The notes under the pieces: generated by a model
What the model was told of the DNA's origin: nothing
What the model saw: only the letters and a program-made list of their open reading frames with translations
The model's database searches: none
In this document: piece after piece, positions 1 to 64,000 of the stretch
Position numbering within the stretch: the first letter of the stretch is position 1
Layout: every line of letters starts with the position of its first letter
Source: Actinomycetota bacterium
GTDB lineage: Bacteria > Actinomycetota > Actinomycetes > S36-B12 > UBA5976
Length of the DNA stretch: 64,000 nucleotides
NCBI GenBank assembly: GCA_041170365.1
Contig: JBEAYY010000026.1
Span: forward strand, 5,527-69,526
Direction: 5' to 3'
Program-made: the position numbers and the translations under genes

Positions 1-888
1 TATTAAAACATTTTCCCCAATTACACAATTATCTAATTTTGAATTTTGGCCTATATCGGAATTATTTCCGATATAAGAACCATTTAATATTTCAACATTT
101 TCATTTATCTTTGCATTTTCTCCAATTAATTTCGAAGATTTATTTTTAACTAATCCAGTATCTATTTCTCCAGTTACTAAGTCACTAGATCCTTTTATAA
201 AAGCTTGTGGGGTACCTAAATCCAACCAATAACTTTCATCAACCACACCAATAACTTTGTAATTATTTTTTAATAAATTTGGAAATACTTCTCTTTCAAC
301 CGAAACTACTTTTTCGGTAGGTATTGTGTCGATTATTTTTCTCTTAAATACATACATTCCAGCATTTATTTGATCAGTAACAATATCTTCTTCTTTTTCA
401 GGTTTTTCTAAAAATGCCAAAACATTACCTTTATTATCAGTAGGAACTAAGCCGTATGCTTTGGGATTTTTTACTTTTGTTAAATATAGAGCCACATCTG
501 CATTACTTTCTTTCCAAATCTTTAAAACATTTTTTATATCAACCCCAGTTAAAACATCTCCGTTGAAAATAACAACAGGATCTTCTGGTCCACAGGTTAA
601 AAATTGACTTGCATTTCTTATTCCTCCACCTGTGCCTAACTGCACTGGTTCATAGGCATAATCAAGTTTTACGCCCATGAAAGATCCATCTCCAAGATAG
701 GTTTTGAAGACTTCTGCCTTAAAGGCAGTTCCTAATACGATGTGATCAATACCTGCATTTTTAGCTTTAGATATTTGATGTTGAGTCACAGGAAAACCTG
801 CAACTTTTAGCATCGGTTTTGGAGTATGAATTGTTAAAGGTTTTAATCTTGTGCCGTATCCGCCTACCAACAATATTGCTTCAGTCAC
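1..888 (-). CDS. NDP-sugar pyrophosphorylase, GDP-mannose pyrophosphorylase-like (C-terminus cut by window edge)
   Basis: Absent from the ORF track because it runs off the window. The reverse complement from GTG at 888 reads MTEAILLVGGYGTRLKPLTIHTPKPMLKVAGFP...YEPVQLGTGGGIRNA with no stop down to position 1 (296 codons). It has the GxGTRL nucleotide-binding loop and hexapeptide-like repeats at the end. It resembles mycobacterial ManB (Rv3264c)-type enzymes. Confidence 0.85.
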   Translation of the reverse strand, partial: MTEAILLVGGYGTRLKPLTIHTPKPMLKVAGFPVTQHQISKAKNAGIDHIVLGTAFKAEVFKTYLGDGSFMGVKLDYAYEPVQLGTGGGIRNASQFLTCGPEDPVVIFNGDVLTGVDIKNVLKIWKESNADVALYLTKVKNPKAYGLVPTDNKGNVLAFLEKPEKEEDIVTDQINAGMYVFKRKIIDTIPTEKVVSVEREVFPNLLKNNYKVIGVVDESYWLDLGTPQAFIKGSSDLVTGEIDTGLVKNKSSKLIGENAKINENVEILNGSYIGNNSDIGQNSKLDNCVIGENVLI

Positions 889-938
889 AAGACTTCATCC
901 ACCTTTTATTTATAAAAATAAATAAAACTTAAATTACT

Positions 939-1967
939 TTAAGAACCAGGTGTTGGTGATGTTTCTGGATCAAAAGTAACTGGATAAGTTTTAGGCACAA
1001 ACAAAACCCAAGTTTGACCTGGAGCAAAAACATATGGTGTTGCTCCAACTGTGTAAGTGGTTGGATCTGTTGCCATAGCTCTTGACCAAGTAGCTTCGAA
1101 TCTTTGTCCATCTCTCATCACTATTGCTTCACCTGAACCAACAGTTTGAATCAATGGAGTTTTATTTCCATTTTTATCTTGGAAACCAGAATCTGCTAAT
1201 TGATCAACAAATTGCACAATAATGTTTTTAGCAAACAAAGGTTGGTTAGTTACCGCATCTGATGCAGGTGTTCCATCTAATGCAACTACCCAAGCATTAT
1301 TTGTGGCATCCCATTCAGCACCAACTCTTGAAGCTGGCCATTTCGCTGAAAATGAAGTTGTTTGAGTTCCACCAGTTGCTGCAACGTCTGAAAATGTCCA
1401 GCCCATATCTTTAGCACCACTCATACCTGTCAAAGTATTAGTCAAGGCATTCAAATCAACAGTTAAATTATGTGGTGCATTTTTATCTGTTTGTCTGGTG
1501 TAAAGCTTTCCATTTAAACCATGACTTGCATTTACTAAGTTTGCTTGATCGATGAGCGGTAAGAATTTTTGTTGAGCACCACTAAATGCAAAGGCAGGTG
1601 TGCCAAATTGTTCCATGATTTCTAAATCAGAAATACGTGCAGATCTGACTGGACCAACTTTGGTTGGCATACTTGAGTTATAAACTGCTGCAATTCTTGT
1701 TAAGCCAGCTTCTACTTCTTCAACAAAAATCATGTCTGCTGCAGAAATTCCCCATTGAGGTCTTGCAGGATTTACGTTGTCAATTTTTACAACGACAATT
1801 GGTCCACCTTCTCCACCAGGAAGGCCTGAGATTGGACTAATACCAGTTTTAACTGTTTCACTTGGTTCTGGAGTTGCTTCTGTTGCTGTTTCTGTTGATC
1901 CAGCACAGGCAGAAAGTACAAATGTGAGTGAAGTAAGGAAGGCAAAAGCTTTGAATTTGTTTGTCAT
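939..1967 (-). CDS. DUF3048 domain lipoprotein
   Basis: 342 aa. Signal peptide with lipobox LSAC. The core PIVVVKIDNVNPARPQWGISAADMIFVEEVEAGLTRIAAVY is typical of DUF3048 (YerB-like) proteins. Confidence 0.75.
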   Translation of the reverse strand: MTNKFKAFAFLTSLTFVLSACAGSTETATEATPEPSETVKTGISPISGLPGGEGGPIVVVKIDNVNPARPQWGISAADMIFVEEVEAGLTRIAAVYNSSMPTKVGPVRSARISDLEIMEQFGTPAFAFSGAQQKFLPLIDQANLVNASHGLNGKLYTRQTDKNAPHNLTVDLNALTNTLTGMSGAKDMGWTFSDVAATGGTQTTSFSAKWPASRVGAEWDATNNAWVVALDGTPASDAVTNQPLFAKNIIVQFVDQLADSGFQDKNGNKTPLIQTVGSGEAIVMRDGQRFEATWSRAMATDPTTYTVGATPYVFAPGQTWVLFVPKTYPVTFDPETSPTPGS

Positions 1968-2080
1968 ACTTCAAACCATAAGCGCAAACCTCTTACTCCG
2001 AAAGACCCAACTCGCCTATTTATGGGTAATGTTTCAGAAAACATAGGGTTAATTAGCGAATTCTTTCCTAAAGTGGGGAT

Positions 2081-3553
2081 ATGACAATAGAGCCTGGCCA
2101 AGTATTTAAGAGCAAATTGCGTAGATTGACCGCAATTGCCTCTGGGGTAATTCTGATCATTGCTACTGTGGCAGGAATTTTAGGTTTTGCGGCCAGAAAT
2201 TTAGCAGACAATATTAAAGCTTTAGAAGTTATCGCTTCTCCAAAACCAGTTTCTGAAAAAGGTCCATTAAATATTTTGTTAATGGGAACAGACACTAGAA
2301 CTGGACAAGGTGGTGGTTTTGGTGATGAAACTGAATTAGGAGGTGAAGGAAGAAGTGACACCACAATGCTTGTTCATCTATCTGGAGATAGAAAGAGTGC
2401 AATTGTTGTAAGTATTCCTAGAGATTCTGTTGTAGCAATTCCTGCATGCACTAAAACAGATGGCACTACAACTTCTGAAACAACTGGATTATTTAATTCA
2501 GCTTTTTCAACTGCTGGACCTGCTTGCACAATAAAAACTGTTGAAACGCTAACTGGTATCACAATTAATCATGCAGTCATAGTTGATTTCGTTGGTTTTT
2601 CTAGCATCGTGGATGCCTTAGGTGGAATAAAAGTTTGCTTAACAGAACCTATAAATGAACCAGTTGAAAATGGAGCAGGAATTAATTTACCTGCAGGAGT
2701 TCAAGTTTTAGATGGTAAAAGTACTTTAGGTTTAATGCGTGCTCGCTATACATTAGCTGATGGCAGTGATTTAAAAAGAATTGAAAGACAACAAGAAATA
2801 ATTTCAATAACAATAGATCAAATTACAGAAAAGAATTTAGTTACTGATGCTCCACAACTTTATAGAGTTCTAAATGCGGCAACTTCAACTTTGCAAATGG
2901 ACCCAGGATTAGCTGATTTAGATTCATTACTAACCTTAACGACAAGTTTATCTTCATTAGGTTCAAAGAATGTTTCATTTTTAACAGTTCCTTATGTTGG
3001 AACACCTGATGGAAATCACGTGCAATGGACAGATGCTGCAAATGAAATTTGGAGCGCAATTATTAATGACACTGGTTGGCCCCCAAATCCAAATGCCACA
3101 ACTGAACCAACTCCTGAACAAACTGCAGAAAGTGTTGAAACCATTGTGGTTAAACCAGGAGATGTATCTGTTGTGATTTTGAATGGCACCAGAAGAGCAG
3201 GTTTTGCTGCAGCAACAGGTGAATTCTTAAAAACTCAAGGCGTAAATATTGCAGAAGTTGGAAATGCTCCAAATAAAGACACAGCTGAATCTTTAATAGT
3301 TCACACTCCAGGAAATAATTTGAAAGCTCAATTAGTCGCTAAATTATTGGGAATTACAAATATTTCTGAAGATTCTGAATTACAAGGTTCAGATGTAGCA
3401 GTAATTCTTGGAAACAATGCGCCACAAACTTGGTCTGCACCAACTGAAGAAGTGACTGTTTCAACTCCAACTAATGAACCAATAGCTACCCCAGAACCAA
3501 CTCCAAGTGCAGTTTCTGCACCAACAAGTGGTTTGTTTTGCCCAATTCCCTAA
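2081..3553 (+). CDS. LCP (LytR-CpsA-Psr) family glycopolymer-peptidoglycan ligase with LytR_C domain
   Basis: 490 aa. N-terminal TM helix, then the LCP core NILLMGTDTR...GRSDTTMLVHL...VVSIPRDS. A Pro/Thr-rich linker leads to a C-terminal LytR_C-like domain (VSVVILNGTRRAGFAA). Confidence 0.9.
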   Translation: MTIEPGQVFKSKLRRLTAIASGVILIIATVAGILGFAARNLADNIKALEVIASPKPVSEKGPLNILLMGTDTRTGQGGGFGDETELGGEGRSDTTMLVHLSGDRKSAIVVSIPRDSVVAIPACTKTDGTTTSETTGLFNSAFSTAGPACTIKTVETLTGITINHAVIVDFVGFSSIVDALGGIKVCLTEPINEPVENGAGINLPAGVQVLDGKSTLGLMRARYTLADGSDLKRIERQQEIISITIDQITEKNLVTDAPQLYRVLNAATSTLQMDPGLADLDSLLTLTTSLSSLGSKNVSFLTVPYVGTPDGNHVQWTDAANEIWSAIINDTGWPPNPNATTEPTPEQTAESVETIVVKPGDVSVVILNGTRRAGFAAATGEFLKTQGVNIAEVGNAPNKDTAESLIVHTPGNNLKAQLVAKLLGITNISEDSELQGSDVAVILGNNAPQTWSAPTEEVTVSTPTNEPIATPEPTPSAVSAPTSGLFCPIP

Positions 3554-4428
3554 ATAATTGGGGGACGTAAATAAAAAGTCATTTTAAGAATCGTTTTCCA
3601 AGATAATTTTTTAGTTGCAAAGATATCTAGAACCTTTCCATCTTCCCATCCATTTTTGAATTCCGAAATAGCTTCTTTATTTCCTTTAAGTCTGAATAAA
3701 GAAATAATTTTCCAATTAAATAAATAAATTTTGGCAATAACATCAGGTAAATTTCTTCTTGCTAACAAGACTCTGTTTCTTGCCTGATATTGATAATAAA
3801 TTTTGTGTCTTTTTTCAGGTTCAACTGCAGGATGACTTACGACAATATGTCCGCTATACCAACATTTAAAACCTAAATCCCAAATTCGCCAAACTAAATC
3901 AACCCCTTCATGTCCATAAAAATATTCATAAGGCCAAAGTCCTACTTTTTGTAAAACATCTCTTCTAACAGTTGTCGCACCTTCCCATAAAGAAAAAATA
4001 TGTGAAGATCTATCTGGATTTTTTGTATTAATTCTTGGAATCCATCTTCTAGGAGTATTTAAACCATTTGGGTCTTTTGGTTGAGGTTGAATTAAAGCAA
4101 CTTTAGGCCTACTTACAAATTCTTGATAAATTTTTTCTAAAGTGTGCAAATCTTGTAAATAAACATCATCATCTAAAAAGAAAAGTAAATCACCGGTTAC
4201 CGAATTAATTCCTGCATTTCTCCCAGCTGGAATCCCTAAATTTTCTGAGATATGAACTGATTTAACATTATGTGGCAAATTCTCAGGTTTCCAACCATTT
4301 CCAACAACAACTACATCGACTTTTACATTAACTTGCGAAAGTAATGAATTTACCGCTTTTTCTAATTGATCAGGTCTTTTGCCTTGGGTTAAAACTACAC
4401 ACCCAAAATTTGGGCTTAAATCACTCAT
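3550..4428 (-). CDS. glycosyltransferase family 2 (WbbL/GlfT1-like linker-unit transferase, tentative)
   Basis: 292 aa GT-A fold with FFLDDD (DxD motif) and YFYGHEGVDLVWR, resembling rhamnosyl/galactofuranosyl GT2 enzymes. Its stop overlaps the LCP stop. Confidence 0.8.
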   Translation of the reverse strand: MSDLSPNFGCVVLTQGKRPDQLEKAVNSLLSQVNVKVDVVVVGNGWKPENLPHNVKSVHISENLGIPAGRNAGINSVTGDLLFFLDDDVYLQDLHTLEKIYQEFVSRPKVALIQPQPKDPNGLNTPRRWIPRINTKNPDRSSHIFSLWEGATTVRRDVLQKVGLWPYEYFYGHEGVDLVWRIWDLGFKCWYSGHIVVSHPAVEPEKRHKIYYQYQARNRVLLARRNLPDVIAKIYLFNWKIISLFRLKGNKEAISEFKNGWEDGKVLDIFATKKLSWKTILKMTFYLRPPII

Positions 4429-4431
4429 GTT

Positions 4432-5193
4432 CTAGCCACGAAGTCTGGAGGAAGAAAGAATTGCTACAAGATGTCCAACCACAGTTATCGCTGCTGCCAG
4501 AGTAATTATTTGTAACATTTGCGCTTCTATGGAAAATAGCCAAGAAATAAAAATAATGAATGATAATTCCATGGAATGAAAAATTCGATGAATTGGAAAG
4601 AAATTAAACAAAGATCTTAAAAAAGCTAAAATTTTATTTCTAGGAACTGCAACTTTTTTATTTTCAGATAATTTACTCAAATTCGCAAAACTTCTAGCCA
4701 CATGGACCATATCGTTAAAAACTTTATTAAAGGTAATTAAAAGAGCTAGAACTAAACCATAAATTATTTCTAATCCTGTTGAATCATTTTGAGTTGCAAC
4801 TCTGATTCCAAAAGCTATTGCAATTAAAGCTTCTGTTGAATAATGACCAAAACGATCTATGAAAATTCCTGCAGGATTAAATCTCTTTAAAACTCTTGCC
4901 ATTTCACCATCGCAACAATCAAAAAGCATTTGAATTTGGGCAAAAATTAAAGCAAGAATTACTCCATTTCTTCCAGGTATTAATAAAGATGCAGCAGCAA
5001 GCCAACCTGAAATGACCATTAACCAAGTAACAAAGGTGGGACTGAAATTAAGTGTCAAAAGTATTTTTGTTAAATAAGGGGAAATTCTTCTCATATACAT
5101 AGGTCCAGACCAATGTTCTGCTACTCGTCTATTCATAACTTCGGTTGGTTGACCAATTGATTTAATTTTCTTAATTGAATATCTAGTCATCAA
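4432..5193 (-). CDS. CDP-alcohol phosphotransferase family membrane protein
   Basis: 253 aa, polytopic. Motif D92-CC-D-G-EM-A-R-x8-G-IFI-D113-RFG-H117, i.e. the CDP-alcohol motif with the last Asp replaced by His. Confidence 0.8.
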   Translation of the reverse strand: MMTRYSIKKIKSIGQPTEVMNRRVAEHWSGPMYMRRISPYLTKILLTLNFSPTFVTWLMVISGWLAAASLLIPGRNGVILALIFAQIQMLFDCCDGEMARVLKRFNPAGIFIDRFGHYSTEALIAIAFGIRVATQNDSTGLEIIYGLVLALLITFNKVFNDMVHVARSFANLSKLSENKKVAVPRNKILAFLRSLFNFFPIHRIFHSMELSFIIFISWLFSIEAQMLQIITLAAAITVVGHLVAILSSSRLRG

Positions 5194-5926
5194 AAACTCC
5201 AGAATCTTGATGATAAGCGTTTAAAGCTTCACTGAGTGTTCCATCTACTGCAAGTGTTCCTTTTCTTAAGTAAATTCCACGAGTACAAAACTCTTTCAAA
5301 TCTTTTTCTTTGTGAGAAACCAAAAATAAAGTTTTACCTTGATTTAATAAATCTTTCATTCTTATGTAGCACTTTTCTTTGAATGCAGCATCGCCTACTG
5401 CAAGTGCTTCATCTACTAAAATTATCGGTTCATCAATTGAAGTCACAATTGAAAATCCAAGTCTAATTTTCATGCCACTAGAAAAATGTCGTACAGGAGT
5501 ATCTAAAAAATCACCAATTTCAGCAAATTCCACAATATTGTTAAATCTTTTCTTGACTTCAGCTCTTGATAAACCATGTAATCCTGCAACCAAATAGATA
5601 TTGTCTCTTGCGGTTAAATCACTTTTTAGTCCCCCAGTTAATTCAATTAATGGTGCAACTCCACCAATAACTTTGGCAGTTCCTTCATCAGGAATAAGTA
5701 CACCCGCAATGATTCTTAATAAAGTACTTTTTCCTTGACCATTTGCTCCCATTAAGCCAACGGCTTCACCTTCATTTATTTGAAAATTGATATTTCTTAA
5801 AGCCCAAAAATCTCCCTTTGGAGAAGTGTTTTTTTGTTGCAGTAATAATTCACGAACTGAAAAGTTTCTTTTTCTATTTCTTTTAAAACTTATTCCCACA
5901 TTATTAACATCAATTACGATACTCAT
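5183..5926 (-). CDS. polysaccharide/teichoic-acid-type ABC exporter ATP-binding protein (Wzt/TagH-like)
   Basis: 247 aa. Walker A GANGQGKST, signature SSGM, Walker B ILVDEAL. There is no C-terminal glycan-binding extension. It overlaps the downstream gene by 11 nt. Confidence 0.9.
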   Translation of the reverse strand: MSIVIDVNNVGISFKRNRKRNFSVRELLLQQKNTSPKGDFWALRNINFQINEGEAVGLMGANGQGKSTLLRIIAGVLIPDEGTAKVIGGVAPLIELTGGLKSDLTARDNIYLVAGLHGLSRAEVKKRFNNIVEFAEIGDFLDTPVRHFSSGMKIRLGFSIVTSIDEPIILVDEALAVGDAAFKEKCYIRMKDLLNQGKTLFLVSHKEKDLKEFCTRGIYLRKGTLAVDGTLSEALNAYHQDSGVFDD

Positions 5927-6685
5927 TTACACCTCCTTCAGAACTGTGCGTTCAATGCGTTTAAAGAAAACTACTCCGATTATAAATATTGATAGAGAAA
6001 TTATGGTTGAAAAAATAACTGCAGTAATTAAATTTGGTTCAGTCCAAAATCCAGCACGATACATGGAAATAATTCCGGTCATGGGATTGAAATATGACAA
6101 AATTTGATATTTTTCTGGAATATCAGAAATTCCATAAATAATAGGTGTTAAATAAAACATCATTCGCAATAAAATTCTTAACAAATTAGAAGTATCTCTT
6201 GCTAACACCGTTAAAGGAGCCAAGATTAGACCGATACCTGAAAGCAATAAAAATTGTAAAACGATAGCTAAAATAATCCAAAATATTTGAAGATTTACAT
6301 TTTGTTGAGTAATCAAGGTAATAATAATTAAAATAGGAAATGCTAAAAGAAATTCAGTTCCTTTAGCACCAATACATTTAATTACCCAAAGATATCTAGG
6401 TATGGCAATTGATCTAACCATTTTACTTTCTACAACTAAAGATCTTGCTGAATCTGTAACAGAACCGTTAAACCAGGTCCAGGAAAGTATTCCAGTTAGT
6501 AAAAATAAAATATAAGGTTGTTCACCAATATTTTTTGCACCAACTATTTGAGTAAAAACTAACCAGTAAATAAATGCCATTGCTAAAGGATCTAAAAGAG
6601 TCCACAAATATCCAAGCCATGTTCCGGCATATCTAATTTGTAAATCTCGATAAATCAAAATCCGCAAAGCGCCAAACTTACCCAA
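5927..6685 (-). CDS. ABC-2 type exporter permease (Wzm/TagG-like)
   Basis: 252 aa with about six TM helices. It directly abuts the ATPase gene (5926/5927). Confidence 0.85.
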   Translation of the reverse strand: MGKFGALRILIYRDLQIRYAGTWLGYLWTLLDPLAMAFIYWLVFTQIVGAKNIGEQPYILFLLTGILSWTWFNGSVTDSARSLVVESKMVRSIAIPRYLWVIKCIGAKGTEFLLAFPILIIITLITQQNVNLQIFWIILAIVLQFLLLSGIGLILAPLTVLARDTSNLLRILLRMMFYLTPIIYGISDIPEKYQILSYFNPMTGIISMYRAGFWTEPNLITAVIFSTIISLSIFIIGVVFFKRIERTVLKEV

Positions 6686-6735
6686 AGGGTTCGTTCTCCT
6701 CCACGCTTATCAGTGTGATCGCGTTATATCCAAGA

Positions 6736-7713
6736 TTACAGGCGCTTAGTTGGTTTTAAGAAACCAACGCCCCACGATAAATGCATTGTAGGTAAAACTA
6801 GAAATAAAAGTAATCGACTTTTTAGACTTATTTTTCCTTTTATAGAAATAAATCCAAGAATTAAAACCGCAAGGTAGCTAAATATTGCAAGCCAACCTAT
6901 ATTAAAGAAATTATTTTTTGTAAAAATATTTAACAGAATTAAAATTAATCCCGTTACTAAACCAGCAACTGTTATAGGAGGTGCTAGATAACGCAATGAA
7001 ATAGTCTCAGGATATTTTTTAGTAACCTGTTTTCTCCATTGCCCATATTCAAAATATTGTTTGGCTAAAGCTTTTATGTTTGGACGTGGCCTGTAACTAA
7101 CTACTAATTTTGGATTAAACCAAATTTTTCCACCAGTTTTTCTTATTCGATAATTTAATTCCCAATCTTGAGCTCTAACAAATGATTCGTCAAAATATCC
7201 AACTCTTTCCAATGCACTTTTTCTAAAAGTTCCTAAATAAACTGTGTCGACTTCTCCAGCAGTTCCGCCAACATGAAATGGTGCATTACCTACTCCAAAT
7301 TTAGAAGTCATCGCTGCTGCTACAGATTTTTCAAAATTTGAAATACCCTCTGCTTGCATTAAGCCTCCGACATTATCTGCTTGAGTTTCCAAAAGTGTTG
7401 AAACTGCGTTTTCTAAATAATTTTTATCAACGATGGCATGTCCATCTAAACGAACAATAATGTCAAACTTTGAAGTCTTAATTGCTTCATTTAAAGCAGA
7501 CGCGGTTTTCCCTGAAGGATTATTTATTAATTTAACTCGTGAATCTTTAGCCAAATCTTTTGCAACATCGTTTGTATTATCCCTTGAAGGTCCCAATGCC
7601 AAGATAACTTCAAATTCAGACTCATAATTTTGATTCAAAATGGCACTTACGGCTTGATACAAAAGTCGTTCTTCATTAAGGACTGGAATTATCACCGAAA
7701 CCGCAGGTTTCAT
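6736..7713 (-). CDS. glycosyltransferase family 2 with C-terminal membrane anchor
   Basis: 325 aa. N-terminal GT-A domain (VSVIIPVLNEE, IVRLDGH, RAQDWELNYR) followed by three C-terminal TM helices. Confidence 0.85.
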   Translation of the reverse strand: MKPAVSVIIPVLNEERLLYQAVSAILNQNYESEFEVILALGPSRDNTNDVAKDLAKDSRVKLINNPSGKTASALNEAIKTSKFDIIVRLDGHAIVDKNYLENAVSTLLETQADNVGGLMQAEGISNFEKSVAAAMTSKFGVGNAPFHVGGTAGEVDTVYLGTFRKSALERVGYFDESFVRAQDWELNYRIRKTGGKIWFNPKLVVSYRPRPNIKALAKQYFEYGQWRKQVTKKYPETISLRYLAPPITVAGLVTGLILILLNIFTKNNFFNIGWLAIFSYLAVLILGFISIKGKISLKSRLLLFLVLPTMHLSWGVGFLKPTKRL

Positions 7714-7772
7714 ATAGATATCCCACCTTTTTCTTAAATCTATATAGCAACGCTAGTCGAATATAAATAAAA

Positions 7773-8837
7773 ATGTTGTTACTTAATCATACGATTGTCT
7801 GCGTGGATAACAAAAAAGGTTTACCTGAGGATTGGTATCAGGATTCTTCAACGTCAAAGCAAAAATCCGGTCGAAAACCAACCAATATCTCTAAACCAAA
7901 AATCTTTCTAATACTTCTTGCTTCATTAGGTGTCTGGTTTATCTTTCTTCTTTTAGTAGCTTTATTTCAACTAAACAAGATCGAACTTGTCAGAAATGAA
8001 ACAGCAATTCCAAAATCACCAGGAAGAACTTGGTTATTAATTGGAAGTGATTCCAGAGACGATATTGATAATCCTGTATTAGAGGGTGCTCCACTTGGAA
8101 AATTTGAAGGACAAAGAAGCGACACGATTTTAATCATGAGTGTTCCAAAAATTGGCACACCACTTCAACTTACAAGTATTCCCAGAGACTTATTAGTAAC
8201 AATTCCTGCTCATGGAGAAACTGGTGAAAAGAAAAATAAAATAAATGCTGCTTATGCATTTGGTGGACCAAGTCTTTCATTGAATACTGTCGAAAATTTG
8301 GTTGGCGTGCAAATGGATAACTATGCAGAAATTGGTTTTGCTGGATTGGTAAATGTTGTAAACAGTTTTAATGGCATAACAGTTTGTCCAAGCCAAGATT
8401 TTGAAGATAAAAAATCGGGCCTATATATAAAACAAGGTTGTCAAACCGTAGATGGTTTAACAGCCCTTGCTTATGCTCGAATGCGCTATGCAGATCCCAA
8501 AGGTGATATTGGACGAACCGAAAGACAACAAGAAGTTGTAAAACAAATAATGAAAAAATCTCTATCGCCATTTACTTTGTTAAATCCAATAAGAGCACCT
8601 CAAACAGTTTCTGCACTTGCCAATGCAATTTCTGTTAATCAAGGAGTTGGACCTTTTGATTTAATTCCTCTTGCTTTTGCTCTAAGAAGTGGTGGAATTG
8701 AATCTCAAACGCTTCCAAATAAATCAGGTGGAAATGTTGGAGACTTAGGTTCAGTAAGAAAACTAACTGATAATGCTCAAGAAGTTTTCAAAGCTTTACA
8801 AGAAGGATCTAAAATTCCTGTATTTGAAAGTGAATAA
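7773..8837 (+). CDS. LCP (LytR-CpsA-Psr) family protein, second copy
   Basis: 354 aa. TM helix, then WLLIGSDSRD...QRSDTILIMSV...LTSIPRDL...RYADPKGDIGRTERQQEV. It has no LytR_C domain. Confidence 0.9.
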   Translation: MLLLNHTIVCVDNKKGLPEDWYQDSSTSKQKSGRKPTNISKPKIFLILLASLGVWFIFLLLVALFQLNKIELVRNETAIPKSPGRTWLLIGSDSRDDIDNPVLEGAPLGKFEGQRSDTILIMSVPKIGTPLQLTSIPRDLLVTIPAHGETGEKKNKINAAYAFGGPSLSLNTVENLVGVQMDNYAEIGFAGLVNVVNSFNGITVCPSQDFEDKKSGLYIKQGCQTVDGLTALAYARMRYADPKGDIGRTERQQEVVKQIMKKSLSPFTLLNPIRAPQTVSALANAISVNQGVGPFDLIPLAFALRSGGIESQTLPNKSGGNVGDLGSVRKLTDNAQEVFKALQEGSKIPVFESE

Positions 8838-9593
8838 TTATTCAGTAATTTTGCCGTTCAAATAATCGGCCGCATGGTGGGTTCTTTCAAGTAAATCTTT
8901 TGTGATTTTTCCTTTTAAACTCACATGTCCAATGACTTCATTAAATTTCATTTCTTTTTGATACAAATGAACCTTTAACTCTGGATCTCTTGCCATTATG
9001 TGTAAAAACGGTCTATACATATCTGAATAATTTCCACCAATTACATTTACAGTCACAACTTTTTCATCAAGTAATTTAGGGCTTCCTAAAGGCAAATTGA
9101 GTAATCCCCTTATGTGATTTTCAAATATTGAAGTATTAGCGCCATCTAATGTCCATAAACTTAAAAAAGTTGGTAATGAATTAATTTTACATAACTCATT
9201 TGTTGTATTAGAAAAAACTACTTCGATAGCGCCTTCTAAATTAATTTTTGAAGCTAATTTAATTGCTTCTGATTGTAAACTTGAAGCTTTTGTATCACTT
9301 AAATTAATTGCAGGAGTTATGACTTCATGTTCGATGAAACTTGCAACTGGATAGACCACAATTTGACCTTGCTTAGATCTTGCAACAGTTACTACAAATC
9401 CTGAACTTTCCTCTTTAAAATTTAAATCAATTTTATCAAGTTTTATTGCTTGAGAGGAAATTAAAAAATCGAATTTATTATCAATTTTATTAATAATTTC
9501 GTAACTAATATTTAATTGTTGTAAATATATCTCGTAATATTTAAAGAATTCCACTGAATTCAATGCAGCTACTTTTGGCGAATAATTGTTCAT
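8838..9593 (-). CDS. PurK-like protein, truncated and catalytically degenerate (possible pseudoenzyme or relic)
   Basis: 251 aa versus roughly 380 aa for PurK. The C-terminal half is colinear with PurK (SIFENHIRGLLNLPLG, VTVNVIGG, KVHLYQKEMKFNEVIGHVSL). The active-site stretch reads KINSLPTFLSLW where PurK has NELAPRxHNSGHW, and the N-terminal ATP-grasp part is missing. Confidence 0.6.
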   Translation of the reverse strand: MNNYSPKVAALNSVEFFKYYEIYLQQLNISYEIINKIDNKFDFLISSQAIKLDKIDLNFKEESSGFVVTVARSKQGQIVVYPVASFIEHEVITPAINLSDTKASSLQSEAIKLASKINLEGAIEVVFSNTTNELCKINSLPTFLSLWTLDGANTSIFENHIRGLLNLPLGSPKLLDEKVVTVNVIGGNYSDMYRPFLHIMARDPELKVHLYQKEMKFNEVIGHVSLKGKITKDLLERTHHAADYLNGKITE

Positions 9594-9594
9594 A

Positions 9595-10395
9595 TCAGTG
9601 TGACAAAGTAATATCTGCCGAGGATAAATTAACAGTTTTGGAACCTGTTTCTACTTTTAATTCCCCAGTTTCCAACACATCTACAGCTTTTCCTTGAATA
9701 ATATCTTTATCAAAAAGTTGAGCCTTTATTTCTTGACCAATTGTTACACAATTCTTTTTATAATCTCTGATGCTTGTATTAGTAGGCCAAACTGCTGCAA
9801 GATTTTCTTCTTGCCAAAGTGCAGCAAATTCTGATATAAAACTTGCAATTATTTCTTCTTTTGTTATTTCTCCACTTAAAATTGTCTTTAAACTAGTTGC
9901 GTTTTTAATCGGTAATTCATCATTTTTTTGATTGTAATTAATTCCAACTCCAACTACTGCGTATTCATCTATCATTTCCACTAAAATTCCAGAAAATTTG
10001 AATTGTTCATTGTTCTTTATTTGAACCAAATCATTAGGCCATTTTATTTTTATTTTGTCTGTAGTAAGAGATTCAAGGCTTCTAAATAAAGCAAGACTTG
10101 TTAGTAGTGGAATCCATGAGAGTCTTCCATTCTTAGTTGGTTTTAAAAAAATAGACATAAAAATCGAAGAGTTTTTTGGAGCAACCCAAGAACGATTTTG
10201 TCTTCCCTTGCCATGTGTTTGAAAATTAGCTAAGACAAATAAACCTTCTTTTTTTTCCATTTTTTTAATAAATTCATTAGTGGAGTCAACTTCATCAAGT
10301 AACACATATTCCTGCCAGAGACTGCTTCGTTTTTTGAGTTCCTGCGCTAAAACTTGAGTGTCTAGGCCTGCTCTGTTTTCGTAAAAATCTGTCAC
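9595..10395 (-). CDS. birA: biotin--[acetyl-CoA-carboxylase] ligase
   Basis: BirA core motifs: GKGRQNRSW biotin loop, FSGILVE, GVGINY. The track ORF extends to 10479 but would overlap accD5. An in-frame GTG at 10395 (VTDFYEN) leaves a 43-nt divergent spacer. The start is uncertain. Confidence 0.85.
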   Translation of the reverse strand: MTDFYENRAGLDTQVLAQELKKRSSLWQEYVLLDEVDSTNEFIKKMEKKEGLFVLANFQTHGKGRQNRSWVAPKNSSIFMSIFLKPTKNGRLSWIPLLTSLALFRSLESLTTDKIKIKWPNDLVQIKNNEQFKFSGILVEMIDEYAVVGVGINYNQKNDELPIKNATSLKTILSGEITKEEIIASFISEFAALWQEENLAAVWPTNTSIRDYKKNCVTIGQEIKAQLFDKDIIQGKAVDVLETGELKVETGSKTVNLSSADITLSH

Positions 10396-10438
10396 ACTAG
10401 TACCGTACGACAAGAGACATATATAGAGTGAGGACCAG

Positions 10439-12028
10439 GTGGCAGATAATTCAAGCGACAACATAAATCCTCGCACCACTGCGTCAAAATTAAAAAATCT
10501 TCAAGGAATAAAAAAAGAAATTCACCAAGATCAAGCCCAAATTGCCAAAGAAAAACAAAACGCTAAGGGTAAGAAAAGTGCTCGAGAAAGATTAGCAGCT
10601 CTTTTAGATGAAGGAACTTTCCAAGAAATTGATGAATTAGTAAAACATCAAAAAAATAATTTTGGAATGAATAAAAATCGTCCAGCAGGTGATGGTGTCA
10701 TCACTGGTTTTGGAACAATTGATGGTCGACCAATTTATGTTTATTCACAAGACTTCACAACTATGGGTGGATCTTTAGGTGAAGCAATGGGTGGAAAAAT
10801 TGTTAAATTAATGGATTTGGCAATAAAAACTGGCGCACCAATAGTTGGAATAAATGATTCAGGCGGCGCAAGAATTCAAGAAGGTGTTGCTTCATTAGCA
10901 ATGTATGGAGAAATATTTTTAAGAAATACTAAAGCTTCAGGTGTGGTTCCTCAGATTTCAATAATTATGGGACCCTGCGCAGGTGGAGCTGTTTATTCTC
11001 CAGCCTTAACTGATTTTGTGGTCATGGTTGATAAAACTTCACACATGTTTATTACAGGTCCTGATGTTATAAAAACTGTTACTGGAGAAGAAGTTTCTTT
11101 TGAAGATTTAGGTGGAGCAAGAGCACACGCTACAAAATCTGGAGTTGCTCATTACATGGCAAGTGATGAAGATGATGCCCTTGATTATGTTCGTACCTTA
11201 TTAAGTTTTCTTCCTTCAAATAATGCGGAATCTGCGCAACATTTTGATTCAAGAGTTGATTTAGAAATTAATCAACATGACTTAGAGATGGACTCACTTG
11301 TTCCTGATTCACCAAATCAGCCATATGACATGCATGTCTTAGTAAAACATGTTTTAGACGATGATGAATTTTTTGAAATACATTCAGGATGGGCGCCAAA
11401 CATTATGGTTGGCTTTGGAAGAATTGAAGGACAAAGTGTTGGAGTTGTGGCAAATCAACCAATGCAATTTGCAGGAACTTTAGATATTGAAGCTTCAGAA
11501 AAAGCCGCAAGATTTGTTAGAACATGTGATGCTTTTAATATTCCCATAATTACTTTTGTTGATGTTCCAGGATTTTTGCCTGGAGTTGATCAAGAATACG
11601 GTGGAATAATTAGACGTGGTGCAAAATTAATTTATGCTTACGCTGAAGCAACAGTTCCATTAATAACTGTTATTACAAGAAAAGCTTATGGTGGTGCATA
11701 TATTGTTATGGGCTCTAAACATTTAGGTGCTGACTTAAATTTTGCTTGGCCCACAGCTCAAGTTGCAGTAATGGGTGCTCAAGGGGCGGTAAATATTTTA
11801 TTTAGAAAAGAAATAAATTCAGCAAGTGATCAAATAAAAGAAAGACAAAATCGAATTAGTGAATATGAAGAAGCTTTTGATAATCCTTATGTTGCAGCTG
11901 AACGTGGATGGATAGATGCAGTTATTGCACCAAGTGAAACTAGAATTCGAATAATTAGAGGCTTAAGACAATTGATTACAAAAAGAGAATCAATGCCTCC
12001 AAAGAAACACGGAAATATTCCTTTATGA
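10439..12028 (+). CDS. accD5: acyl-CoA carboxylase carboxyltransferase beta subunit (AccD5/PccB-like)
   Basis: 529 aa with a GTG start. It has the carboxyltransferase N and C domains typical of propionyl/acetyl-CoA carboxylase beta chains. Same birA-accD5-accE5-maf-accA3 order as in mycobacteria. Confidence 0.95.
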
Positions 12029-12240
12029 GTAAACCTTTAGATTTCAAAGTAGTAAGAGGAAATCCAACTGCTGAAGAATTACATGCAATCGAAATCGCTT
12101 TAATTTCTGCGAAAAATTCTTCAGAGGATGTTTTAAAACAAAAATCTAGAATCAGTAATTGGAATAATCCAAGGTTAAAATTTAGAACTTCCCCACTACT
12201 AGATAGTGGTTGGCAATTTTCTAAAACAACTGGAGTATGA
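12025..12240 (+). CDS. accE5: acyl-CoA carboxylase epsilon subunit
   Basis: 71 aa. [18 protein letters not shown] is typical of AccE. ATGA overlaps with both neighbours. Confidence 0.8.
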
Positions 12241-12854
12241 GCTTTCCGGTAATTTTGGCATCTAATTCTCCAGCAAGACTGATGCTTCTAAAAACTCAAA
12301 AAATTAATCCAATAGTTATTCCTAGTGACGTTAATGAAAAAGAAATTGAGAAATCACTAAAAGATGCATCGATAACAAATATTGTTCAAGAACTATCAAT
12401 TGCAAAAGCAAAATATGTATTAGAAAACAATGTTTCCTTAGCAGAAGGTATTTTAATTGCCGCTGATTCCATGCTGGAATTTGAGAACAAGTCTTATGGA
12501 AAACCTTTAATTGCTGAATCAGCAATTCAAAGATGGAAAAATATGAGAGGAAAATCAGGAACTTTACACACTGGACACACAATTATTCGCTTGGATAATA
12601 AACAAAGTATTTCAAAAGTTGTTTCCACAAAAGTTTTTTTTGCAAATATTGATGATGAAGAAATTATTGACTACGTAGCAACAACAGAACCTTTAAATGT
12701 TGCAGGGGCCTTCACTATTGATTCTCTAGGAGCTGCATTTATATCTAAGGTCGAGGGTGATCACAGCAATGTAATTGGTTTATCTTTGCCAATTGTTCGA
12801 GAAATGGTCAAAGAACTTGGCTTGTCTTGGACCAAAATGTGGGACATCAAATAA
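12237..12854 (+). CDS. maf: Maf-like nucleoside triphosphate pyrophosphatase
   Basis: 205 aa. [13 protein letters not shown]...ADSM...GKP...AGAFTIDS are Maf family motifs. Confidence 0.9.
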
Positions 12855-12865
12855 AGTTAAACATC

Positions 12866-14650
12866 ATGGCAAAAACTGAATCTCCTAAATTTCCTATAAC
12901 TAAAGTTCTAATTGCAAATCGTGGAGAAATTGCTGTAAGAGTTGCAAGAGCTTGCAAAGATGCCGGAATTAAAAGTGTGGCAATTTATGCAGATCCTGAT
13001 CGAGACGCATTACATGTGTTGCATGCTGATGAGGCTTATGCTCTAAATGGCAATTTAGCTAGTGAAACATATTTATCTATTCCAAAAATTTTAGAAATTG
13101 CAAAAAAATCTGGAGCAGATGCAATTCATCCAGGTTATGGGTTTTTATCTGAAAATGCAGAGTTTGCTCAAAGAGTTATTGATGCGAATTTAATTTGGAT
13201 TGGACCTCCACCTGCTGCGATTAAAGCTTTAGGAGACAAAGTCCAAGCAAGACACATTGCATCAAAAGTAGGAGCACCTTTAGTTCCTGGAACTAAAGAT
13301 CCTGTTAAAGATGCAAATGAAGTGGTGGAATTTGCATCAGAGCATGGACTTCCAATTGCTATCAAAGCTGCATTTGGTGGTGGCGGTCGTGGTTTAAAAG
13401 TTGCTCGAAGTAAAGATGAAATTGTTGAACTTTATGAATCAGCTGTTAGAGAAGCAGTAGCAGCATTTGGCAGAGGCGAATGTTTTGTTGAAAGATATTT
13501 AGATAAACCAAGACATGTCGAAACTCAATGCTTAGCAGATAAGTACGGAAATGTAGTTGTAGTTTCAACAAGAGATTGCTCATTACAAAGAAGGCACCAA
13601 AAACTAGTTGAAGAAGCACCTGCTCCATTTTTAAATGACGAACAAAGAAAACAACTTTATGACTCTTCAAAAGCAATATTAAAAGAAGCAAAATATGAAG
13701 GTGCAGGAACTTGTGAGTTTTTAATTGGTCAAGACGGCACAATTTCTTTCTTAGAAGTAAATACAAGACTGCAAGTTGAGCATCCAGTGTCAGAAGAAGT
13801 TACTGGAATAGATTTAGTTCGCGAGCAAATAAGAATCGCAATGGGTGAAAAACTTGGTTATCACGATCCAATTATTAATGGCCATAGCATGGAATTTCGT
13901 ATAAACGGAGAAGATCCAGGTAGAAACTTTTTACCTGCTCCTGGTCAGTTGAAAGTTTGGAAAGAACCAAGTGGCACTGGTGTAAGAGTTGATGCCGGAT
14001 TTAAACAAGGTGACATTATTGGTGGAAATTTTGATTCTTTACTAGCCAAATTAATTGTTACTGGCGCAACTCGCCAAGAAGCATTAGAAAGAGCAAGAAG
14101 AGCTTTAACTGAATTTGAAGTCCAAGGAATTGCTACAGCAATTCCATTTCATAAAGCTGTTATTAGTGATCCAGCCTTTGCGCCAGTTGATCCTTTACAA
14201 AAATTTAGTGTTTACACAAGTTGGATTGAAAATGAATTTAATAATCAAATCCCTGCCTACGTTGATAATTCCAAAACATCTTTAATTGATGATCGTTCCA
14301 CTTTGGTATTAGAAGTAAATGGAAAAAGAATTGAAGTAACAATGCCTAATGGTTTATCTTCAGGAGGTGTTAAACAAAAGAAACCACCTGTGGCAAGACA
14401 TCAAAGAACGAACCTTGGATCTCTTGATTCAGATGCTGTTCAAAGTCCAATGCAAGGAACGTTGGTAAAAATTGCGGTTACTAACGGTCAAAGTGTTAAC
14501 GAAGGTGATCTTTTATTTGTCATTGAAGCTATGAAAATGGAACAGCCAATTTCAGCCCACAAATCTGGAGTAGTAAGTGAACTAAATGTTGAAGTTGGTG
14601 CCTCTGTTGCAAACGGGGCCGTACTTTTAGAAATTAGAGATAACTCTTAA
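12866..14650 (+). CDS. accA3: acetyl/propionyl-CoA carboxylase alpha subunit (biotin carboxylase + BCCP)
   Basis: The biotin carboxylase domain starts at [13 protein letters not shown], and the C-terminal biotinyl motif is EAMKME. ATG at 12866 (MAKTESPK) is preferred over the track start at 12827, which lies inside maf. Confidence 0.95.
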
Positions 14651-14735
14651 GTCCTAATTTTGTGCGACATCTCACAAGGGTTTGAATAACTTCTGAGTAT
14701 GCACAAACCCTCATCCAAAGACTAAACTCTTTTTC

Positions 14736-15542
14736 ATGGCAATTAGCTCTATGGAAAAAGGTGTAGGTTCTCCTACCCGAGCTCAAGTTCCATATCGCCA
14801 TTTAAGAATTGATAAGTGGTGGATACAACCTGCAATAACAGTTGGTGTTTTAGTTTCATTCATTATTTATTCAACATTTAGGGCATTTGAGAATAAGTTT
14901 TATTTCACTGAACCACTAATTTCACCTTTTTACTCACCTTGCTTGGCAACAAGTTGTGTTGAAGGTGCATCACATCTAGGTCAACCATTTGGTAGTTGGT
15001 GGATATTGTCACCTGCGCTAATAATTCTTGTGTTCCCACTTGGATTTAGATTGACTTGTTATTACTACAGAAAAACCTATTACCGTTCATTCTGGCAATC
15101 ACCACCTGCTTGCGCAGTTGCCGAACCACACAAATCATATTCTGGTGAAACTAAATCTCCTTTAATTTTGCAAAATGCCCACAGATATTTTTTCTTCGCC
15201 GGATTAATATTTAACATAATTCTTACTTATGATGCAATTATTGCTTTTAAAGATCCGCAAGGTAACTGGGGACATTTAAGTGTAGGAACACTTGTCATGG
15301 TTGCAAATGCCACTTTGCTTTGGTTGTATTCACTTTCTTGCCACTCTTGTAGACATGCAATTGGTGGAAGATTAAAACATTTTTCAAAACATCCCCTTCG
15401 ATATAAAAGCTGGACAATAGTTTCAAAATTAAATGTGCATCACGCCAAATTTGCATGGGTTTCATTAATTGGTGTTGCTCTTTGTGATCTATATGTTCGT
15501 TTAGTTGCCAGTGGAACAATAACTAACTTTTATTTCTTTTAA
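14736..15542 (+). CDS. sdhC: succinate dehydrogenase membrane anchor/cytochrome b subunit (actinobacterial Sdh1-type)
   Basis: 268 aa polytopic protein directly upstream of sdhA/sdhB. CYYYRKTYYR and conserved His residues recall the Rv0249c family. Confidence 0.75.
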   Translation: MAISSMEKGVGSPTRAQVPYRHLRIDKWWIQPAITVGVLVSFIIYSTFRAFENKFYFTEPLISPFYSPCLATSCVEGASHLGQPFGSWWILSPALIILVFPLGFRLTCYYYRKTYYRSFWQSPPACAVAEPHKSYSGETKSPLILQNAHRYFFFAGLIFNIILTYDAIIAFKDPQGNWGHLSVGTLVMVANATLLWLYSLSCHSCRHAIGGRLKHFSKHPLRYKSWTIVSKLNVHHAKFAWVSLIGVALCDLYVRLVASGTITNFYFF

Positions 15543-15555
15543 AGGAGAAATTTAA

Positions 15556-17445
15556 ATGAGCGAAGTTGAACGTCACGACTTTGATGTCGTGATTGTTGGA
15601 GCAGGTGGTGCTGGACTTCGTGCTGCAATTGAAGCAAGAGCAAATGGTTTAAGAACAGCAATTATTTGTAAATCACTTTTTGGCAAAGCACACACTGTTA
15701 TGGCAGAAGGTGGCATTGCTGCATCAATGGGAAATGTGAACTCAAATGACAACTGGAAAGTTCACTTCAGAGACACAATGCGTGGTGGAAAATTTCAAAA
15801 TCATTGGAGAATGGCAGAGCTTCATGCCAAAGAATCTCCTGATCGAGTTTGGGAATTAGAAACCTATGGTGCCTTATTTGATCGGACAAAAGATGGCAAA
15901 ATCAGCCAAAGGAATTTCGGTGGTCATGAATATCCAAGACTTGCTCACGTTGGCGATAGAACTGGACTTGAATTAATTAGAACTTTGCAACAAAAAATTG
16001 TTTCTCTCCAACAAGAAGATTTTAAAGAAAGTGGCGATTATGAAAAAAGAATTAAAGTTTTTGCTGAATTAACAATTACCGAGATTTTAAAAACAGATAA
16101 TAAAGTAACAGGCGTTCTTGGCTATTGGAGAGAATCTGGAAAATTTGTAATGTTTCAAGCTCCAGCAGTTGTTTTGGCAACTGGTGGTATTGGAAAATCT
16201 TTCAAAGTAACTTCCAATTCATGGGAAGGTACCGGAGATGGACATGCACTTGCTTTGAAAGCCGGTGGAAATTTAATGCATATGGAATTTGTGCAATTTC
16301 ATCCAACTGGAATGGTTTGGCCACCAAGTGTTAAAGGAATTTTAGTTACAGAATCTGTGCGTGGTGACGGTGGAGTTTTGAAAAACTCTGAAGGTAAAAG
16401 ATTTATGTTTAATTACATTCCTGCAGTATTTAAAGATAAATATGCTGAAACAGAAGAAGAAGCAGACAGATGGTATGAAAATCCAGATTCAAATAGAAGA
16501 CCACCAGAATTATTACCAAGAGATGAAGTTGCTCGTGCCATTAATTCAGAAGTAAAAGCTGGAAGAGGCTCACCCCATGGTGGAGTTTTCCTAGATGTTT
16601 CAACTCGTTTAAAACCAGAAGTTATCAAAAAAAGACTTCCTTCGATGTGGCATCAATTCAAAGAATTAGCAGATGTTGATATCACCGAACAACCAATGGA
16701 AGTTGGTCCAACTTGTCATTATGTAATGGGTGGAATTCAAGTTGATCCTGATTCAGGTGCAGCAACTGGAGTTGAAGGCTTATTTGCTGCAGGTGAAGTT
16801 GCAGGTGGAATGCATGGTTCAAATCGTTTAGGTGGAAATTCTTTATCTGATCTTTTAGTTTTTGGTCGTCGCGCAGGAATTGGTGCAAGTGAATATGTTA
16901 AAAAATTAAGCAATAGACCTAAAGTTGATGAGAAAAATCTTGAAAATGCACTAACTGTAGCTGAAGCTCCTTTGAATTCTTCCAATAAAGAAAATCCATA
17001 TGCCTTGCATCAAGAGTTACAACAAATGATGAACGATCTTGTTGGAATTATTCGCGATGGTCAGGAAATGAAAGAAGCTATTGAAAAACTTGAAAATCTA
17101 AAGCAAAAAACTAAAAATATTGGTGTTGACGGTGGAAAGCAATTTAACCCAGGTTGGCACCTTTCTCTTGATTTACAAAACATGTTGCTAGTTAGTGAAT
17201 CAATAGCAAAAAGTGCTTTAGTTAGAGAAGAATCCCGCGGTGGTCATACCAGAAATGATTTTCCAACCATGGATAAAAACTGGAGATCAAAACATGTTAT
17301 TTGTTCATGGAATGGATCAAAAATTGAAACTAGAATTGAAACCATAGTGCCAATGCCTAAAGAGTTAGCAGAACTTTTTGAAAAGGAAGAATTATCTAAA
17401 TACATGTTGCCTGAAGAATTAACTCAACTTGGAATGGGAGCTTAA
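15556..17445 (+). CDS. sdhA: succinate dehydrogenase/fumarate reductase flavoprotein subunit
   Basis: 629 aa. FAD-binding VVIVGAGGAGLRAA, the covalent-FAD His region SHTVMAEGG-like (AHTVMAEGG), and ESRGGHTR. Confidence 0.95.
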   Translation: MSEVERHDFDVVIVGAGGAGLRAAIEARANGLRTAIICKSLFGKAHTVMAEGGIAASMGNVNSNDNWKVHFRDTMRGGKFQNHWRMAELHAKESPDRVWELETYGALFDRTKDGKISQRNFGGHEYPRLAHVGDRTGLELIRTLQQKIVSLQQEDFKESGDYEKRIKVFAELTITEILKTDNKVTGVLGYWRESGKFVMFQAPAVVLATGGIGKSFKVTSNSWEGTGDGHALALKAGGNLMHMEFVQFHPTGMVWPPSVKGILVTESVRGDGGVLKNSEGKRFMFNYIPAVFKDKYAETEEEADRWYENPDSNRRPPELLPRDEVARAINSEVKAGRGSPHGGVFLDVSTRLKPEVIKKRLPSMWHQFKELADVDITEQPMEVGPTCHYVMGGIQVDPDSGAATGVEGLFAAGEVAGGMHGSNRLGGNSLSDLLVFGRRAGIGASEYVKKLSNRPKVDEKNLENALTVAEAPLNSSNKENPYALHQELQQMMNDLVGIIRDGQEMKEAIEKLENLKQKTKNIGVDGGKQFNPGWHLSLDLQNMLLVSESIAKSALVREESRGGHTRNDFPTMDKNWRSKHVICSWNGSKIETRIETIVPMPKELAELFEKEELSKYMLPEELTQLGMGA

Positions 17446-17447
17446 TT

Positions 17448-18203
17448 ATGGGTTATCTTGCAAAATTAAGAGTTTGGCGTGGCAACAAAGAAAAAGGTGA
17501 ATTAAAGAATTACCAAGTTGATGTTGCTGAAGGTGAAGTTTTATTAGACGTAATTCATAGAATCCAAGCAACTGAAAGTCCAGATTTAGCTGTCAGATGG
17601 AATTGTAAAGCTGGTAAATGTGGTTCATGTAGCGCTGAAATTAATGGCAAACCAAGTTTGATGTGTATGACCAGAATGAACACATTTGAAGAAGGCCAAG
17701 AGATCACAGTAACTCCTTTAAGAACTTTTCCAGTAATAAAAGATTTAGTAACAGATGTTTCGTTTAACTATCAAAAAGCTCGCGAAATTCCAGCATTTAA
17801 GGGTCCAGATAACTTGAAACCTGGTGAATATCGAATGCAACAAGTCGATGTAGAAAGAAGTCAAGAATTTAGAAAATGTATTGAATGCTTCTTATGTCAA
17901 GATGTTTGTCACGTTATTAGAGATCATGAAGATAACAAGCCTAAATTTGCTGGTCCAAGATTTTTTATTCGTTTAGCTGAACTAGATATGCATCCTCTAG
18001 ATCAATTAGATCGTAAAAAAGAATCTCAAGAAAATCATGGTTTAGGAATGTGTAACATCACTAAATGTTGCACAGAAGTATGTCCAGAGCACATAAAGAT
18101 TACAGATAATGCGATTATTCCAATGAAAGAAAGAGTTGTTGATAAAAAGTATGATCCACTAGTTTGGCTAGGTCGAACAATTACCAGAAGAAAATCTAGT
18201 TAA
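17448..18203 (+). CDS. sdhB: succinate dehydrogenase/fumarate reductase iron-sulfur subunit
   Basis: 251 aa. 2Fe-2S cysteines ([10 protein letters not shown]...C) and ferredoxin-like clusters ([23 protein letters not shown]). Confidence 0.95.
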
Positions 18204-19192
18204 AACCCAACTTTTTCATAGACATTCTTTAAAGTCTTAGCAGCAACAAGTTCTGCTTTTTGAGCACCTTCCATCATCAAATTATTAAGAGTTTTTTCAT
18301 CATTTAGAAGATTATTTGTTTTTTCTCTAAAAGGATTAATGACATTTTCTACAACAACTTCACCGGCATAGGTTTTTAAATCCCCATAACCTTTATTCAC
18401 AAAACTGTCTTCTATTTCTTGAATACTATTATTTGTCACAGATTTAATAATTGAAATTAAATTAGATACTCCTGGCTTATTTTCTGGATCATATTTAATA
18501 TCTTTACCAGAATCAGTAACAGCAGTCTTGAATTTTTTCATTACTACACTTGGTTCATCTAAAATAAAAATACAACCAGATGGTGAAGACTTACTCATTT
18601 TAGAAGTTGGATCTTGTAAATCAAGAATCTTGGCGGTTTCTTTAACAATATAGGCTTCCGGCACTGTAAAAGTCTGACCAAATTGATTATTAAATCTTGT
18701 TGCTAAATCTCTTGTTAGTTCTAAGTGTTGACGTTGATCTTCTCCAACTGGTACTTGGTTTGCTTGATAAAGCAAAATATCTGCTGCTTGCAAAATTGGA
18801 TATGTAAATAATCCAACAGAAGATCGCTCACTACCGCCTTTTTGAGTCTTATCTTTAAATTGAGTCATTCTGTTTGCTTCACCAAAACCTGTGAAACAAC
18901 TTAAAACCCATGCAAGTTGAGAATGTTGTGGAACTTGGCTTTGAACAAAAATTGTACTTTTAGAAGGATCCACACCGACTGCTAAAAGTTGGGCAAAAGA
19001 AGTTAAAGTTCTTTTCTTTAATAATTTAGGTTCAAATTCAGCAGTAATGGCATGTAAATCAACTACTGAATAAAAACAATTATGAGTTTCTTGCATTTGC
19101 ACCCATTGGCGAAGTGCACCAAACCAGTTACCTATATGAAAAGAATCTGCAGTTGGCTGAATACCGGATAGAACACTTGGCTTATTCGCCAC
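18200..19192 (-). CDS. trpS: tryptophan--tRNA ligase
   Basis: 330 aa with a GTG start. Class I motifs FHIGN (HIGH) and KMSKS. Its stop overlaps the sdhB stop (TTAA). Confidence 0.95.
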
Positions 19193-19255
19193 TTTTCACC
19201 AACTTTTTAAAATCAACTGTTTCTTACATCTTATCTAAAAAACAACCAAATCGTT

Positions 19256-20428
19256 TCAGTGATCTAAGTTATTATTACTTTTTTCTGCCAAAATTGCTGC
19301 CAATATCGTTGTGATTGGTACTGCTAAAACTAGTCCTATGGAACCAACCAAAGTCCTAACTATTTCCTGTGCAATTGCCTCACTACTTAAAATGAATTGA
19401 GTTGGTCTATCAGAAATAAATATCAATAATAATGTTGGTAATGCAGCACCTGTGTATGTAAAAAGTAAGGTATAAACAGTAGAAGCAATATGATCTCTTC
19501 CTATTCGCATCCCAGATCTAAACAAATCAAATATTGATAATTTTGGATTTGAATTCTTAATTTCCCACACGGATGAGGCTTGGGTCACAGTTACATCATT
19601 TAAAACTCCTACAGAGGCAAAAATAATTCCTGCTAAAAGTAAACCATCAAGTCGTATTGAGGTAACTCCTGAAAGTAAAAAATCATCATCAGAAGAGATT
19701 CCTGAAAAATTTCCAAAACTAATTACAATCAGAGATAAAATTGCCGTAAGAATGATTCCAAATAAAGTCCCAAGTACCGCAACAGAAGTTCTGATTGAAA
19801 TTCCATGAGCAATATATAGAAGAAATAAAACTAAACCCGAAGACGAAATCACGGCAATCGTTAAAGGATCTTTACCTTCTAAAAGAGATGGAAGTAGAAA
19901 AGTTAAAAGAACAAAAAAAGTTGAGATTAGTCCAATAATTGCGCCTAGACCTCTTAATTTTCCAATAACCAGAGTAACAATAGAGAAAATTGCAGCTACA
20001 ATTATAAGTAAATTAGTTCTATCAACATCCATAAAAAGAAAAACTTCTGAATCAAATTCATTTGCTGGAATTCTGAGTAATTGAACTTTAGATCCTGGCG
20101 TTAATTTATAATTTGCATTTGTTGAGTCGAATTCAAATTCAATTTCACTTATACTTTTGTTATTTGATTTAAATTTTGCAGTATAAATTTCACATGTCAC
20201 TACTTGATTAGCTTCTGGACTTTGAGGAATTCCTACACATTCTTTATTTGACTGACCAACAACTTCTGCCAATATGTATTCAGAGCCTTCCACCGCATCA
20301 AGATTTCCTTCTAATCTAAAAATATTTCCCTGAGGTAAATTAGTCATTACACCAATTACTACAAAAATAAAACTTGAAATAATAAGTCCTACAACTATTT
20401 TTGCTTTTGCAGTAAGTGATTTACTCAA
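19256..20428 (-). CDS. YibE/F family membrane protein
   Basis: 390 aa. One N-terminal TM helix, an extracytoplasmic domain, then about seven TM helices. GRDHIASTVYTLLFTYTGAALP is typical of YibE/F. Confidence 0.7.
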   Translation of the reverse strand: MSKSLTAKAKIVVGLIISSFIFVVIGVMTNLPQGNIFRLEGNLDAVEGSEYILAEVVGQSNKECVGIPQSPEANQVVTCEIYTAKFKSNNKSISEIEFEFDSTNANYKLTPGSKVQLLRIPANEFDSEVFLFMDVDRTNLLIIVAAIFSIVTLVIGKLRGLGAIIGLISTFFVLLTFLLPSLLEGKDPLTIAVISSSGLVLFLLYIAHGISIRTSVAVLGTLFGIILTAILSLIVISFGNFSGISSDDDFLLSGVTSIRLDGLLLAGIIFASVGVLNDVTVTQASSVWEIKNSNPKLSIFDLFRSGMRIGRDHIASTVYTLLFTYTGAALPTLLLIFISDRPTQFILSSEAIAQEIVRTLVGSIGLVLAVPITTILAAILAEKSNNNLDH

Positions 20429-21698
20429 TACGTGTTACCTTAACTTTTGCAATTCTACGTACATCCATGGCAATGATTTCAAACTTACATTGCTCAGCAA
20501 TTATAGATTTACCTAGAATTGGAAGAGTTTTCAATTTTGATATGACAAATCCTGCAACTGTTTCATATGGACCCTCAGGTAAATGAATATGAGTTAAATC
20601 TGCAAAATCATCTAAGTTCATCAAACCATCAACTTCAACTTCTCCATGAAAATCAAGTTCATTAATTTCTTCCTTAACCACATCGTTTTCATGTCTTATG
20701 TCACCTATTAATTCTTCAACCAAGTCCTCTAAGGTAACAATTCCAGCTGTGCCGCCATATTCATCAGCCACAATCATTATGTGATGATTTCTTTTTCTCA
20801 TTTGCCCTAATGCATTTAAAATTGAAGTGGTTCCAGGAATAACTTCAACCGGAGATGATATTTCTTTTAAAGTCTTTGAAGAATTTCTTGCATCATTTGA
20901 AATTAATTGTCTAATGTGAACATAACCTAAAATTTCATCAGCATTTTTATTAATTATTGGATACTTTGTATGGGGCAATTTTTCAACTTTCTTACAAGCT
21001 TCTGCTAAAGTTATGTCTGCATTTAAGAATTCAACCTCAGTTCTAGGTGTCATTACTTCTTTTATTTCTCTATCGTCAGCTTCAAACACATCATCAATTA
21101 AGGCTCGTTCGTTATCACTTAATTCTTCATGACCTGCTACTAAATCTCTTAAATCTTCACCACTTAATTCTTGTCTACTTGCCGTTGGGTCTCCTCCAAG
21201 TAATTTGACAAGTAAATTTGTGGAATTACTTAATAACCAAATAAATGGTCTACTTATTCTTGCAAGAATTTCAATTGGATAAACGGCAATTAATGCCCAA
21301 CTTTCAGAATTTTGTAGAGCTAAACGTTTAGGTACAAGTTCTCCCAACACTAAAGAAAAATAAGAAATGAATAGTGTTATCAAGATAAAAGCTAAAATTG
21401 ACACAACTGATTCTGGTAACAATTGATCTAGAATTGGAGATAACACTGGAGTCAAACTTGAGGCACCAAATCCAGCACCAATAAATCCTGCAACAGTTAC
21501 TCCCACTTGAACTGAAGCTAGAAATCTATTTGGATGATCATGAAGTTCTTTTAGTAAACGACCACGTCTTCCTTTTGTTTCAGCTAATCTTTTTACTTGT
21601 GATTCTCTAACAGAAACTAATGCAATTTCAGCCGCGGCAAAAAATCCGCCAATCATGATAAAAATTAAAACGATAAGGGCACTAACCCAAGTACTCAT
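20421..21698 (-). CDS. CNNM/hemolysin-family protein (DUF21-CBS pair-CorC_HlyC)
   Basis: 425 aa. Four N-terminal TM helices, a CBS pair, and a C-terminal transporter-associated domain. It overlaps the YibE/F gene by 8 nt. Confidence 0.85.
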   Translation of the reverse strand: MSTWVSALIVLIFIMIGGFFAAAEIALVSVRESQVKRLAETKGRRGRLLKELHDHPNRFLASVQVGVTVAGFIGAGFGASSLTPVLSPILDQLLPESVVSILAFILITLFISYFSLVLGELVPKRLALQNSESWALIAVYPIEILARISRPFIWLLSNSTNLLVKLLGGDPTASRQELSGEDLRDLVAGHEELSDNERALIDDVFEADDREIKEVMTPRTEVEFLNADITLAEACKKVEKLPHTKYPIINKNADEILGYVHIRQLISNDARNSSKTLKEISSPVEVIPGTTSILNALGQMRKRNHHIMIVADEYGGTAGIVTLEDLVEELIGDIRHENDVVKEEINELDFHGEVEVDGLMNLDDFADLTHIHLPEGPYETVAGFVISKLKTLPILGKSIIAEQCKFEIIAMDVRRIAKVKVTRIE

Positions 21699-21732
21699 AT
21701 TTTTTTAATATTACCTAAGTGAAGTTTTCTCT

Positions 21733-22944
21733 TTAAAGGCTTGAGTCTAATTGGCGCTTAATTCCAGCCAAATACTCCTCAGTTGTAGCCCAAGCTTGCT
21801 CAGAACTGATTAATCTTGCCAAATCTTTAGTCATTAATCCTGATTCAACTGTTTTAATGCATGCTTGTTCTAATTTATTTGCAAAACCAATAAGTTCTTT
21901 GTTGTTATCTAAAGTTCCACGATGTTTTAATCCACCAGTCCACGCAAAAATTGAAGCTATTGGATTAGTTGAAGTTGGTTGACCTGCTTGATATTTTCTG
22001 TAGTGTCTTGTAACTGTGCCATGTGCTGCTTCTGATTCAACAATTTTTCCATCTGGTGTCATCAAAACACTTGTCATCAATCCTAAAGATCCAAAACCTT
22101 GAGCAACGGTGTCACTTTGTACATCTCCGTCATAATTTTTACAAGCCCATACGTAACCACCGCTCCATTTCAAAGCTGTGGCAACCATGTCATCGATTAA
22201 TCGATGTTCATATGTTAAACCTTTTTGTTCAAATTCTTTCTTAAATTCATTTTCATAAATTTCTGCAAAGATGTCTTTAAATCTTCCATCATAAGCTTTT
22301 AAAATTGTATTTTTTGTTGATAAATAAACTGGATAATTTCTTGATAATCCATATCTAAATGAAGCTCTTGCAAAATCCTTAATGCTGTCATCAAAGTTAT
22401 ACATTCCCATGGCAACACCAGATCCTTTGAAATTTGCTACTTCAAATTCCATAGGTTTTGACCCATCTTCTGGTTGATAGGTAAGGGTTACTTTTCCAGG
22501 ACCTGGAACTACAAAATCTGTTGCTTTGTATTGATCACCATGTGCGTGACGACCAATCACAATTGGTTTTGTCCAACTTGGGACAAGTCTTGGAATATTG
22601 GAAATAATAATTGGCTCACGAAAAATAACTCCACCTAAAATATTTCTAATAGTTCCATTAGGTGATTTCCACATTTTCTTTAAACCAAATTCTTTAACTC
22701 TTGCTTCATCTGGAGTTATAGTTGCACATTTAACGCCCACTCCATGTTTTTTAATAGCATTTGCTGAATCAATTGTTACTTGATCATCTGTCTTATCTCT
22801 ATGTTCAATGCTTAAATCATAATATTCCAAATTAATATCTAGATAAGGCAAAATTAATTCATCTTTAATAAATTGCCAAATGATGCGAGTCATTTCATCT
22901 CCATCTAATTCAACAACTGGATTTGCTACCTTGATTTTTGCCAT
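21733..22944 (-). CDS. icd: NADP-dependent isocitrate dehydrogenase (homodimeric, eukaryote-like subfamily)
   Basis: 403 aa. [23 protein letters not shown]...NYDGDVQSD...AHGTVTRH are hallmark type II IDH sequences. Confidence 0.95.
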
Positions 22945-22954
22945 TATTTTTCCT

Positions 22955-23911
22955 TTAGAGATTTTTGACGTCTGCTTGTTTAGTTCTTACTGCTTCTGCT
23001 GCAACTTTTAAAGCAGCTAATTCATCCTCGTCCAATTTTGTTTCAACAACTTTATTAATGCCATTTGAACCAAGTTGGGCTTCAACACCTAGATAAACTC
23101 CATTAATTCCAAATTCGCCATCAACCCATGCACAAACTGGCATAACTTTATTTGAATTTATTGCCACTGCTTTGGCCATTTCTGCTGCAGCTGCACTTGG
23201 AGCGTAATAAGCAGATCCGGTTTTTAATAACGCAACAACTTCTGCTCCACCATTTCTGGTGCGCTCTACTAATTTATCTATTTCTTCTTTTGGAAGTACT
23301 TCACTAAGAGATTTACCTTTGACACTTGATTGACTTGGCACTGGCACCATTGTTTCGCCATGTGAACCTAAAGTTAAAGTTTTAACTTCACTAATTAGTG
23401 AACCAGTTTTTTCTGCAACAAAATAAGAAAATCTTGCAGTATCTAACATTCCTGCTTGACCCATAACTTTATTTTTTGAAAATCCGGTAGCAATCTGAGC
23501 AAGTGCAGTCATTTCATCTAACGGATTAGAAACAACAATCACCACAGAATTTGGCGCATGCTTGGCGATATTTTCTGAAACTTGTCGAACAATCTTGGCA
23601 TTTGTTTCTATCAAATCCATTCTGCTCATTCCAGGTTTTCTTGGAAGTCCTGCAGTGATAACCACGATTGAAGAATCTTTTATAGCTTCATATCCGCTGC
23701 CATCAGACAATGTAGTTTGTCCAACTATTTTTGTTTCAAAATTTTGTATCGGACGTGATTGGTTCATATCAAGTGCTAAACCTTCAGCTTTACCATCAAC
23801 AACATCAGTTAAAACTACGGTTTCAAAAATGTCATATTCAGCTAAACGCATTGCGGTTGTTGAGCCATAAAAACCTGCTCCAATAACTGAAACTTTGCCA
23901 GATCTAGCCAA
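22955..23911 (-). CDS. mdh: malate dehydrogenase (LDH-like family)
   Basis: 318 aa with a TTG start. [10 protein letters not shown] dinucleotide fold, [19 protein letters not shown]. Confidence 0.95.
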
Positions 23912-23981
23912 GATTTATCACAAGCCCTTCAAAAGAATTCAATTTGTTATGACAATTCTAGTAAGGAATAAGGGTGTGAAA

Positions 23982-24332
23982 TTATGAGGGCACAACTATT
24001 GAAAGGATTATTAAGAAAACTGAAAAAAATGTTAAAACTGTTACATCAATCCATTTAGTACGGACATAAAGCCAGCCGAGTGAAAATCTTGGTAGTGATG
24101 CACGTAACAATGCTGCAACTGCCACGCCTAGTGAAAAAACTAAAACTCCAACTCGAAAATTCATTTGAGTGGCAAGAAAGATTCCAAAGATTGTAATTAT
24201 TAAAGGTAATAAAGTTGGCCATTGTCTCCTAATTAATTTTTGCCAACGATTTACTTTAACTTCTACATCATTATTTGAAATAGCCCTTAAGTTTCTATTT
24301 TCAGAATTAGAAGCTGGATTTGTCGCAGGCAT
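23982..24332 (-). CDS. DUF3017-like small membrane protein
   Basis: 116 aa. Polar N-terminus followed by three TM helices, a pattern common in actinobacterial DUF3017 proteins. Confidence 0.55.
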   Translation of the reverse strand: MPATNPASNSENRNLRAISNNDVEVKVNRWQKLIRRQWPTLLPLIITIFGIFLATQMNFRVGVLVFSLGVAVAALLRASLPRFSLGWLYVRTKWIDVTVLTFFSVFLIILSIVVPS

Positions 24333-24341
24333 AAATTTAGA

Positions 24342-25142
24342 CTACCTTAAATCGCTTGCAAGATAGACAGCAAACAGCATCAATGCTGCTCCAAACAGTA
24401 AAGCCCACCCCACATTTATATTTGCATTAGGCATAACTATGTCTAAGAAAATAGAAGTTACTAACTGACCTGCTACTGTTGCCAGACTAAAAAGTAATAC
24501 ACCTAAAGTTCTTACAACCGCAGCAGCTAAATAAACCACAATGGCTCCGAGAATTCCTGCAGAATAAAGCCACCATTGACTAGGCCAACTTGTCCAATCT
24601 TTTCCCAATAAATTCATCACGAACAACGTAATAGTTACTGCAAGCATTGACATTGGAAAATTTATGAATGCAGAAACTTGAGAATTAGCTACTTTTGTGA
24701 CTCTGGCATTTAATGCAAATTGCATAGTGACAGCTAAACCTGCAATTACTACAGCAATTATTGGTGCCCATAATATTTCACCATTAAATTCAGATACCGA
24801 GAAAAAAACTGCCACAATACCAATCGACATTGCCAAAAATCTTTTCTTTGTGATATTTCTTTTTTTACCTGAGCTAAAACCAAACTTGTCAACAAATATG
24901 CCGCTTATATTTTGTGAAGCAACTAAAACAACAGTGAATAAACCTGTCCCAATAATGCTTACTGTGCTTGAAGCAGTTGAAATATAAACGGCTCCAGCAA
25001 CTCCTCCCAATAGTTGCCATTTAGCAAATTTTTTATCTAATACCAACTTAATTAAATTTTTAAATTTATTTCTTACTTCAGGATTTAATAAAAATAAACT
25101 CATAAATATTGTGCCACCAATATTTGATATAAGTGCAGCCAT
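24342..25142 (-). CDS. DUF606 (YdcZ-like) DMT-superfamily membrane protein; true start probably upstream
   Basis: A 266-aa polytopic ORF from ATG 25142. The frame stays open to 25277 and encodes a further family-like helix (SIALAFVAGVAATLQASVSGQLAHKL) with no ATG, GTG or TTG. Confidence 0.7.
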   Translation of the reverse strand: MAALISNIGGTIFMSLFLLNPEVRNKFKNLIKLVLDKKFAKWQLLGGVAGAVYISTASSTVSIIGTGLFTVVLVASQNISGIFVDKFGFSSGKKRNITKKRFLAMSIGIVAVFFSVSEFNGEILWAPIIAVVIAGLAVTMQFALNARVTKVANSQVSAFINFPMSMLAVTITLFVMNLLGKDWTSWPSQWWLYSAGILGAIVVYLAAAVVRTLGVLLFSLATVAGQLVTSIFLDIVMPNANINVGWALLFGAALMLFAVYLASDLR

Positions 25143-25251
25143 AATTCCGTCATTTAATTTATGAGCTAATTGACCACTTACACTTGCTTGTAATGTCGCA
25201 GCAACTCCTGCAACAAAGGCAAGTGCTATTGAAAATGGAACACTTGCTTTC

Positions 25252-26799
25252 TCAATGAGAAAAATGTCTAACTCCAGTTAAGTACATTGTTATGCCTGCT
25301 TTATTTGCCAGTGCAATAACTTCTTCATCATTTTTTGAACCACCAGGATGCACTATTGCATTTACACCTGCATTAATTAAAACTTCTACAGCATCTGCAA
25401 AGGGGAAAAATGCATCAGAAGCTGCAACGCTATTTTTTGATCTTTCTTTTGCACCTTCTACAGCTAATTTTGCTGCTGAAACTCTATTTACTTGGCCCAT
25501 TCCAACACCAACCATTGCACCATCTTTTGCTAAAACAATCGCATTAGATTTTGGTGCTCTAACGCTTCTCCAAGCAAACTCTAAATCTTTTAAAGTATTG
25601 TCACTTGCTTTTGTTCCAGAAACTAATTTCCATTCATCTGGATCATCTCCATAACTTTCAACATCGTCAACAGTTTGCATAAGAACGCCACCAGAAACTG
25701 TTCTCCATTCAACACGCTTCCCCATGTGTGGACCTGAAATTTGTAAAATTCTTAAATTACTTTTTTGTTTTAATATCTCTAGAGCATCCTCATCAAATGC
25801 AGGGGCCACAATCACTTCTGTAAAAACATCGTTAATCAATGTTGCAGTTTTTTTATCAACTTTTCTATTTGTGCCAATTACTCCCCCAAATGCTGAAATT
25901 GGATCAGCATATAAAGCTTTTTCAAAAGCTAAAGATAAGTCATCAGCTATTGCTATTCCACAAGGATTTGCATGTTTAATGATGACTGCACAAGGTTCAA
26001 CATGGTCAAATGCAGCATTTCTTGCTGCATCTGCATCTATGAAATTGTTATAAGACATTTCTTTTCCTGCAAGTTGTTTTGCTTGGGCAATACCTTTCTC
26101 AGAACTAATTCCTGAATACAAGGCAGCTGTTTGATGTGGATTTTCTCCATATCGCAAAACTTGAGTTCGTTTAAATGAAGCTCCAACCCATTTAGGAGCA
26201 TCTTTTTCATCAGTTACTTTTCTTGAAAACCATCTAGCAATCAAAGTGTCATAAGTTGCAGTATGCGAAAAAGCTTCGGCAGACCATTGCATTCTTTGTT
26301 CACGAGAAATTCCAGAATCTAATTGACTAATTAAATTTTTATATTCATTTGGAGAAACTACAACTGATACATGCTCAAAATTCTTGGCAGCAGCCCTTAT
26401 TAGCGCTACTCCACCAATATCTATTTGTTCAATGCATTCTTCAAAATTTGCACCAGATGAAACTGTATCTAAAAACGGGTAAAGATTAACTATAACTAGA
26501 TCAAAAGGTTTTACCCCAAGTTTTTGTAGTTCATGATTGTGTTGGGTGTTGTTTTGATCAACTAAAATTGCCCCGTGAATATTTGGATGTAATGTTTTTA
26601 CCCTGCCACTTAATATTTCTTCACTTTTAGTTACTTCACTTACTTTAATTACAGGTATGTTTAGTTGAGAGATAAAATCAGCTGTTTTTCCTGTTGAAAC
26701 TATTTCAATATTTTTACTATGCAATATTTTTGCTAAATCTTCCAAGCCATCTTTATTAGAAACACTAATTAGAGCTCTAGTTATTTTCTTGCTAGACAT
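25252..26799 (-). CDS. purH: bifunctional AICAR formyltransferase/IMP cyclohydrolase
   Basis: 515 aa. RALISVSNKDGL...VKTLHP...FFPFADAVE...PGGSKND. Confidence 0.97.
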   Translation of the reverse strand: MSSKKITRALISVSNKDGLEDLAKILHSKNIEIVSTGKTADFISQLNIPVIKVSEVTKSEEILSGRVKTLHPNIHGAILVDQNNTQHNHELQKLGVKPFDLVIVNLYPFLDTVSSGANFEECIEQIDIGGVALIRAAAKNFEHVSVVVSPNEYKNLISQLDSGISREQRMQWSAEAFSHTATYDTLIARWFSRKVTDEKDAPKWVGASFKRTQVLRYGENPHQTAALYSGISSEKGIAQAKQLAGKEMSYNNFIDADAARNAAFDHVEPCAVIIKHANPCGIAIADDLSLAFEKALYADPISAFGGVIGTNRKVDKKTATLINDVFTEVIVAPAFDEDALEILKQKSNLRILQISGPHMGKRVEWRTVSGGVLMQTVDDVESYGDDPDEWKLVSGTKASDNTLKDLEFAWRSVRAPKSNAIVLAKDGAMVGVGMGQVNRVSAAKLAVEGAKERSKNSVAASDAFFPFADAVEVLINAGVNAIVHPGGSKNDEEVIALANKAGITMYLTGVRHFSH

Positions 26800-26888
26800 A
26801 AATATGAAAAATTCCCCTCATAAGACTTATCAACTAAGTAGCCATGGAAAGCCTATCTAGAGGTCTTTTATTTCAATAAATAGGTGGC

Positions 26889-28082
26889 TTAACTTTGGGA
26901 AGAACTGGGTTCTACTTCCTCTGCTTCAATTTTATTTCTATTCTTTGCAGCGTTCCAAAGCAAGATAAATGTAATTAGAATTACTTCTCCGATTAAAAAC
27001 CAAATCATTGTTCTTTGAAATACCTCTTTGGAACTAACTCCAAAATTAAGTAATAGATTATTTCCCAAAGATCCTGTACTTAAAAAACTTAAAATAGAAA
27101 TAACACTTGCCACACCTAGGGAAACAAAAATCGCAGAAACTATCCAGATTCCAATGTTTTTATTTCTAGTACTAATTGCCATTAAAATTCCAAAAAGTAT
27201 TGGAATCAGATAGAAATATTTCACATAACTTGGCAACGTTGTTGGGATAAGTCCAAACCAAGGCCAAGCTGGTAATTGGGCAATAGTCACAGAATTTAAA
27301 TTAATAGTGGAACCAGCCCCTAATACGATAGTTGAATTTGTCAAAAAAGCCCAAGCCCAAAGAATAAAGTTTGGAAACCAGCCAATTCCAGAAACAACAA
27401 CAGCAATAAGCGCTACTACTCCGCCAAGAAGTGATGATTGCATCAAAAGCATATTTTCATAATTAAATCCAATAGCAACTAAAACAAGAATCATTGAAGT
27501 AATTAAAATAATTAAACTAAACCTAAATATTAATTTAATAATTCTTTTTATTGGTTCATCTAAATCATCAAATATTAAAGACCAAGTTCCCCCGACAGTG
27601 CCCACGGCTAAAATTGACATAGAAATAACCATAATTGAAGGTTTAAGCATTACTTCAAACCAATTTATATTTTCAGGACTAACTAAAAATCTAAGTAAAG
27701 CAATAACAAGGGCGTATGAGACAGATGCAACACTTACCACTAAAAGTGATATCAATGTAGGTCTTTTCATTTCTTCATGTAGAGCAGATCTAATTGCCCA
27801 ACGAGAAGATCTATATAAAGAAATTAAAGTAATAAATATAAATCCAAGAAAAGGTAAAGACAAAGTTACAGAATTAATAACTAATGGAACACCTTGCATG
27901 GCTAAAAATCCCCACACCACAACTTTGAATGCATCAGTTAAAGAGCTTGATCTGTCACCAGCCAATATCCATGTTGTAAAAACTAAAGTTACAGATAATC
28001 CAAAAGTAATTAAAAATGTCCAAAAGGTAACTAATAAGCCAGCAACTACAACGTTATGACGTTGAACTGGTGAATCAGCCAC
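26889..28082 (-). CDS. polytopic membrane protein, PerM/DUF6350-like
   Basis: 397 aa with about 10 TM helices. It sits between sucD and purH, as perM (Rv0955) does in mycobacteria. The family assignment rests on context and topology, not on a motif. Confidence 0.5.
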   Translation of the reverse strand: MADSPVQRHNVVVAGLLVTFWTFLITFGLSVTLVFTTWILAGDRSSSLTDAFKVVVWGFLAMQGVPLVINSVTLSLPFLGFIFITLISLYRSSRWAIRSALHEEMKRPTLISLLVVSVASVSYALVIALLRFLVSPENINWFEVMLKPSIMVISMSILAVGTVGGTWSLIFDDLDEPIKRIIKLIFRFSLIILITSMILVLVAIGFNYENMLLMQSSLLGGVVALIAVVVSGIGWFPNFILWAWAFLTNSTIVLGAGSTINLNSVTIAQLPAWPWFGLIPTTLPSYVKYFYLIPILFGILMAISTRNKNIGIWIVSAIFVSLGVASVISILSFLSTGSLGNNLLLNFGVSSKEVFQRTMIWFLIGEVILITFILLWNAAKNRNKIEAEEVEPSSSQS

Positions 28083-28085
28083 AAT

Positions 28086-28964
28086 TTATTTTATGGCTGC
28101 GCGTAATAAAAGTGCGGTTTCACTTGGAGTTTTACCGACTTTAACTCCAACTTTTTCTAATGCTATTTTTTTAGCTTCTGCTGTTCCACTTGAACCAGAG
28201 ACAATTGCTCCAGCATGACCCATTGTTTTTCCCTCAGGTGCAGTAAAACCAGCCACATAGGCAACTACAGGTTTAGTGATGTTTTCTTTAATAAAGTCTG
28301 CTGCTCTTTCTTCAGCATCTCCACCAATTTCACCAATCATCACGATTGCTTTGGTATCGGGATCTTTTTCAAATTCACGTAAAGCATCAATATGTGTTGT
28401 ACCAATAATTGGATCTCCACCAATGCCAATTGCTGTTGTAAAACCTAAATCTCTTAATTCATACATCATTTGATATGTAAGTGTTCCTGATTTAGAAACT
28501 AATCCAATAATTCCCTTATTGGTAATGTCTGCAGGAATAATTCCAGCATTACTTAAACTTGGGGAAATAATTCCTGGACAATTTGGACCAATAATTCTTG
28601 TTTTGCCAACTTTTTGCGAATGTGCAAAGAAGTTTGCGGTGTCATGCACTGGTATTCCTTCAGTAATTACTACTACTAATGGCATGAAAGCATCAACTGC
28701 TTCTATTACTGCAGCTTTTGCAAATTTTGGGGGAACGAAAACAACAGAAACATTTGCACCTGTTTGATCCATTGCTTCTTTGACTGAATTAAAAATTGGA
28801 ATATTTTTCCCCGCAACTTCTAGAGTTTGACCACCTTTTCCAGGTGTTACTCCTGCAACTATTTGCGTTCCAGATTTGATCATTCGTTCGCTATGTTTTT
28901 TACCTTCAGCACCAGTCATGCCCTGAACTATTACTTTGCTGTTTTGGTCTAAGAAAATGGCCAT
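28086..28964 (-). CDS. sucD: succinate--CoA ligase subunit alpha
   Basis: 292 aa. VQGMTGAEG...SKSGTLTY...GHAGAI (phosphohistidine loop). Confidence 0.97.
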
Positions 28965-30142
28965 TACTTAACACCTGCAGCAAGTTGTGCAGCTTTTGCT
29001 GCTGCATTATCCATCGTGTCAACTATTTCTACGTTTTCAATTTTTGCACTTTTTAGAATTCTTAAACCTTCTTGTGCATTATTTCCATCAAGTCGAACCA
29101 CAATTGGTCTTGGTTTAATTGTTGAATCAGATTTCAAAATTTCTAATGCTTGCACAATTCCATTAGCAACAGCATCACAAGCTGTTATGCCACCAAAAAC
29201 ATTTACAAATACTGATTTAACTGAAGGATCAGACAAAATTATTCCTAAGCCATCTGCCATGACTTGAGCAGAAGCTCCTCCTCCAATATCTAGAAAATTT
29301 GCAGGTTTTACATTCCCAAATTTTTCCCCTGCATAAGCCACAACATCAAGTGTGCTCATAACTAATCCAGCACCGTTACCAATAATTCCAACTGAACCAT
29401 CAAGCTTTACATAATTTAAATCTTTTTCTTTTGCTCTTGTTTCAAGTGGATCCACATTTGCTGTATCGATGTATTTTTCAAAATCAGGATGTCTAAATAA
29501 AGCGTTATCGTCTAAAGTCACTTTTCCATCAAGAGCAACTATACGATCATCATTTGTTCTAACTAAAGGATTTATTTCAATTAACGTGGCATCGATTTGG
29601 ATAAATGCTTTCCACATTTTTTCAATGAGTTCAGCAACTGGGTTTAATACTTCAGAAGGAATCCCTGCTTTTTGAGCAATTTCTGTCGCTTTAGTTTTAT
29701 CGACACCAGTGATTGGATTTATAGAAATCTTGGCAAGTTTTTCAGGAGTTTTAACAGCAACTTCTTCAATATCCATTCCACCAGCCACACTTGCCATAGC
29801 TAAAAATGTTCTATTAGTTCTATCCAACAAAAAAGAAACGTAATATTCTTCCTTGATATCTTCTGCTGGAGTAATTAGAACTTTTTTAACAATGTGACCT
29901 TTAATATCTAAACCTAAAATATTATTTGCTTTTTCAAAAGCTTCATCAGGATTTGTGGCCAGTTTTACTCCACCTGCTTTTCCTCTACCACCAGTTTTAA
30001 CTTGTGCTTTCACAACAACTGGTTTATTAAATTCTTGGGCTGCTTTTTTCGCATCAATTGCAGTTGTGACAACTTTTCCAACTTGGGTAGAAATTTGATT
30101 TAAGGCAAATAATTCTTTTGCTTGATATTCGTATAAATCCAC
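28964..30142 (-). CDS. sucC: succinate--CoA ligase subunit beta
   Basis: 392 aa with a GTG start. [12 protein letters not shown]...[10 protein letters not shown]...NIGGGA. Confidence 0.97.
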
Positions 30143-30287
30143 GATTTTTAGTCAAACTCCCTATTTGTTTTTCAAAGCCTAGATAAGCCTATTGAATCCC
30201 TTTTATCTTTTGTATCTTGAGTGCAAATGAGATAAGTCACCAACCCCATCTGTTACAGATGTGACATCTGGCATGGTTGAGTAGAAG

Positions 30288-31019
30288 ATGATGAAACTAA
30301 AAGCTCCAAATAATCGTTGGCTCTCTGGTGGAATCCTGGTTGTTGCAATTGGTTTAACTATTGCAATGGCTTTGCCATCTAATTTTTCTGCATCAAGTGA
30401 ACCTGTAGTGGTTGCTGATGCTCCTCAAGAATTATCTGTCGCCAATCAAGATGTAGCAGCTGCAGAACTTCCAATTATTGAAAAACCAATTACTGCAAAA
30501 CTTGGCGCACCAGCAACCGTTGAAAAAATTCAAAGATTTAAAGATCAAGCAGCAGTTATTGCAGCACGTGAACAAGCAAGAATTGCTGCAGAAAAAGCAA
30601 AGCAAGCAGCAGAGCGAAGAGCTTTAAGAGCTAAGTACACAGTTAATCCTGCTCGAGCAAGAATTTCTGTTCCTTATGGAAGAAGAGGAAGAATTTGGGA
30701 TTTAGGTTGGCACACTGGTACTGACTTCAATGGAAATTATGGTGATCCTGTTTATTCAGCAAGAGTGGGTACTGTTTTATTTACAGGTTGGCGTCCTTCT
30801 TATGGAAGAACAATTGAAATCAAACATCCAGATGGTGCAGTGACAAGATATGCACATTTATCTCGAATCAGGGTAAATCCAGGCGATGAAGTAGATGTTG
30901 GGCAAAGAATTGGAAATATTGGTGCATCAGGAAAAGCCTTTGGAGCTCACTTACATTTTGAAGTGTTAGTTAATGGAAGTTTTAGAAATCCTTGGGTTTG
31001 GCTTTGGGGTAAGGATTAA
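30288..31019 (+). CDS. M23 family metallopeptidase (membrane-anchored peptidoglycan endopeptidase)
   Basis: 243 aa. TM helix, coiled Ala/Arg-rich linker, and LytM-type motifs HTGTDF and HLHFEV. Confidence 0.9.
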   Translation: MMKLKAPNNRWLSGGILVVAIGLTIAMALPSNFSASSEPVVVADAPQELSVANQDVAAAELPIIEKPITAKLGAPATVEKIQRFKDQAAVIAAREQARIAAEKAKQAAERRALRAKYTVNPARARISVPYGRRGRIWDLGWHTGTDFNGNYGDPVYSARVGTVLFTGWRPSYGRTIEIKHPDGAVTRYAHLSRIRVNPGDEVDVGQRIGNIGASGKAFGAHLHFEVLVNGSFRNPWVWLWGKD

Positions 31020-33239
31020 TTAAAGTTTTTCAACGGGTGCATATCTTAGAAGTAATCTTTTTGTGCCATGTGATCCAAAATCAATTGTTGCTTCAGATCC
31101 TTCACCACTTCCTGCAGTTTCTTTAACTGTGCCAAGTCCAAATCTTTCATGCAAAACTTTATCTCCAGGATTTAAAATCAAATATTGTTTTTCAACTCTT
31201 GGTTTACTTGCTTTAACCATTGAAGGTGCTGCACCAAAACCACCAGAAGAATAACTTTCATTCATTGGTTCAAGTCTTTGCCAACTAATTAAAGATGCAG
31301 GTATCTCATCTAAAAATCTAGAACTTGAATTATAAGAAGGAGCTCCCCACACAGATCTAGATATGGATCTTGTGACATAAAGTCTTTCTCTTGCTCTGGT
31401 AATTCCAACATAAGCAAGTCTTCTTTCTTCTGCTAATTCTTTATCGTTAACTTGCGATCTTGAATGTGGAAAAATTCCTTCTTCCATTCCAGTTAAAAAA
31501 GTAATTGGAAATTCTAAACCCTTAGCAGTATGAAGTGTCATTAAAGTAACTAAACCTTCATTATTTCCTGGTACATCATCTGAATCTGCTACAAGTGAAA
31601 CATGTTCTAAAAATTGTGCTAAACCATTTTCTCCTGCACTATTTGCATTTTCAAATTCTCTTGCTACTGATTCAAGTTCTGTTAAATTTTCAACTCTGCT
31701 TTGATCTTGAGGATCTTCTGAATTAAATAGAATTTCTAAATAACTAGATTTTTCCAAAACTGTGTGAACAATTTCTGAAGGTTTAGCATCTTTCAAAAAC
31801 ATCTCTCTAAACACGTTCATCATTTGAGCAAAATCAATTAATGCAGCACGAGCTTTAGGGGTTAATTCACTTATTTTTTCTGCATTTTGAATTGCTTGAC
31901 CATAAGTTAATTTATTTTTTCTAGCAAAAGAATCAATTATTTCTTCAGCTTTTTCACCAATTCCTCTTTTAGGAACATTTATTATTCTTCTGATTGATAA
32001 TTCATCATCAAAATTAATCACAGCTCTTAAATATGCTAAAACATCTTTAACTTCTTTTCTTTCATAAAACTTTAATCCACCAACAACTCTGTATGGAATA
32101 CCTATTCTTATAAATACTTCTTCAAAGGCTCTTGATTGATTATTAGTTCTATAAAAAACTGACATCTGACCATACTTATATTCAAATTCATCACGTAGTT
32201 TTTCTATCTCTAATGCAACAAATGATGCTTCATCGTGTTCATTGTCTGCAACATAACCAACGATTGGTTCACCTTGTCCTGCATCTGTCCAAAGTTTTTT
32301 CTCCCTTCTTTCTGCATTTTGTGAAATTACAGAATTTGCTGCAGTTAAAATATTTTGTGTTGATCGATAATTTTGCTCTAATAAAATTGTTTTAGCAGTT
32401 GGGAAATCTCTTTCGAATTCTTCTATGTTTCTAATAGTTGCGCCACGAAATGCATAAATTGACTGATCAGCATCGCCCACAACACAAAGTTCTGCAGGTG
32501 CTAATCCATCTTTTTCACTCCCAACTAATTCTTTAATCAAAATATATTGGGCATGATTTGTGTCTTGATATTCATCAACCAAAATATGTTTAAATCTATG
32601 ACGATATTTTTGTTTAACATCTGGAAAAAGTTGTAAGAGTGCTACTGTTGCTCCGATTAAGTCATCAAAATCAAATGCATTTGCTCTTGCTAATCTTTGA
32701 TCATATTCTGAATAAACTTGCCCTACTAATCTTTCCTGTTCAGTTTCTGCCTTACTCATGTAAGTTTCATGATCAATTAATTCACTTTTTGCATTTGAAA
32801 TTTGAGCTTGAATTGATCGTGGACTTAAAACTTTAGAATTAATTTCTAAACCTGCAGCCACCATCGTTATAAGTCTTATAGAATCTTGAGAGTCATAAAT
32901 TGAGAAAGTAGAAGTACGACCTAACTTTTGAGCATCTGCTCTTAAAAATCGAACACAAGCTGAATGAAAAGTCGAGACTTGCATCAGTTTTGCTTTATTG
33001 CCAACTAAATCTAAAACTCTTTCTTTCATCTCCCCTGCGGCTTTATTGGTGAAAGTAATAGCCAAGATTTCTTGAGGAGAAACCCCTCGATCACTTAAAA
33101 GGTAAGCAATTCTTCTGGTTAAAACTCTGGTTTTTCCAGAACCAGCCCCTGCCACAATTAATAGAGGTGAGCCTTGATGCATTACCGCAGCTTTTTGCTG
33201 AGGATTTAAATCATCTAAAGCCGAATGAATTAAAGACAC
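31020..33239 (-). CDS. pcrA: ATP-dependent DNA helicase PcrA/UvrD
   Basis: 739 aa. SF1 motifs AGAGSGKT, VDEYQDTN, QNYRS, TLHTAKGLEF, YVGITRA. Confidence 0.95.
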   Translation of the reverse strand: MSLIHSALDDLNPQQKAAVMHQGSPLLIVAGAGSGKTRVLTRRIAYLLSDRGVSPQEILAITFTNKAAGEMKERVLDLVGNKAKLMQVSTFHSACVRFLRADAQKLGRTSTFSIYDSQDSIRLITMVAAGLEINSKVLSPRSIQAQISNAKSELIDHETYMSKAETEQERLVGQVYSEYDQRLARANAFDFDDLIGATVALLQLFPDVKQKYRHRFKHILVDEYQDTNHAQYILIKELVGSEKDGLAPAELCVVGDADQSIYAFRGATIRNIEEFERDFPTAKTILLEQNYRSTQNILTAANSVISQNAERREKKLWTDAGQGEPIVGYVADNEHDEASFVALEIEKLRDEFEYKYGQMSVFYRTNNQSRAFEEVFIRIGIPYRVVGGLKFYERKEVKDVLAYLRAVINFDDELSIRRIINVPKRGIGEKAEEIIDSFARKNKLTYGQAIQNAEKISELTPKARAALIDFAQMMNVFREMFLKDAKPSEIVHTVLEKSSYLEILFNSEDPQDQSRVENLTELESVAREFENANSAGENGLAQFLEHVSLVADSDDVPGNNEGLVTLMTLHTAKGLEFPITFLTGMEEGIFPHSRSQVNDKELAEERRLAYVGITRARERLYVTRSISRSVWGAPSYNSSSRFLDEIPASLISWQRLEPMNESYSSGGFGAAPSMVKASKPRVEKQYLILNPGDKVLHERFGLGTVKETAGSGEGSEATIDFGSHGTKRLLLRYAPVEKL

Positions 33240-33262
33240 TGCTTAAGTCTAAATTGTTCTAT

Positions 33263-34000
33263 ATGAATTCGCCTGTTCTAACACCTCTGGAATTTCCTAA
33301 ACCTGGTTCTAAAGTTTTAGTGATAACTGCTCATCCAGATGATGTCGATTTTGGTGCTGCAGGAACTATAGCTTTATTAGTAGAAAGTGGCGTTGAAGTC
33401 ACTTATTGCATCACAACTGATGGCCATCAAGGTGGCGAAGATGCAAGTATTTCACGAGATGAAATGAGAAAAATTCGTCGCAAAGAACAAAGTAATGCTG
33501 CAAAAGTTTTAGGTGTTAAAGAAGTAATTTATTTAGGCAAAGACGATGGATCAATTGTTCCAACACTTTCCTTAAGAGAAGAATTTGTAAAAGTAATTAG
33601 AAAAGTAAAACCTGATGTGTTAATTACTCAATCTCCTGAAAGAAATTGGGCCAGAATGCCAGCATCTCATCCAGATCATATGGCTGTTGGTGAGACTGCA
33701 ATTCAAGCTGTTTATCCAGATGCAAGAAATCAATTTGCTTTCCCACATTTATTAAAAGAAGGTTTAGAGCCATGGAATGTGCCACTTATATGGGTGATGT
33801 CACATCATTCACCAAGTAATTTTGTTGAAATAACAAATGTTGTTGAAAAAAAGTTTGAAGCTTTAAAACAGCATGTTTCTCAAACTGCTCATGTCCCAGA
33901 TTTAAGAGATCGAGTTAAAAGTTGGATGACTTTAGCTGCAAAAGCAGCTAACTTACCTGAAGGTAAGTTAGCTGAAATGTTTTTTGTAGTTAACGCTTAA
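33263..34000 (+). CDS. PIG-L/LmbE family deacetylase
   Basis: VLVITAHPDDVDFGAAGT plus a downstream HPDH motif. ATG at 33263 is preferred because the track start at 33167 lies inside pcrA. Confidence 0.85.
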   Translation: MNSPVLTPLEFPKPGSKVLVITAHPDDVDFGAAGTIALLVESGVEVTYCITTDGHQGGEDASISRDEMRKIRRKEQSNAAKVLGVKEVIYLGKDDGSIVPTLSLREEFVKVIRKVKPDVLITQSPERNWARMPASHPDHMAVGETAIQAVYPDARNQFAFPHLLKEGLEPWNVPLIWVMSHHSPSNFVEITNVVEKKFEALKQHVSQTAHVPDLRDRVKSWMTLAAKAANLPEGKLAEMFFVVNA

Positions 34001-34344
34001 ATATAAACAGCAATTGCCATATTGGCCAAAGTTAATAAACCAATACTTAACCAAATTGAATTTGAAACAGAAGCTTTCTTTCTGTTAACAAAAACTATTC
34101 CTGTGATGATTAAAACAATCAATAATTTAATACTGATTTTGGTCATGTTTAATTCTTCGTCAACTAATCCAGTTTCAATCAAGCCAACCATTACTAGGCC
34201 TGTTACTAATTGAGTTAAAGAACCATGAAACATGGCAGGGTTTACAACTTTATTTGCAGAACTCATTTGTACAAAGAATCCACCAAATAAAGCAGCTAAA
34301 CCAATAAAGTGCAAAAGAACTAACGTGTTATAAATGATTTCCAT
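33997..34344 (-). CDS. small integral membrane protein (4 TM), unknown function
   Basis: 115 aa with four hydrophobic helices, 27 nt downstream of guaB3. I recognise no family motif. Confidence 0.5.
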   Translation of the reverse strand: MEIIYNTLVLLHFIGLAALFGGFFVQMSSANKVVNPAMFHGSLTQLVTGLVMVGLIETGLVDEELNMTKISIKLLIVLIITGIVFVNRKKASVSNSIWLSIGLLTLANMAIAVYI

Positions 34345-34371
34345 ATTTTGATACTAACTTAAAAAATTAGA

Positions 34372-35484
34372 TTATTCTGGATTTACTACTATTTCTATTC
34401 TTTGTAATTCTTTCAAGTCGCTATAACCTGTGGTAGCCATTGCTTTCTTCAAAGCACCAACAAGGTTTAAATTACCTTGAGCATTAGTGGAAGGTCCAAA
34501 TAAAATTTGTTCTAAAGTTCCAACTGTGCCAAGTTCTACAACTTGGCCTCTAGGTAAATCTTTATGCACAGCCTCTACACCCCAATGCTTACCAAGTCCA
34601 GGAGCTGAAGTTGATCTTGCAAGTGCAGAACCAATCATGACTGCATCTGCACCCATTGCAATTGCTTTACTAATGTCTCCGCTTTTTCCTATTGAGCCAT
34701 CTGCAATTACATGAACATACCTACCGCCAGATTCATCTAAATATTCTCTTCTGGCAGCTGCAACATCAGCAACTGCTGTTGCCATTGGAACTTTTACACC
34801 CAAAACATCTGATGTTGTGTGAGTTGCTCCTCCACCAAAACCAACCAAAACACCAGCTGCCCCAGTTCTCATTAAATGAAGAGCTGCTTGATGAGAAGCA
34901 CAACCTCCAACAATTACTGGCACATCAAGTTCATAAATAAAATTCTTTAAATTAATTGCTTCTTCAGTTTTGGAAACATGTTCAGCACTTACCGTTGTTC
35001 CTCTAATAACAAAAATATCAATTCCTGCATCAACTACAGATTTAAAATATTTACTAACAGATCTAGGTGATAAAGCTGCAGCTGCGATTACTCCAGCAGA
35101 TTTTATTTCTTTTATTCTTTCCTTAATTAATTCTGGTTTTATTTCTGCACTATATATTTGTTGTAATACTTGCACACCTGATTCAGATTTTGCATCTAAT
35201 ATTTTTTTAAATTCTTTTTTAGGATCTTCATAACGAGTCCATAATCCTTCAAGATTTAAAACCGCTAAGCCACCTAATTTGCCGTAATTAATAGCAACTT
35301 CCGGGGAAACCACAGAATCCATTGGTGCTGCCATGATGGGGAATTCAAATTCGTAGGCATCAATTTTCCAAGAGGTTGAAACTTCCTCAGGATTTCGAGT
35401 TCTTCTAGTTGGAACTAAAGCAATATCGTCAAAGGAATAGGCGATTCTGCCTCGTTTGGTTCCACCAATTTCTACTTCAGCCAC
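34372..35484 (-). CDS. guaB3: GuaB3-type IMP dehydrogenase-related protein (no CBS pair, no catalytic Cys loop)
   Basis: 370 aa TIM barrel of the IMPDH/GMPR family (PIMAAPMDSVV, IADGSIGKSGD). VGFGGGATHTT replaces the IGPGSICTT catalytic loop, as in actinobacterial GuaB3. Confidence 0.85.
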   Translation of the reverse strand: MAEVEIGGTKRGRIAYSFDDIALVPTRRTRNPEEVSTSWKIDAYEFEFPIMAAPMDSVVSPEVAINYGKLGGLAVLNLEGLWTRYEDPKKEFKKILDAKSESGVQVLQQIYSAEIKPELIKERIKEIKSAGVIAAAALSPRSVSKYFKSVVDAGIDIFVIRGTTVSAEHVSKTEEAINLKNFIYELDVPVIVGGCASHQAALHLMRTGAAGVLVGFGGGATHTTSDVLGVKVPMATAVADVAAARREYLDESGGRYVHVIADGSIGKSGDISKAIAMGADAVMIGSALARSTSAPGLGKHWGVEAVHKDLPRGQVVELGTVGTLEQILFGPSTNAQGNLNLVGALKKAMATTGYSDLKELQRIEIVVNPE

Positions 35485-35549
35485 AAAAAAGAAGCCTATC
35501 TTGGATATGAAGTTTTGGCTGTTTTGGACTCTAAAACTGTTAATAACTT

Positions 35550-36083
35550 TTAGGAAATATAGCCTTTGCGCAAGGCCTTTGCCACAGAATGAGTCCTATT
35601 TGCAGTTTTGAGTTTAATTCTGATTCTTCGCAGATGAGTCTTTATAGTGGCATCTTGAATTTTTAAATTATGAGCTAATTTTTTATTATTTAAGCCATGA
35701 CTAATTAGAAACAATATTTCTTTTTCTCTTTTGCTTAAAAGCTTTATTTTTACTTTATTTAATTTTAAGTTGAATAGTAACTCTTTTAATTCCTTTAAAT
35801 CTGCATCAAAATAAATCCTTGTATCATTTAATTTTTTAACTTCTTTTTTCAAAGTTAAAATAATAAACTTATACTTGTTTAAGATCTCTTTTTGCTCTTT
35901 GGTTAGCAAATTGAATAACTGCTGATTTATAAAAACAAGATCCATATTTATATTTTTTATATAGATAAAAGCTTCTCTTATATTTTTCACTAACACAATT
36001 TGTGATGGAATTTTTGTTAGTTGCAGTTTTCTGTGGATAATTTTTCTTCTGGATAAGTTTTCATCTATTACAATTATGTTCAT
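35550..36083 (-). CDS. LuxR-type HTH regulator with phosphoacceptor-less receiver-like N-domain
   Basis: 177 aa. C-terminal LSKREKEILFLISHGLNNKKLAHNLKIQDATIKTHLRRIRIKL is a LuxR/GerE HTH. The N-terminus resembles REC (IIVIDEN, MDLVFIN) but has N53 where the phospho-Asp should be. It is strikingly AT-rich. Confidence 0.75.
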   Translation of the reverse strand: MNIIVIDENLSRRKIIHRKLQLTKIPSQIVLVKNIREAFIYIKNINMDLVFINQQLFNLLTKEQKEILNKYKFIILTLKKEVKKLNDTRIYFDADLKELKELLFNLKLNKVKIKLLSKREKEILFLISHGLNNKKLAHNLKIQDATIKTHLRRIRIKLKTANRTHSVAKALRKGYIS

Positions 36084-36119
36084 GATTCTTCAGACGAATC
36101 ATGTAATCTTTAAGTTTCT

Positions 36120-37193
36120 TTATAAACCTACTGAATTTGTTATTGCGGTTATGGTGCTAGTTAAATCACTGCTTCTTTTAAAATTACTTGGTAATTGCAT
36201 TGGCCAACCAGGACCTGCCACAAGCATTAAAGGACTTGGTCTTAAATGGCTTAAGTTTTCTAATTCAGGATCGATATTTTTAACAGGAATTTGTGCCCAA
36301 ATCAAAACCGCTGCAGGAGCTAGTCTTTTCACAGCATTTATTAAAGAAGAATATGGAACTCTTGCTCCTAAGACTTTGGAACTAATTCTTCTTTCAGCTA
36401 ACGCTGCTGCTGTCACATATTGCGGAATAGTGTGTAATTCATCAGGAGCAGATGCAGTAATAACAGGTCTTATGTTTACTGGTGCAATTAATTGATCTGC
36501 ACGAAGTCGCATTTGACCAATAATTGCTTCACTTAGAACATGTTCTGCTTCTATGCCTTCTCCTGTTTGTTCCCATTTAGCACCAATTGCAATTAAAACT
36601 TTTGAAATTAAATTTTCCCAAGTCCAAATAACACCTCGAGAATTAATACTTGCCCCAATTATTTGATTACAAGATTGGTTATCCATTGATTGAGCAGCTT
36701 TAGCAAGACCACGCGCTGCACTGGATGCTCCTTCCATTGATAAAACTTGACCACCACCTGGATGACCAAATTTTTCAGCGTGATCAAGGGTTTTAACTAA
36801 ATTTTCAATTTTGCTACTTAAAGAATTTGGATCAACTGGTGAAATGTTGGAAATATTTTCAACCTTGGTGCTCAAAGCAACTTTGGCAGCTTCTCCTGCG
36901 GGCATGCCTGATAAAACTAACTTTCGCATAATTTCTAAACGGGCTATATCTGTGATGCAATAGCGACGATGCCCACCTTGGGATCTATCTGTGGGGCAAA
37001 GGCCATATCGGCGCTCCCAGGTTCTCAAGGTCGCTGGAGCAACCCCCACACGCCTTGCCACCACGGCCACGGTAAGGCCCAGGGTGATGACGTTTTCTTC
37101 CTCAGGATTTAAACCCATGAGCATATTGTTCCCCAAGTGAACAACTTTGGCTAATCGAGGCTTTAGTGAGAGCGACTTCACAAAATTAGTCAT
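36120..37193 (-). CDS. MerR-family regulator with CarH/LitR-like B12-binding sensor module
   Basis: MerR HTH (TLRTWERRYGL...GGHRRY). W207-x9-E217-H218 (GAKWEQTGEGIEAEH), and E252-L-H254-T-I-P in the ExHxxG position, followed by a Rossmann-like segment. It is colinear by eye with Thermus CarH. The start could instead be M24/M26 (about 37124). Confidence 0.8.
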   Translation of the reverse strand: MTNFVKSLSLKPRLAKVVHLGNNMLMGLNPEEENVITLGLTVAVVARRVGVAPATLRTWERRYGLCPTDRSQGGHRRYCITDIARLEIMRKLVLSGMPAGEAAKVALSTKVENISNISPVDPNSLSSKIENLVKTLDHAEKFGHPGGGQVLSMEGASSAARGLAKAAQSMDNQSCNQIIGASINSRGVIWTWENLISKVLIAIGAKWEQTGEGIEAEHVLSEAIIGQMRLRADQLIAPVNIRPVITASAPDELHTIPQYVTAAALAERRISSKVLGARVPYSSLINAVKRLAPAAVLIWAQIPVKNIDPELENLSHLRPSPLMLVAGPGWPMQLPSNFKRSSDLTSTITAITNSVGL

Positions 37194-37202
37194 TAGGGGT
37201 GA

Positions 37203-37232
37203 TTGACCAAGTTATGAACAATTTTGTATATT
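37203..37232 (+). promoter_or_regulatory. putative sigma-70-type promoter of whiB (TTGACC-18 nt-TATATT)
   Basis: TTGACC at 37203-37208 and TATATT at 37227-37232, 38 nt upstream of the whiB ATG, within the 76-nt divergent region shared with the litR-like gene. Confidence 0.45.
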
Positions 37233-37269
37233 TAGATAAAGAAAGCTTTAGCAAAGGATTTATCTCAAA

Positions 37270-37569
37270 ATGGCTGACATAACCAGACTTCCTGGACCTA
37301 ATGCCGATCTTTGGGATTGGCAATTAAAAGGTGCTTGCCGTGGTGAAGATCCAGAAATCTTCTTTCACCCTGAAGGTGAGCGCGGACCTGCTCGCGAGCA
37401 AAGAATTGCTCTTGCGAAATCTATTTGTGCAACATGTCCTGTTTTAAAACAATGTGCAGCACATGCTCTAGAAGTTAGAGAACCATACGGTGTGTGGGGT
37501 GCGATGAGTGAAGATGATCGCGAAGCAATCTATGCACCAGTTAAAGAATCAATGCCAGTAGCTGGCTAA
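37270..37569 (+). CDS. whiB: WhiB-family Fe-S transcriptional regulator (WhiB3/WhiD-like)
   Basis: 99 aa. LPGPNADLWDWQLKGACRG...FFHPEGERG...C-x2-C-x5-C and GVWGAM. The N-terminus closely matches WhiB3/WhiD. Confidence 0.95.
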   Translation: MADITRLPGPNADLWDWQLKGACRGEDPEIFFHPEGERGPAREQRIALAKSICATCPVLKQCAAHALEVREPYGVWGAMSEDDREAIYAPVKESMPVAG

Positions 37570-37601
37570 CAAAACTTACCCTTCATAACCCTCCAAAAAA
37601 T

Positions 37602-37631
37602 AAGGGCTCTTGAATAAAATCAAGAGCCCTT
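37602..37631. terminator. bidirectional intrinsic terminator hairpin
   Basis: 12-bp perfect stem AAGGGCTCTTGA/TCAAGAGCCCTT with a 6-nt loop. A T6 run follows on the minus strand (downstream of the aldolase-SDR gene) and a T5 run lies nearby on the plus strand (downstream of whiB). Confidence 0.8.
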
Positions 37632-37647
37632 AAAACTTTTTATAAAT

Positions 37648-39675
37648 TTATCTTGGAAAAGCTGCTGCTACTCCACCATCTACTGCAATAACTGATCCTG
37701 TTGTTCTTGAAGAATCATCAGATAATAAATAACTTGTTGTTAAAGCAACATCTTTAGAAGTTACATGAACTTTTAACATATTTCTTGAGGCATAAAAATC
37801 TTCTAGTTCTTCTGGTTTAACACCATGAGCTTTAGCTCTTTGTTCTCTTATGCCACCTTCCCAAAGTTTTGAATTATCAAATATTGCATCAGGATTAATT
37901 GCATTTGCTCTAATTTGAGCTGAACCACCTTCAAGAGCAGCGATTCGCATTAATTGCAACATGCCAGCTTTACTTACTGAATAACCTCCAAAACCTGCAC
38001 CTGGTGAAAAAGCATTTTTACTAGCAATATAAACAAGCGATCCACCAATTCCTTGTTTGCGTAAATTAATCATGGCATGTTTTGTTAATAAAAATGAAGA
38101 AGTTAAATTAACAGCTAAACCTTGATTCCATTTTTCCAATGTTAGAGTTTCTAATGAATCTGAAACTCCAATTCCAGCACTCATTACAGCTCCATCAAAT
38201 CCGCCATAATTTTTAATAGCCGATTGAACTGTTTCTATAATTACATTTTCTTTACTTTGATCCCCCACAACAAAATGTGGTTTTAAACCTTTAACTTTTA
38301 AGATTTCTTCTTCAGTTTTCTTTAAACCATCTTCAGTTAGATCTGCTAAAACTAAATTGGCTCCATTTTCGGCTAATTCCAAAGCAATTCCCCTACCAAT
38401 TCCAGAACCTGCTCCAGTGACAATAAATACAGATCCAGCAAATTTCTTAGGTTTTGGTTTAGAACTTAATTTGAATAATTCCATTGGCCAGTAATCAAAT
38501 CCAAATATCTCTCTATCCCCAATAGTGTCTGCTTCACCAAAGCAATCAATTACTTTGGCAGCAACGCTATGGGTGTGAAATGCAATGTCTGAAAGCATTT
38601 TTCCTTCTTTTGTACTTTCCCCTGTAGTTATTGATCCAACTCCTGGAAGTAGTAAAACTCTTGGATCTGGATCGTGCATGAAATAGCCTTTAGGTAATAA
38701 ATCTTTATTTTTTTCAAAGTAATTTGTGTAATGCTCAACGTATTTAACAATTACTGGTAAAGAATTTTCTACAGTAGCTTTCTCAGGAAGCACTGCAGAC
38801 CAAGGTCTAATTCTTAACATGTGATCAGCACTTGAAGCACCTGCTTCTGCAACTTTTGCTAGATCTTTTCTTTTGCTGATTTCTTGTAAACGATTATCAA
38901 TAGTTAGAACTCTTTTTACTTTTTTACTTAATCTTCCTCGAAGTGCTAGCAATAAATCAGATAATTCTTGATCACTTGGTCCTGAGTGATCAAATTTTGC
39001 AGCTGGTTTAACTGATAAAGAATCAAGATATTTATTTGCTTTTTCAACAGCATTTATAGTTTTGTTCTTACACTTTTCACTATCATCATCCCAAACTATG
39101 AGTCCATGATGAGCTAAAACAATTCCAGCTTTTTCGCTAAATTGAGATGAATATTTACTTAATTCAAATCCAGGTCTAATCCAATCAACGTAAGCAAAAT
39201 CTTCACCTAAAGCTTCAGCTACAGCTTTTTTACCTCCAGGATGATTAGTTAATGCACAAATTGCATCAGCATGAACGTGATCAATATGTTTGGAGGGTAA
39301 AAATGCGTGAAGCAAAGTTTCAATAGAAGGTCTTCTACTATTTGGATCTACTAAAGCTTTGCCAACTAAATCAGTCATTTCTTCATCAGATAATTTTTCA
39401 AATTGCTTTAAACTTAATAACTCTTCTAAATAAAGTGCTGGGTAATCAATGGCAACTGCATTTGTCATGTCAGCACCAGAACCTTTGACCCAAAGGACAG
39501 TTCTTTTTCTACCTAGATGATCTGTAATTTCACCTTTCGCTGAAGTGTTACCTCCACCAAAAACCACTAAAGATTGATCTGCACCTATAAATTGTGATCT
39601 TGTTACTAATTCTTCTAGTGCTTTTGGAGTTTGATTCAATTTATTTTCCTGATTTCCTTTTTGCTGGAGTTTCAC
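37648..39675 (-). CDS. bifunctional class II aldolase / short-chain dehydrogenase fusion (RhaEW/YuxG-like)
   Basis: 675 aa. N-terminal aldolase_II/adducin-like domain (VVFGGGNTSAKG, HVHAD). C-terminal SDR domain (TGAGSGIGRG, YSVSKAG). The start overlaps the end of mtnA by 35 nt. Confidence 0.9.
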   Translation of the reverse strand: MKLQQKGNQENKLNQTPKALEELVTRSQFIGADQSLVVFGGGNTSAKGEITDHLGRKRTVLWVKGSGADMTNAVAIDYPALYLEELLSLKQFEKLSDEEMTDLVGKALVDPNSRRPSIETLLHAFLPSKHIDHVHADAICALTNHPGGKKAVAEALGEDFAYVDWIRPGFELSKYSSQFSEKAGIVLAHHGLIVWDDDSEKCKNKTINAVEKANKYLDSLSVKPAAKFDHSGPSDQELSDLLLALRGRLSKKVKRVLTIDNRLQEISKRKDLAKVAEAGASSADHMLRIRPWSAVLPEKATVENSLPVIVKYVEHYTNYFEKNKDLLPKGYFMHDPDPRVLLLPGVGSITTGESTKEGKMLSDIAFHTHSVAAKVIDCFGEADTIGDREIFGFDYWPMELFKLSSKPKPKKFAGSVFIVTGAGSGIGRGIALELAENGANLVLADLTEDGLKKTEEEILKVKGLKPHFVVGDQSKENVIIETVQSAIKNYGGFDGAVMSAGIGVSDSLETLTLEKWNQGLAVNLTSSFLLTKHAMINLRKQGIGGSLVYIASKNAFSPGAGFGGYSVSKAGMLQLMRIAALEGGSAQIRANAINPDAIFDNSKLWEGGIREQRAKAHGVKPEELEDFYASRNMLKVHVTSKDVALTTSYLLSDDSSRTTGSVIAVDGGVAAAFPR

Positions 39676-40663
39676 CTTCTGAAACTTCGATTACACCTAA
39701 TTGAGTAACTATTGCTGAAATATATTTTGCCGGAGTGACGTCAAATGCTGGGTTGTAGCCCCTTGATTCTAGAGGTGCTACGCGTTGTCCATTGAAATTC
39801 AAAATTTCTGAGTCATCTCTTAATTCAATTTCAATTTCTTCTCCAGATAAACAATTCAAATCAATAGTTGATTCTGGTGCAATAACTAAAAAAGGAATAT
39901 TTGCTTCATAGCAAGCAAGTGCAACTGATAAAGATCCAATTTTATTTGCAGTATCACCATTTGCAGCGATGCGATCTGCGCCGATTAATGCAACGTCAAC
40001 TTTTTTTCTAAGTATTGTGCTTGAAGCAGCGCCATCTGCTAAAACCAAATGCGGAATTTTATTTTGGACTAATTCCCACGCAGTTAATCTAGAACCTTGT
40101 AATAAAGGCCTTGTTTCATCTGCATAAACTAATTCAACATTTCCTCTGTTTTGAAGTTCTCTTATAACACCAAAAGCTGTGCCCCATTCAGTTGTAGCAA
40201 GCATTCCAGTATTGCAATGAGTCAAAATATTTAATTTATTTTTTCCAGTTTTGTTTAAAATCCAATCTGCCGCATATTTTCCCATTTGTTTATTGCCATC
40301 TTCGTCTTCTTGGGCAATCTTGTGGGCTAGTTTTAAAACTTCATTTCTACCTTCATTAATTATTTGATGTGCTTGATCTGCTCCCCAAGCAAGATTTACA
40401 GCTGTTGGTCTGGCATTTCTGATTCTAAGAATTTGTTTTTCGAGTTCTTTTTCATCCCAGTTTTCTTTTTTAGCTTGATCCATGGCAGTAACTACGCCAT
40501 AAGCGCCAGTAGCACCTAAGGCTGGAGCGCCTCTAACAGCTAATGAAACGATGGCATCAATTAATTGATCAACTTTTAAAACTTCAATAAATTCAATTTT
40601 GTGAGGAATTTTGGTTTGATCCAATAATCTTAGATGATCTTCAACCCACTCAATGGCTCTCAT
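39641..40663 (-). CDS. mtnA: S-methyl-5-thioribose-1-phosphate isomerase (eIF-2B alpha/beta/delta family)
   Basis: 340 aa. LRLLDQTKIP, RGAPALGA, THCNTG, GADRIAANGDTANKIG. Confidence 0.9.
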   Translation of the reverse strand: MRAIEWVEDHLRLLDQTKIPHKIEFIEVLKVDQLIDAIVSLAVRGAPALGATGAYGVVTAMDQAKKENWDEKELEKQILRIRNARPTAVNLAWGADQAHQIINEGRNEVLKLAHKIAQEDEDGNKQMGKYAADWILNKTGKNKLNILTHCNTGMLATTEWGTAFGVIRELQNRGNVELVYADETRPLLQGSRLTAWELVQNKIPHLVLADGAASSTILRKKVDVALIGADRIAANGDTANKIGSLSVALACYEANIPFLVIAPESTIDLNCLSGEEIEIELRDDSEILNFNGQRVAPLESRGYNPAFDVTPAKYISAIVTQLGVIEVSEGETPAKRKSGK

Positions 40664-40745
40664 AAATTCCTTTTGTCGTCTATTTCACACAATACTGCTA
40701 TGACATTTAGCCAACTCTAAGAGTTAAATGTACTTGGAGGATTTA

Positions 40746-41261
40746 ATGAAAAATTTATGGAAAGTTCTTGCAATCTCTTGTATTTCTTTTTTTACTTTTG
40801 TCATCCCAAGTTTTGCTCACACAGAAGTTGTTAGTGTTGAGCCTGATGTAAGTCAAACTCTGACAATACTTCCGACTGAAGTTAAGTTATCTTTTTCTGA
40901 ACCAGTAATAGAAGATGGAACTTTTGCTTCAATTACTTCTGAATCAGGAAGTGTTGAAGCAAGTATTCGCATCGAAGAAGCAAATCTATTTATTTCAATT
41001 CCTCAAGACTTAACTGGAACAAGTTTTTCAATTGCTTATAAGACTGTGGCAAGTGATGGTCATCCATTAGATGGTGAACTTGTGTATCAATTAGATATCG
41101 AACAAGGCCAAACTAATGAAGAAGAAGTTATTGAATCTCCAATGCCTGTGATTGCACCAAATCCTGAAACAACTTCAAATATTTCTTGGTTGCAATGGTT
41201 GTCTTTGGGTGCAGCAATAGGGGTAGCAATTACTTTTTTCTTAAAAATGCGTAAAAAATAA
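40746..41261 (+). CDS. CopC-domain protein with C-terminal membrane anchor
   Basis: Signal peptide ending SFA/HTE (mature N-terminal His), then SADGH-like VASDGHPL. An acidic linker leads to a C-terminal TM helix. ATG at 40746 is preferred over the track start at 40728. Confidence 0.75.
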   Translation: MKNLWKVLAISCISFFTFVIPSFAHTEVVSVEPDVSQTLTILPTEVKLSFSEPVIEDGTFASITSESGSVEASIRIEEANLFISIPQDLTGTSFSIAYKTVASDGHPLDGELVYQLDIEQGQTNEEEVIESPMPVIAPNPETTSNISWLQWLSLGAAIGVAITFFLKMRKK

Positions 41262-41287
41262 GAGGCGCTTAAATTTAAGCGCCTCTT
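41260..41287. terminator. bidirectional terminator palindrome between copC-like gene and groEL
   Basis: A 28-nt perfect palindrome AAGAGGCGCTTAAA/TTTAAGCGCCTCTT. A T-run follows on the minus strand (ATTTTTTAC). Confidence 0.75.
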
Positions 41288-41303
41288 AAAATTATTTACT
41301 TAA

Positions 41304-42935
<1,632 letters not shown>

Positions 42936-42948
42936 CTATAAGTTTTTT

Positions 42949-42980
42949 ATTTGCTCCGAAATATTTATTCCGGAGCAAAT
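42949..42980 (-). other. groES-groEL intercistronic stem-loop
   Basis: 10-bp stem ATTTGCTCCG/CGGAGCAAAT with a 12-nt loop in the 77-nt spacer between groES and groEL. Confidence 0.5.
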
Positions 42981-42997
42981 TTGATAATTAAGGTTTC

Positions 42998-43297
42998 TTA
43001 TTTTGAAACGACTGCGAGCACATCGCGTGCTGATAACAACAAATAGTCTTTGCCGTCATAGCTAACTTCGGTTCCGCCGTATTTAGAGAAAATAACGGTG
43101 TCGCCTACTTTGATATCCATAGGAACGCGCTTTTCGCCGTCTTCATCAAAACGACCTGGGCCAACTGCCAATACTTTTCCTTCTTGAGGTTTTTCTTTAG
43201 CAGTGTCAGGAATTACTAAGCCTGACGCAGTTTTGGTTTCAGCGTCTAGTACTTCAACGAGGATTCGATCCTCTAATGGTTTAATTTGGACCGCCAC
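42998..43297 (-). CDS. groES: co-chaperonin GroES
   Basis: 99 aa with a GTG start. [10 protein letters not shown]...[15 protein letters not shown]. Confidence 0.97.
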
Positions 43298-43391
43298 GGA
43301 TCTGTTACCCCTTCATGGGATTGAGTTTTTGGATTTAAACCTTCGAAGGATTTCTCCCTCAAAAGGTCTTGAGTAATAACTTACCAATGCT

Positions 43392-43418
43392 TTAGCACTC
43401 CCTCAACTTGAGTGCCAG
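43392..43418 (-). promoter_or_regulatory. CIRCE (HrcA operator) upstream of groES
   Basis: TTAGCACTC-N9-GAGTGCCAG versus the consensus TTAGCACTC-N9-GAGTGCTAA (2 mismatches in the right arm). It lies 95 nt upstream of the groES GTG. Confidence 0.8.
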
Positions 43419-43511
43419 AGCCTTGGTGAAATTGGACTCAATCAAGCCAAACTGGGCTTGCAGCCTCATTTTTGGCAGTAGTCTAAAAAGTAACGCCCAG
43501 AAAGGCTCTTA

Positions 43512-44099
43512 ATGAAAAATCAAATTCAAACCCAAATCAAAGTTAGTTACACCAAAAGAGATCGTTTAAGTGTTTTCTTTCGTTTAATCTATGCCCTGCC
43601 AGTTGCTGCCTTTATTGCCATCATTAGTCAATTTTCACCAAATGCTTGGGGTCCAGTGGTTTTGTTTTCTTTACCTATTGTTTTATCACTTTTATTTACT
43701 GGTATTTATCCAAGTTATTTTTTAAACTTCAATAAAGATTTACTTGGTCTTGGAACAAGATTTTTAGCTTATCTGTATTTGTTAACTGATAAATATCCAT
43801 CTATTGAAGATAGTCAAGTTGTAAAAATTACCTTTCCAGAAATTAATGGTGGAAAAAAATTAAATAGATTTCTTCCTTTAATTAAATGGCTTTTAGCATT
43901 ACCTTTAGCAATAGTTGGCTTTGTTTATTTAGCGATTGCAATTTTATTAACTTTAATTGCCTGGGTTTATACATTTATTACCGCTTCATATCCTAAGTGG
44001 GCTGGAGAATTTGTTTATAAAACATTTCAGTATTGGAATAGAGTTTTAGGATATGCAGTTATTTTAGTAACTGATGAATATCCAAGTTTTAAACTTTAA
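43512..44099 (+). CDS. DUF4389-like membrane protein
   Basis: 195 aa with four TM helices. It has repeated YPS motifs and a C-terminal TDEYPSF typical of DUF4389. Confidence 0.6.
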
Positions 44100-45136
44100 T
44101 TCTTTTGTATAGTAATTGGTAAAATTGGATCTACTTCAAAAGTAATTTTTGAAGGTTCGATCTGATTTTTAAATAATTGCGAACCCAATGATGCAACCAT
44201 TGCGCCATTATCTGTACAAAGTCCTGGGCGTGGAATTCTTACTTTGATATTTTCTTTTTCAGCCATGCTTTGAGCCATAGTTCTTAAACGAGAATTTGCT
44301 GCTACTCCTCCCCCAATTACTACTGTGTCAATTCCTGTTTCTTTTGCTGCCATCAACGTTTTCTTTACTAAAACTTCGACGACTGCTTCCTGAAAAGATG
44401 CTGCAATATCTGAAACCGGCAAAATTTCTCCAGTTTTTTGCCAAGCTTCAACCCATCTTGCAACCGCGGTTTTTAAACCAGAGAATGAAAAATCAAATTT
44501 ATGTTCAATTAAATCTTCTTTACTCATTAACCCTTTAGGAAATTCAATACTTAATGGATCTCCACATTGACTTGCTTTATCAATCCAAGGTCCTCCTGGA
44601 AAAGGTAGGCCTAAAACTCGAGCAACTTTGTCGAAGGCTTCACCTGCTGCATCATCCAAAGTTTTTCCTAGCGAACTAATTTTGTAAGTAATATTGTCAA
44701 CTTGTAAAAGTGATGAATGTCCACCACTTACTAAAAGTGCTAAACATGGCTGCGGCAATTCCCCATTTTCTAAAGTGTCAACTGAAACATGTGCAGCTAA
44801 ATGATTTACACCATAAATTGGTTTATTTAATGAAACTGCTAAAGCTTTGGCTGCAGCAACTCCCACAACTAAAGCACCGGCAAGTCCTGGTCCACTAGTA
44901 ACCGCAATGGCATCAAGATCAGATAATTTGACTCCTGCTTTTTGCACAACTCTTTTTAGAATTGGCACCATTGCTTCCACATGTGCTCTTGATGCAACCT
45001 CTGGAACAACTCCGCCAAATCGAGATTGCTCCTCAACCGAGGATGCTAAAACATCTGCTAATAATTCAGAACCACGAACTATGCCAATTCCTGTTTCATC
45101 GCAACTTGTTTCAATTCCCAAAATTAGAGGATTCAT
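44096..45136 (-). CDS. tsaD: tRNA N6-adenosine threonylcarbamoyltransferase
   Basis: 346 aa. [12 protein letters not shown]...HLAAHV...SGGHS (Kae1/Gcp family). Confidence 0.95.
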
Positions 45137-45585
45137 TTTTTTCTCAAATCTAGTTGCATAATAATTGCATCTTTTCCATTTGGATAATAATTACTTCTTT
45201 TTGAAATTATTTCAAAGTTTCTAGATTTATATAAATTAATTGCTTTTTCGTTATCTGCAACAACTTCTAAAAAAACTCTAGTTGATTTCTTTTCTTTTAC
45301 TTTTTCAATCAAGTTATCTAATAGTTTTTTTCCATAACCCTTATTTTGATATTCAGGTTTAATCACCATGGTTTGCACATCAGCATCAGATCCGTTAAAT
45401 GCAAGGCCTGCAAAACCAACTATTTCTTTATTTTCATCTATTAAAGAAATGTAATAGCGATTAGAAGCTGATATCTCAGACCAGAAAGTTTCTAGTGACC
45501 AAGCTGTAGCATTAAAAGTTGCTTGATCAATTTTTTGAGCTTTTGTTACTTGCCACCAAGAAAAATCTGAAATTGTTAAAGTCAT
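45133..45585 (-). CDS. rimI: ribosomal-protein-alanine N-acetyltransferase (GNAT)
   Basis: 150 aa GNAT ([10 protein letters not shown]) sitting between tsaB and tsaD as in other actinobacteria. ATGA overlaps with neighbours. Confidence 0.85.
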
Positions 45586-46259
45586 GATCTTTCCGCCAAA
45601 GTCAATGCGTCAGGTTTTCTTAAATAAAGAGGAATTGCTGGTAATAAAACCTGGTTAGGTAAAGAAACTACCGAGCCATCCCCGGTTGCAACATCTGTTG
45701 AAAAACTGTTTATTTCTTTGCCGATTTCTGATCTGTTCAAAGCATCAATGGCGGCTTTAGCCAAATACAAAGGATTAAGAGGTTGGTGTAAAAGCTTTTC
45801 ACCTTTAATTACGGCTTCATCTAATTTTGAAACTTTTGGTGTGGAAATTCTTTTTCCATTTGCATAATGAGTCCAATAAACTTCTTTTCTTCTAGCATCA
45901 GTAATTACTGTTACTTCTTTATTGGGATTAAGTAAATTAAATTCATAAGCTATAGCATCATGGCTACAAACTCCATAAACTGGAATATTTAAAGCAAAAC
46001 CAATTGTTTGAGCACTAACGATTCCTACCCTTAATCCCGTAAATGGACCTGGTCCAATTCCACAAACTACTGCACCAATTTCAGAAAAATTTAAATTAGA
46101 ACTTTCAACAATTTCTTTTATTAATTCTGAAGCATATTCAGCATGTCTTAAAGCATCATCTTTAACTATTATTTTTTCATCTTTTGCAAATTGAATAAGA
46201 CCAACAGCAATACGATTTGTTGAAGTATCTATAGATAAAACATTATTTGGTGCACTCAT
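45582..46259 (-). CDS. tsaB: tRNA threonylcarbamoyladenosine biosynthesis protein TsaB
   Basis: 225 aa. LSIDTSTNRIAVGL...GPGPFTGLRVG. Confidence 0.9.
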   Translation of the reverse strand: MSAPNNVLSIDTSTNRIAVGLIQFAKDEKIIVKDDALRHAEYASELIKEIVESSNLNFSEIGAVVCGIGPGPFTGLRVGIVSAQTIGFALNIPVYGVCSHDAIAYEFNLLNPNKEVTVITDARRKEVYWTHYANGKRISTPKVSKLDEAVIKGEKLLHQPLNPLYLAKAAIDALNRSEIGKEINSFSTDVATGDGSVVSLPNQVLLPAIPLYLRKPDALTLAERS

Positions 46260-46708
46260 TTTAGGTTACCTAAAATTTCTTGTTTAGCGTTTATTTCAAT
46301 CTCTCGCTCATTATCATTTTCAGTGTGGCTGATTTTTACTCTTATAGGATTTTCAACTAAATCATTAACTAAATCTTTACCCCACTCCACCACCAATATT
46401 GATTCTTCTAAATCACTAGTTAAATCTAGTTGAGAAATTTCAGCTAAGGTTGAAAGTCGATATGCGTCAACATGAACTAGATTTGCTTTGCCATCTAAAG
46501 ATTTATGTTCTCGAGCTATTACAAAAGTAGGACTAGTAACTTCACCTTTAATATTTAAGCTACTTGCAATTCCTTGAGTAAACGTAGTTTTACCAGCTCC
46601 AAGTTCCCCATCTAATAAAACAGCGTCTCCAGCTTTTAGTAATTTGCCTAACTTGGCACCCAATTCTTTGGTATCTAAATTTGATTTTGTAATTGTTTTA
46701 AAAACCAT
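46256..46708 (-). CDS. tsaE: tRNA threonylcarbamoyladenosine biosynthesis ATPase TsaE
   Basis: 150 aa. GELGAGKTTFTQG, SPTF, HVDAYR. Confidence 0.9.
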   Translation of the reverse strand: MVFKTITKSNLDTKELGAKLGKLLKAGDAVLLDGELGAGKTTFTQGIASSLNIKGEVTSPTFVIAREHKSLDGKANLVHVDAYRLSTLAEISQLDLTSDLEESILVVEWGKDLVNDLVENPIRVKISHTENDNEREIEINAKQEILGNLK

Positions 46709-46710
46709 TA

Positions 46711-47841
46711 TTAAATTTCGTTTAAATAAACCCTAGGAACTCTTGGTCCTAATCTTGTAACAATTTCATAGCCAATACTCATTGATGCTTTTGCCCACTC
46801 TTCAACGTCTGGTTCATTTTTAGACACATCACCAAAAAGAGTAACTTCTTCTCCCATTTTTAAATCCAAATCTCCAATATCTATGACAAATTGATCCATA
46901 CAAACTCTTCCAGCAACACTAAATTTCTTACCCTTGGCAACTACTGGTCCTTTATTTCCAGCAATTCGAGGAATTCCATCTGCATAACCAAGTGGAATTA
47001 AAGCAATTTTGGTATTTGATTTTGTGACATATTCAGCACCATAAGAAATGCCATGACCTGCTGGTACATCTTTAATTAAAGCCACTTGGGCTTTCAAACT
47101 CATGGCAGGTCTTAATCCATATTCACTTGCACGATTTAGTTCACCACCTGGGGTAATTCCATAAACAGCAATTCCTGGTCTTACTAAATCAAAATGGGCA
47201 TCCGGTGAAGTTAGGGTTGCTGCACTATTTGCTGCATGTTTCATTAAATTTTTAAATCCTCTTGATTCTAAATATTTAAAACTTTCATCAAGCACTATTA
47301 ATTGTCTTTTTATAGTAGGACTACTTGGAGCATCAGCTAAAGAAAAATGAGTCCACACTGCAACTACTTCTATAAGTCCTGATGCTTTTGCTTCTTCAAG
47401 TAATTTTGAAAGTTCTGCCAAATCATCTGGCATTACTCCATTTCTTCCTAAACCAGTGTCAACTTTTATATGAACTCTTGCAGGCTTTCCTACTTTCTTA
47501 GAAGCACTAATTACTTCAGATGCAATCTCGATTGAAGAAACAGAAACATCAATATCTAAAGAAATACATTCTTGCCATTTATCATTGGGAGATCCTAGCC
47601 AAGTAAGAATTCTTCCTTTATCTCCAGAATTTCTTAAACTAATTGCTTCTTCTAAAAGTGCAGTGCCAAGCCACGAAGCTCCACCTTGTCGTGCTGCTTT
47701 TGAAACTTCAATAAGTCCATGCCCATAAGCATCGGCTTTTACAACCGCCATAACTTCAGAATTCTTGGCATAATCTTGCAAAACTTTTACATTGTCTCGT
47801 ATTGCTGATAAATCAACATATGCACTTCTTAAATTACTCAT
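46711..47841 (-). CDS. alr: alanine racemase
   Basis: 376 aa. AVVKADAYGHG (PLP lysine) and YGxxY-type C-terminal motifs. Confidence 0.95.
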   Translation of the reverse strand: MSNLRSAYVDLSAIRDNVKVLQDYAKNSEVMAVVKADAYGHGLIEVSKAARQGGASWLGTALLEEAISLRNSGDKGRILTWLGSPNDKWQECISLDIDVSVSSIEIASEVISASKKVGKPARVHIKVDTGLGRNGVMPDDLAELSKLLEEAKASGLIEVVAVWTHFSLADAPSSPTIKRQLIVLDESFKYLESRGFKNLMKHAANSAATLTSPDAHFDLVRPGIAVYGITPGGELNRASEYGLRPAMSLKAQVALIKDVPAGHGISYGAEYVTKSNTKIALIPLGYADGIPRIAGNKGPVVAKGKKFSVAGRVCMDQFVIDIGDLDLKMGEEVTLFGDVSKNEPDVEEWAKASMSIGYEIVTRLGPRVPRVYLNEI

Positions 47842-47861
47842 AGCTAAATTTTCCTAAAATA

Positions 47862-48233
47862 CTATTGTTTTTCAGCTATAACAAATGCTGTTGCGATATT
47901 TCCATCGTGGGACAAAGACAAATGCCAATTAGTTATGCCTTGGCGTTGAGATTCTTTTAAAACTGTGCCAGAGACTTCAAGATAAGGTTTACCGCGATCG
48001 CCTAAAAGAATTTCGCAATCTTGCCAACTCAATCCAGCTGGTGCACCCAATGCTTTTGCAACAGCTTCTTTGGCAGCAAATCTTGCAGCTAAAGAAACAG
48101 CATTTTCACCTTTGCCACCTGGTTGGGCTAATTCTTTAGGGGTAAATAATCTGGTGGATAAACCAGGAGTTCTAACTAATGATCCTTGAAATCTTGGAGT
48201 ATCAACTACATCAACACCAATTCCAATAATCAT
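47862..48233 (-). CDS. acpS: holo-[acyl-carrier-protein] synthase
   Basis: 123 aa. [10 protein letters not shown]...[10 protein letters not shown]...LSLSHDG. Confidence 0.9.
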
Positions 48234-48245
48234 TTTTCTAATCCT

Positions 48246-50096
48246 TTATTCAACTGTTACTGATTTAGCCAGATTACGGGGTTGGTCAACATCATGACCT
48301 TTTAGTGTGGCCAATGCGCAAGAAAATACTTGTAAAGGAACTGTGGCAACCAAAGGTTGTAAGAGAGAACTTGTTTTAGGAATTCTTACAATGTGGTCTG
48401 CAAAATCTAGAATTGAATCATCGCCTTCTTCAACGATCAAAATAGTTTTTGCACCCCTTGCTCGTACTTCTTGAATATTTGAAACTATTTTTTCATGTAA
48501 TTCTTTTTCTTCTCTCACACTTGGAACCACAATCACAACTGGAATACCATCTTCAATTAAGGCAATAGGACCATGTTTTAATTCACCTGCTGCAAAACCT
48601 TCTGCATGCATGTAGGCAAGTTCTTTAAGTTTTAATGCACCCTCTAATGCAACGGGATAACCAACGTGTCTTCCAATAAATAAAACACTTTGTGCGTTTA
48701 CATATTTCTTGGCTAATTCATTCACAGCATCAGTGGTATCAAGAACTGTATCTATTTGATAAGAAATATCTGCTAATTCAGTCATGACTTGTTTAATTTC
48801 AGCTGTTGGTTTATCAAGTCTTAATTCTGCAAAATAAAGAGCTAACAATTCCACAGCAACAACTTGAGTTAAAAATGCTTTGGTTGAAGCAACTGCAATT
48901 TCAGGTCCTCCGCGAGTGTATAAAACTGCATCAGATTCTCGAGGAATTGTGGAACCTTGAGTATTACAGATTGCTAAGACTTTTGCTTTTTGAGATTTCG
49001 CATGTCTTATTGCCATCAAAGTGTCCATAGTTTCACCACTTTGAGAAATTGCAACTACTAAAGTTCTATCATTCAAAATCGGATCGCGATAGCGAAATTC
49101 GCTTGCAAGTTCTACTTCGCATGGAATTCGAGTCCAACGCTCCATGGCATATTTACCAATTAATCCTGAATGATAGGCAGTGCCACAAGCTATGAAAATA
49201 ATTTTTTCAATATTGGCAATTTCTCCAATTGATAATTTCATTTCTTCTAAAACTAATTTTCCATCTTGTGCAAGTCTTCCTACTAAAGTTTCTGCAACAG
49301 CTTTTGGTTGTTCAAAAATTTCTTTTAACATGAATAAATCAAAGCCACCTTTTTCAGCAGCTTTGGAATCCCAATTGACTACAAATTCTTTAGTTTGAGC
49401 AGGTTTTCCTTCAAAATCAGTGATAGTTATTTTGTTATGTCTTAGTTCTACAACTTGATCTTGACCTAACTCAATTGCATTTTTTGTATGAGAAATAAAA
49501 GCTGCAACGTCTGAAGCTAAAAAGTTTTCACCATCACCTTTACCAACAACTAATGGTGAATTTCTTCTTGCTCCAACTACAACATCAGGTTGTTGGGCAT
49601 GAACTGCAACTAAAGTAAAAGCTCCTTTTAATCTTCTTACAACTTTTCTCATGCTTTCTGCTAAATCATTATTTGATTTTGGATATTCCACATTTAGTAA
49701 ATGTGCTACTACTTCAGTATCAGTATCACTCTTTAACTTCACACCATTTTTTTGTAATTCTTTTCTTAATTCTGAAAAGTTCTCAATAATTCCGTTATGT
49801 ATAACAGCTATTTCATTTGATTCATCAACATGTGGATGAGCATTTGCATCATTTGGTATGCCATGTGTTGCCCAACGAGTATGTCCAATTGCAGTTGTTG
49901 AATCAGGTAATGGATCTGAACCAATTAAAGTTTCTAAGTTTGTTAACTTGCCAGCTTTTTTGCGAACGTTTAGTTTATTGTCATTAACAACGGCAACTCC
50001 CGCTGAATCATAACCACGATATTCAAGTCTTCTTAAGCCCTCAACCACAACATTAAGGGCTTGCTTGTTTCCTACATAGCCGACAATTCCACACAT
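48246..50096 (-). CDS. glmS: glutamine--fructose-6-phosphate aminotransferase
   Basis: 616 aa. MCGIVGY, two SIS domains, and the C-terminal KSVTVE. Confidence 0.97.
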   Translation of the reverse strand: MCGIVGYVGNKQALNVVVEGLRRLEYRGYDSAGVAVVNDNKLNVRKKAGKLTNLETLIGSDPLPDSTTAIGHTRWATHGIPNDANAHPHVDESNEIAVIHNGIIENFSELRKELQKNGVKLKSDTDTEVVAHLLNVEYPKSNNDLAESMRKVVRRLKGAFTLVAVHAQQPDVVVGARRNSPLVVGKGDGENFLASDVAAFISHTKNAIELGQDQVVELRHNKITITDFEGKPAQTKEFVVNWDSKAAEKGGFDLFMLKEIFEQPKAVAETLVGRLAQDGKLVLEEMKLSIGEIANIEKIIFIACGTAYHSGLIGKYAMERWTRIPCEVELASEFRYRDPILNDRTLVVAISQSGETMDTLMAIRHAKSQKAKVLAICNTQGSTIPRESDAVLYTRGGPEIAVASTKAFLTQVVAVELLALYFAELRLDKPTAEIKQVMTELADISYQIDTVLDTTDAVNELAKKYVNAQSVLFIGRHVGYPVALEGALKLKELAYMHAEGFAAGELKHGPIALIEDGIPVVIVVPSVREEKELHEKIVSNIQEVRARGAKTILIVEEGDDSILDFADHIVRIPKTSSLLQPLVATVPLQVFSCALATLKGHDVDQPRNLAKSVTVE

Positions 50097-50138
50097 TGTG
50101 TTTACAGCCTAGACGAACTAGATATGCAGGTAATGTTT

Positions 50139-50828
50139 ATGTCTGTGTTGATTCTTCTTCCACCCAGCGAAGGCAAAAACTCTGTTGAAAAGGGCAAATT
50201 AGTCAATTTGTCTAGTCTTTCTTTTGCTAAAGAATTAACTAGTACGAGAAAGAAAACTTTGGAAGCTATGGGATCAAAAATTGCAAAACTTCCCACGGCA
50301 AAAGCAATTGAAGTTTATTCTGGGGTTTTATATCAAGCTCTTGATTTCAACTCTTTAAATGCAGCAAGTAAGAAAAGAGCATTAAAAAATATTTTGATTA
50401 TTTCTGCTCTTTTTGGAGTTGTTAAAATAGATGACAAAATTCCAAGTTATAAATTAGACATGGCTAAATCTTTACCTAAGTTAGGTTCTTTAAATTCTTT
50501 ATGGAAAAAAGTTTTACCACAAGTTTTAGAAAAAATTAAAACAGATTTAATTGTTGATTGTAGATCTAGCACTTATCAAGGAGTTTGGACTCCTGATTTA
50601 AATAAAACTGTGGGCATAAGAGTTTTTACAATAAAAAATGGAAAGAAAACAGTTGTTACCCATATGTCAAAAAAAACTAGAGGTGAAGTAACTAAACTCT
50701 TAGTCCAATCTGCAAAGTCACCAAAGACACCACAAGAGTTACAAAAGTTAGTTAATGTGAAATTTAAGTCAGAATTAATAAAACCAACAAGTAAAACTAG
50801 TTGGTTTCTTGATGTGATTGCCTCGTAA
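50139..50828 (+). CDS. yaaA: YaaA-family (DUF328/UPF0246) peroxide-stress protein
   Basis: MSVLILLPPSEGK...AIEVYSGVLYQAL...SALFGV. An internal ATG at 50139 is chosen because the track start at 50061 lies inside glmS. Confidence 0.8.
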   Translation: MSVLILLPPSEGKNSVEKGKLVNLSSLSFAKELTSTRKKTLEAMGSKIAKLPTAKAIEVYSGVLYQALDFNSLNAASKKRALKNILIISALFGVVKIDDKIPSYKLDMAKSLPKLGSLNSLWKKVLPQVLEKIKTDLIVDCRSSTYQGVWTPDLNKTVGIRVFTIKNGKKTVVTHMSKKTRGEVTKLLVQSAKSPKTPQELQKLVNVKFKSELIKPTSKTSWFLDVIAS

Positions 50829-50845
50829 TAAGATAAATTACTCAC

Positions 50846-51445
50846 ATGAACCTAATTCATCCAACTAAAGAAAAACTAATCCAAACTTTTCTTGATTTAT
50901 CTAAAACAAATAGTTGGCATGAAATAACTTCTGATATGGTTCTGGATACTTCTGGAATTACTAAGGGTTCTTTGTATCACCATTTTGATGATTTTGGTGA
51001 ATTAATTGAAACAGTAAGAGTTAGAAGGTTTAGTCAATGGGTTGATGAATCAATTATTACTTTGACAAATCATTTAAGTGCATCGAAATCTAGAGAAGAT
51101 ATTCTTAAAGTTTTAAGAGAGTATGCAACTTATAGTCATAGTGCTCAAAGAGCACCTTTTAGATTAGAAAGAACTGAAACGATTTCGCTAACAAGAAACA
51201 ATCCAAGGCTTGCTGAACAATTAGCAGAATCTCAAGATCGATTAACTAATGCATTAACTGATGTATTTAGAGAAGCGCAAGAAAAAGGATTTATCAAAAA
51301 AGAATTAGATCCAAAAGTAATTGCTGTATTTGTTCAGGCATACACCATAGGAATCGTGGTTGATGACATAAGTACAAGTCCTATGGATAAAGAAAAATGG
51401 GTTAATTTAATTTATTCAATATTTGACAAAATACTGCTTGATTAA
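50846..51445 (+). CDS. TetR family transcriptional regulator
   Basis: 199 aa. N-terminal HTH WHEITSDMVLDTSGITKGSLYHHF. Confidence 0.9.
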   Translation: MNLIHPTKEKLIQTFLDLSKTNSWHEITSDMVLDTSGITKGSLYHHFDDFGELIETVRVRRFSQWVDESIITLTNHLSASKSREDILKVLREYATYSHSAQRAPFRLERTETISLTRNNPRLAEQLAESQDRLTNALTDVFREAQEKGFIKKELDPKVIAVFVQAYTIGIVVDDISTSPMDKEKWVNLIYSIFDKILLD

Positions 51446-52776
51446 CAAGTTTTCTTAACTACAGCAGCTAAATCTTTCGCTATCTTTTCAGCAATATCTT
51501 GAGTTTCAGCTTCAACCATAACTCTGATTAAGGTTTCTGTGCCACTTGGACGAAGTAATACTCGTCCTGATTGATTTAAAGAAGTTTCTGCTTTCTTGAC
51601 CGCTTGCTGTAATTCATCATTATTAATTTTTGCTTTATCAACATCTGAAACATTTATTAATATTTGAGGATATTTTTTTACTACTTGAGAAAGGGCTGAA
51701 AGTGGTTTTTTCTCAGTAGAAACCACATTCATTAGTTGCAAAGCTGTGAGCAAACCATCACCAGTTGTTGAATAATTTCGCATGATTACATGACCTGATT
51801 GTTCTCCGCCCAAACTAAAGTTTTTTTCTTCCATTGCTTCTAAAACATAACGGTCTCCAACTTGCGTTTCAATTATTGATATTGACTCATTTTTCATAGC
51901 AAGTTTGAAACCTAAATTAGCCATCACAGTTGAAACCACGGTTTCAGAAGTCAATTGTTTTGTTTTCTTAAAATCCTTAGCTAACAAAGCTAAAATATGA
52001 TCGCCATCAATTATGTTTCCTAATTCGTCAACTGCTAGACAACGATCGGCATCACCATCATGAGCTATTCCTATATCGGCTTTTTCTTTTTTTACTCTTT
52101 CAATTAATGAACCCATATGAGTTGATCCACAATTTTCATTTATGTTTATGCCATTTGGTGAATTATGAATTGCAATTACTTCAGCACCAGCCCTGTTATA
52201 TAAATCAGGTGCTACTTCACTTGCTGCACCATTAGCGCAATCAACTACTACTTTTAAACCTTTCAAGGCAGCAGTTGGAACAGTTTCTAAAAGGTGAGAT
52301 AAATATGCTTCGTAAGCATCAGCCATTTCTTTAACTCGACCAACTTCACTTCCAGTTGGATGAGGGACTTTCGTATCAAGATTTTTTTCTATTTCATCTT
52401 CAACATCATCAGGTAATTTTTTTCCATCTTTAGAAAAGAATTTAACGCCATTATCTGAGAACACATTATGCGAAGCTGACAAAACTACACCTAAATCTGC
52501 TTTGTAATACTGAGTTAAATAAGCAATTGCAGGAGTCGGTAAAACTCCAACTTTTAAAACATCAACACCAACTGTTGCAAGTCCTGCAATTAGAGCAGCT
52601 TCCAACATTTCTCCACTTGCACGTGGATCTCTACCAACAACAGCACTGGCTCGACCTTTGCCATGTTGTTTAGCAATAACTAATGATGCTGATTTGCCAA
52701 GTGAAAAAACTAATTCAGGAGTTAAATCTTTATTTGCAGAACCACGCACACCATCGGTGCCGAATAATCGGCCCAT
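51442..52776 (-). CDS. glmM: phosphoglucosamine mutase
   Basis: 444 aa. FGTDGVRG, SASHN (phosphoserine), GEQSGH. Confidence 0.97.
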   Translation of the reverse strand: MGRLFGTDGVRGSANKDLTPELVFSLGKSASLVIAKQHGKGRASAVVGRDPRASGEMLEAALIAGLATVGVDVLKVGVLPTPAIAYLTQYYKADLGVVLSASHNVFSDNGVKFFSKDGKKLPDDVEDEIEKNLDTKVPHPTGSEVGRVKEMADAYEAYLSHLLETVPTAALKGLKVVVDCANGAASEVAPDLYNRAGAEVIAIHNSPNGININENCGSTHMGSLIERVKKEKADIGIAHDGDADRCLAVDELGNIIDGDHILALLAKDFKKTKQLTSETVVSTVMANLGFKLAMKNESISIIETQVGDRYVLEAMEEKNFSLGGEQSGHVIMRNYSTTGDGLLTALQLMNVVSTEKKPLSALSQVVKKYPQILINVSDVDKAKINNDELQQAVKKAETSLNQSGRVLLRPSGTETLIRVMVEAETQDIAEKIAKDLAAVVKKTC

Positions 52777-52780
52777 AAAT

Positions 52781-53239
52781 TTATCTCTTGCTGTATTGCG
52801 AGCGTTTACGTGCTTTTTTCAAACCAGCTTTTTTGCGTTCAATGACTCTAGGATCACGAGTTAAGAAACCTGCTTTTTTCAAAATTGGACGATTAACTTC
52901 TACATCTACGGCATTTAGAGCTCTTGCAATTCCAAGTCTTAAAGCACCTGCTTGTCCACTTGAACCACCGCCCACAATTTCTGCGATAACGTCATAAGCT
53001 TTTTCAATTCCAAGAATTTTGAATGGATCATTTACTAATTGTTGGTGCAATTTATTTGGAAAATATGTTGCCAAATCTTTCCCGTTAACTACAAACTTGC
53101 CATTTCCAGGAACAATTCTTACTCGAGCAATAGCTTCTTTTCTTCTACCAGTTCCAGCAGAAGGACCTTGCTTACCAGTCTTTAAAGGTTTAAAAGATTT
53201 TTCTGATTCGCTGGTTACATAAGTTTGTGACTCGGTCAA
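52781..53239 (-). CDS. rpsI: 30S ribosomal protein S9
   Basis: 152 aa. The [12 protein letters not shown] motif is followed by [19 protein letters not shown], and the protein ends in [12 protein letters not shown]. Confidence 0.97.
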
Positions 53240-53250
53240 AATATTTTCCT

Positions 53251-53703
53251 TTAGTTAGCTACTTGTTTGATTTGCTTAATTTCGTAAGGCTTTGGATTTT
53301 GGGCAGAGTGTGGGTGATTTGCATCTGCATAAACTTTTAGTTTCTTGATCATTTTGTTGCCAAGTTTGTTGTGTGGAAGCATTCCTTTAACAGCTAATTG
53401 AATTGCTTTTTCAGGATTCTTTTCTAATAACTGGTCATACCCAATTGCAGTCAAACCACCTGGGAAACCTGAATAAGAAAAGGCTTTCTTTTCTGTTTTT
53501 TTAGAACCAGATAGTGAAACTTTTCCTGCATTTAAAACTATTACAAAATCACCTGTGTCAACATGTGGTGCAAAAGTTGGTTTGTGTTTTCCACGAAGAA
53601 TAGTTGCAGCAGCTGAGGCAATGCGACCTAATGGAATATCGGTGGCATCAAGAATGTGCCATTGACGAGTTACTTCACTGGCCTTTGGAGTAAACGTGCG
53701 CAT
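53251..53703 (-). CDS. rplM: 50S ribosomal protein L13
   Basis: 150 aa. [16 protein letters not shown]...LRGKHKPTF...VKGMLP. Confidence 0.97.
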
Positions 53704-53744
53704 ACTTTTCTACTCTTCTTTTCCTTGGGGTTTTATTAACTTCC

Positions 53745-53824
53745 AAAAAAACACTTGAGGTTACAGATTACCCAATAGGCCATCTTGGGCCAGATTCGAG
53801 GGTCAAAGCCAAGAAGTCCTCAAG
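53745..53824 (-). terminator. terminator-like/attenuator structure in the rplM leader
   Basis: On the minus strand, CTTGAGG...(structured 57-nt interior)...CCTCAAG is followed by TGTTTTTTT. Only about 40 nt remain before the rplM ATG. Confidence 0.45.
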
Positions 53825-53835
53825 AAATAAGTGCT

Positions 53836-54666
53836 TTAGGCATCCCAATTCTGGGAAATTCTTACTCTAAATTCATCTCTTAATTTAATGCTGATTGGGC
53901 CAGGGGCGTTTAATTCTCGATCATCTATTTTTGAAATTGGTTGAATGTCTCTTGTAGATGAAGTTAAAAATGCTTCATCAACTTCTTGCAATACCGACAT
54001 TGGCATATCAACTTCTTCAACATCAAACCATTGGCAAACTAATGCTCTAGTTATTCCACCTAAACAACCACTGCTTAATGGTGGAGTTAAAACTTTTCCA
54101 TTTTTAACAACAAAAATATTTGAACCTGTTCCTTCACACAATTGATCTCTGGTGTTAGGCATGATTGCCTCATGTGCCCCTTTTGCTTTTGCCATCGCTA
54201 AGACTGCAGCATTTTGTGCATAAGAAGTTGTTTTAGAACCTGCCAACATACTTTTATCATTTCTAGGCTCATCAACTGTTACTACAATTGCAGTTTCTGG
54301 CCAATTTGCTTCAGGACTAACTGCTACAACAAGTGTGAAATTATCTTTAGTTCTATCACTTCCTAAAGGTCCAATACCACTGGTATAGGTAATTCTCATT
54401 CTCATAGTTGAACCTAGTTGTGGATTGGCAGCTATTACTTCATTTACAGCTTTTCGTAATAGTTCTTCTTTTTCAAAATCAATACCAATAGTTTTTAATG
54501 AATAGGCAAGTCTTTCAATATGTCTGGTTAAGGCAACTGGATTTTTACCAACTACTTTTAAAGTTTCAAATGCTCCATCGCCCACAGTAAAACCATGATC
54601 AAAAACACTTACCTGTGCTTTTTCACTATCTACTAATTGGTCATTTAGCCAAATTTGAGAAGACAT
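53836..54666 (-). CDS. class IV aminotransferase family protein (aminodeoxychorismate lyase-like)
   Basis: 276 aa. VSVFDHGFTVGDGAFETLKV...GSKTTSY...EAFLTSSTR are fold-type IV PLP enzyme motifs. Confidence 0.85.
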   Translation of the reverse strand: MSSQIWLNDQLVDSEKAQVSVFDHGFTVGDGAFETLKVVGKNPVALTRHIERLAYSLKTIGIDFEKEELLRKAVNEVIAANPQLGSTMRMRITYTSGIGPLGSDRTKDNFTLVVAVSPEANWPETAIVVTVDEPRNDKSMLAGSKTTSYAQNAAVLAMAKAKGAHEAIMPNTRDQLCEGTGSNIFVVKNGKVLTPPLSSGCLGGITRALVCQWFDVEEVDMPMSVLQEVDEAFLTSSTRDIQPISKIDDRELNAPGPISIKLRDEFRVRISQNWDA

Positions 54667-54670
54667 ATTT

Positions 54671-55519
54671 TTATTCTTCCAGAGTTCTAAGTCGTCTTGT
54701 TAATTCATACTGTGATTTATATAAAGAAGGATGAGGATAGTTAACTTCTTCTAAAATCAATGCACTTGGAGATACAACATTTAAATCGGTCACTTTTTTT
54801 CGCTTTTCCATAATTTCTTTAGGCCAATTAATATTTTTCTTTCCACTTCCCACCTGCAATATTGCTCCTACAAGCCCTCTAACCATTGAGTAGCAAAAAG
54901 CATCAGCTATAACTTCTGCTGTTATAAATTTACTTTTTCTGGTCCATTTAAATTTAATAAGATTTCTTATGGTTGTAGAACCTGCTCTCGTTTTACAAAA
55001 AGCATAAAAATCATTTAAACCAATAAGCATTTGACTTGCTTTATTCATATCGTGCTCATCTAACTTTTTTCGATAATCCAAAACAAATCTTGAATTAAAT
55101 ACATCTAATCCATCTTTGGAATCACAAACTGTGTAGGAATATCTTCTAGTTAAAGCGCTATATCTTGCATCAAAATCAAGAGGCACGATGCTTGCTTTTC
55201 TAACTTGCAAATCAACTGGTAATAATCTTCTAAATTTATACATCGGATCTTTAATGCTTTTCCAAGTATTTTCTAAAACATCAAAATGAACTACTTGACC
55301 GCGAGCATGAACTCCTTTATCAGTTCTTCCTGCTCCGATAGTTTTTATAGAGGAAACTCTTAAAAATTTTTTTAAAACTTTATTTAATTCACCCTGCACA
55401 GTTCTTTGTTGAGGTTGTGTGCCAAATCCTGCAAAATCTGTGCCATCGTATGCAATATCTAAACGGATACGAACAAGCCCGCTGTTATTAGCAGCGGGCT
55501 TATTAATTTTCATTCTCAA
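54671..55519 (-). CDS. truA: tRNA pseudouridine(38-40) synthase
   Basis: 282 aa. IRLDIAYDGTDFAGF...GAGRTDKGVHA (catalytic Asp). Confidence 0.95.
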   Translation of the reverse strand: MRMKINKPAANNSGLVRIRLDIAYDGTDFAGFGTQPQQRTVQGELNKVLKKFLRVSSIKTIGAGRTDKGVHARGQVVHFDVLENTWKSIKDPMYKFRRLLPVDLQVRKASIVPLDFDARYSALTRRYSYTVCDSKDGLDVFNSRFVLDYRKKLDEHDMNKASQMLIGLNDFYAFCKTRAGSTTIRNLIKFKWTRKSKFITAEVIADAFCYSMVRGLVGAILQVGSGKKNINWPKEIMEKRKKVTDLNVVSPSALILEEVNYPHPSLYKSQYELTRRLRTLEE

Positions 55520-55538
55520 AGTCTACTTAATTATTTAT

Positions 55539-56027
55539 TTAAGCTTCCTTTGATTCTTCTTTTTTCTCAGTTTTCTTTGCAGTTTTTGCTTTAGTTTCTG
55601 CAACTGGTGCTGCTTGTTCTTTTGCAGCCTTCTTTGTTGCACCTTCTGCTTCAGCAACAACTTTTTCGGCTAAAGCTTCCACTAATTCAATAACTGCCAT
55701 AGGTGCATTGTCACCTTTTCTTGGACCAAGTTTGGTGATTCTTAAATATCCACCATTTCTTTTTGCAAAGCTTGGACCAATTTCAGTAAACAATGAATGC
55801 ACTACTGATTTATTTCTAATTACGGCTAACACACGTCTTCTAGAAGCAAGGTCTCCTCTTTTTGCTTGAGAAATAATTCTTTCTGCAAAGGGACGAAGTT
55901 TTTTAGCTTTTGCTTCAGTCGTGGTAATTTTACCTTTTTCAAAAAGTGATGTTGCAAGATTTGCCAATATCAATTTTTGATGTGCTGGTGAACCACCAAG
56001 ACGCGTACCTTGGGTTGGTGCTGCCAT
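55539..56027 (-). CDS. rplQ: 50S ribosomal protein L17 (Ala/Lys/Glu-rich C-terminal extension)
   Basis: 162 aa. [42 protein letters not shown]. Confidence 0.97.
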
Positions 56028-56062
56028 TTTGTTCTCCTACTTTTTTGCGTCGTTGGTTGGTT

Positions 56063-57079
56063 TTAAAACTTCTCGTCTTCAGCAAGATTTTCTTCATCGT
56101 TTTCTTCGATGTAGCCTGCTGCTTTAGTTCTGTCATAACCAGCTGGTGAATCTTTAAGTTTCAAACCAAGCATTTGTAGTTTGGCGTGAACTTCATCAAT
56201 TGATTTTTGACCAAAGTTTCTTACATCCATCAAATCTGCTTCACTTCTGGTGATCAATTCACCAACAGTGTGCACGCCTTCGCGTTTTAGACAGTTGTAA
56301 GAACGAACTGTTAAATCAAGTTGTTCAATTGGCATGTTTAGTTGTTCTAATGCATAAGCATCAACTGGGCTTGGCCCAATTTCAATACCTTCTGCATTGA
56401 CATTTAATTCATGAGCTAAACCAAATAGTTCAACTAATGTTCTTCCAGCTGAAGCAACCGCATATGAAGGTTTCATAGATGGTTTGGTTTCAACTTCTAT
56501 AACTAAACGATCAAAGTCTGTTCTTTGTTCCACACGTGTTGCTTCTACTTTGTAAGTAACTTTTACAACTGGTGAATATAAAGAGTCAACTGGGATGCGA
56601 CCGATTTCTGCACCACTGACTTTATTTTGTACAGCAGTCACATAGCCACGACCACGTTCTACAACTAATTCCATTTCTAATTTACCTTTGGAATTAAGTG
56701 TTGCGATGTGGTGTTTTGGATTGTGTACTTCAACTCCTGCGGGTGCTGAAATATCTCCTGCAGTAACTTCTCCAGGACCTGATTTCTTTAAATGCATTAC
56801 TGAAGGTTCATCATTATCTGAAGAAACCACGATGTCTTTAACGTTTAAAACTATTTCGGTTACATCTTCCACAACACCATCAAGGTTTGTGAATTCATGT
56901 AAGGCTCCTTCAATGCGGATGCTGGTAATTGCTGCACCTGGGATTGAAGAAAGAAGTGTTCTACGTAATGAATTTCCCAGCGTATAACCAAAACCTGGTT
57001 CTAGAGGCTCAAGAATGTATCTTGCGCGAGTATCTGAAATTGGTTCTTCAACCAGTATCGGACGTTGTGCTATTAACAT
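56063..57079 (-). CDS. rpoA: DNA-directed RNA polymerase subunit alpha
   Basis: 338 aa. [20 protein letters not shown]...[10 protein letters not shown]. Confidence 0.97.
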
Positions 57080-57140
57080 ATTTTTTCTTACCTTTCAGGC
57101 GACCACTATTTGACGCCCTTGTCGGGGATATTGCTTTTTC

Positions 57141-57767
57141 TTACTTGGAGTACAACTCAACAATCAACTGTTCTTGAACAGCTGTGTCAATTTGTGATCT
57201 CACTGGTACTGCAGTAACAATTACGCGCATGTTGTGTGCGGACACATCAAGCCATGCTGGAATTGTTTTTTCACCAGATTCAGCTCTTGCCACCACAAAT
57301 GGTGTCAATTCGCGTGACTCTGGGCGAACTTCAATGATGTCAGTTGTTTTTACTTGGTAAGAAGGAATATTTAATTTCTTACCATTTACCAAGATGTGAC
57401 CGTGGCGAACAATTTGTCTGGCCATGTCGCGACTCTTAGCAAAACCTGCGCGATAAATAACGTTGTCTAAACGATTTTCTAACATGACAAGAAGGTTTTC
57501 ACCTGTCTTACCAGTTCTACGTGATGCTTCTTCGTAATAGTTACGGAATTGTTTTTCTAACACTCCATAAATACGTGCAGCTTTTTGTTTTTCACGTTTT
57601 TGTAGTGAGTATTCAGATTCCTTACCACGATTTCTTCCATGTTGTCCTGGTGGAAATGGACGAGATTCCATTGGACACTTTGGTGAATCACATTTAGAAC
57701 CTTTTAAATAAAGTTTTACTTTTTCTCTGCGGCATCTCTTGCAATCTGCCCCTGTGTAACGTGCCAT
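57141..57767 (-). CDS. rpsD: 30S ribosomal protein S4
   Basis: 208 aa. MARYTGADCKRCRREK...LENRLDNVIYRAGFA. Confidence 0.97.
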   Translation of the reverse strand: MARYTGADCKRCRREKVKLYLKGSKCDSPKCPMESRPFPPGQHGRNRGKESEYSLQKREKQKAARIYGVLEKQFRNYYEEASRRTGKTGENLLVMLENRLDNVIYRAGFAKSRDMARQIVRHGHILVNGKKLNIPSYQVKTTDIIEVRPESRELTPFVVARAESGEKTIPAWLDVSAHNMRVIVTAVPVRSQIDTAVQEQLIVELYSK

Positions 57768-57797
57768 AAGTTTTTCTTTTCTCCTTTAATTCTTTAA

Positions 57798-58211
57798 CTA
57801 GACGCGACGACGTTTGCGGTGACGAACACCGTTAAATGGAACTGGGGTGACGTCTTGAATTAAACCAACTTCAAGACCAGAGGCTTGTAAAGATCTAATA
57901 GCTGTTTCTCTACCAGATCCAGGCCCTTTAACAAAAACATCGACTTTTTTAAGTCCATGTTCCATTGCTTTTTTTGCTGCATCTTCAGCCGCGAGTTGTG
58001 CAGCAAATGGTGTTGATTTTCTTGAACCTTTGAAACCAACATGTCCACTTGATGATGATGCAATAACTGCACCAGTCAAATCTGTAATTGAAACAATTGT
58101 GTTATTGAAAGTTGATTTGATATGAGCTTGACCATGAGCAACATTCTTTTTAGTTTTTTTACGAACTTTTTTTGCTGCTGCTGGTTTTGCTTTCTTTTCT
58201 TTTTCAGCCAT
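57798..58211 (-). CDS. rpsK: 30S ribosomal protein S11
   Basis: 137 aa. [16 protein letters not shown]...[14 protein letters not shown]. Confidence 0.97.
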
Positions 58212-58224
58212 TAATCAAATCCCT

Positions 58225-58602
58225 CTACTTCGTTGCAATCTTTTTGCCGGCAACGGTTTTGCGCGGACCTTTACGTGTACGTGCGTTGGTGTGAGTTCTT
58301 TGACCACGAACTGGCAAACCACGACGATGACGAATTCCTTGATATGAACCAATTTCAACTTTACGTCTGATATCTGCAGAAACTTCACGACGAAGATCAC
58401 CTTCGACTTTAAAGTTTTGATCTAGATAGTCACGAAGTTTTACTAATTCAGGTTCACCTAAATCTTTTACTCTGGTATTTGGATTTACACCAGAAGCTTT
58501 TAACATTTCGATGGAACGAGTTTTACCAATTCCATATATATATTGCAATGCAACTTCCACGCGTTTGTCGTTTGGAAGATCTACTCCAGCTAAACGTGCC
58601 AT
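58225..58602 (-). CDS. rpsM: 30S ribosomal protein S13
   Basis: 125 aa. [26 protein letters not shown]. Confidence 0.97.
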
Positions 58603-58779
58603 AAGGGGCGGTTTTTCCTTTTCTAATAATTTTTCAGAAGTGTTTTACGGTTATCGGTCTTACCCGCCCTGGGTAAGTCTCTAGCTTCTGAAATTACTAG
58701 AGGTTTCGTTCTCTATTTAAATCGGCAAGATTTAATTTGAGGTGACGGATAACCATAATTGGTTATCTACAAGTTGTAA
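58603..58779 (-). promoter_or_regulatory. structured rpmJ-rpsM intercistronic leader (candidate S4 autoregulatory element)
   Basis: Nested helices on the minus strand: a 9-bp helix TTTCAGAAG/CTTCTGAAA encloses CTCTAG/CTAGAG and CTTACCC/GGGTAAG. GGGCGG in the inner hairpin is complementary to CCGCCC immediately 5' of the rpsM ATG. There is also a hairpin GATAACCA/TGGTTATC just after rpmJ. Confidence 0.4.
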
Positions 58780-58893
58780 TTAGCCTTGACGTTGTTTGTG
58801 TCTTGGGTTTTCACAAATAACCATTACTTTTTTGTGTCGACGAATTACTTTGCATTTGTCGCAAATCTTCTTAACACTTGGTTGTACTTTCAT
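58780..58893 (-). CDS. rpmJ: 50S ribosomal protein L36
   Basis: Absent from the ORF track because it is under 60 aa. The reverse complement reads [37 protein letters not shown]-stop (37 aa) between infA and rpsM. Confidence 0.95.
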
Positions 58894-58914
58894 ACGTTCC
58901 TTTAGTAATAGTTG

Positions 58915-59133
58915 TTACTTGTAGCGGTAAACAATCCGACCGCGAGTTAAATCGTATGGAGATAACTCCACGATTACGCGATCGTCAGGCAAAATTCTGA
59001 TGTAGTGCATTCTCATTTTGCCGCTGATGTGAGCAAGAACCATATGGCCGTTGTCTAGTTGAACTTTGAACATCGCATTTGGCAGGGTCTCTGCAATGGT
59101 GCCTTCAAGTTCAATAGCGCCGTCTTTTGCCAT
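58915..59133 (-). CDS. infA: translation initiation factor IF-1
   Basis: 72 aa. [30 protein letters not shown]... Confidence 0.97.
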
Positions 59134-59233
59134 ACCTCTCTTATCTCTTTTTTTCAGCTTTTTGAATAACCGAATAAATAGTCTATGAAATCAGTGGTTA
59201 AGCCATACCTTGCAGGGTCAATTCGTGAGAGAA

Positions 59234-60433
59234 CTAATAGGAAGCTTTGTCGGTTTCAACCTGCTGAACCCAAGAAATAATCCCACCTTCTAAATGGGAG
59301 ACTTCCAAGAATCCATTGTGTTTTAAATAATTCATCACTTCTGTAGAGCGATTTCCAGAGCGACAATAAAGCACAACTGGCTTATCTTTGGAAATTAAGG
59401 AAAGTCCATTAGATGCAAATATGTCATCTTTGTTTATGAATACAGAGCCATCAATTTCAACTAATTTTTTTTCAGGCTCTTCTCTAATATCTACTAGTAA
59501 AAAATCTAATTCATTTTTACTTCTTTTATCTAACATTTCTTTTAATTCAAGTGCTTTAATTCCTGGATCTTTTCTTGGTTTTACAGGTCCACAAAATTGT
59601 TCGTAATCTATTAATGTTGTAATTGATGGATTTTTTCCACACACCACACAGTCTGGATCCTTATTAACTTTAACTTTTCTAAAGTTTGCATCAAGGGCAG
59701 AATAAGAAAGCACTTCTCCAATTAATACCTCTCCCACACCAGTTATTAATTGCAAAGCTTGAGTGACTTGTAAAGATGCAATCGTGGCACACATACTTGC
59801 TAAAACTCCACCAGATGCACAAGTTTGAACCATATTTGTTGGCGGAGGCTCAGGATGTAAACATCTGTAACATGGTCCGTGTTTTTTCCAGAACACACTT
59901 ACTTGTCCATCAAATCTATAAATACTTGCCCAAATATATGGTTTATCTAGTAGTACACAAACATCATTAAGTAAATATCTCGTGGCAAAGTTATCACTTC
60001 CATCAATTATTAAATCAAAATCTTTAACTATGTTTTCTGCATTTTTTGAAGTGATCATTTCGTTAAATACTGTTACTTTTACATTTGGATTAAGTTCATT
60101 TACTTTTGCTTTTGCTTCTTTTGCTTTATCTTTGCCAACACTTTGATCATTAAAAAGAATTTGGCGTTGCAGATTAGTTTCATCTACTACGTCAAAATCA
60201 CATATACCGAGTTCTTTAACTCCTGAAGCTGCCAGATAAAGCAAGATTGGTGAACCCAATCCTCCTGCCCCAATTACTAATATTTTGGAGTTAGAGATTC
60301 GTTTTTGATTTTCTAATCCAATTTCTGGAAGAAGAACATGACGCGAATAGCGCTTAATTTCTTCGATACTTAATGAAGCAAATTCTGTTATCAGAGGATT
60401 TATTTTCACATTACTAACGTAGACTATTTCCAT
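59234..60433 (-). CDS. moeZ: MoeB/ThiF-type adenylyltransferase fused to rhodanese domain (MoeZ-like sulfur-carrier activator)
   Basis: 399 aa. RYSRHVLLPEIG, VIGAGGLGSP, two CxxC pairs, and a C-terminal rhodanese domain with CRSGNRS. The start could instead be GTG at 60409. Confidence 0.9.
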   Translation of the reverse strand: MEIVYVSNVKINPLITEFASLSIEEIKRYSRHVLLPEIGLENQKRISNSKILVIGAGGLGSPILLYLAASGVKELGICDFDVVDETNLQRQILFNDQSVGKDKAKEAKAKVNELNPNVKVTVFNEMITSKNAENIVKDFDLIIDGSDNFATRYLLNDVCVLLDKPYIWASIYRFDGQVSVFWKKHGPCYRCLHPEPPPTNMVQTCASGGVLASMCATIASLQVTQALQLITGVGEVLIGEVLSYSALDANFRKVKVNKDPDCVVCGKNPSITTLIDYEQFCGPVKPRKDPGIKALELKEMLDKRSKNELDFLLVDIREEPEKKLVEIDGSVFINKDDIFASNGLSLISKDKPVVLYCRSGNRSTEVMNYLKHNGFLEVSHLEGGIISWVQQVETDKASY

Positions 60434-61123
60434 ATGAATTCACCAGTTATAGGAATTTCTTGTTACGTTGAACCCGCTAAGTGGGGTGCTTGGGATATTA
60501 CTGCGGCAGTTTTACCTTTTGAATATGTTTCATCAGTTACCCAAAGTGGTGGACGTGCCGTAATTCTTCCCCCAGATGAACAAGGATCACACGTTTTAGA
60601 AAAATTAGATGGATTAATAATCGCAGGTGGTGCAGATATTGATGCAAGACTTTATAAACAAAATCCACATGAAACAAGTGATAAACCAAGAATAATTAGA
60701 GATGCTGGAGAAATAAGTCTTTATAAGAAAGCTAAAGAATTAAATATTCCTTTTTTAGGAATTTGTCGTGGACTTCAAATAATGGCGGTAAGTGAAGGTG
60801 GAACTTTAATCCAACATCTTCCAGATGTTACAAAACTAAATCATCGACCAGCACCTGCTCAATTTGTAAATCATGGTGCTCGTTTTACGAAAGATTCATT
60901 AATTTCAAAAATATTAAGCACCACAGAAACCATTGTTAATTCTTCTCATCATCAAGCAGTAGAAAATCCAGGAAACTTAACTATTACTGGTTGGGCCGAG
61001 GATGACACTATCGAAGTATTAGAAGATACAACTAGAGAATTTTCTTTAGGTGTGCAATGGCATCCTGAAATGAGTGATGATAAAAGATTATTCGAAGCTC
61101 TAATCAAAGCTTGTAAAAAATGA
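60434..61123 (+). CDS. class I glutamine amidotransferase-like, peptidase C26 (gamma-glutamyl-GABA hydrolase family)
   Basis: 229 aa. GICRGLQIM (nucleophile Cys), HHQAV, QWHPE. Confidence 0.85.
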   Translation: MNSPVIGISCYVEPAKWGAWDITAAVLPFEYVSSVTQSGGRAVILPPDEQGSHVLEKLDGLIIAGGADIDARLYKQNPHETSDKPRIIRDAGEISLYKKAKELNIPFLGICRGLQIMAVSEGGTLIQHLPDVTKLNHRPAPAQFVNHGARFTKDSLISKILSTTETIVNSSHHQAVENPGNLTITGWAEDDTIEVLEDTTREFSLGVQWHPEMSDDKRLFEALIKACKK

Positions 61124-62019
61124 AAATCAGTCCAAAAGTTCAAGAAGCCCTAAATAATAAAAAAGCCGTTGTGGCATTGGAGTCAACAATTATTGCCCAT
61201 GGTTTGCCGCGTCCTGATAATTTTAAAATCGCACAAGAAATTGAACAAGTTGTTATTGACCAAGGAGCAACCCCTGCAACTATTGCCATCTTAAATGGAG
61301 AAATTTGTGTAGGTCTTGATGAAAGTCAACTTACTCAAGTTGCAACTGATACAAATATTTTGAAACTTGGCATAAGAGATATTGCCCATTGTGTAACGAG
61401 AAAACAATCTGGGGCTACCACTGTTGCAAGTACTGCTTGGATTGCGCATTTAAGTGGAATAACAACATTTGCAACTGGTGGATTAGGTGGAGTACATAAA
61501 GGATCCATTGAAACATTCGATGAATCAGGTGACATCACCGCTTTAGCTCAAATTCCTATCGTGGTGGTCTCAAGTGGTATCAAATCTATTTTGGATGTTG
61601 CAGCAACTTTAGAAAGATTAGAAACTTGGCATGTGCCAGTTTATGGTTGGAAAACTAATGATTTTCCTGGATTTTGGATTAAAGATTCTGGTTTTGATAT
61701 CGGTGAAAAAGTAGAAAGTGTTGAAGAAGTAGCAGAAATTTATAAATTTAGAAAAACAAATGACTTCTCAGAATCAGTGCTTATTGCAAATCCTATTAAA
61801 AAGGAAGATGAATTTGATCCAAAACTTGAACAAAAAATATTAGAAAAAGGAATGAAATTAGCTAAAGAGCAAAATATTTCAGGTAAAGCTGTTACTCCAT
61901 TTCTACTAGGTTTAATGCATTCTGAATCTCAAGGCAAATCATTAAAAGCAAATGTGGCCCTAGTAAAAAGTAATGCTCAACTTGCTGCTCAAATTGCTGT
62001 AGCTATTTCCAAAAAATGA
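61120..62019 (+). CDS. psuG: pseudouridine-5'-phosphate glycosidase
   Basis: 299 aa. VVALESTIIAHGLPRP...GATTVA...TGGLGGVH (IndA/PsuG family). Confidence 0.92.
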   Translation: MKISPKVQEALNNKKAVVALESTIIAHGLPRPDNFKIAQEIEQVVIDQGATPATIAILNGEICVGLDESQLTQVATDTNILKLGIRDIAHCVTRKQSGATTVASTAWIAHLSGITTFATGGLGGVHKGSIETFDESGDITALAQIPIVVVSSGIKSILDVAATLERLETWHVPVYGWKTNDFPGFWIKDSGFDIGEKVESVEEVAEIYKFRKTNDFSESVLIANPIKKEDEFDPKLEQKILEKGMKLAKEQNISGKAVTPFLLGLMHSESQGKSLKANVALVKSNAQLAAQIAVAISKK

Positions 62020-62879
62020 CTGTAAAAATCATTTTTGTTGGAGATGTCATGCAAGACATCTTGATATCCCATAAAGAGAAAATAGCTTTTGGTTCAGATA
62101 CTCAAGCAAACATTAAAATGCAAGGCGGAGGATCAGCTACTAATGCAGCTGTTTGGGCTTCAACTTTAAATACAGAAGTTGGATTAGTTGCAAGAATTGG
62201 TGATGACAATGCAGGAAAAATTATTTTAGAAGAACTAAATAAACCAAATCTAAATTTAAATTTGGTTAAAACAGAAAATGTTTCAAGTGGAAGTTGTGCC
62301 ATATTGATTGATGCAACTGGAGAAAGAACTATGTTTCCAGATCCTGGAGCAAATATATTTTTAACAAGTCAAGATGTTCCAAAAGAATGGTTTAAGCAAG
62401 CAGAAATTATTCATATTTCGGCATACAGTCTTTTAAGAAAAAATACCAAAAATGCAATTGGAGAAATTATAGAAATTGCTAAAGATAATGGATTAAAAAC
62501 TTCAGTTGATGTCGCCTCAAGTCAGCCTTTAATTGATAATGATGGGTTTAATGCCTTAAAAGAACTAGCCCCTTGGGATTATTTATTTGCAAATAAAGAT
62601 GAAGCTGAAGTTTTAGGAGATATTAAAAAAATAAAATCTTTAAGTAAAAATCTTATTTTAAAACAAGGCAGTAAAGAAAGTCTTTGGATTACAGACAATA
62701 CTGAAATAAAAGATATTCCAGATAAAGTAGAGGTCGTGGATTTAATTGGAGCAGGTGATGCGTTTGCTGCAGGATTTTTAGTAAGTGTCATCAGCAAAGA
62801 TAAACCACAAATTACTTTAAAAAAAGCAAACCAATTAGGTGCAAAAGCAGTAAGTATTAGTGGAGCAAGACCGCTATAG
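62016..62879 (+). CDS. psuK: PfkB-family carbohydrate kinase (probable pseudouridine kinase)
   Basis: 287 aa. GGGSATNAA and DLIGAGDAFAAGF. It is translationally coupled to psuG (ATGA overlap). Confidence 0.8.
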   Translation: MTVKIIFVGDVMQDILISHKEKIAFGSDTQANIKMQGGGSATNAAVWASTLNTEVGLVARIGDDNAGKIILEELNKPNLNLNLVKTENVSSGSCAILIDATGERTMFPDPGANIFLTSQDVPKEWFKQAEIIHISAYSLLRKNTKNAIGEIIEIAKDNGLKTSVDVASSQPLIDNDGFNALKELAPWDYLFANKDEAEVLGDIKKIKSLSKNLILKQGSKESLWITDNTEIKDIPDKVEVVDLIGAGDAFAAGFLVSVISKDKPQITLKKANQLGAKAVSISGARPL

Positions 62880-62890
62880 ATTTATAGCGG
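62869..62890. terminator. hairpin spanning both convergent stop codons (psuK / SDR)
   Basis: 9-bp stem ACCGCTATA/TATAGCGGT with a 4-nt loop. Each arm encodes the C-terminal Pro-Leu-stop of one gene. Confidence 0.45.
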
Positions 62891-63646
62891 TGTTACGTAA
62901 GCTCCAGTAATTCCACCATCAACTAAAAAGTTTGATGCAGTTATAAATGATGAATCATCACTTGCTAAGAATGCAACAGCTGCTGCAATTTCGTGAGCTT
63001 CACCAAATCTTCCCATTGGAATATGAACTAGACGACGTTGTGCTCTTTCTTTGTCTTTAGCAAATAATTCTTGTAAAAGTGGAGTATTGATTGGTCCCGG
63101 AGATAAAGCGTTAACTCTTACTCCTTCGCGAGCAAATTGCACACCAAGTTCTCTTGTCATCGCAAGCACTCCACCTTTAGAGGCAGTGTAAGAAATTTGC
63201 GAAGTTGCAGCGGCCAAAGTTGCTACGAAAGAAGCGGTATTAATAATGGATCCTTTTTTAGCTTCTAACATGTAAGGTAAAACTGCTTTGCAGCATAAAT
63301 AAACTGAAGTTAAATTAACTAATTGAACCTTATCCCAAGCTTCTAGTTCAGTAATCAAAATTGAATCATCATCTGGTGGAGAAATACCAGCATTATTGAA
63401 AGCAATATCAATTTTTCCAAACTTTTTGAAAACTTCAGCAAATAAATTATCTACACTTTGTTTATCTGTGACGTTGCACTTTATGAATGTGCCATTAACT
63501 TCACTAGCCACACTTTGACCATTTTTTTCATCCATATCAGCAATAACTACATGTGCACCTTCAGATGCAAAACGAATTGCAGTTGCTTTACCGATTCCTG
63601 AACCGCCACCGGTAATTGTGGCAACTCTTCCTTCTAGTCTTTTCAA
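62882..63646 (-). CDS. SDR family oxidoreductase
   Basis: 254 aa. TGGGSGIGKA, NNAG, YTASKGG. Confidence 0.9.
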   Translation of the reverse strand: MKRLEGRVATITGGGSGIGKATAIRFASEGAHVVIADMDEKNGQSVASEVNGTFIKCNVTDKQSVDNLFAEVFKKFGKIDIAFNNAGISPPDDDSILITELEAWDKVQLVNLTSVYLCCKAVLPYMLEAKKGSIINTASFVATLAAATSQISYTASKGGVLAMTRELGVQFAREGVRVNALSPGPINTPLLQELFAKDKERAQRRLVHIPMGRFGEAHEIAAAVAFLASDDSSFITASNFLVDGGITGAYVTPL

Positions 63647-63658
63647 GATATTTTCTCC

Positions 63659-64000
63659 TTATATCTCTGTGTTAATAAATACGTTCTTTTCTTCGGTAAA
63701 CGCGTTTAGTGCATCTGGACCTAATTCACGTCCCAAACCTGACTTTTTGAATCCACCAAATGGTGTCCAATATCTAACTGAAGAATGTGAGTTAACAGAA
63801 AGGTTTCCACTTTCAATTCCTCGTGCAACTCTTAATGCTTTAGCTCCATTATTGGTCCAAATAGATCCACTTAAACCAAATTCGGAATCATTTGCCAAAT
63901 TAATTGCATCTGCTTCATTTTCGAAAGTAACAACAGAAACCACTGGACCAAAAATCTCTTCTCGAAGAGCACGATGATTTCTATCTTTAATATGTAAAAC
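63659..64000 (-). CDS. aldehyde dehydrogenase family protein (C-terminal part; 5' end beyond window)
   Basis: The frame is open to position 64000 (VLHIKDRNHRALREEIFGPVVSVVTFENEADAINLANDSEFGLSGSIWT...). EEIFGPV and the GG(F/Y)KxSG region are ALDH hallmarks. The Met in the track ORF is an internal GTG. Confidence 0.9.
   Translation of the reverse strand, partial: VLHIKDRNHRALREEIFGPVVSVVTFENEADAINLANDSEFGLSGSIWTNNGAKALRVARGIESGNLSVNSHSSVRYWTPFGGFKKSGLGRELGPDALNAFTEEKNVFINTEI

Follow-up and report, generated by a model that had tools for sequence, protein, structure and literature searches.

A CarH/LitR-family regulator divergent from whiB3/whiD in Actinomycetes and its possible role in a light and cobalamin input

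The 64-kb window (the whole stretch of DNA that was analyzed) contains a minus-strand gene for a MerR/CarH-like regulator, a divergently oriented whiB gene, and a downstream gene for a LuxR-type regulator, with all three open reading frames located where the sequence-only reading had placed them. Taken as the longest open reading frame, the MerR/CarH-like gene spans 36120–37193 (−) and encodes 357 aa. The true start is probably M26, however, which yields a protein of ∼332 aa (36120–37118 (−), 332 codons plus stop), because stop codons interrupt the upstream frame in relatives, 7 relatives have a −10-like hexamer 6 to 7 nt ahead of the second ATG, and the AlphaFold pLDDT is <50 for residues 1–33. 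The DNA of codons 1–25 (37119–37193 (−)), conserved in L004–L008 and L001 including relatives whose frame has stops (e.g., two in-frame TAG codons in L004), is probably non-coding promoter/operator DNA. The control region shared by whiB3 and merR, earlier given as 76 bp, becomes about 151 bp (37119–37269) with this start, and it is conserved above the first merR codons in 7 relatives.

The minus-strand protein had been proposed to be a genuine CarH/LitR-family homologue, and HMMER and AlphaFold/Foldseek bore this out. Its MerR-type winged helix-turn-helix (residues 39–105; 36879–37079 (−); Pfam MerR_1, E = 4.7e-13) has a recognition helix reading R57-T-W-E-R-R-Y63 that matches the RxWERRY of CarH/CarA, with R57, W59, R62, and Y63 conserved at ≥95% among 149 cluster representatives. 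An extra segment of roughly 50 residues after this domain, as previously remarked, was seen as a subfamily-specific insertion (residues 109–157; 36723–36869 (−)) that is absent from Thermus thermophilus CarH (TtCarH) in HMMER alignments; it folds in the AF2 model as a helix (122–135) followed by a lower-confidence loop, and its GGG-x-V element includes G147, G148, and V150 that are nearly invariant in two homologue alignments. Next come a four-helix bundle (residues 158–233; 36495–36722 (−); AF2 helices 158–168, 172–186, 188–210, and 214–233), in which G204-x-x-W207 and E217-H218 of the Wx9EH motif lie on predicted helices 3 and 4, and a predicted Rossmann-type cobalamin-binding domain (residues 241–357; 36123–36473 (−)), assigned from the AF2 strands and helices and from the alignment of H254 to CarH H177.

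Of the domain assignments made earlier, MerR_1 was significant in Pfam outright. The B12 domains were sub-threshold in the single sequence, where colinear matches were obtained to B12-binding_2 (E = 0.0023, 18.5 bits, under the gathering score) and B12-binding (E = 0.019, 15.2 bits versus a cut-off of 32.1), and they were recovered by profile and by structure. A single-sequence phmmer search of the PDB identified T. thermophilus CarH (E = 3e-14), and a profile of 117 homologues matched CarH at E = 1.6e-25 (2.6e-10 for the cobalamin-binding domain alone) in an alignment that spans both the DNA-binding domain and the complete cobalamin-binding domain. For the latter domain, the other PDB matches were exclusively photoreceptor-type proteins (CtMerR and photocobilins), not MetH or mutases. 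Among the best 50 Foldseek matches of the AlphaFold model (pLDDT 86.8), almost all were CarH or CtMerR structures and one was a photocobilin; the dark, DNA-bound, and light states of TtCarH ranked at the top, with target-normalised TM values of at most 0.81 for the cobalamin-binding domain. The protein scored 73.2 bits against the NCBIfam CarH equivalog model NF052513, below its cut-off of 400, and it is therefore a homologue rather than an equivalog of characterised CarH. Some homologues have already been named “light-induced transcriptional regulator” by JGI/KEGG pipelines. With ∼800 clusters at 50% identity and occurrence in at least 503 species-representative genomes, the proteins related to the regulator form, as judged by sequence comparison, a distinct and widespread actinobacterial subfamily of the CarH/LitR family.

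The residues W207, E217, H218, and H254 align with CarH W131, E141, H142, and H177 as had been suggested, both by HMMER and in the confident AlphaFold model. These four, which along with E252 and P257 are all present in the sequence, are invariant in the 117 homologues (down to 42% identity) and 82 to 96% conserved in the 149 representatives of the 50% clusters. The Rossmann domain reads E252-x-H254-x-x-P257 … W299-x-Q301 … A326-G327-P-G-W330, and the published CarH B12 motif is D/ExHx2G/P-x41-SxT/V-x22-27-GG; the x41 and x24 spacings of the regulator equal those of the motif, with [A/G]326-G327 at the GG position. A Gly-to-Pro change after the His had been listed as a departure from CarH, but this is not a deviation because the published motif allows G/P. 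Within the alignment, the real deviation is the Ser-to-Trp replacement in the SxT/V element (W299, a conserved Trp), where Q301 also substitutes for T/V. These replacements could alter or block the nucleotide-tail pocket.

The MerR, four-helix bundle, and Rossmann modules are those of CarH (Thermus thermophilus, Myxococcus xanthus, and Bacillus megaterium) and LitR (Streptomyces coelicolor and Thermus), with which the regulator also shares RxWERRY, Wx9EH, ExHxxP, and the aligned axial His; CarH is its closest PDB entry in sequence as well as in fold. It differs from CarH in being only ∼21% identical, in its 50-residue insertion after the DNA-binding domain, in the Trp for Ser of SxT/V, and in its C-terminal G-P-G-W signature; furthermore, His132 of TtCarH, the light-state upper ligand, is replaced by Glu/Ala in the subfamily. 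CtMerR (Chloracidobacterium thermophilum, PDB 8JBS/8JBT), matched by the family profile at E = 4e-14, keeps the motif Ser where the regulator has Trp. The GxxW, EH, and axial His of the SignatureFinder set of predicted B12 photoreceptors are found in the regulator, whereas the Gly of the GxxH signature is Asp/Glu in the subfamily (D251), and the GxxxP element of that signature could not be mapped on the regulator. CarA (Myxococcus xanthus) has the same domain order and recognition-helix motif; it retains the B12 motif, yet its action does not depend on B12 and is under the control of the antirepressor CarS. In CarA the Trp of Wx9EH is missing along with four residues around it, whereas the regulator has the full motif; the motif loss that marks CarA-type paralogues is not seen in the regulator, as W207 and its flanks are present and conserved.

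The plus-strand neighbor (37270–37569 (+), 99 aa; Pfam Whib, E = 6.7e-26) had been called WhiB3/WhiD-type, and its scores versus other Wbl classes, together with synteny, identify it as the whiB3/whiD orthologue. It matched the Mycobacterium tuberculosis WhiB3 structures 8cwr/8cyf at E = 2.7e-35 (124 bits), compared to 1.6e-18 (70 bits) for WhiB1, ∼4.5e-10 for WhiB4 and WhiB, and 5e-8 for WhiB7. The four Cys ligands (Cys23, Cys53, Cys56, and Cys62) and the YGVWGA turn are present, and the groEL/guaB3 synteny is that of other actinobacteria. WhiB3 (M. tuberculosis) and its orthologue WhiD (Streptomyces), both [4Fe-4S] redox-responsive, sigma-A-binding regulators, possess the same four Cys and occupy the same chromosomal block; the window-clade protein differs in lacking the basic C-terminal tail of other lineages. 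A hairpin with a 13-bp stem (37601–37632) between the converging whiB3 and aldolase/SDR genes is likely a bidirectional terminator.

The regulator gene is divergent from a WhiB3/WhiD orthologue in all 80 informative genome loci, within a common block of groEL-whiB3<>merR-(TPR)-(response regulator)-guaB-guaB3. The 80 loci span Nanopelagicales, Motilibacter, Saccharothrix, Umezawaea, Actinosynnema, and Goodfellowiella, and the most abundant freshwater plankton are among the actinobacteria with this pairing. Because whiB3 is beside the regulator in 80 of 80 loci, the pairing is non-accidental, and it suggests that WhiB3 control has a light/B12 input not described before. The flanks of the block vary. 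Aldolase/SDR, MtnA-like, and CopC genes are inserted on the groEL side in the window, transketolase/RuBisCO-like genes are inserted there in L001, and the occurrence of the TPR, response regulator, and guaB genes on the other side differs between loci. A family-less TPR-like gene of 300 aa is found 3′ of the regulator in 36 of 76 loci and is missing from the window and from the other 40. In the window, whiB3, the pseudo-response-regulator, guaB3, groESL, and housekeeping genes surround the regulator. Carotenoid, photolyase, and rhodopsin genes are absent from its vicinity, and no cobalamin riboswitch was found in the 64 kb. The link to a litS-type sigma factor or carotenoid gene, a typical association rather than a strict criterion, is absent at the window locus. 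As is reportedly the case for LitR and litS, the adjoining gene encodes a transcription regulator, but the partner here is whiB3 rather than carotenoid genes or an ECF sigma gene as for CarH/LitR. A search of the accessible literature for a link between LitR/CarH and whiB returned no paper, and we know of no MerR/CarH-type gene described beside whiB3/whiD in the WhiB3/WhiD model organisms.

The downstream gene (35550–36083 (−), 177 aa) encodes a LuxR/GerE-type regulator with a degenerate receiver and occupies the position that a 203-aa NarL-type response regulator has in relatives. The original “LuxR-type” label holds for the GerE helix-turn-helix (E = 5.9e-14), while the protein as a whole is better described as a full-length NarL-type relative with Asn at the acceptor position: its BLASTP alignment to the L003 response regulator extends over the full length (E = 3e-8), the phospho-acceptor Asp is changed to Asn (“LMD” to “FIN”), and Response_reg matches only at E = 0.084. 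A working two-component NarL/FixJ regulator was rejected on the last two grounds in favor of a pseudo-receiver relative. The protein and the 203-aa regulator of relatives share only 20% identity, and the gene has a GC content of 25%. A GAAAC-N17-CGTC element (36093–36118 (−)) in the 36-nt merR-LuxR gap is a candidate ECF-sigma-type promoter of this gene; GAAAC(T/C)TT and (T)CGTC are kept in the window, L004, L005, L006, and L007, and L008 has a looser version. A response-regulator gene is located downstream in 41 of 76 loci (54%) and is absent in 28, where guaB is directly next. The LuxR arm of the cascade proposed from sequence is weakened by this distribution and by the conserved ECF-like promoter that the gene appears to have of its own, and most likely the pseudo-response-regulator is a separately transcribed, BldM-like neighbor and no obligatory part of the circuit. 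BldM of Streptomyces, an atypical orphan NarL/GerE-type regulator and a target of the ECF sigma factor BldN, occupies the same position between whiB3/whiD and guaB (bldM presumably adjoining whiD in Streptomyces). The LuxR-type protein is likened to BldM by position and description, the shared traits being a pseudo-receiver without a usable phospho-Asp and the upstream ECF-like GAAAC-N17-CGTC.

The predicted whiB3 promoter, TTGACC-18 nt-TATATT (37203–37232 (+)), is the top promoter-like site of the region with 10 of 12 consensus matches, and this match combined with the 18-nt spacer fits control by repression. Its −35 box and spacer are strongly conserved across 73 loci, and TT[GA]GTCAA was found in 56 of 82 loci. 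Within the spacer lies the box TGAACAATTTTG (37215–37226 (+)) of direct-repeat family D2, whose TGAACA fits TnnACA, the core of the CarH direct-repeat consensus nnnnTnnACAn. The second D2 copy, TGAACAACTTTG (37138–37149 (+)), is 92% identical, 77 bp distant, and invariant in 7 relatives; it is positioned between the predicted merR −35 and −10 boxes, at a site that accounts for two of the four AARTTGTTCA matches in 64 kb. The inverted repeat I1 has a left arm (ACAAAATTAGTCAT, 37180–37193) and a right arm (37214–37227) of 14 nt with 86% complementarity that flank the whiB3 −35 box. Exact copies of the 14-mer ATGAMYAATTTTGT occur in 64 kb only at these two arms, and four matches are found when one mismatch is allowed, a number reached in none of 100 shuffles. 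The −35 box in the window is bracketed by two TGAACAAYTTTG copies plus the 14-nt inverted repeat. A conserved block, TGACTAATTTTGTGAAGTCGCTCTCAC (37166–37192 (−)), identified by alignment of relatives, is the positional counterpart of TGAACAAnTTnTGAA tandem boxes in other lineages. Tandem 11-bp TGAACAAnTTnTGAA is present in 10 loci, all 10 matches to TGAACAANTTNTGAA with 11-bp period in 83 loci fall inside the whiB-merR intergenic region, and 20 loci have TGAA[CT]A at +18 relative to the −35 anchor.

The TGAACA(A) boxes flanking the whiB3 promoter, on comparison of the sequences, resemble the CarH TnnACA operator repeat, and as for CarH they are located at a promoter region shared by the regulator. 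CarH operators consist of three or four tandem 11-bp nnnnTnnACAn repeats overlapping the −35 or −10 box, whereas the regulator's control region has no such simple run; only 4 to 5 of 82 intergenic regions contain strict tandem TnnACA repeats with an 11-bp period, and strict pairs are lacking in the window control region. The geometry is unlike that of characterised CarH operators because the window boxes are 38 to 39 and 77 bp apart, or degenerate. Conservation of the DNA is highest in the whiB3 promoter itself, and this could reflect another factor. The predicted merR promoter (37125–37154 (−)) comprises a −35 TTAGCC (37149–37154), an 18-nt spacer, and a −10 AACAAT (37125–37130) in an arrangement kept in relatives; the pattern of xAxAAT, 6 to 7 nt, and ATG/GTG is common to L001, L004–L008, and many GC-rich loci. 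As the M26 ATG begins 7 nt after the predicted −10, the merR mRNA would be leaderless. Classical MerR activators (MerR, CueR, and SoxR) bind a dyad operator in a 19 to 20 bp spacer and have a C-terminal coiled-coil dimerisation helix with an effector site. This class was rejected for the regulator: the predicted spacers are 18 nt rather than over-long, the inverted repeat is centered at the −35 box edge rather than in the spacer, and the C-terminal part is a CarH-type two-domain module.

We see an even chance that the regulator represses whiB3 and its own gene in an AdoCbl-dependent manner and that light relieves this repression. In the dark, adenosylcobalamin taken up from the water would be bound base-off/His-on to H254 and capped by W207/E217/H218, upon which the protein would oligomerise. 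Its MerR-type domains would then occupy TGAACA-type boxes that flank and overlap the whiB3 −35 box and spacer, and also the spacer of the regulator's own leaderless promoter, with repression of both promoters. Green/UV light would cleave the Co-C bond and break up the oligomer, lifting repression from whiB3 and from the regulator gene itself. In this way, light and B12 supply would reach the WhiB3 Fe-S redox regulator that acts on RNA polymerase sigma-A. The acI bacteria inhabit the photic zone and carry green-absorbing rhodopsins; they do not synthesize B12 but have riboswitch-controlled putative cobalamin transporters. These traits, the CarH homology and fold, the conserved cofactor residues, the unbroken whiB3 pairing, the operator-like boxes, the near-consensus promoter, and the pipeline names speak for the repressor assignment. 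Counting against it are the sub-threshold Pfam and equivalog scores, the W299/Q301 replacements, the subfamily insertion, the unusual box geometry, the promoter conservation that another factor could explain, and the absence of carotenoid, photolyase, or rhodopsin genes close by and of a cobalamin riboswitch in the window.

An unlikely, though the least improbable, alternative is that the C-terminal domain has, like that of CarA, ceased to use B12 and serves for oligomerisation, binding of an antirepressor (perhaps the TPR-like neighbor), or binding of another ligand, making the protein a constitutive or protein-controlled whiB3 repressor. The CarA/CarS precedent, W299 and Q301 in place of the motif Ser and T/V, the sub-threshold Pfam B12 matches, and the TPR-like gene after the regulator in 36 of 76 loci agree with this explanation. 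CarA, however, has lost the Wx9EH Trp, and the window and 40 of the 76 loci do not have the TPR gene. In addition, Wx9EH and the axial His are invariant or nearly so throughout a very deep family, which is difficult to account for unless a corrinoid with an upper ligand is bound.

Rather less probable is a sensor of B12 availability, whose holo form represses and apo form does not, with incidental light sensitivity; whiB3 expression would then report cobalamin status in B12-auxotrophic cells. Such a role would suit the Nanopelagicales, which cannot make B12 and rely on uptake, the lack of photoprotection genes nearby, and the presence of family members in soil genera such as Saccharothrix and Umezawaea, but bacteria normally sense B12 by riboswitches, which acI has, and the Wx9EH cap contacting the 5′-deoxyadenosyl group distinguishes photoreceptor-type domains. 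The light and B12 inputs are hard to separate because AdoCbl bound in this way is intrinsically photolabile. Equally improbable, in our estimate, is inherited synteny devoid of regulatory meaning, the regulator controlling only itself and/or downstream genes (the LuxR-type gene and guaB) or distant targets. The groEL-whiB3-…-guaB-guaB3 block is indeed ancient and conserved, and the promoter, where DNA conservation is strongest, may be kept for sigma-factor recognition alone; against this, adjacency was retained in 80 of 80 loci despite frequent rearrangement of both outer sides, and TGAACA-type boxes are found beside and inside the whiB3 promoter.

More tentatively than the repressor assignment itself, the regulator may represent an unstudied CarH branch with a fixed link to whiB3/whiD in many Actinomycetes, the dominant freshwater acI plankton among them. 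In that case, the level of a sigma-A-binding Fe-S redox regulator would be set directly by light and/or cobamide supply. WhiB3/WhiD has a central role in redox regulation and development, being required for M. tuberculosis virulence and for normal Streptomyces sporulation, and the control of its transcription is poorly known in most actinobacteria; a CarH-type sensor at the whiB3 promoter region would add a light/B12 input to this node. Given the conserved Ser-to-Trp change in the nucleotide-tail pocket and the additional GGG loop, the cobamide preference or the photochemistry could differ from that of CarH, with pseudocobalamin from cyanobacteria or a tail-less corrinoid as possible ligands of an altered pocket, and the altered B12 motif of the subfamily could widen the cobalamin photoreceptor chemistries of interest for optogenetics. 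The hypothesis can be tested directly in cultured carriers such as Saccharothrix, Umezawaea, Motilibacter, and Planktophila. The acI bacteria retain very few regulators, and the gene for this one is among those kept. For these genome-streamlined organisms, the system would provide a concrete, testable light-signalling route besides rhodopsins.

The longest ORF of the regulator gene at 36120-37193 (minus strand, 357 aa) matched MerR_1 (E = 4.7e-13) when searched against Pfam as a single sequence, and two colinear matches to the B12 domains fell below their cut-offs: B12-binding_2 at residues 161-224 (E = 0.0023, 18.5 bits versus 23) and B12-binding at residues 244-300 (E = 0.019, 15.2 bits versus 32.1). 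The NCBIfam CarH equivalog model, with its cut-off at 400 bits, scored 73. On the Pfam scores alone, the B12-binding domain claimed in the sequence-only reading came close to being lost, but it was recovered by phmmer, by a family profile, and by structure. A phmmer search of the PDB retrieved Thermus thermophilus CarH (TtCarH, 5C8D) over two separate stretches (E = 3e-14), pairing "igakWeqtgegieaEH" with "vgeaWhrgeigvaeEH" and "asapdElHtip" with "ttppgErHeig". Residues W207, E217, H218, and H254 thus correspond to W131, E141, H142, and H177 of CarH, as had been proposed, and these four along with E252 and P257 were present at the positions originally assigned. A profile of 117 homologues found CarH at E = 1.6e-25, and the cobalamin-binding domain by itself reached 2.6e-10 over its full length; the only other cobalamin-binding-domain proteins that it matched in the PDB were of the photoreceptor type, i.e., the MerR-type B12 photoreceptor of Chloracidobacterium thermophilum (CtMerR, 8JBS) and the photocobilins 8J2W/X/Y, and the MetH and mutase domains there went unmatched. 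The AlphaFold2 model computed on the same alignment (mean pLDDT 86.8) displayed a winged helix, a four-helix bundle (residues 158-168, 172-186, 188-210, and 214-233), and a five-stranded Rossmann domain. The top 50 PDB matches of this model in Foldseek comprised TtCarH (dark, DNA-bound, and light states), CtMerR, and one photocobilin. The recognition helix reads R57-T-W-E-R-R-Y63, and the RxWERRY motif is common to CarH and CarA (Pérez-Castaño et al.). Because phmmer, the family profile, and the structure all match CarH, its CarH-likeness is settled despite the weak Pfam scores, and the regulator is almost certainly a homologue within the CarH/LitR family.

The relatives of this protein share a distinctive set of residues. 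The 120 best database homologues were 42-97% identical to it; most of them have precomputed Pfam matches for the two B12 domains, and JGI labels a few as "light-induced transcriptional regulator". Among the 117 full-length homologues, W207, E217, H218, H254, P257, W299, G327, G329, and W330 are invariant and P328 is nearly so. The published CarH B12 motif, D/ExHx2G/P-x41-SxT/V-x22-27-GG, has its counterpart in E252-x-H254-x2-P257-x41-W299-x-Q301-x24-A326-G327, with exact spacing, the Ser replaced by a conserved Trp and the T/V by Gln. The published motif allows G/P, so the Gly-to-Pro change previously listed as a deviation from CarH was dropped, whereas the extra segment of about 50 residues between the HTH and the bundle was borne out as an insertion at residues 109-157 that contains a near-invariant GGG-x-V loop in family alignments. 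An exhaustive profile search (E ≤ 1e-30) gave 797 representatives of 50%-identity clusters; in the best 149 of these, conservation was 96% for E217 and H218, 95% for H254, and 89% for P257, with W207 (82%) and W299 (83%) replaced mostly by other aromatic residues, and Gly occupied position 326 in 62%, thereby restoring the "GG". His132, the upper ligand of light-state TtCarH, is replaced in the subfamily by Glu/Ala directly after the Trp. Compared with the SignatureFinder signature (GxxW, EH, GxxH, GxxxP; Yu et al. 2024), the regulator has GxxW, EH, and the His but lacks the Gly of GxxH, position 251 being Asp. Three representatives (P0154, 572 aa; P0266, 627 aa; P0268, 665 aa) are overlong with the CarH-like part C-terminal, and may be fusions or have mis-called starts. 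The parent family is already known, and some members are tagged LitR-like by annotation pipelines; what is new is a large, motif-distinct subfamily defined by ExHxxP...WxQ...GPGW and the insertion.

The gene order around the regulator was examined across relatives. At least 503 were confirmed among the first 600 candidate stretches in a scan of species-representative genomes, and the best 80 loci included Nanopelagicales MAGs and the cultured genera Motilibacter, Umezawaea, Goodfellowiella, Saccharothrix, and Actinosynnema. Searches by tblastn with marker proteins revealed a single architecture throughout: groEL - whiB(-) <> merR/CBD(+) - [TPR-like, 300 aa] - [NarL-type response regulator] - guaB - guaB3. 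A divergent whiB was present in all 80 loci with enough upstream sequence. Where enough downstream sequence was available (76 loci), a response-regulator/LuxR gene preceded guaB in 41, the TPR-like gene was found in 36, and guaB or guaB3 directly followed merR in 28; the merR-whiB pair was therefore conserved throughout and the LuxR-type member only in part. The outer flanks rearrange, which makes the strict whiB-merR adjacency stand out: an aldolase/SDR gene (fusion), an MtnA-like isomerase gene, and a CopC-domain gene lie between whiB and groEL in the window, and transketolase subunits and a RuBisCO-like protein adjoin whiB instead in L001, a related locus on a 1.1-Mb contig. The window whiB gene (37270-37569, plus strand, 99 aa) is, judging by its sequence, of the WhiB3/WhiD type as earlier assigned, matching Mycobacterium tuberculosis WhiB3 structures at E = 2.7e-35 (124 bits, versus 70 bits for WhiB1); WhiD is the accepted WhiB3 orthologue.

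Several further features of these loci were recorded. The window encodes a GuaB3-family protein at 34372-35484 (minus strand, 558 bits versus TIGR01304), yet across 34372-37193 it has neither guaB in its usual place between the regulator and guaB3 nor guaA just after guaB3; in L001 (6001-11264) both are in their usual places and the LuxR-type gene is missing. The TPR-like gene (7204-8109 in relative L003 and in 35 other loci) encodes about 300 aa with faint TPR similarity and no Pfam/NCBIfam family, lies between the regulator and the response regulator, and is a candidate partner or antirepressor gene. The MAG records of loci L007 (CAMATO010000057), L045 (CAMCSO010000065), L019, L038, and L054 bear the titles Bifidobacterium breve, Rubrivirga sp., Actinomyces sp., or Bifidobacterium sp., evidently wrong taxonomic labels for a planktonic-actinobacterial locus. 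The C-terminus of WhiB3 in the window clade (37528-37569) reads ...AIYAPVKESMPVAG and lacks the Arg/Lys-rich tail (e.g., RRRIPAPR, KSRKRQLALT) of the GC-rich relatives compared (L003, L014, L057, and L066), so its DNA contacts may differ. A hairpin with a 13-bp stem and T-runs on both strands (37601-37632) separates the converging whiB3 and aldolase/SDR genes and is likely a bidirectional terminator. The window is AT-rich all along (GC 32-40%, about 35% overall), with 41% GC in the regulator gene and 46% in whiB; the HTH-coding segment at 36900-37080 reaches 55% amid this 35% GC genome, and its protein sequence, GLTVAxVARRxGVAPATLRTWxRRYG, is near-invariant family-wide, indicating unusually strong constraint. 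Pfam annotation of the 20 flanking genes returned housekeeping functions only and no light or B12 genes, and an Rfam scan of the window left the cobalamin riboswitch, like all other families, below threshold.

The regulator appears to start later than the longest ORF implies. When the whiB-merR interval was aligned with those of six relatives (L001 and L004-L008, regulators ∼64-81% identical at the protein level), the DNA beneath codons 1-25 was highly conserved, two TAG stops interrupted this frame in L004, and the gene start was a later ATG/GTG in all six. A -10-like hexamer (GAGAAT or GAAAAT; AACAAT in the window) lies 6-7 nt ahead of each start, and AlphaFold gave residues 1-33 a pLDDT below 50. 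Because of these features we read the regulator as a protein of probably about 332 aa that begins at the second ATG (M26, 37118-37116), which suggests a leaderless merR mRNA. The control region shared with whiB, earlier taken as 76 bp, would then span about 151 bp (37119-37269).

The promoter-like site that scored best in this region, TTGACC-18 nt-TATATT (37203-37232), is directed toward whiB and matches in 10 of 12 positions. A conservation profile of 73 loci anchored on the whiB3 -35 box revealed strong conservation of that box, the entire spacer, and the -10 region, with the consensus CTTGACCAAC.T.TGA..CG.TT in the whiB orientation, and weaker conservation of TGAACAA..TT..TG 10 nt upstream of the -35 box. 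The sites bound by CarH proteins are direct repeats of 11 bp (nnnnTnnACAn), arranged in tandem and overlapping a -35 or a -10 element, and the TGAACA of the control region fits TnnACA. A pattern with an 11-bp period, TGAACAANTTNTGAA, occurred 10 times in 83 loci (∼0.75 Mb), every time within the whiB-merR intergenic region. Two copies of TGAACAAYTTTG lie in the spacers of the predicted whiB3 (37215-37226) and merR (37138-37149) promoters, and the whiB3 -35 box is enclosed by the arms of a 14-nt inverted repeat (37180-37193 and 37214-37227); exact copies of the repeat's 14-mer, ATGAMYAATTTTGT, are confined to these two arms within the 64 kb. The looser TGAACAAnTTnTGAA pattern was informative; in a strict TnnACA scan, pairs at exactly 11 bp numbered only five, in four loci (0.3 expected in 82 intergenic regions), with none in the window. 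Strictly tandem pairs being this rare, the box geometry differs from that of characterised CarH operators, and we do not claim a canonical one; we infer that the TGAACA-type boxes could nonetheless be the operator of the regulator. A palindrome in the merR promoter (TTGTTCACTTGGGGAACAA, 37126-37144) was window-specific and given no weight. A classical MerR-type activator was also rejected, since the spacers measure 18 nt and none of the symmetric elements has its centre within one.

The LuxR-type gene (35550-36083, minus strand, 177-aa ORF, 25% GC) appears less closely tied to the sensor than the sequence-only reading, which extended a light/B12 cascade to it, had supposed. Its product combines a GerE HTH (E = 5.9e-14) with a barely recognisable receiver domain (E = 0.084), in which the phospho-acceptor motif "LMD" has become "FIN" (Asp to Asn), and it aligns end to end with the 203-aa NarL-type regulator that takes the corresponding place in L003 (E = 3e-8, 20% identity). 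No terminator was found in the 36-nt gap after merR. This gap does contain GAAAC-N17-CGTC (36118-36093), conserved as GAAAC(T/C)TT ... (T)CGTC at the same position in the window clade (L004-L008); it resembles an ECF-sigma promoter, from which transcription would again begin close to the ATG. In Streptomyces, bldM adjoins whiD. BldM is an atypical orphan regulator there, transcribed by the ECF sigma factor BldN. Most simply, the LuxR-type gene encodes a degenerate regulator in the BldM position and has a predicted promoter of its own, which weakens its link to the sensor; its low GC content and degenerate receiver suggest relaxed or rapid evolution in a low-GC clade. A merR-LuxR operon as the basis of the cascade was likewise weakened because no more than 41 of 76 loci have the gene and because guaB directly follows merR in 28. 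A perfect hairpin with an 8-bp stem (36081-36103; CATGATTC-GTCTGAA-GAATCATG on the mRNA strand) takes in the LuxR-type ATG and could block translation initiation; L004-L008 show no obvious conservation of this hairpin.

The control of whiB3 can be pictured as follows. The regulator would act as a CarH-type repressor with AdoCbl acquired from the surrounding water; acI bacteria do not synthesise B12 but possess riboswitch-controlled putative cobalamin transporters, and cobinamide salvage is possible in some Planktophila strains. AdoCbl would be bound His-on at H254 with W207, E217, and H218 forming a cap above, in the dark an oligomer would occupy the boxes that surround the whiB3 -35 box and those in merR's own promoter, and light would cleave the Co-C bond and release repression. 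Repression fits as the mode of control because the whiB3 promoter is near-consensus. What the analysis shows is the homology, the fold, the deeply conserved residues that contact the cofactor, the universal synteny, and the conserved boxes, whereas all of the biochemistry in the scheme is inferred. We consider this scheme as a whole to be evenly poised between right and wrong, and we give light responsiveness of the regulator an even chance. In one competing explanation, the regulator is a derivative of the CarA kind that works independently of B12 and may be under the control of the neighboring TPR-like protein; the Ser-to-Trp change in the B12 motif and the sub-threshold Pfam B12 scores speak for this, but CarA has lost the Wx9EH motif that the regulator keeps in full. 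Alternatively, the protein may sense B12 status, with only incidental sensitivity to light. The synteny could also be inherited without any regulatory link to whiB3, but the whiB-merR adjacency stays invariant while the flanks rearrange, and this, together with where the boxes lie at the whiB3 promoter, argues against such a reading; whiB3 is probably the target of the regulator.

We found no paper that links CarH/LitR proteins to whiB genes and none that reports such proteins from Nanopelagicales, a weak negative given incomplete coverage, and a literature search for whiB3 with MerR and cobalamin yielded nothing relevant. The universal pairing of this subfamily with whiB3/whiD is new, as is its retention in regulator-poor, genome-streamlined plankton.

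Follow-up and report, generated by a model that had tools for sequence, protein, structure and literature searches.

How a class II aldolase fused to an SDR, the architecture of the enzyme RhaEW (YuxG), comes to be coupled to mtnA is the question raised by a two-gene unit of a small-genome aquatic actinobacterium. The unit could belong to rhamnose breakdown or to the disposal of by-products of SAM metabolism. The whole 64-kb stretch of DNA around it, here called the window, was analysed with a comparison base of about 120 related loci.

The mtnA-fusion unit and its encoded proteins

A preliminary description of this DNA had claimed a two-gene unit on the minus strand, mtnA first and the fusion second, and both open reading frames were found where it placed them. 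The features are as follows.

37601-37632 (unstranded): bidirectional intrinsic terminator ending the unit; 13-bp stem with 6 G-C pairs, T-run on the minus strand
37648-39639 (likely) or 37648-39675 (longest open reading frame) (minus strand): aldolase-SDR fusion gene, from the open reading frame list, homologue N-termini and the ENA gene call
37651-38460 (minus strand): C-terminal classical SDR domain, residues ~406-675; adh_short_C2, E 1e-42
38461-38970 (minus strand): middle linker domain, residues ~236-405, mostly helical and typical of the fusion family; AF2 model
38971-39618 (minus strand): N-terminal Aldolase_II domain; PF00596 match at residues 33-212
39641-40663 (minus strand): mtnA, 5-(methylthio/deoxy)ribose-1-phosphate isomerase, 340 aa; TIGR00512, Pfam IF-2B
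40664-40745 (unstranded): divergent intergenic region between mtnA and a copC-like gene; sequence read

The unit ends at a hairpin that is followed by TTTTTT and folds at -23.3 kcal/mol (z = -5.4), with none of 200 shuffles folding equally well; the strong terminator noted earlier at 37602-37631 is thus real, and it is common to a convergent whiB gene (37270-37569). At the other end, the promoter presumably lies in the intergenic region 40664-40745, in which a sigma-70-type scan returned no minus-strand site. The 82-nt gap to copC given in the preliminary description agrees with the 171-aa CopC start of the NCBI gene call, but not with the longest open reading frame, which leaves 64 nt. In relatives, a divergently encoded GntR/UTRA regulator occupies this place; the window has none.

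The first gene encodes an MtnA-type isomerase, as had been supposed. Its product scores 400.7 bits against NCBIfam TIGR00512 (salvage_mtnA; cut-off 279) and E 2e-67 against Pfam IF-2B, and it can be aligned from end to end with the solved MtnA structures 1t9k, 6a34 and 2yrf/2yvk (E ~1e-70). It keeps the Cys motif THCN(T/A)G and the Asp motif GADRIA-NGD, and so corresponds to the MtnA/DrdI-type isomerase of the DHAP shunt.

The start of the fusion gene required revision. Its longest open reading frame (37648-39675, stop codon 37648-37650) begins at GTG and encodes 675 aa. The alignment of homologues begins at residue 13 in this numbering, the 94% identical homologue P0001 has 663 aa, and an ENA gene call on an identical contig places the start 1 nt past the mtnA stop, again giving 663 aa. 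Because these three lines agree, translation likely starts at TTG 39639, preceded by AGGAAA. The 35-nt overlap and 675-aa length described earlier therefore probably reflect only the longest open reading frame. The tight coupling stands with either start, since in relatives the two genes share 4 nt (NTGA) at 98 of 116 loci.

The RhaEW/YuxG architecture first ascribed to the second gene was recovered, with matches to PF00596 and PF00106/PF13561 and end-to-end matches to NCBIfam bifunctional models. In the aldolase domain, N43, S45, K47, K64, S66, G67, S117, H123, H133, H135, H190 and G191, including the GGGNTS and KGSG phosphate-binding motifs, do not vary among 22 diverse fusions, of which at least 90% also have E119. 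In a profile alignment, HxH, PSxE and HG fall on the metal-binding and catalytic motifs (HTH, PSxE and HG) of solved class II aldolases, with H133, H135 and H190 as ligands. The closest structure is 3m4r (TM 0.83), the N-terminal aldolase domain of a T. acidophilum homologue. The middle domain, which had no match in a Pfam search, is confidently modelled as helices and small sheets and contains an invariant FDYWPME motif (AF2 model of the fusion: pLDDT 83, pTM 0.84). The C-terminal domain matches adh_short/adh_short_C2 at residues 416-669, and its classical SDR motifs (TGAGSGIG 420-427, N523, S552 and Y565-x3-K569) do not vary within the clade. The same holds for Asp445 at the end of beta-2, which is taken here as a sign of NAD(H) preference, and the best Foldseek matches are NAD(H)-type SDRs (TM 0.8-0.87). 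Loss of the zinc or catalytic residues of the aldolase, which would have counted against the original proposal, was not seen, and the catalytic and cofactor motifs of the SDR are likewise conserved.

Separation from rhamnose metabolism and linkage to mtnA

RhaEW is a proven aldolase and NAD+-dependent aldehyde dehydrogenase, whose cleavage products went undetected when NAD+ was left out (PMC3870299). The window fusion resembles it in its order of class II aldolase, helical middle domain and classical SDR, in the family-wide conservation of aldolase motifs and of SDR cofactor and catalytic motifs, and probably in cleaving a ketose-1-phosphate with immediate conversion of the aldehyde. The gene could then be an ordinary RhaEW, a rhamnulose-1-phosphate aldolase/lactaldehyde dehydrogenase that stands beside mtnA incidentally. 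JGI annotation does name several homologues "rhamnulose-1-phosphate aldolase/alcohol dehydrogenase", and the TIGR02632 score of 528.6 falls just under the cut-off of 567.75. However, every curated cut-off is missed: all 11 NCBIfam bifunctional aldolase/SDR models score below threshold, NF006189 with 496 against 634. Phylogenetic placement, proposed as a check in the preliminary description, puts the fusion in a clade separate from the rha-linked RhaEW of Deinococcus, Rhizobium and Streptomyces, at 31-38% identity to rha-linked fusions.

Genomic context weighs further against this identity. RhaEW orthologues have been reported always within rha loci (PMC3870299), but rhaI, rhaA, rhaB, rhaK and a rhamnose transporter are absent from the window and from about 145 related loci. 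Within the window, this absence was seen both by Pfam annotation, which covered most of it (all but the region at ~53-54 kb), and by a tblastn search of the entire 64 kb with RhaI, RhaB and RhaK references; genuine rha loci were recognised as positive controls in L084, L085 and L091. The earlier observation that no rhamnose genes lie beside the fusion thus extends to its relatives, where their linkage would have spoken against the proposal. Instead of standing in a rha locus, the window clade is coupled to mtnA, and this linkage with its 4-nt overlap is kept over 49-93% fusion identity. An ordinary RhaEW is largely refuted by context and very unlikely.

The linkage to mtnA is nearly universal. 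Among loci that are informative on this point, 65 of 69 from genomes and 34 of 38 from metagenomes have the isomerase gene immediately before the fusion, in the same orientation. The suggested neighbourhood statistics for mtnA and rha genes came out one-sided, with mtnA directly upstream of 112 of the 125 full-length fusions of the clade and rhaI, rhaB and rhaK absent throughout. Even a 49% identical homologue, on a contig of 69% GC, has mtnA and mtnK as neighbours. In relatives, the operon often adds mtnK, a ribose-type ABC transporter, a DeepYkr-like RuBisCO-like protein (RLP) and a split transketolase. The relatives' mtnK product scores 382 bits against TIGR01767 (cut-off 275), and of 28 relatives whose loci extend 8 kb or more downstream, 11 have the gene in the operon. 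The RLP, which follows the fusion at roughly two of every three loci and is accompanied by a SnoaL-like protein and the split transketolase, is closest to 3qfw, which is presumably an RLP of the DeepYkr clade, of the MTRu-1-P isomerase type. The only known substrate of that clade is MTRu-1-P (PMC5893883).

A similar gene set occurs on three Rhizobiaceae plasmids (L087, L088 and L089), where the fusion, ABC transporter, MtnK, MtnA and split transketolase are found together; the RLP is present on L088 and L089, and L087 ends within the transketolase gene. The plasmid fusion is phylogenetically distant from the window clade, and the set appears to be an independent recurrence of the module. In a few paralogues of the clade, mtnA is swapped for a xylose isomerase, a PfkB kinase with Dak, or a lyxose-isomerase-like protein. 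Specificity therefore seems to shift readily and is not readable from similarity alone.

The window and its closest relatives (L004 and L014) lack all accessory genes of other clade members. This could make the pair a decaying, non-functional remnant left after loss of mtnK, the ABC transporter, the RLP and the transketolase, but the selection analysis contradicts this. Both reading frames are intact and under strong purifying selection, with dN/dS against L004 of 0.066 for mtnA and 0.057 for the fusion; both catalytic domains reach 0.03-0.04, and the middle domain is the least constrained part of the fusion (0.105). Identical protein sequences come from 19 contigs, and several other sublineages have independently kept the pair alone. 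A remnant is scarcely credible. Since pair-only loci (the window and L004 among them) evolve under such constraint, the pair appears to be sufficient without the accessory genes.

Proposed pathway and competing explanations

The DHAP shunt, or 5-deoxyribose disposal pathway (MtnP or MtnN with MtnK, MtnA/DrdI and Ald2/DrdA), is found in R. rubrum, R. palustris, ExPEC E. coli and B. thuringiensis. The window shares with it an MtnA-type isomerase followed by a metal-dependent class II aldolase in one operon, and the MtnK, sugar transporter and divergent repressor of relatives match the layout of the drd and E. coli operons (PMC6079011, PMC12632272). The earlier suggestion of a fused DHAP-shunt module thus gains support from the mtnA linkage, the absence of rha genes, the relatives' mtnK and transporter and the intact motifs. 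Probably, mtnA and the fusion, coupled in translation, make up a minimal variant of this shunt that salvages SAM-derived 5-substituted ribose.

In the proposed route, a phosphorylase or kinase encoded elsewhere would provide 5-deoxyribose-1-phosphate (from 5'-deoxyadenosine) and/or 5-methylthioribose-1-phosphate (from methylthioadenosine); no MtnP, MtnN, MtnK or spermidine synthase lies within the 64-kb window, and the pair, unlike the known shunts, has no adjoining entry enzyme. MtnA would convert these sugars to the corresponding ribulose-1-phosphates, which the N-terminal aldolase would cleave to DHAP and acetaldehyde or 2-(methylthio)acetaldehyde. The aldolase differs from its counterparts in the known shunts: it is a RhaE-type domain of ~400 residues, whereas Ald2/DrdA are FucA-like proteins of ~215 aa. 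FucA-like structures were matched by profile only (E 1e-6 to 0.03); the domain has their fold and metal site without being an orthologue of Ald2/DrdA. The expected substrate would have the 3R,4R configuration, opposite at C4 to rhamnulose-1-P (3R,4S), which the characterised relatives of the domain cleave.

The C-terminal NAD(H)-type SDR would then convert the aldehyde at once. To our knowledge, aldehyde oxidation by an SDR is unusual chemistry, described in a single study. By analogy with RhaEW, oxidation to acetate or (methylthio)acetate is the direction favoured here, and reduction to the alcohol is a substantial second prospect. In either case, removal of the aldehyde would both detoxify it and pull the unfavourable cleavage forward. 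Equilibria of aldol cleavage strongly favour condensation (PMC6079011), which provides a reason to fuse an aldehyde-consuming step; in the known shunts, by contrast, the alcohol dehydrogenase is separately encoded (PMC13474568).

The ribose-type ABC transporter and GntR/UTRA sugar regulator in the operon of relatives suggest catabolism of an exogenous sugar. The substrate might then be a different pentose-1-phosphate, or another 5-modified ribose taken from the water, with the unit serving nucleoside or pentose catabolism and not SAM by-product salvage. Ribose-1-phosphate from nucleoside phosphorolysis, for example, would give ribulose-1-phosphate, then DHAP and glycolaldehyde, and the SDR would form glycolate. 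Ribulose-1-P aldolases of the class II family occur in halophilic archaea, and the switch within the clade to xylose isomerase or PfkB kinase points to broad use of ketose phosphates. Against this, MtnA and MtnK both pass equivalog-level methylthioribose models, and the proximity of the RLP to 3qfw points to the clade acting on MTRu-1-P (PMC5893883). DrdK takes 5-deoxyribose and MTR but not ribose (PMC6079011), and a window unit without transporter or kinase better fits an endogenous substrate. This pentose route, including its ribose example, is judged improbable.

The N-terminal domain might alternatively act on MTRu-1-P as an MtnB-like dehydratase (or an epimerase), with the SDR, and in relatives the RLP, processing the diketone in a variant methionine salvage. 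MtnB has the same class II aldolase fold and metal ligands, and the profile weakly matches the MtnB/APIP structure 4m6r. RLPs are the enolases after MtnB in Bacillus (PMC6302742), and the best NCBIfam match of the relatives' RLP is the MtnW enolase model, although its 193 bits fall far below the cut-off of 409. The RLP is, however, closest to 3qfw and not to the YkrW enolases, and the characterised enzymes of the RhaE-type family, which includes this domain, are aldolases (PMC3870299). MtnC, MtnX and MtnD are absent from every Pfam-annotated locus. Moreover, with nothing but mtnA and the fusion in pair-only loci, the product must pass straight into central metabolism. A dehydratase role is thus quite unlikely.

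The proposed DHAP-shunt variant can also be set beside two other pathways. The MTA-isoprenoid shunt of R. rubrum and R. palustris consists of MtnP, MtnA, a DeepYkr RLP and a cupin methylsulfurylase. Relatives, but not the window, resemble it in having the RLP after the fusion, which suggests that MTRu-1-P feeds both an aldolase and an RLP branch, a coexistence demonstrated by genetics in R. palustris (PMC5893883). They differ in carrying both branches in one operon and in having a split transketolase and SnoaL-like protein with the RLP; no cupin gene is present in their Pfam-annotated loci. The Streptomyces cattleya fluorometabolite pathway employs a phosphorylase, an MtnA-like isomerase, a fuculose-1-P-type aldolase and an aldehyde dehydrogenase, and likewise leads from a 5-substituted ribose-1-P through the ribulose-1-P to DHAP and a substituted acetaldehyde, then to the acid (cited in PMC6079011 and PMC6302742). 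It differs in its separate enzymes, another aldolase subfamily, a non-SDR aldehyde dehydrogenase and a place in specialised metabolism.

More tentatively, and with rather less than even chances, the pair may be the conserved core of a larger 5-methylthioribose/5-deoxyribose pathway shared horizontally by Nanopelagicales-type actinobacteria and Rhizobiaceae. Its gene set would comprise GntR, MtnA, the aldolase-SDR, the ribose-type ABC transporter, MtnK, the SnoaL-like protein, the split transketolase and the DeepYkr-like RLP. Carbon would be recovered by the aldolase-SDR branch, and the RLP would form 1-methylthio-xylulose-5-P (or DXP from a 5-deoxy sugar). The split transketolase, in place of the cupin methylsulfurylase, would convert the RLP product to glyceraldehyde-3-P and a C2-thiamine adduct expelling methanethiol in a phosphoketolase-like elimination, recovering sulfur without oxygen.

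Implications for the DHAP shunt and for freshwater actinobacteria

Comparison with the related loci indicates that the fused aldolase-SDR/mtnA unit is an uncharacterised variant of the known DHAP shunt, as judged from gene content and conservation. The preliminary description knew of no characterisation of such a variant, and none was found in the accessible literature; a 2026 review names only two characterised DHAP-shunt variants and lists the aldehyde-handling enzyme as unidentified (PMC13474568). The dehydrogenase fused to the aldolase is a concrete candidate for this step, and the fusion offers a thermodynamic rationale in which an unfavourable cleavage is pulled forward. Names such as "rhamnulose-1-phosphate aldolase/alcohol dehydrogenase" (e.g., JGI) would lead metabolic reconstructions that adopt them to infer rhamnose use wrongly. 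The extended operon, with its RLP and split transketolase, points to an uncharacterised fate of the RLP product.

The module is near-universal in the recovered relatives, which are named Nanopelagicales, Nanopelagicaceae or Planktophila and which we take to be the acI lineage, a group that ranks with the most abundant bacteria of fresh water. Bacteria of the acI lineage depend on reduced sulfur, and the larger pathway, if true, would provide oxygen-independent sulfur recovery from methylthioadenosine or dissolved methylthioribose. The module persists even where accessory genes have been lost, and streamlined genomes thus seem unable to dispense with a means of removing radical-SAM and polyamine by-products.

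The minimal pair and its surroundings

The two-gene unit lies in a stretch of 35% G+C, near actinobacterial markers that include whiB, groES/groEL, a PIG-L deacetylase and a GuaB-like gene. Its genes, domains and 3' boundary are as follows.

Features of the pair and its 3' end in the window
39641-40663, minus strand: mtnA, intact ORF of 340 aa
37648-39675 (longest form), minus strand: aldolase-SDR fusion gene, intact ORF
Fusion residues 33-212: class II aldolase domain
Fusion residues 416-669: classical SDR domain
37601-37632, both strands: terminator hairpin, 13-bp stem followed by a T-run
37270-37569, plus strand: whiB, converging on the fusion gene

The first gene had been described as encoding an MtnA-type isomerase, and the assignment is well borne out. 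Its product matches Pfam IF-2B (E 2e-67), exceeds the curated cut-off of NCBIfam TIGR00512 (400.7 bits against 279) and scores far under the cut-off of the ribose-1,5-bisphosphate isomerase model. From end to end it can be aligned with the solved MtnAs of Thermotoga, Pyrococcus and Bacillus (E about 1e-70), retaining both the THCN(T/A)G cysteine motif and the GADRIA-NGD aspartate motif. The second gene contains both domains of the class II aldolase-SDR architecture attributed to it. The strong terminator reported at the end of the pair is likewise present as the 13-bp hairpin and T-run, with a folding energy of -23.3 kcal/mol (z = -5.4); it serves both strands, closing whiB as well, and its T-run is weaker on the plus strand. 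A promoter scan upstream of mtnA found no convincing promoter. Identical proteins of the pair occur in MAG contig JBMSKJ010000002.1 of GCA_049419805.1 and in 18 other contigs.

One element of the preliminary description, a 35-nt overlap of the fusion with mtnA, has to be revised. The N-termini of fusion homologues correspond to window residue 13, the 94% identical homologue P0001 has 663 aa, the fusion begins 1 nt past the mtnA stop in an independent gene call made for an identical contig, and an AGGAAA lies just before the TTG at 39639. It is therefore probable that the long overlap only reflects the choice of the longest ORF. The coupling is still tight despite this revision: in 98 of 116 related loci the fusion start codon and the mtnA stop share a 4-nt overlap (NTGA), and the MtnA-type isomerase and the intact aldolase-SDR fusion are co-translated.

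A divergent copC-like gene (40728-41261), encoding a CopC domain and a C-terminal membrane segment, sits where relatives carry the GntR/UTRA regulator of the operon, so that the window unit appears to have lost its dedicated regulator. Elsewhere in the stretch, a MerR-family regulator that carries a long C-terminal extension (36120-37193; top NCBIfam match CarH, far under cut-off) is followed by a small LuxR/GerE-type regulator (35550-36083); both adjoin whiB, and the whiB-merR-IMPDH order is kept in relatives. Further away, an Indigoidine_A (PsuG-like) gene and a neighbouring PsuK-like PfkB kinase (61120-62879) resemble a pair for the breakdown of pseudouridine, with a class-I glutamine amidotransferase-like gene and an SDR as flanking genes.

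Distinction from rhamnose fusions and integrity of the active sites

The architecture is that of RhaEW, and an ordinary rhamnose enzyme is one alternative identity. This reading is very improbable, as it is contradicted by the gene context. Fusions of Deinococcus, Rhizobium phaseoli and Streptomyces, used as positive controls, sit among rhaI, rhamnulokinase, rhaS-type ABC genes, rhaM and lutABC, in agreement with the report that RhaEW orthologues always occur in rha loci (Rodionova et al., PMC3870299). Tblastn with the control rha proteins detected nothing in the window, which upholds the earlier statement that rhamnose genes are absent from it, nor in 80 genome and 67 metagenome loci of the clade formed by fusions of the window type. 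The sequence itself points the same way: the window fusion falls under the cut-off of all 11 NCBIfam bifunctional aldolase/SDR models (TIGR02632, 528.6 against 567.75), and its identity to the closest plasmid-borne homologues is below 38%. The fusion family comprises about 600 50%-identity cluster representatives at E below 1e-30, and a neighbour-joining tree of 123 full-length members, including such representatives, places the window clade apart from the rha-linked anchors. The window fusion is no ordinary RhaEW.

The catalytic machinery of both domains is retained. Single-sequence phmmer, local hmmsearch and hhalign aligned the aldolase domain directly with E. coli FucA only in part or unreliably, and these alignments were set aside; in their place, a profile of 22 diverse fusions was searched against the PDB. 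This profile reaches the solved structures of FucA, RhaD, AraD and MtnB, aligning HxH to the "HTH" metal ligands, PSxE to the catalytic-Glu motif and HG to the third histidine. A role as an MtnB-like dehydratase is nonetheless considered quite improbable.

Conserved aldolase-domain residues in the 22 fusions (675-aa numbering)
Invariant: N43, S45, K47, K64, S66, G67, S117, H123, H133, H135, P168, G169, H190, G191
Retained in at least 90%: E119

No loss of metal or catalytic residues is thus seen in the aldolase, with H133, H135 and H190 invariant. The SDR domain keeps TGAGSGIG, Asp445 after beta-2 (marking the NAD type), N523, S552, Y565 and K569. A confident AlphaFold model of the fusion (pLDDT 83, pTM 0.84) was matched by Foldseek to SDRs and to 3m4r, in which the N-terminal aldolase domain of a homologue from Thermoplasma stands alone; the same search returned no solved full-length structure of the fusion.

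Selection was measured as dN/dS between the window and the related locus L004.

dN/dS, window against L004
mtnA: 0.066
Fusion, whole: 0.057
Aldolase domain: 0.039
Middle domain: 0.105
SDR domain: 0.033

Selection maintains the minimal pair. The possibility that it is a decaying remnant is contradicted by this analysis and is barely conceivable.

Gene context in relatives

The association with mtnA, free of rhamnose genes, extends well beyond the window. A scan with one genome per species gave 172 relatives; the 80 best (57-93% identity) are without exception MAGs or genomes of actinobacteria, many named Nanopelagicales, Nanopelagicaceae or Planktophila. In 65 of 69 genome loci with at least 900 bp of upstream DNA, mtnA is the gene directly upstream, on the strand of the fusion, and it is upstream in 34 of 38 loci of a metagenome scan; the two sets have some contigs in common, and their counts are not fully independent. 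In a clade tree of 125 full-length fusion genes from fetched loci, 112 have mtnA upstream, 5 have too little upstream DNA and 8 lack mtnA. The latter comprise L006, four members of a xylose-isomerase group and three of a PfkB/Dak or lyxose-isomerase-like group, the two groups forming small sub-clades nested in the mtnA-linked clade.

Partner-swapped loci in the clade
L131:880-9243, also L130, L133 and L135: Arthrobacter-type xylose isomerase, CUT1 ABC transporter and GntR
L016:7186-11974, also L015: divergent PfkB kinase and dihydroxyacetone kinase subunits Dak1/Dak2
L020:653-5495: lyxose-isomerase-like cupin and MFS transporter

These nested swaps suggest that the fusion is a reusable cassette for "ketose-1-P cleavage plus aldehyde conversion". 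Outside the clade, the nearest representatives (P0131, P0128, P0125 and P0124) showed no mtnA linkage or lay on contigs too short to tell, and a metagenome scan seeded with P0123 returned mostly the window clade again, with few close P0123 relatives. From the linkage counts and the nested position of the swaps, the mtnA coupling appears ancestral to the clade, with partner switching occasional and later. A 49%-identical homologue on a contig of 69% G+C is flanked by mtnA and mtnK. The 956-aa ORF of L006 (43-2913) was considered as an MtnA-aldolase-SDR triple fusion and rejected. Its upstream part is a TPR-repeat protein, in frame with aldolase-SDR and replacing mtnA on a 5.8-kb MAG contig, so that the ORF is most likely an assembly chimera and not a real fusion.

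Relatives keep the synteny of the window (tsaE-tsaB-rimI-tsaD and groES/EL through whiB, merR and IMPDH), and in many of them the groEL-whiB interval holds an extended operon. Its order is a divergent GntR/UTRA regulator, then mtnA, aldolase/SDR, a ribose-type ABC transporter, mtnK, a SnoaL-like gene, a split transketolase (TK) and a RuBisCO-like protein (RLP).

Loci with the extended operon and its accessory genes
L001:8101-20355, also L007, L008, L012, L013, L052, L060, L061, L065, L067 and L083: groEL-whiB interval
L087:411-10459, L088:9875-21551, L089:9893-21298: plasmids of NT-25, Ensifer adhaerens and Rhizobium grahamii

The APH-family kinase of this operon scores 382.3 bits with the MtnK equivalog model, above its cut-off of 275. 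Among the 28 genome loci that extend 8 kb or more downstream, RLP was found in 19, transketolase in 13, MtnK in 11 and the transporter in 10; reduction goes furthest in the window, L004 (93% identical) and L014, where the pair stands alone. The closest solved structure to the RLP is 3qfw (full length, E 1.5e-60), which we take to be of the DeepYkr type; the RLP is thus probably a user of 5-methylthioribulose-1-phosphate (MTRu-1-P). The known reaction of the DeepYkr clade is 1,3-isomerisation of MTRu-1-P (PMC5893883). No cupin methylsulfurylase was seen in the Pfam-annotated loci of relatives, and the probable DeepYkr-like RLP is accompanied instead by a split transketolase.

The extended operon is common to Nanopelagicales-type actinobacteria and Rhizobiaceae. 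The three Rhizobiaceae plasmids have in common the fusion, a sugar ABC transporter, MtnK, MtnA and the split TK; RLP was detected on L088 and L089, and L087 ends within the TK gene. In the C-terminal subunit of their TK the identity is 59-60%, suggesting that the accessory genes have spread horizontally. Their fusion shows only about 31% identity and belongs to a distant part of the family tree, so that two or more distant branches of the family show the association with MtnA and MtnK.

A candidate form of the DHAP shunt

In relatives, one operon unites the pair with RLP, a 5-methylthio- or 5-deoxy-ribose kinase and a transporter for these sugars. MtnA would produce 5-deoxy- or 5-methylthio-ribulose-1-phosphate, which the aldolase domain would cleave to DHAP and acetaldehyde or 2-(methylthio)acetaldehyde, and the SDR domain would convert the released aldehyde. 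A different pentose-1-phosphate substrate, such as ribose-1-phosphate giving glycolaldehyde, is a rather unlikely alternative to these two. For the SDR step, oxidation is slightly favoured over the R. rubrum type of reaction, in which the alcohol is formed by reduction. RhaEW converts lactaldehyde to lactate with NAD+, is inactive with NADH, and yielded no detectable cleavage products without NAD+ (Rodionova et al., PMC3870299); such aldol equilibria strongly favour condensation (Beaudoin et al., PMC6079011). A fused, effectively irreversible oxidation of the aldehyde would pull the cleavage forward and avoid free aldehyde.

The enzyme that supplies the sugar-1-phosphate would have to be encoded elsewhere in the genome. 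The annotated parts of the 64-kb window contain no PNP-family or APH-family gene, and spermidine synthase genes are also absent from them. An SAH hydrolase (AdoHcyase, L102:2592-4061) lies a few kb beyond the window start. Its presence indicates that the organism probably handles S-adenosylhomocysteine without the MtnN/LuxS route, and is relevant to the identity of the enzyme that cleaves MTA and 5'-dAdo.

The proposed mode of working resembles the DHAP shunt of 5-deoxyribose disposal (PMC6079011, PMC10986504, PMC12632272). It differs in that the aldolase is non-orthologous and RhaE-type, and in that the aldehyde-processing step is fused to it. In a review of July 2026, the characterised shunt variants still number no more than two, and the aldehyde-reducing enzyme is called unknown (PMC13474568). 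In the accessible literature, including full-text searches, no mention was found of an aldolase-SDR fusion with mtnA, an earlier mention being possible. The literature searched likewise held nothing relevant on Nanopelagicales with RLP or MTA or on DeepYkr with transketolase, and no description of the RLP and split-transketolase operon was found in the literature reached. In the relatives with the extended operon, which do not directly concern the window, the RLP product may, speculatively, meet another fate, possibly methanethiol release for sulfur recovery.
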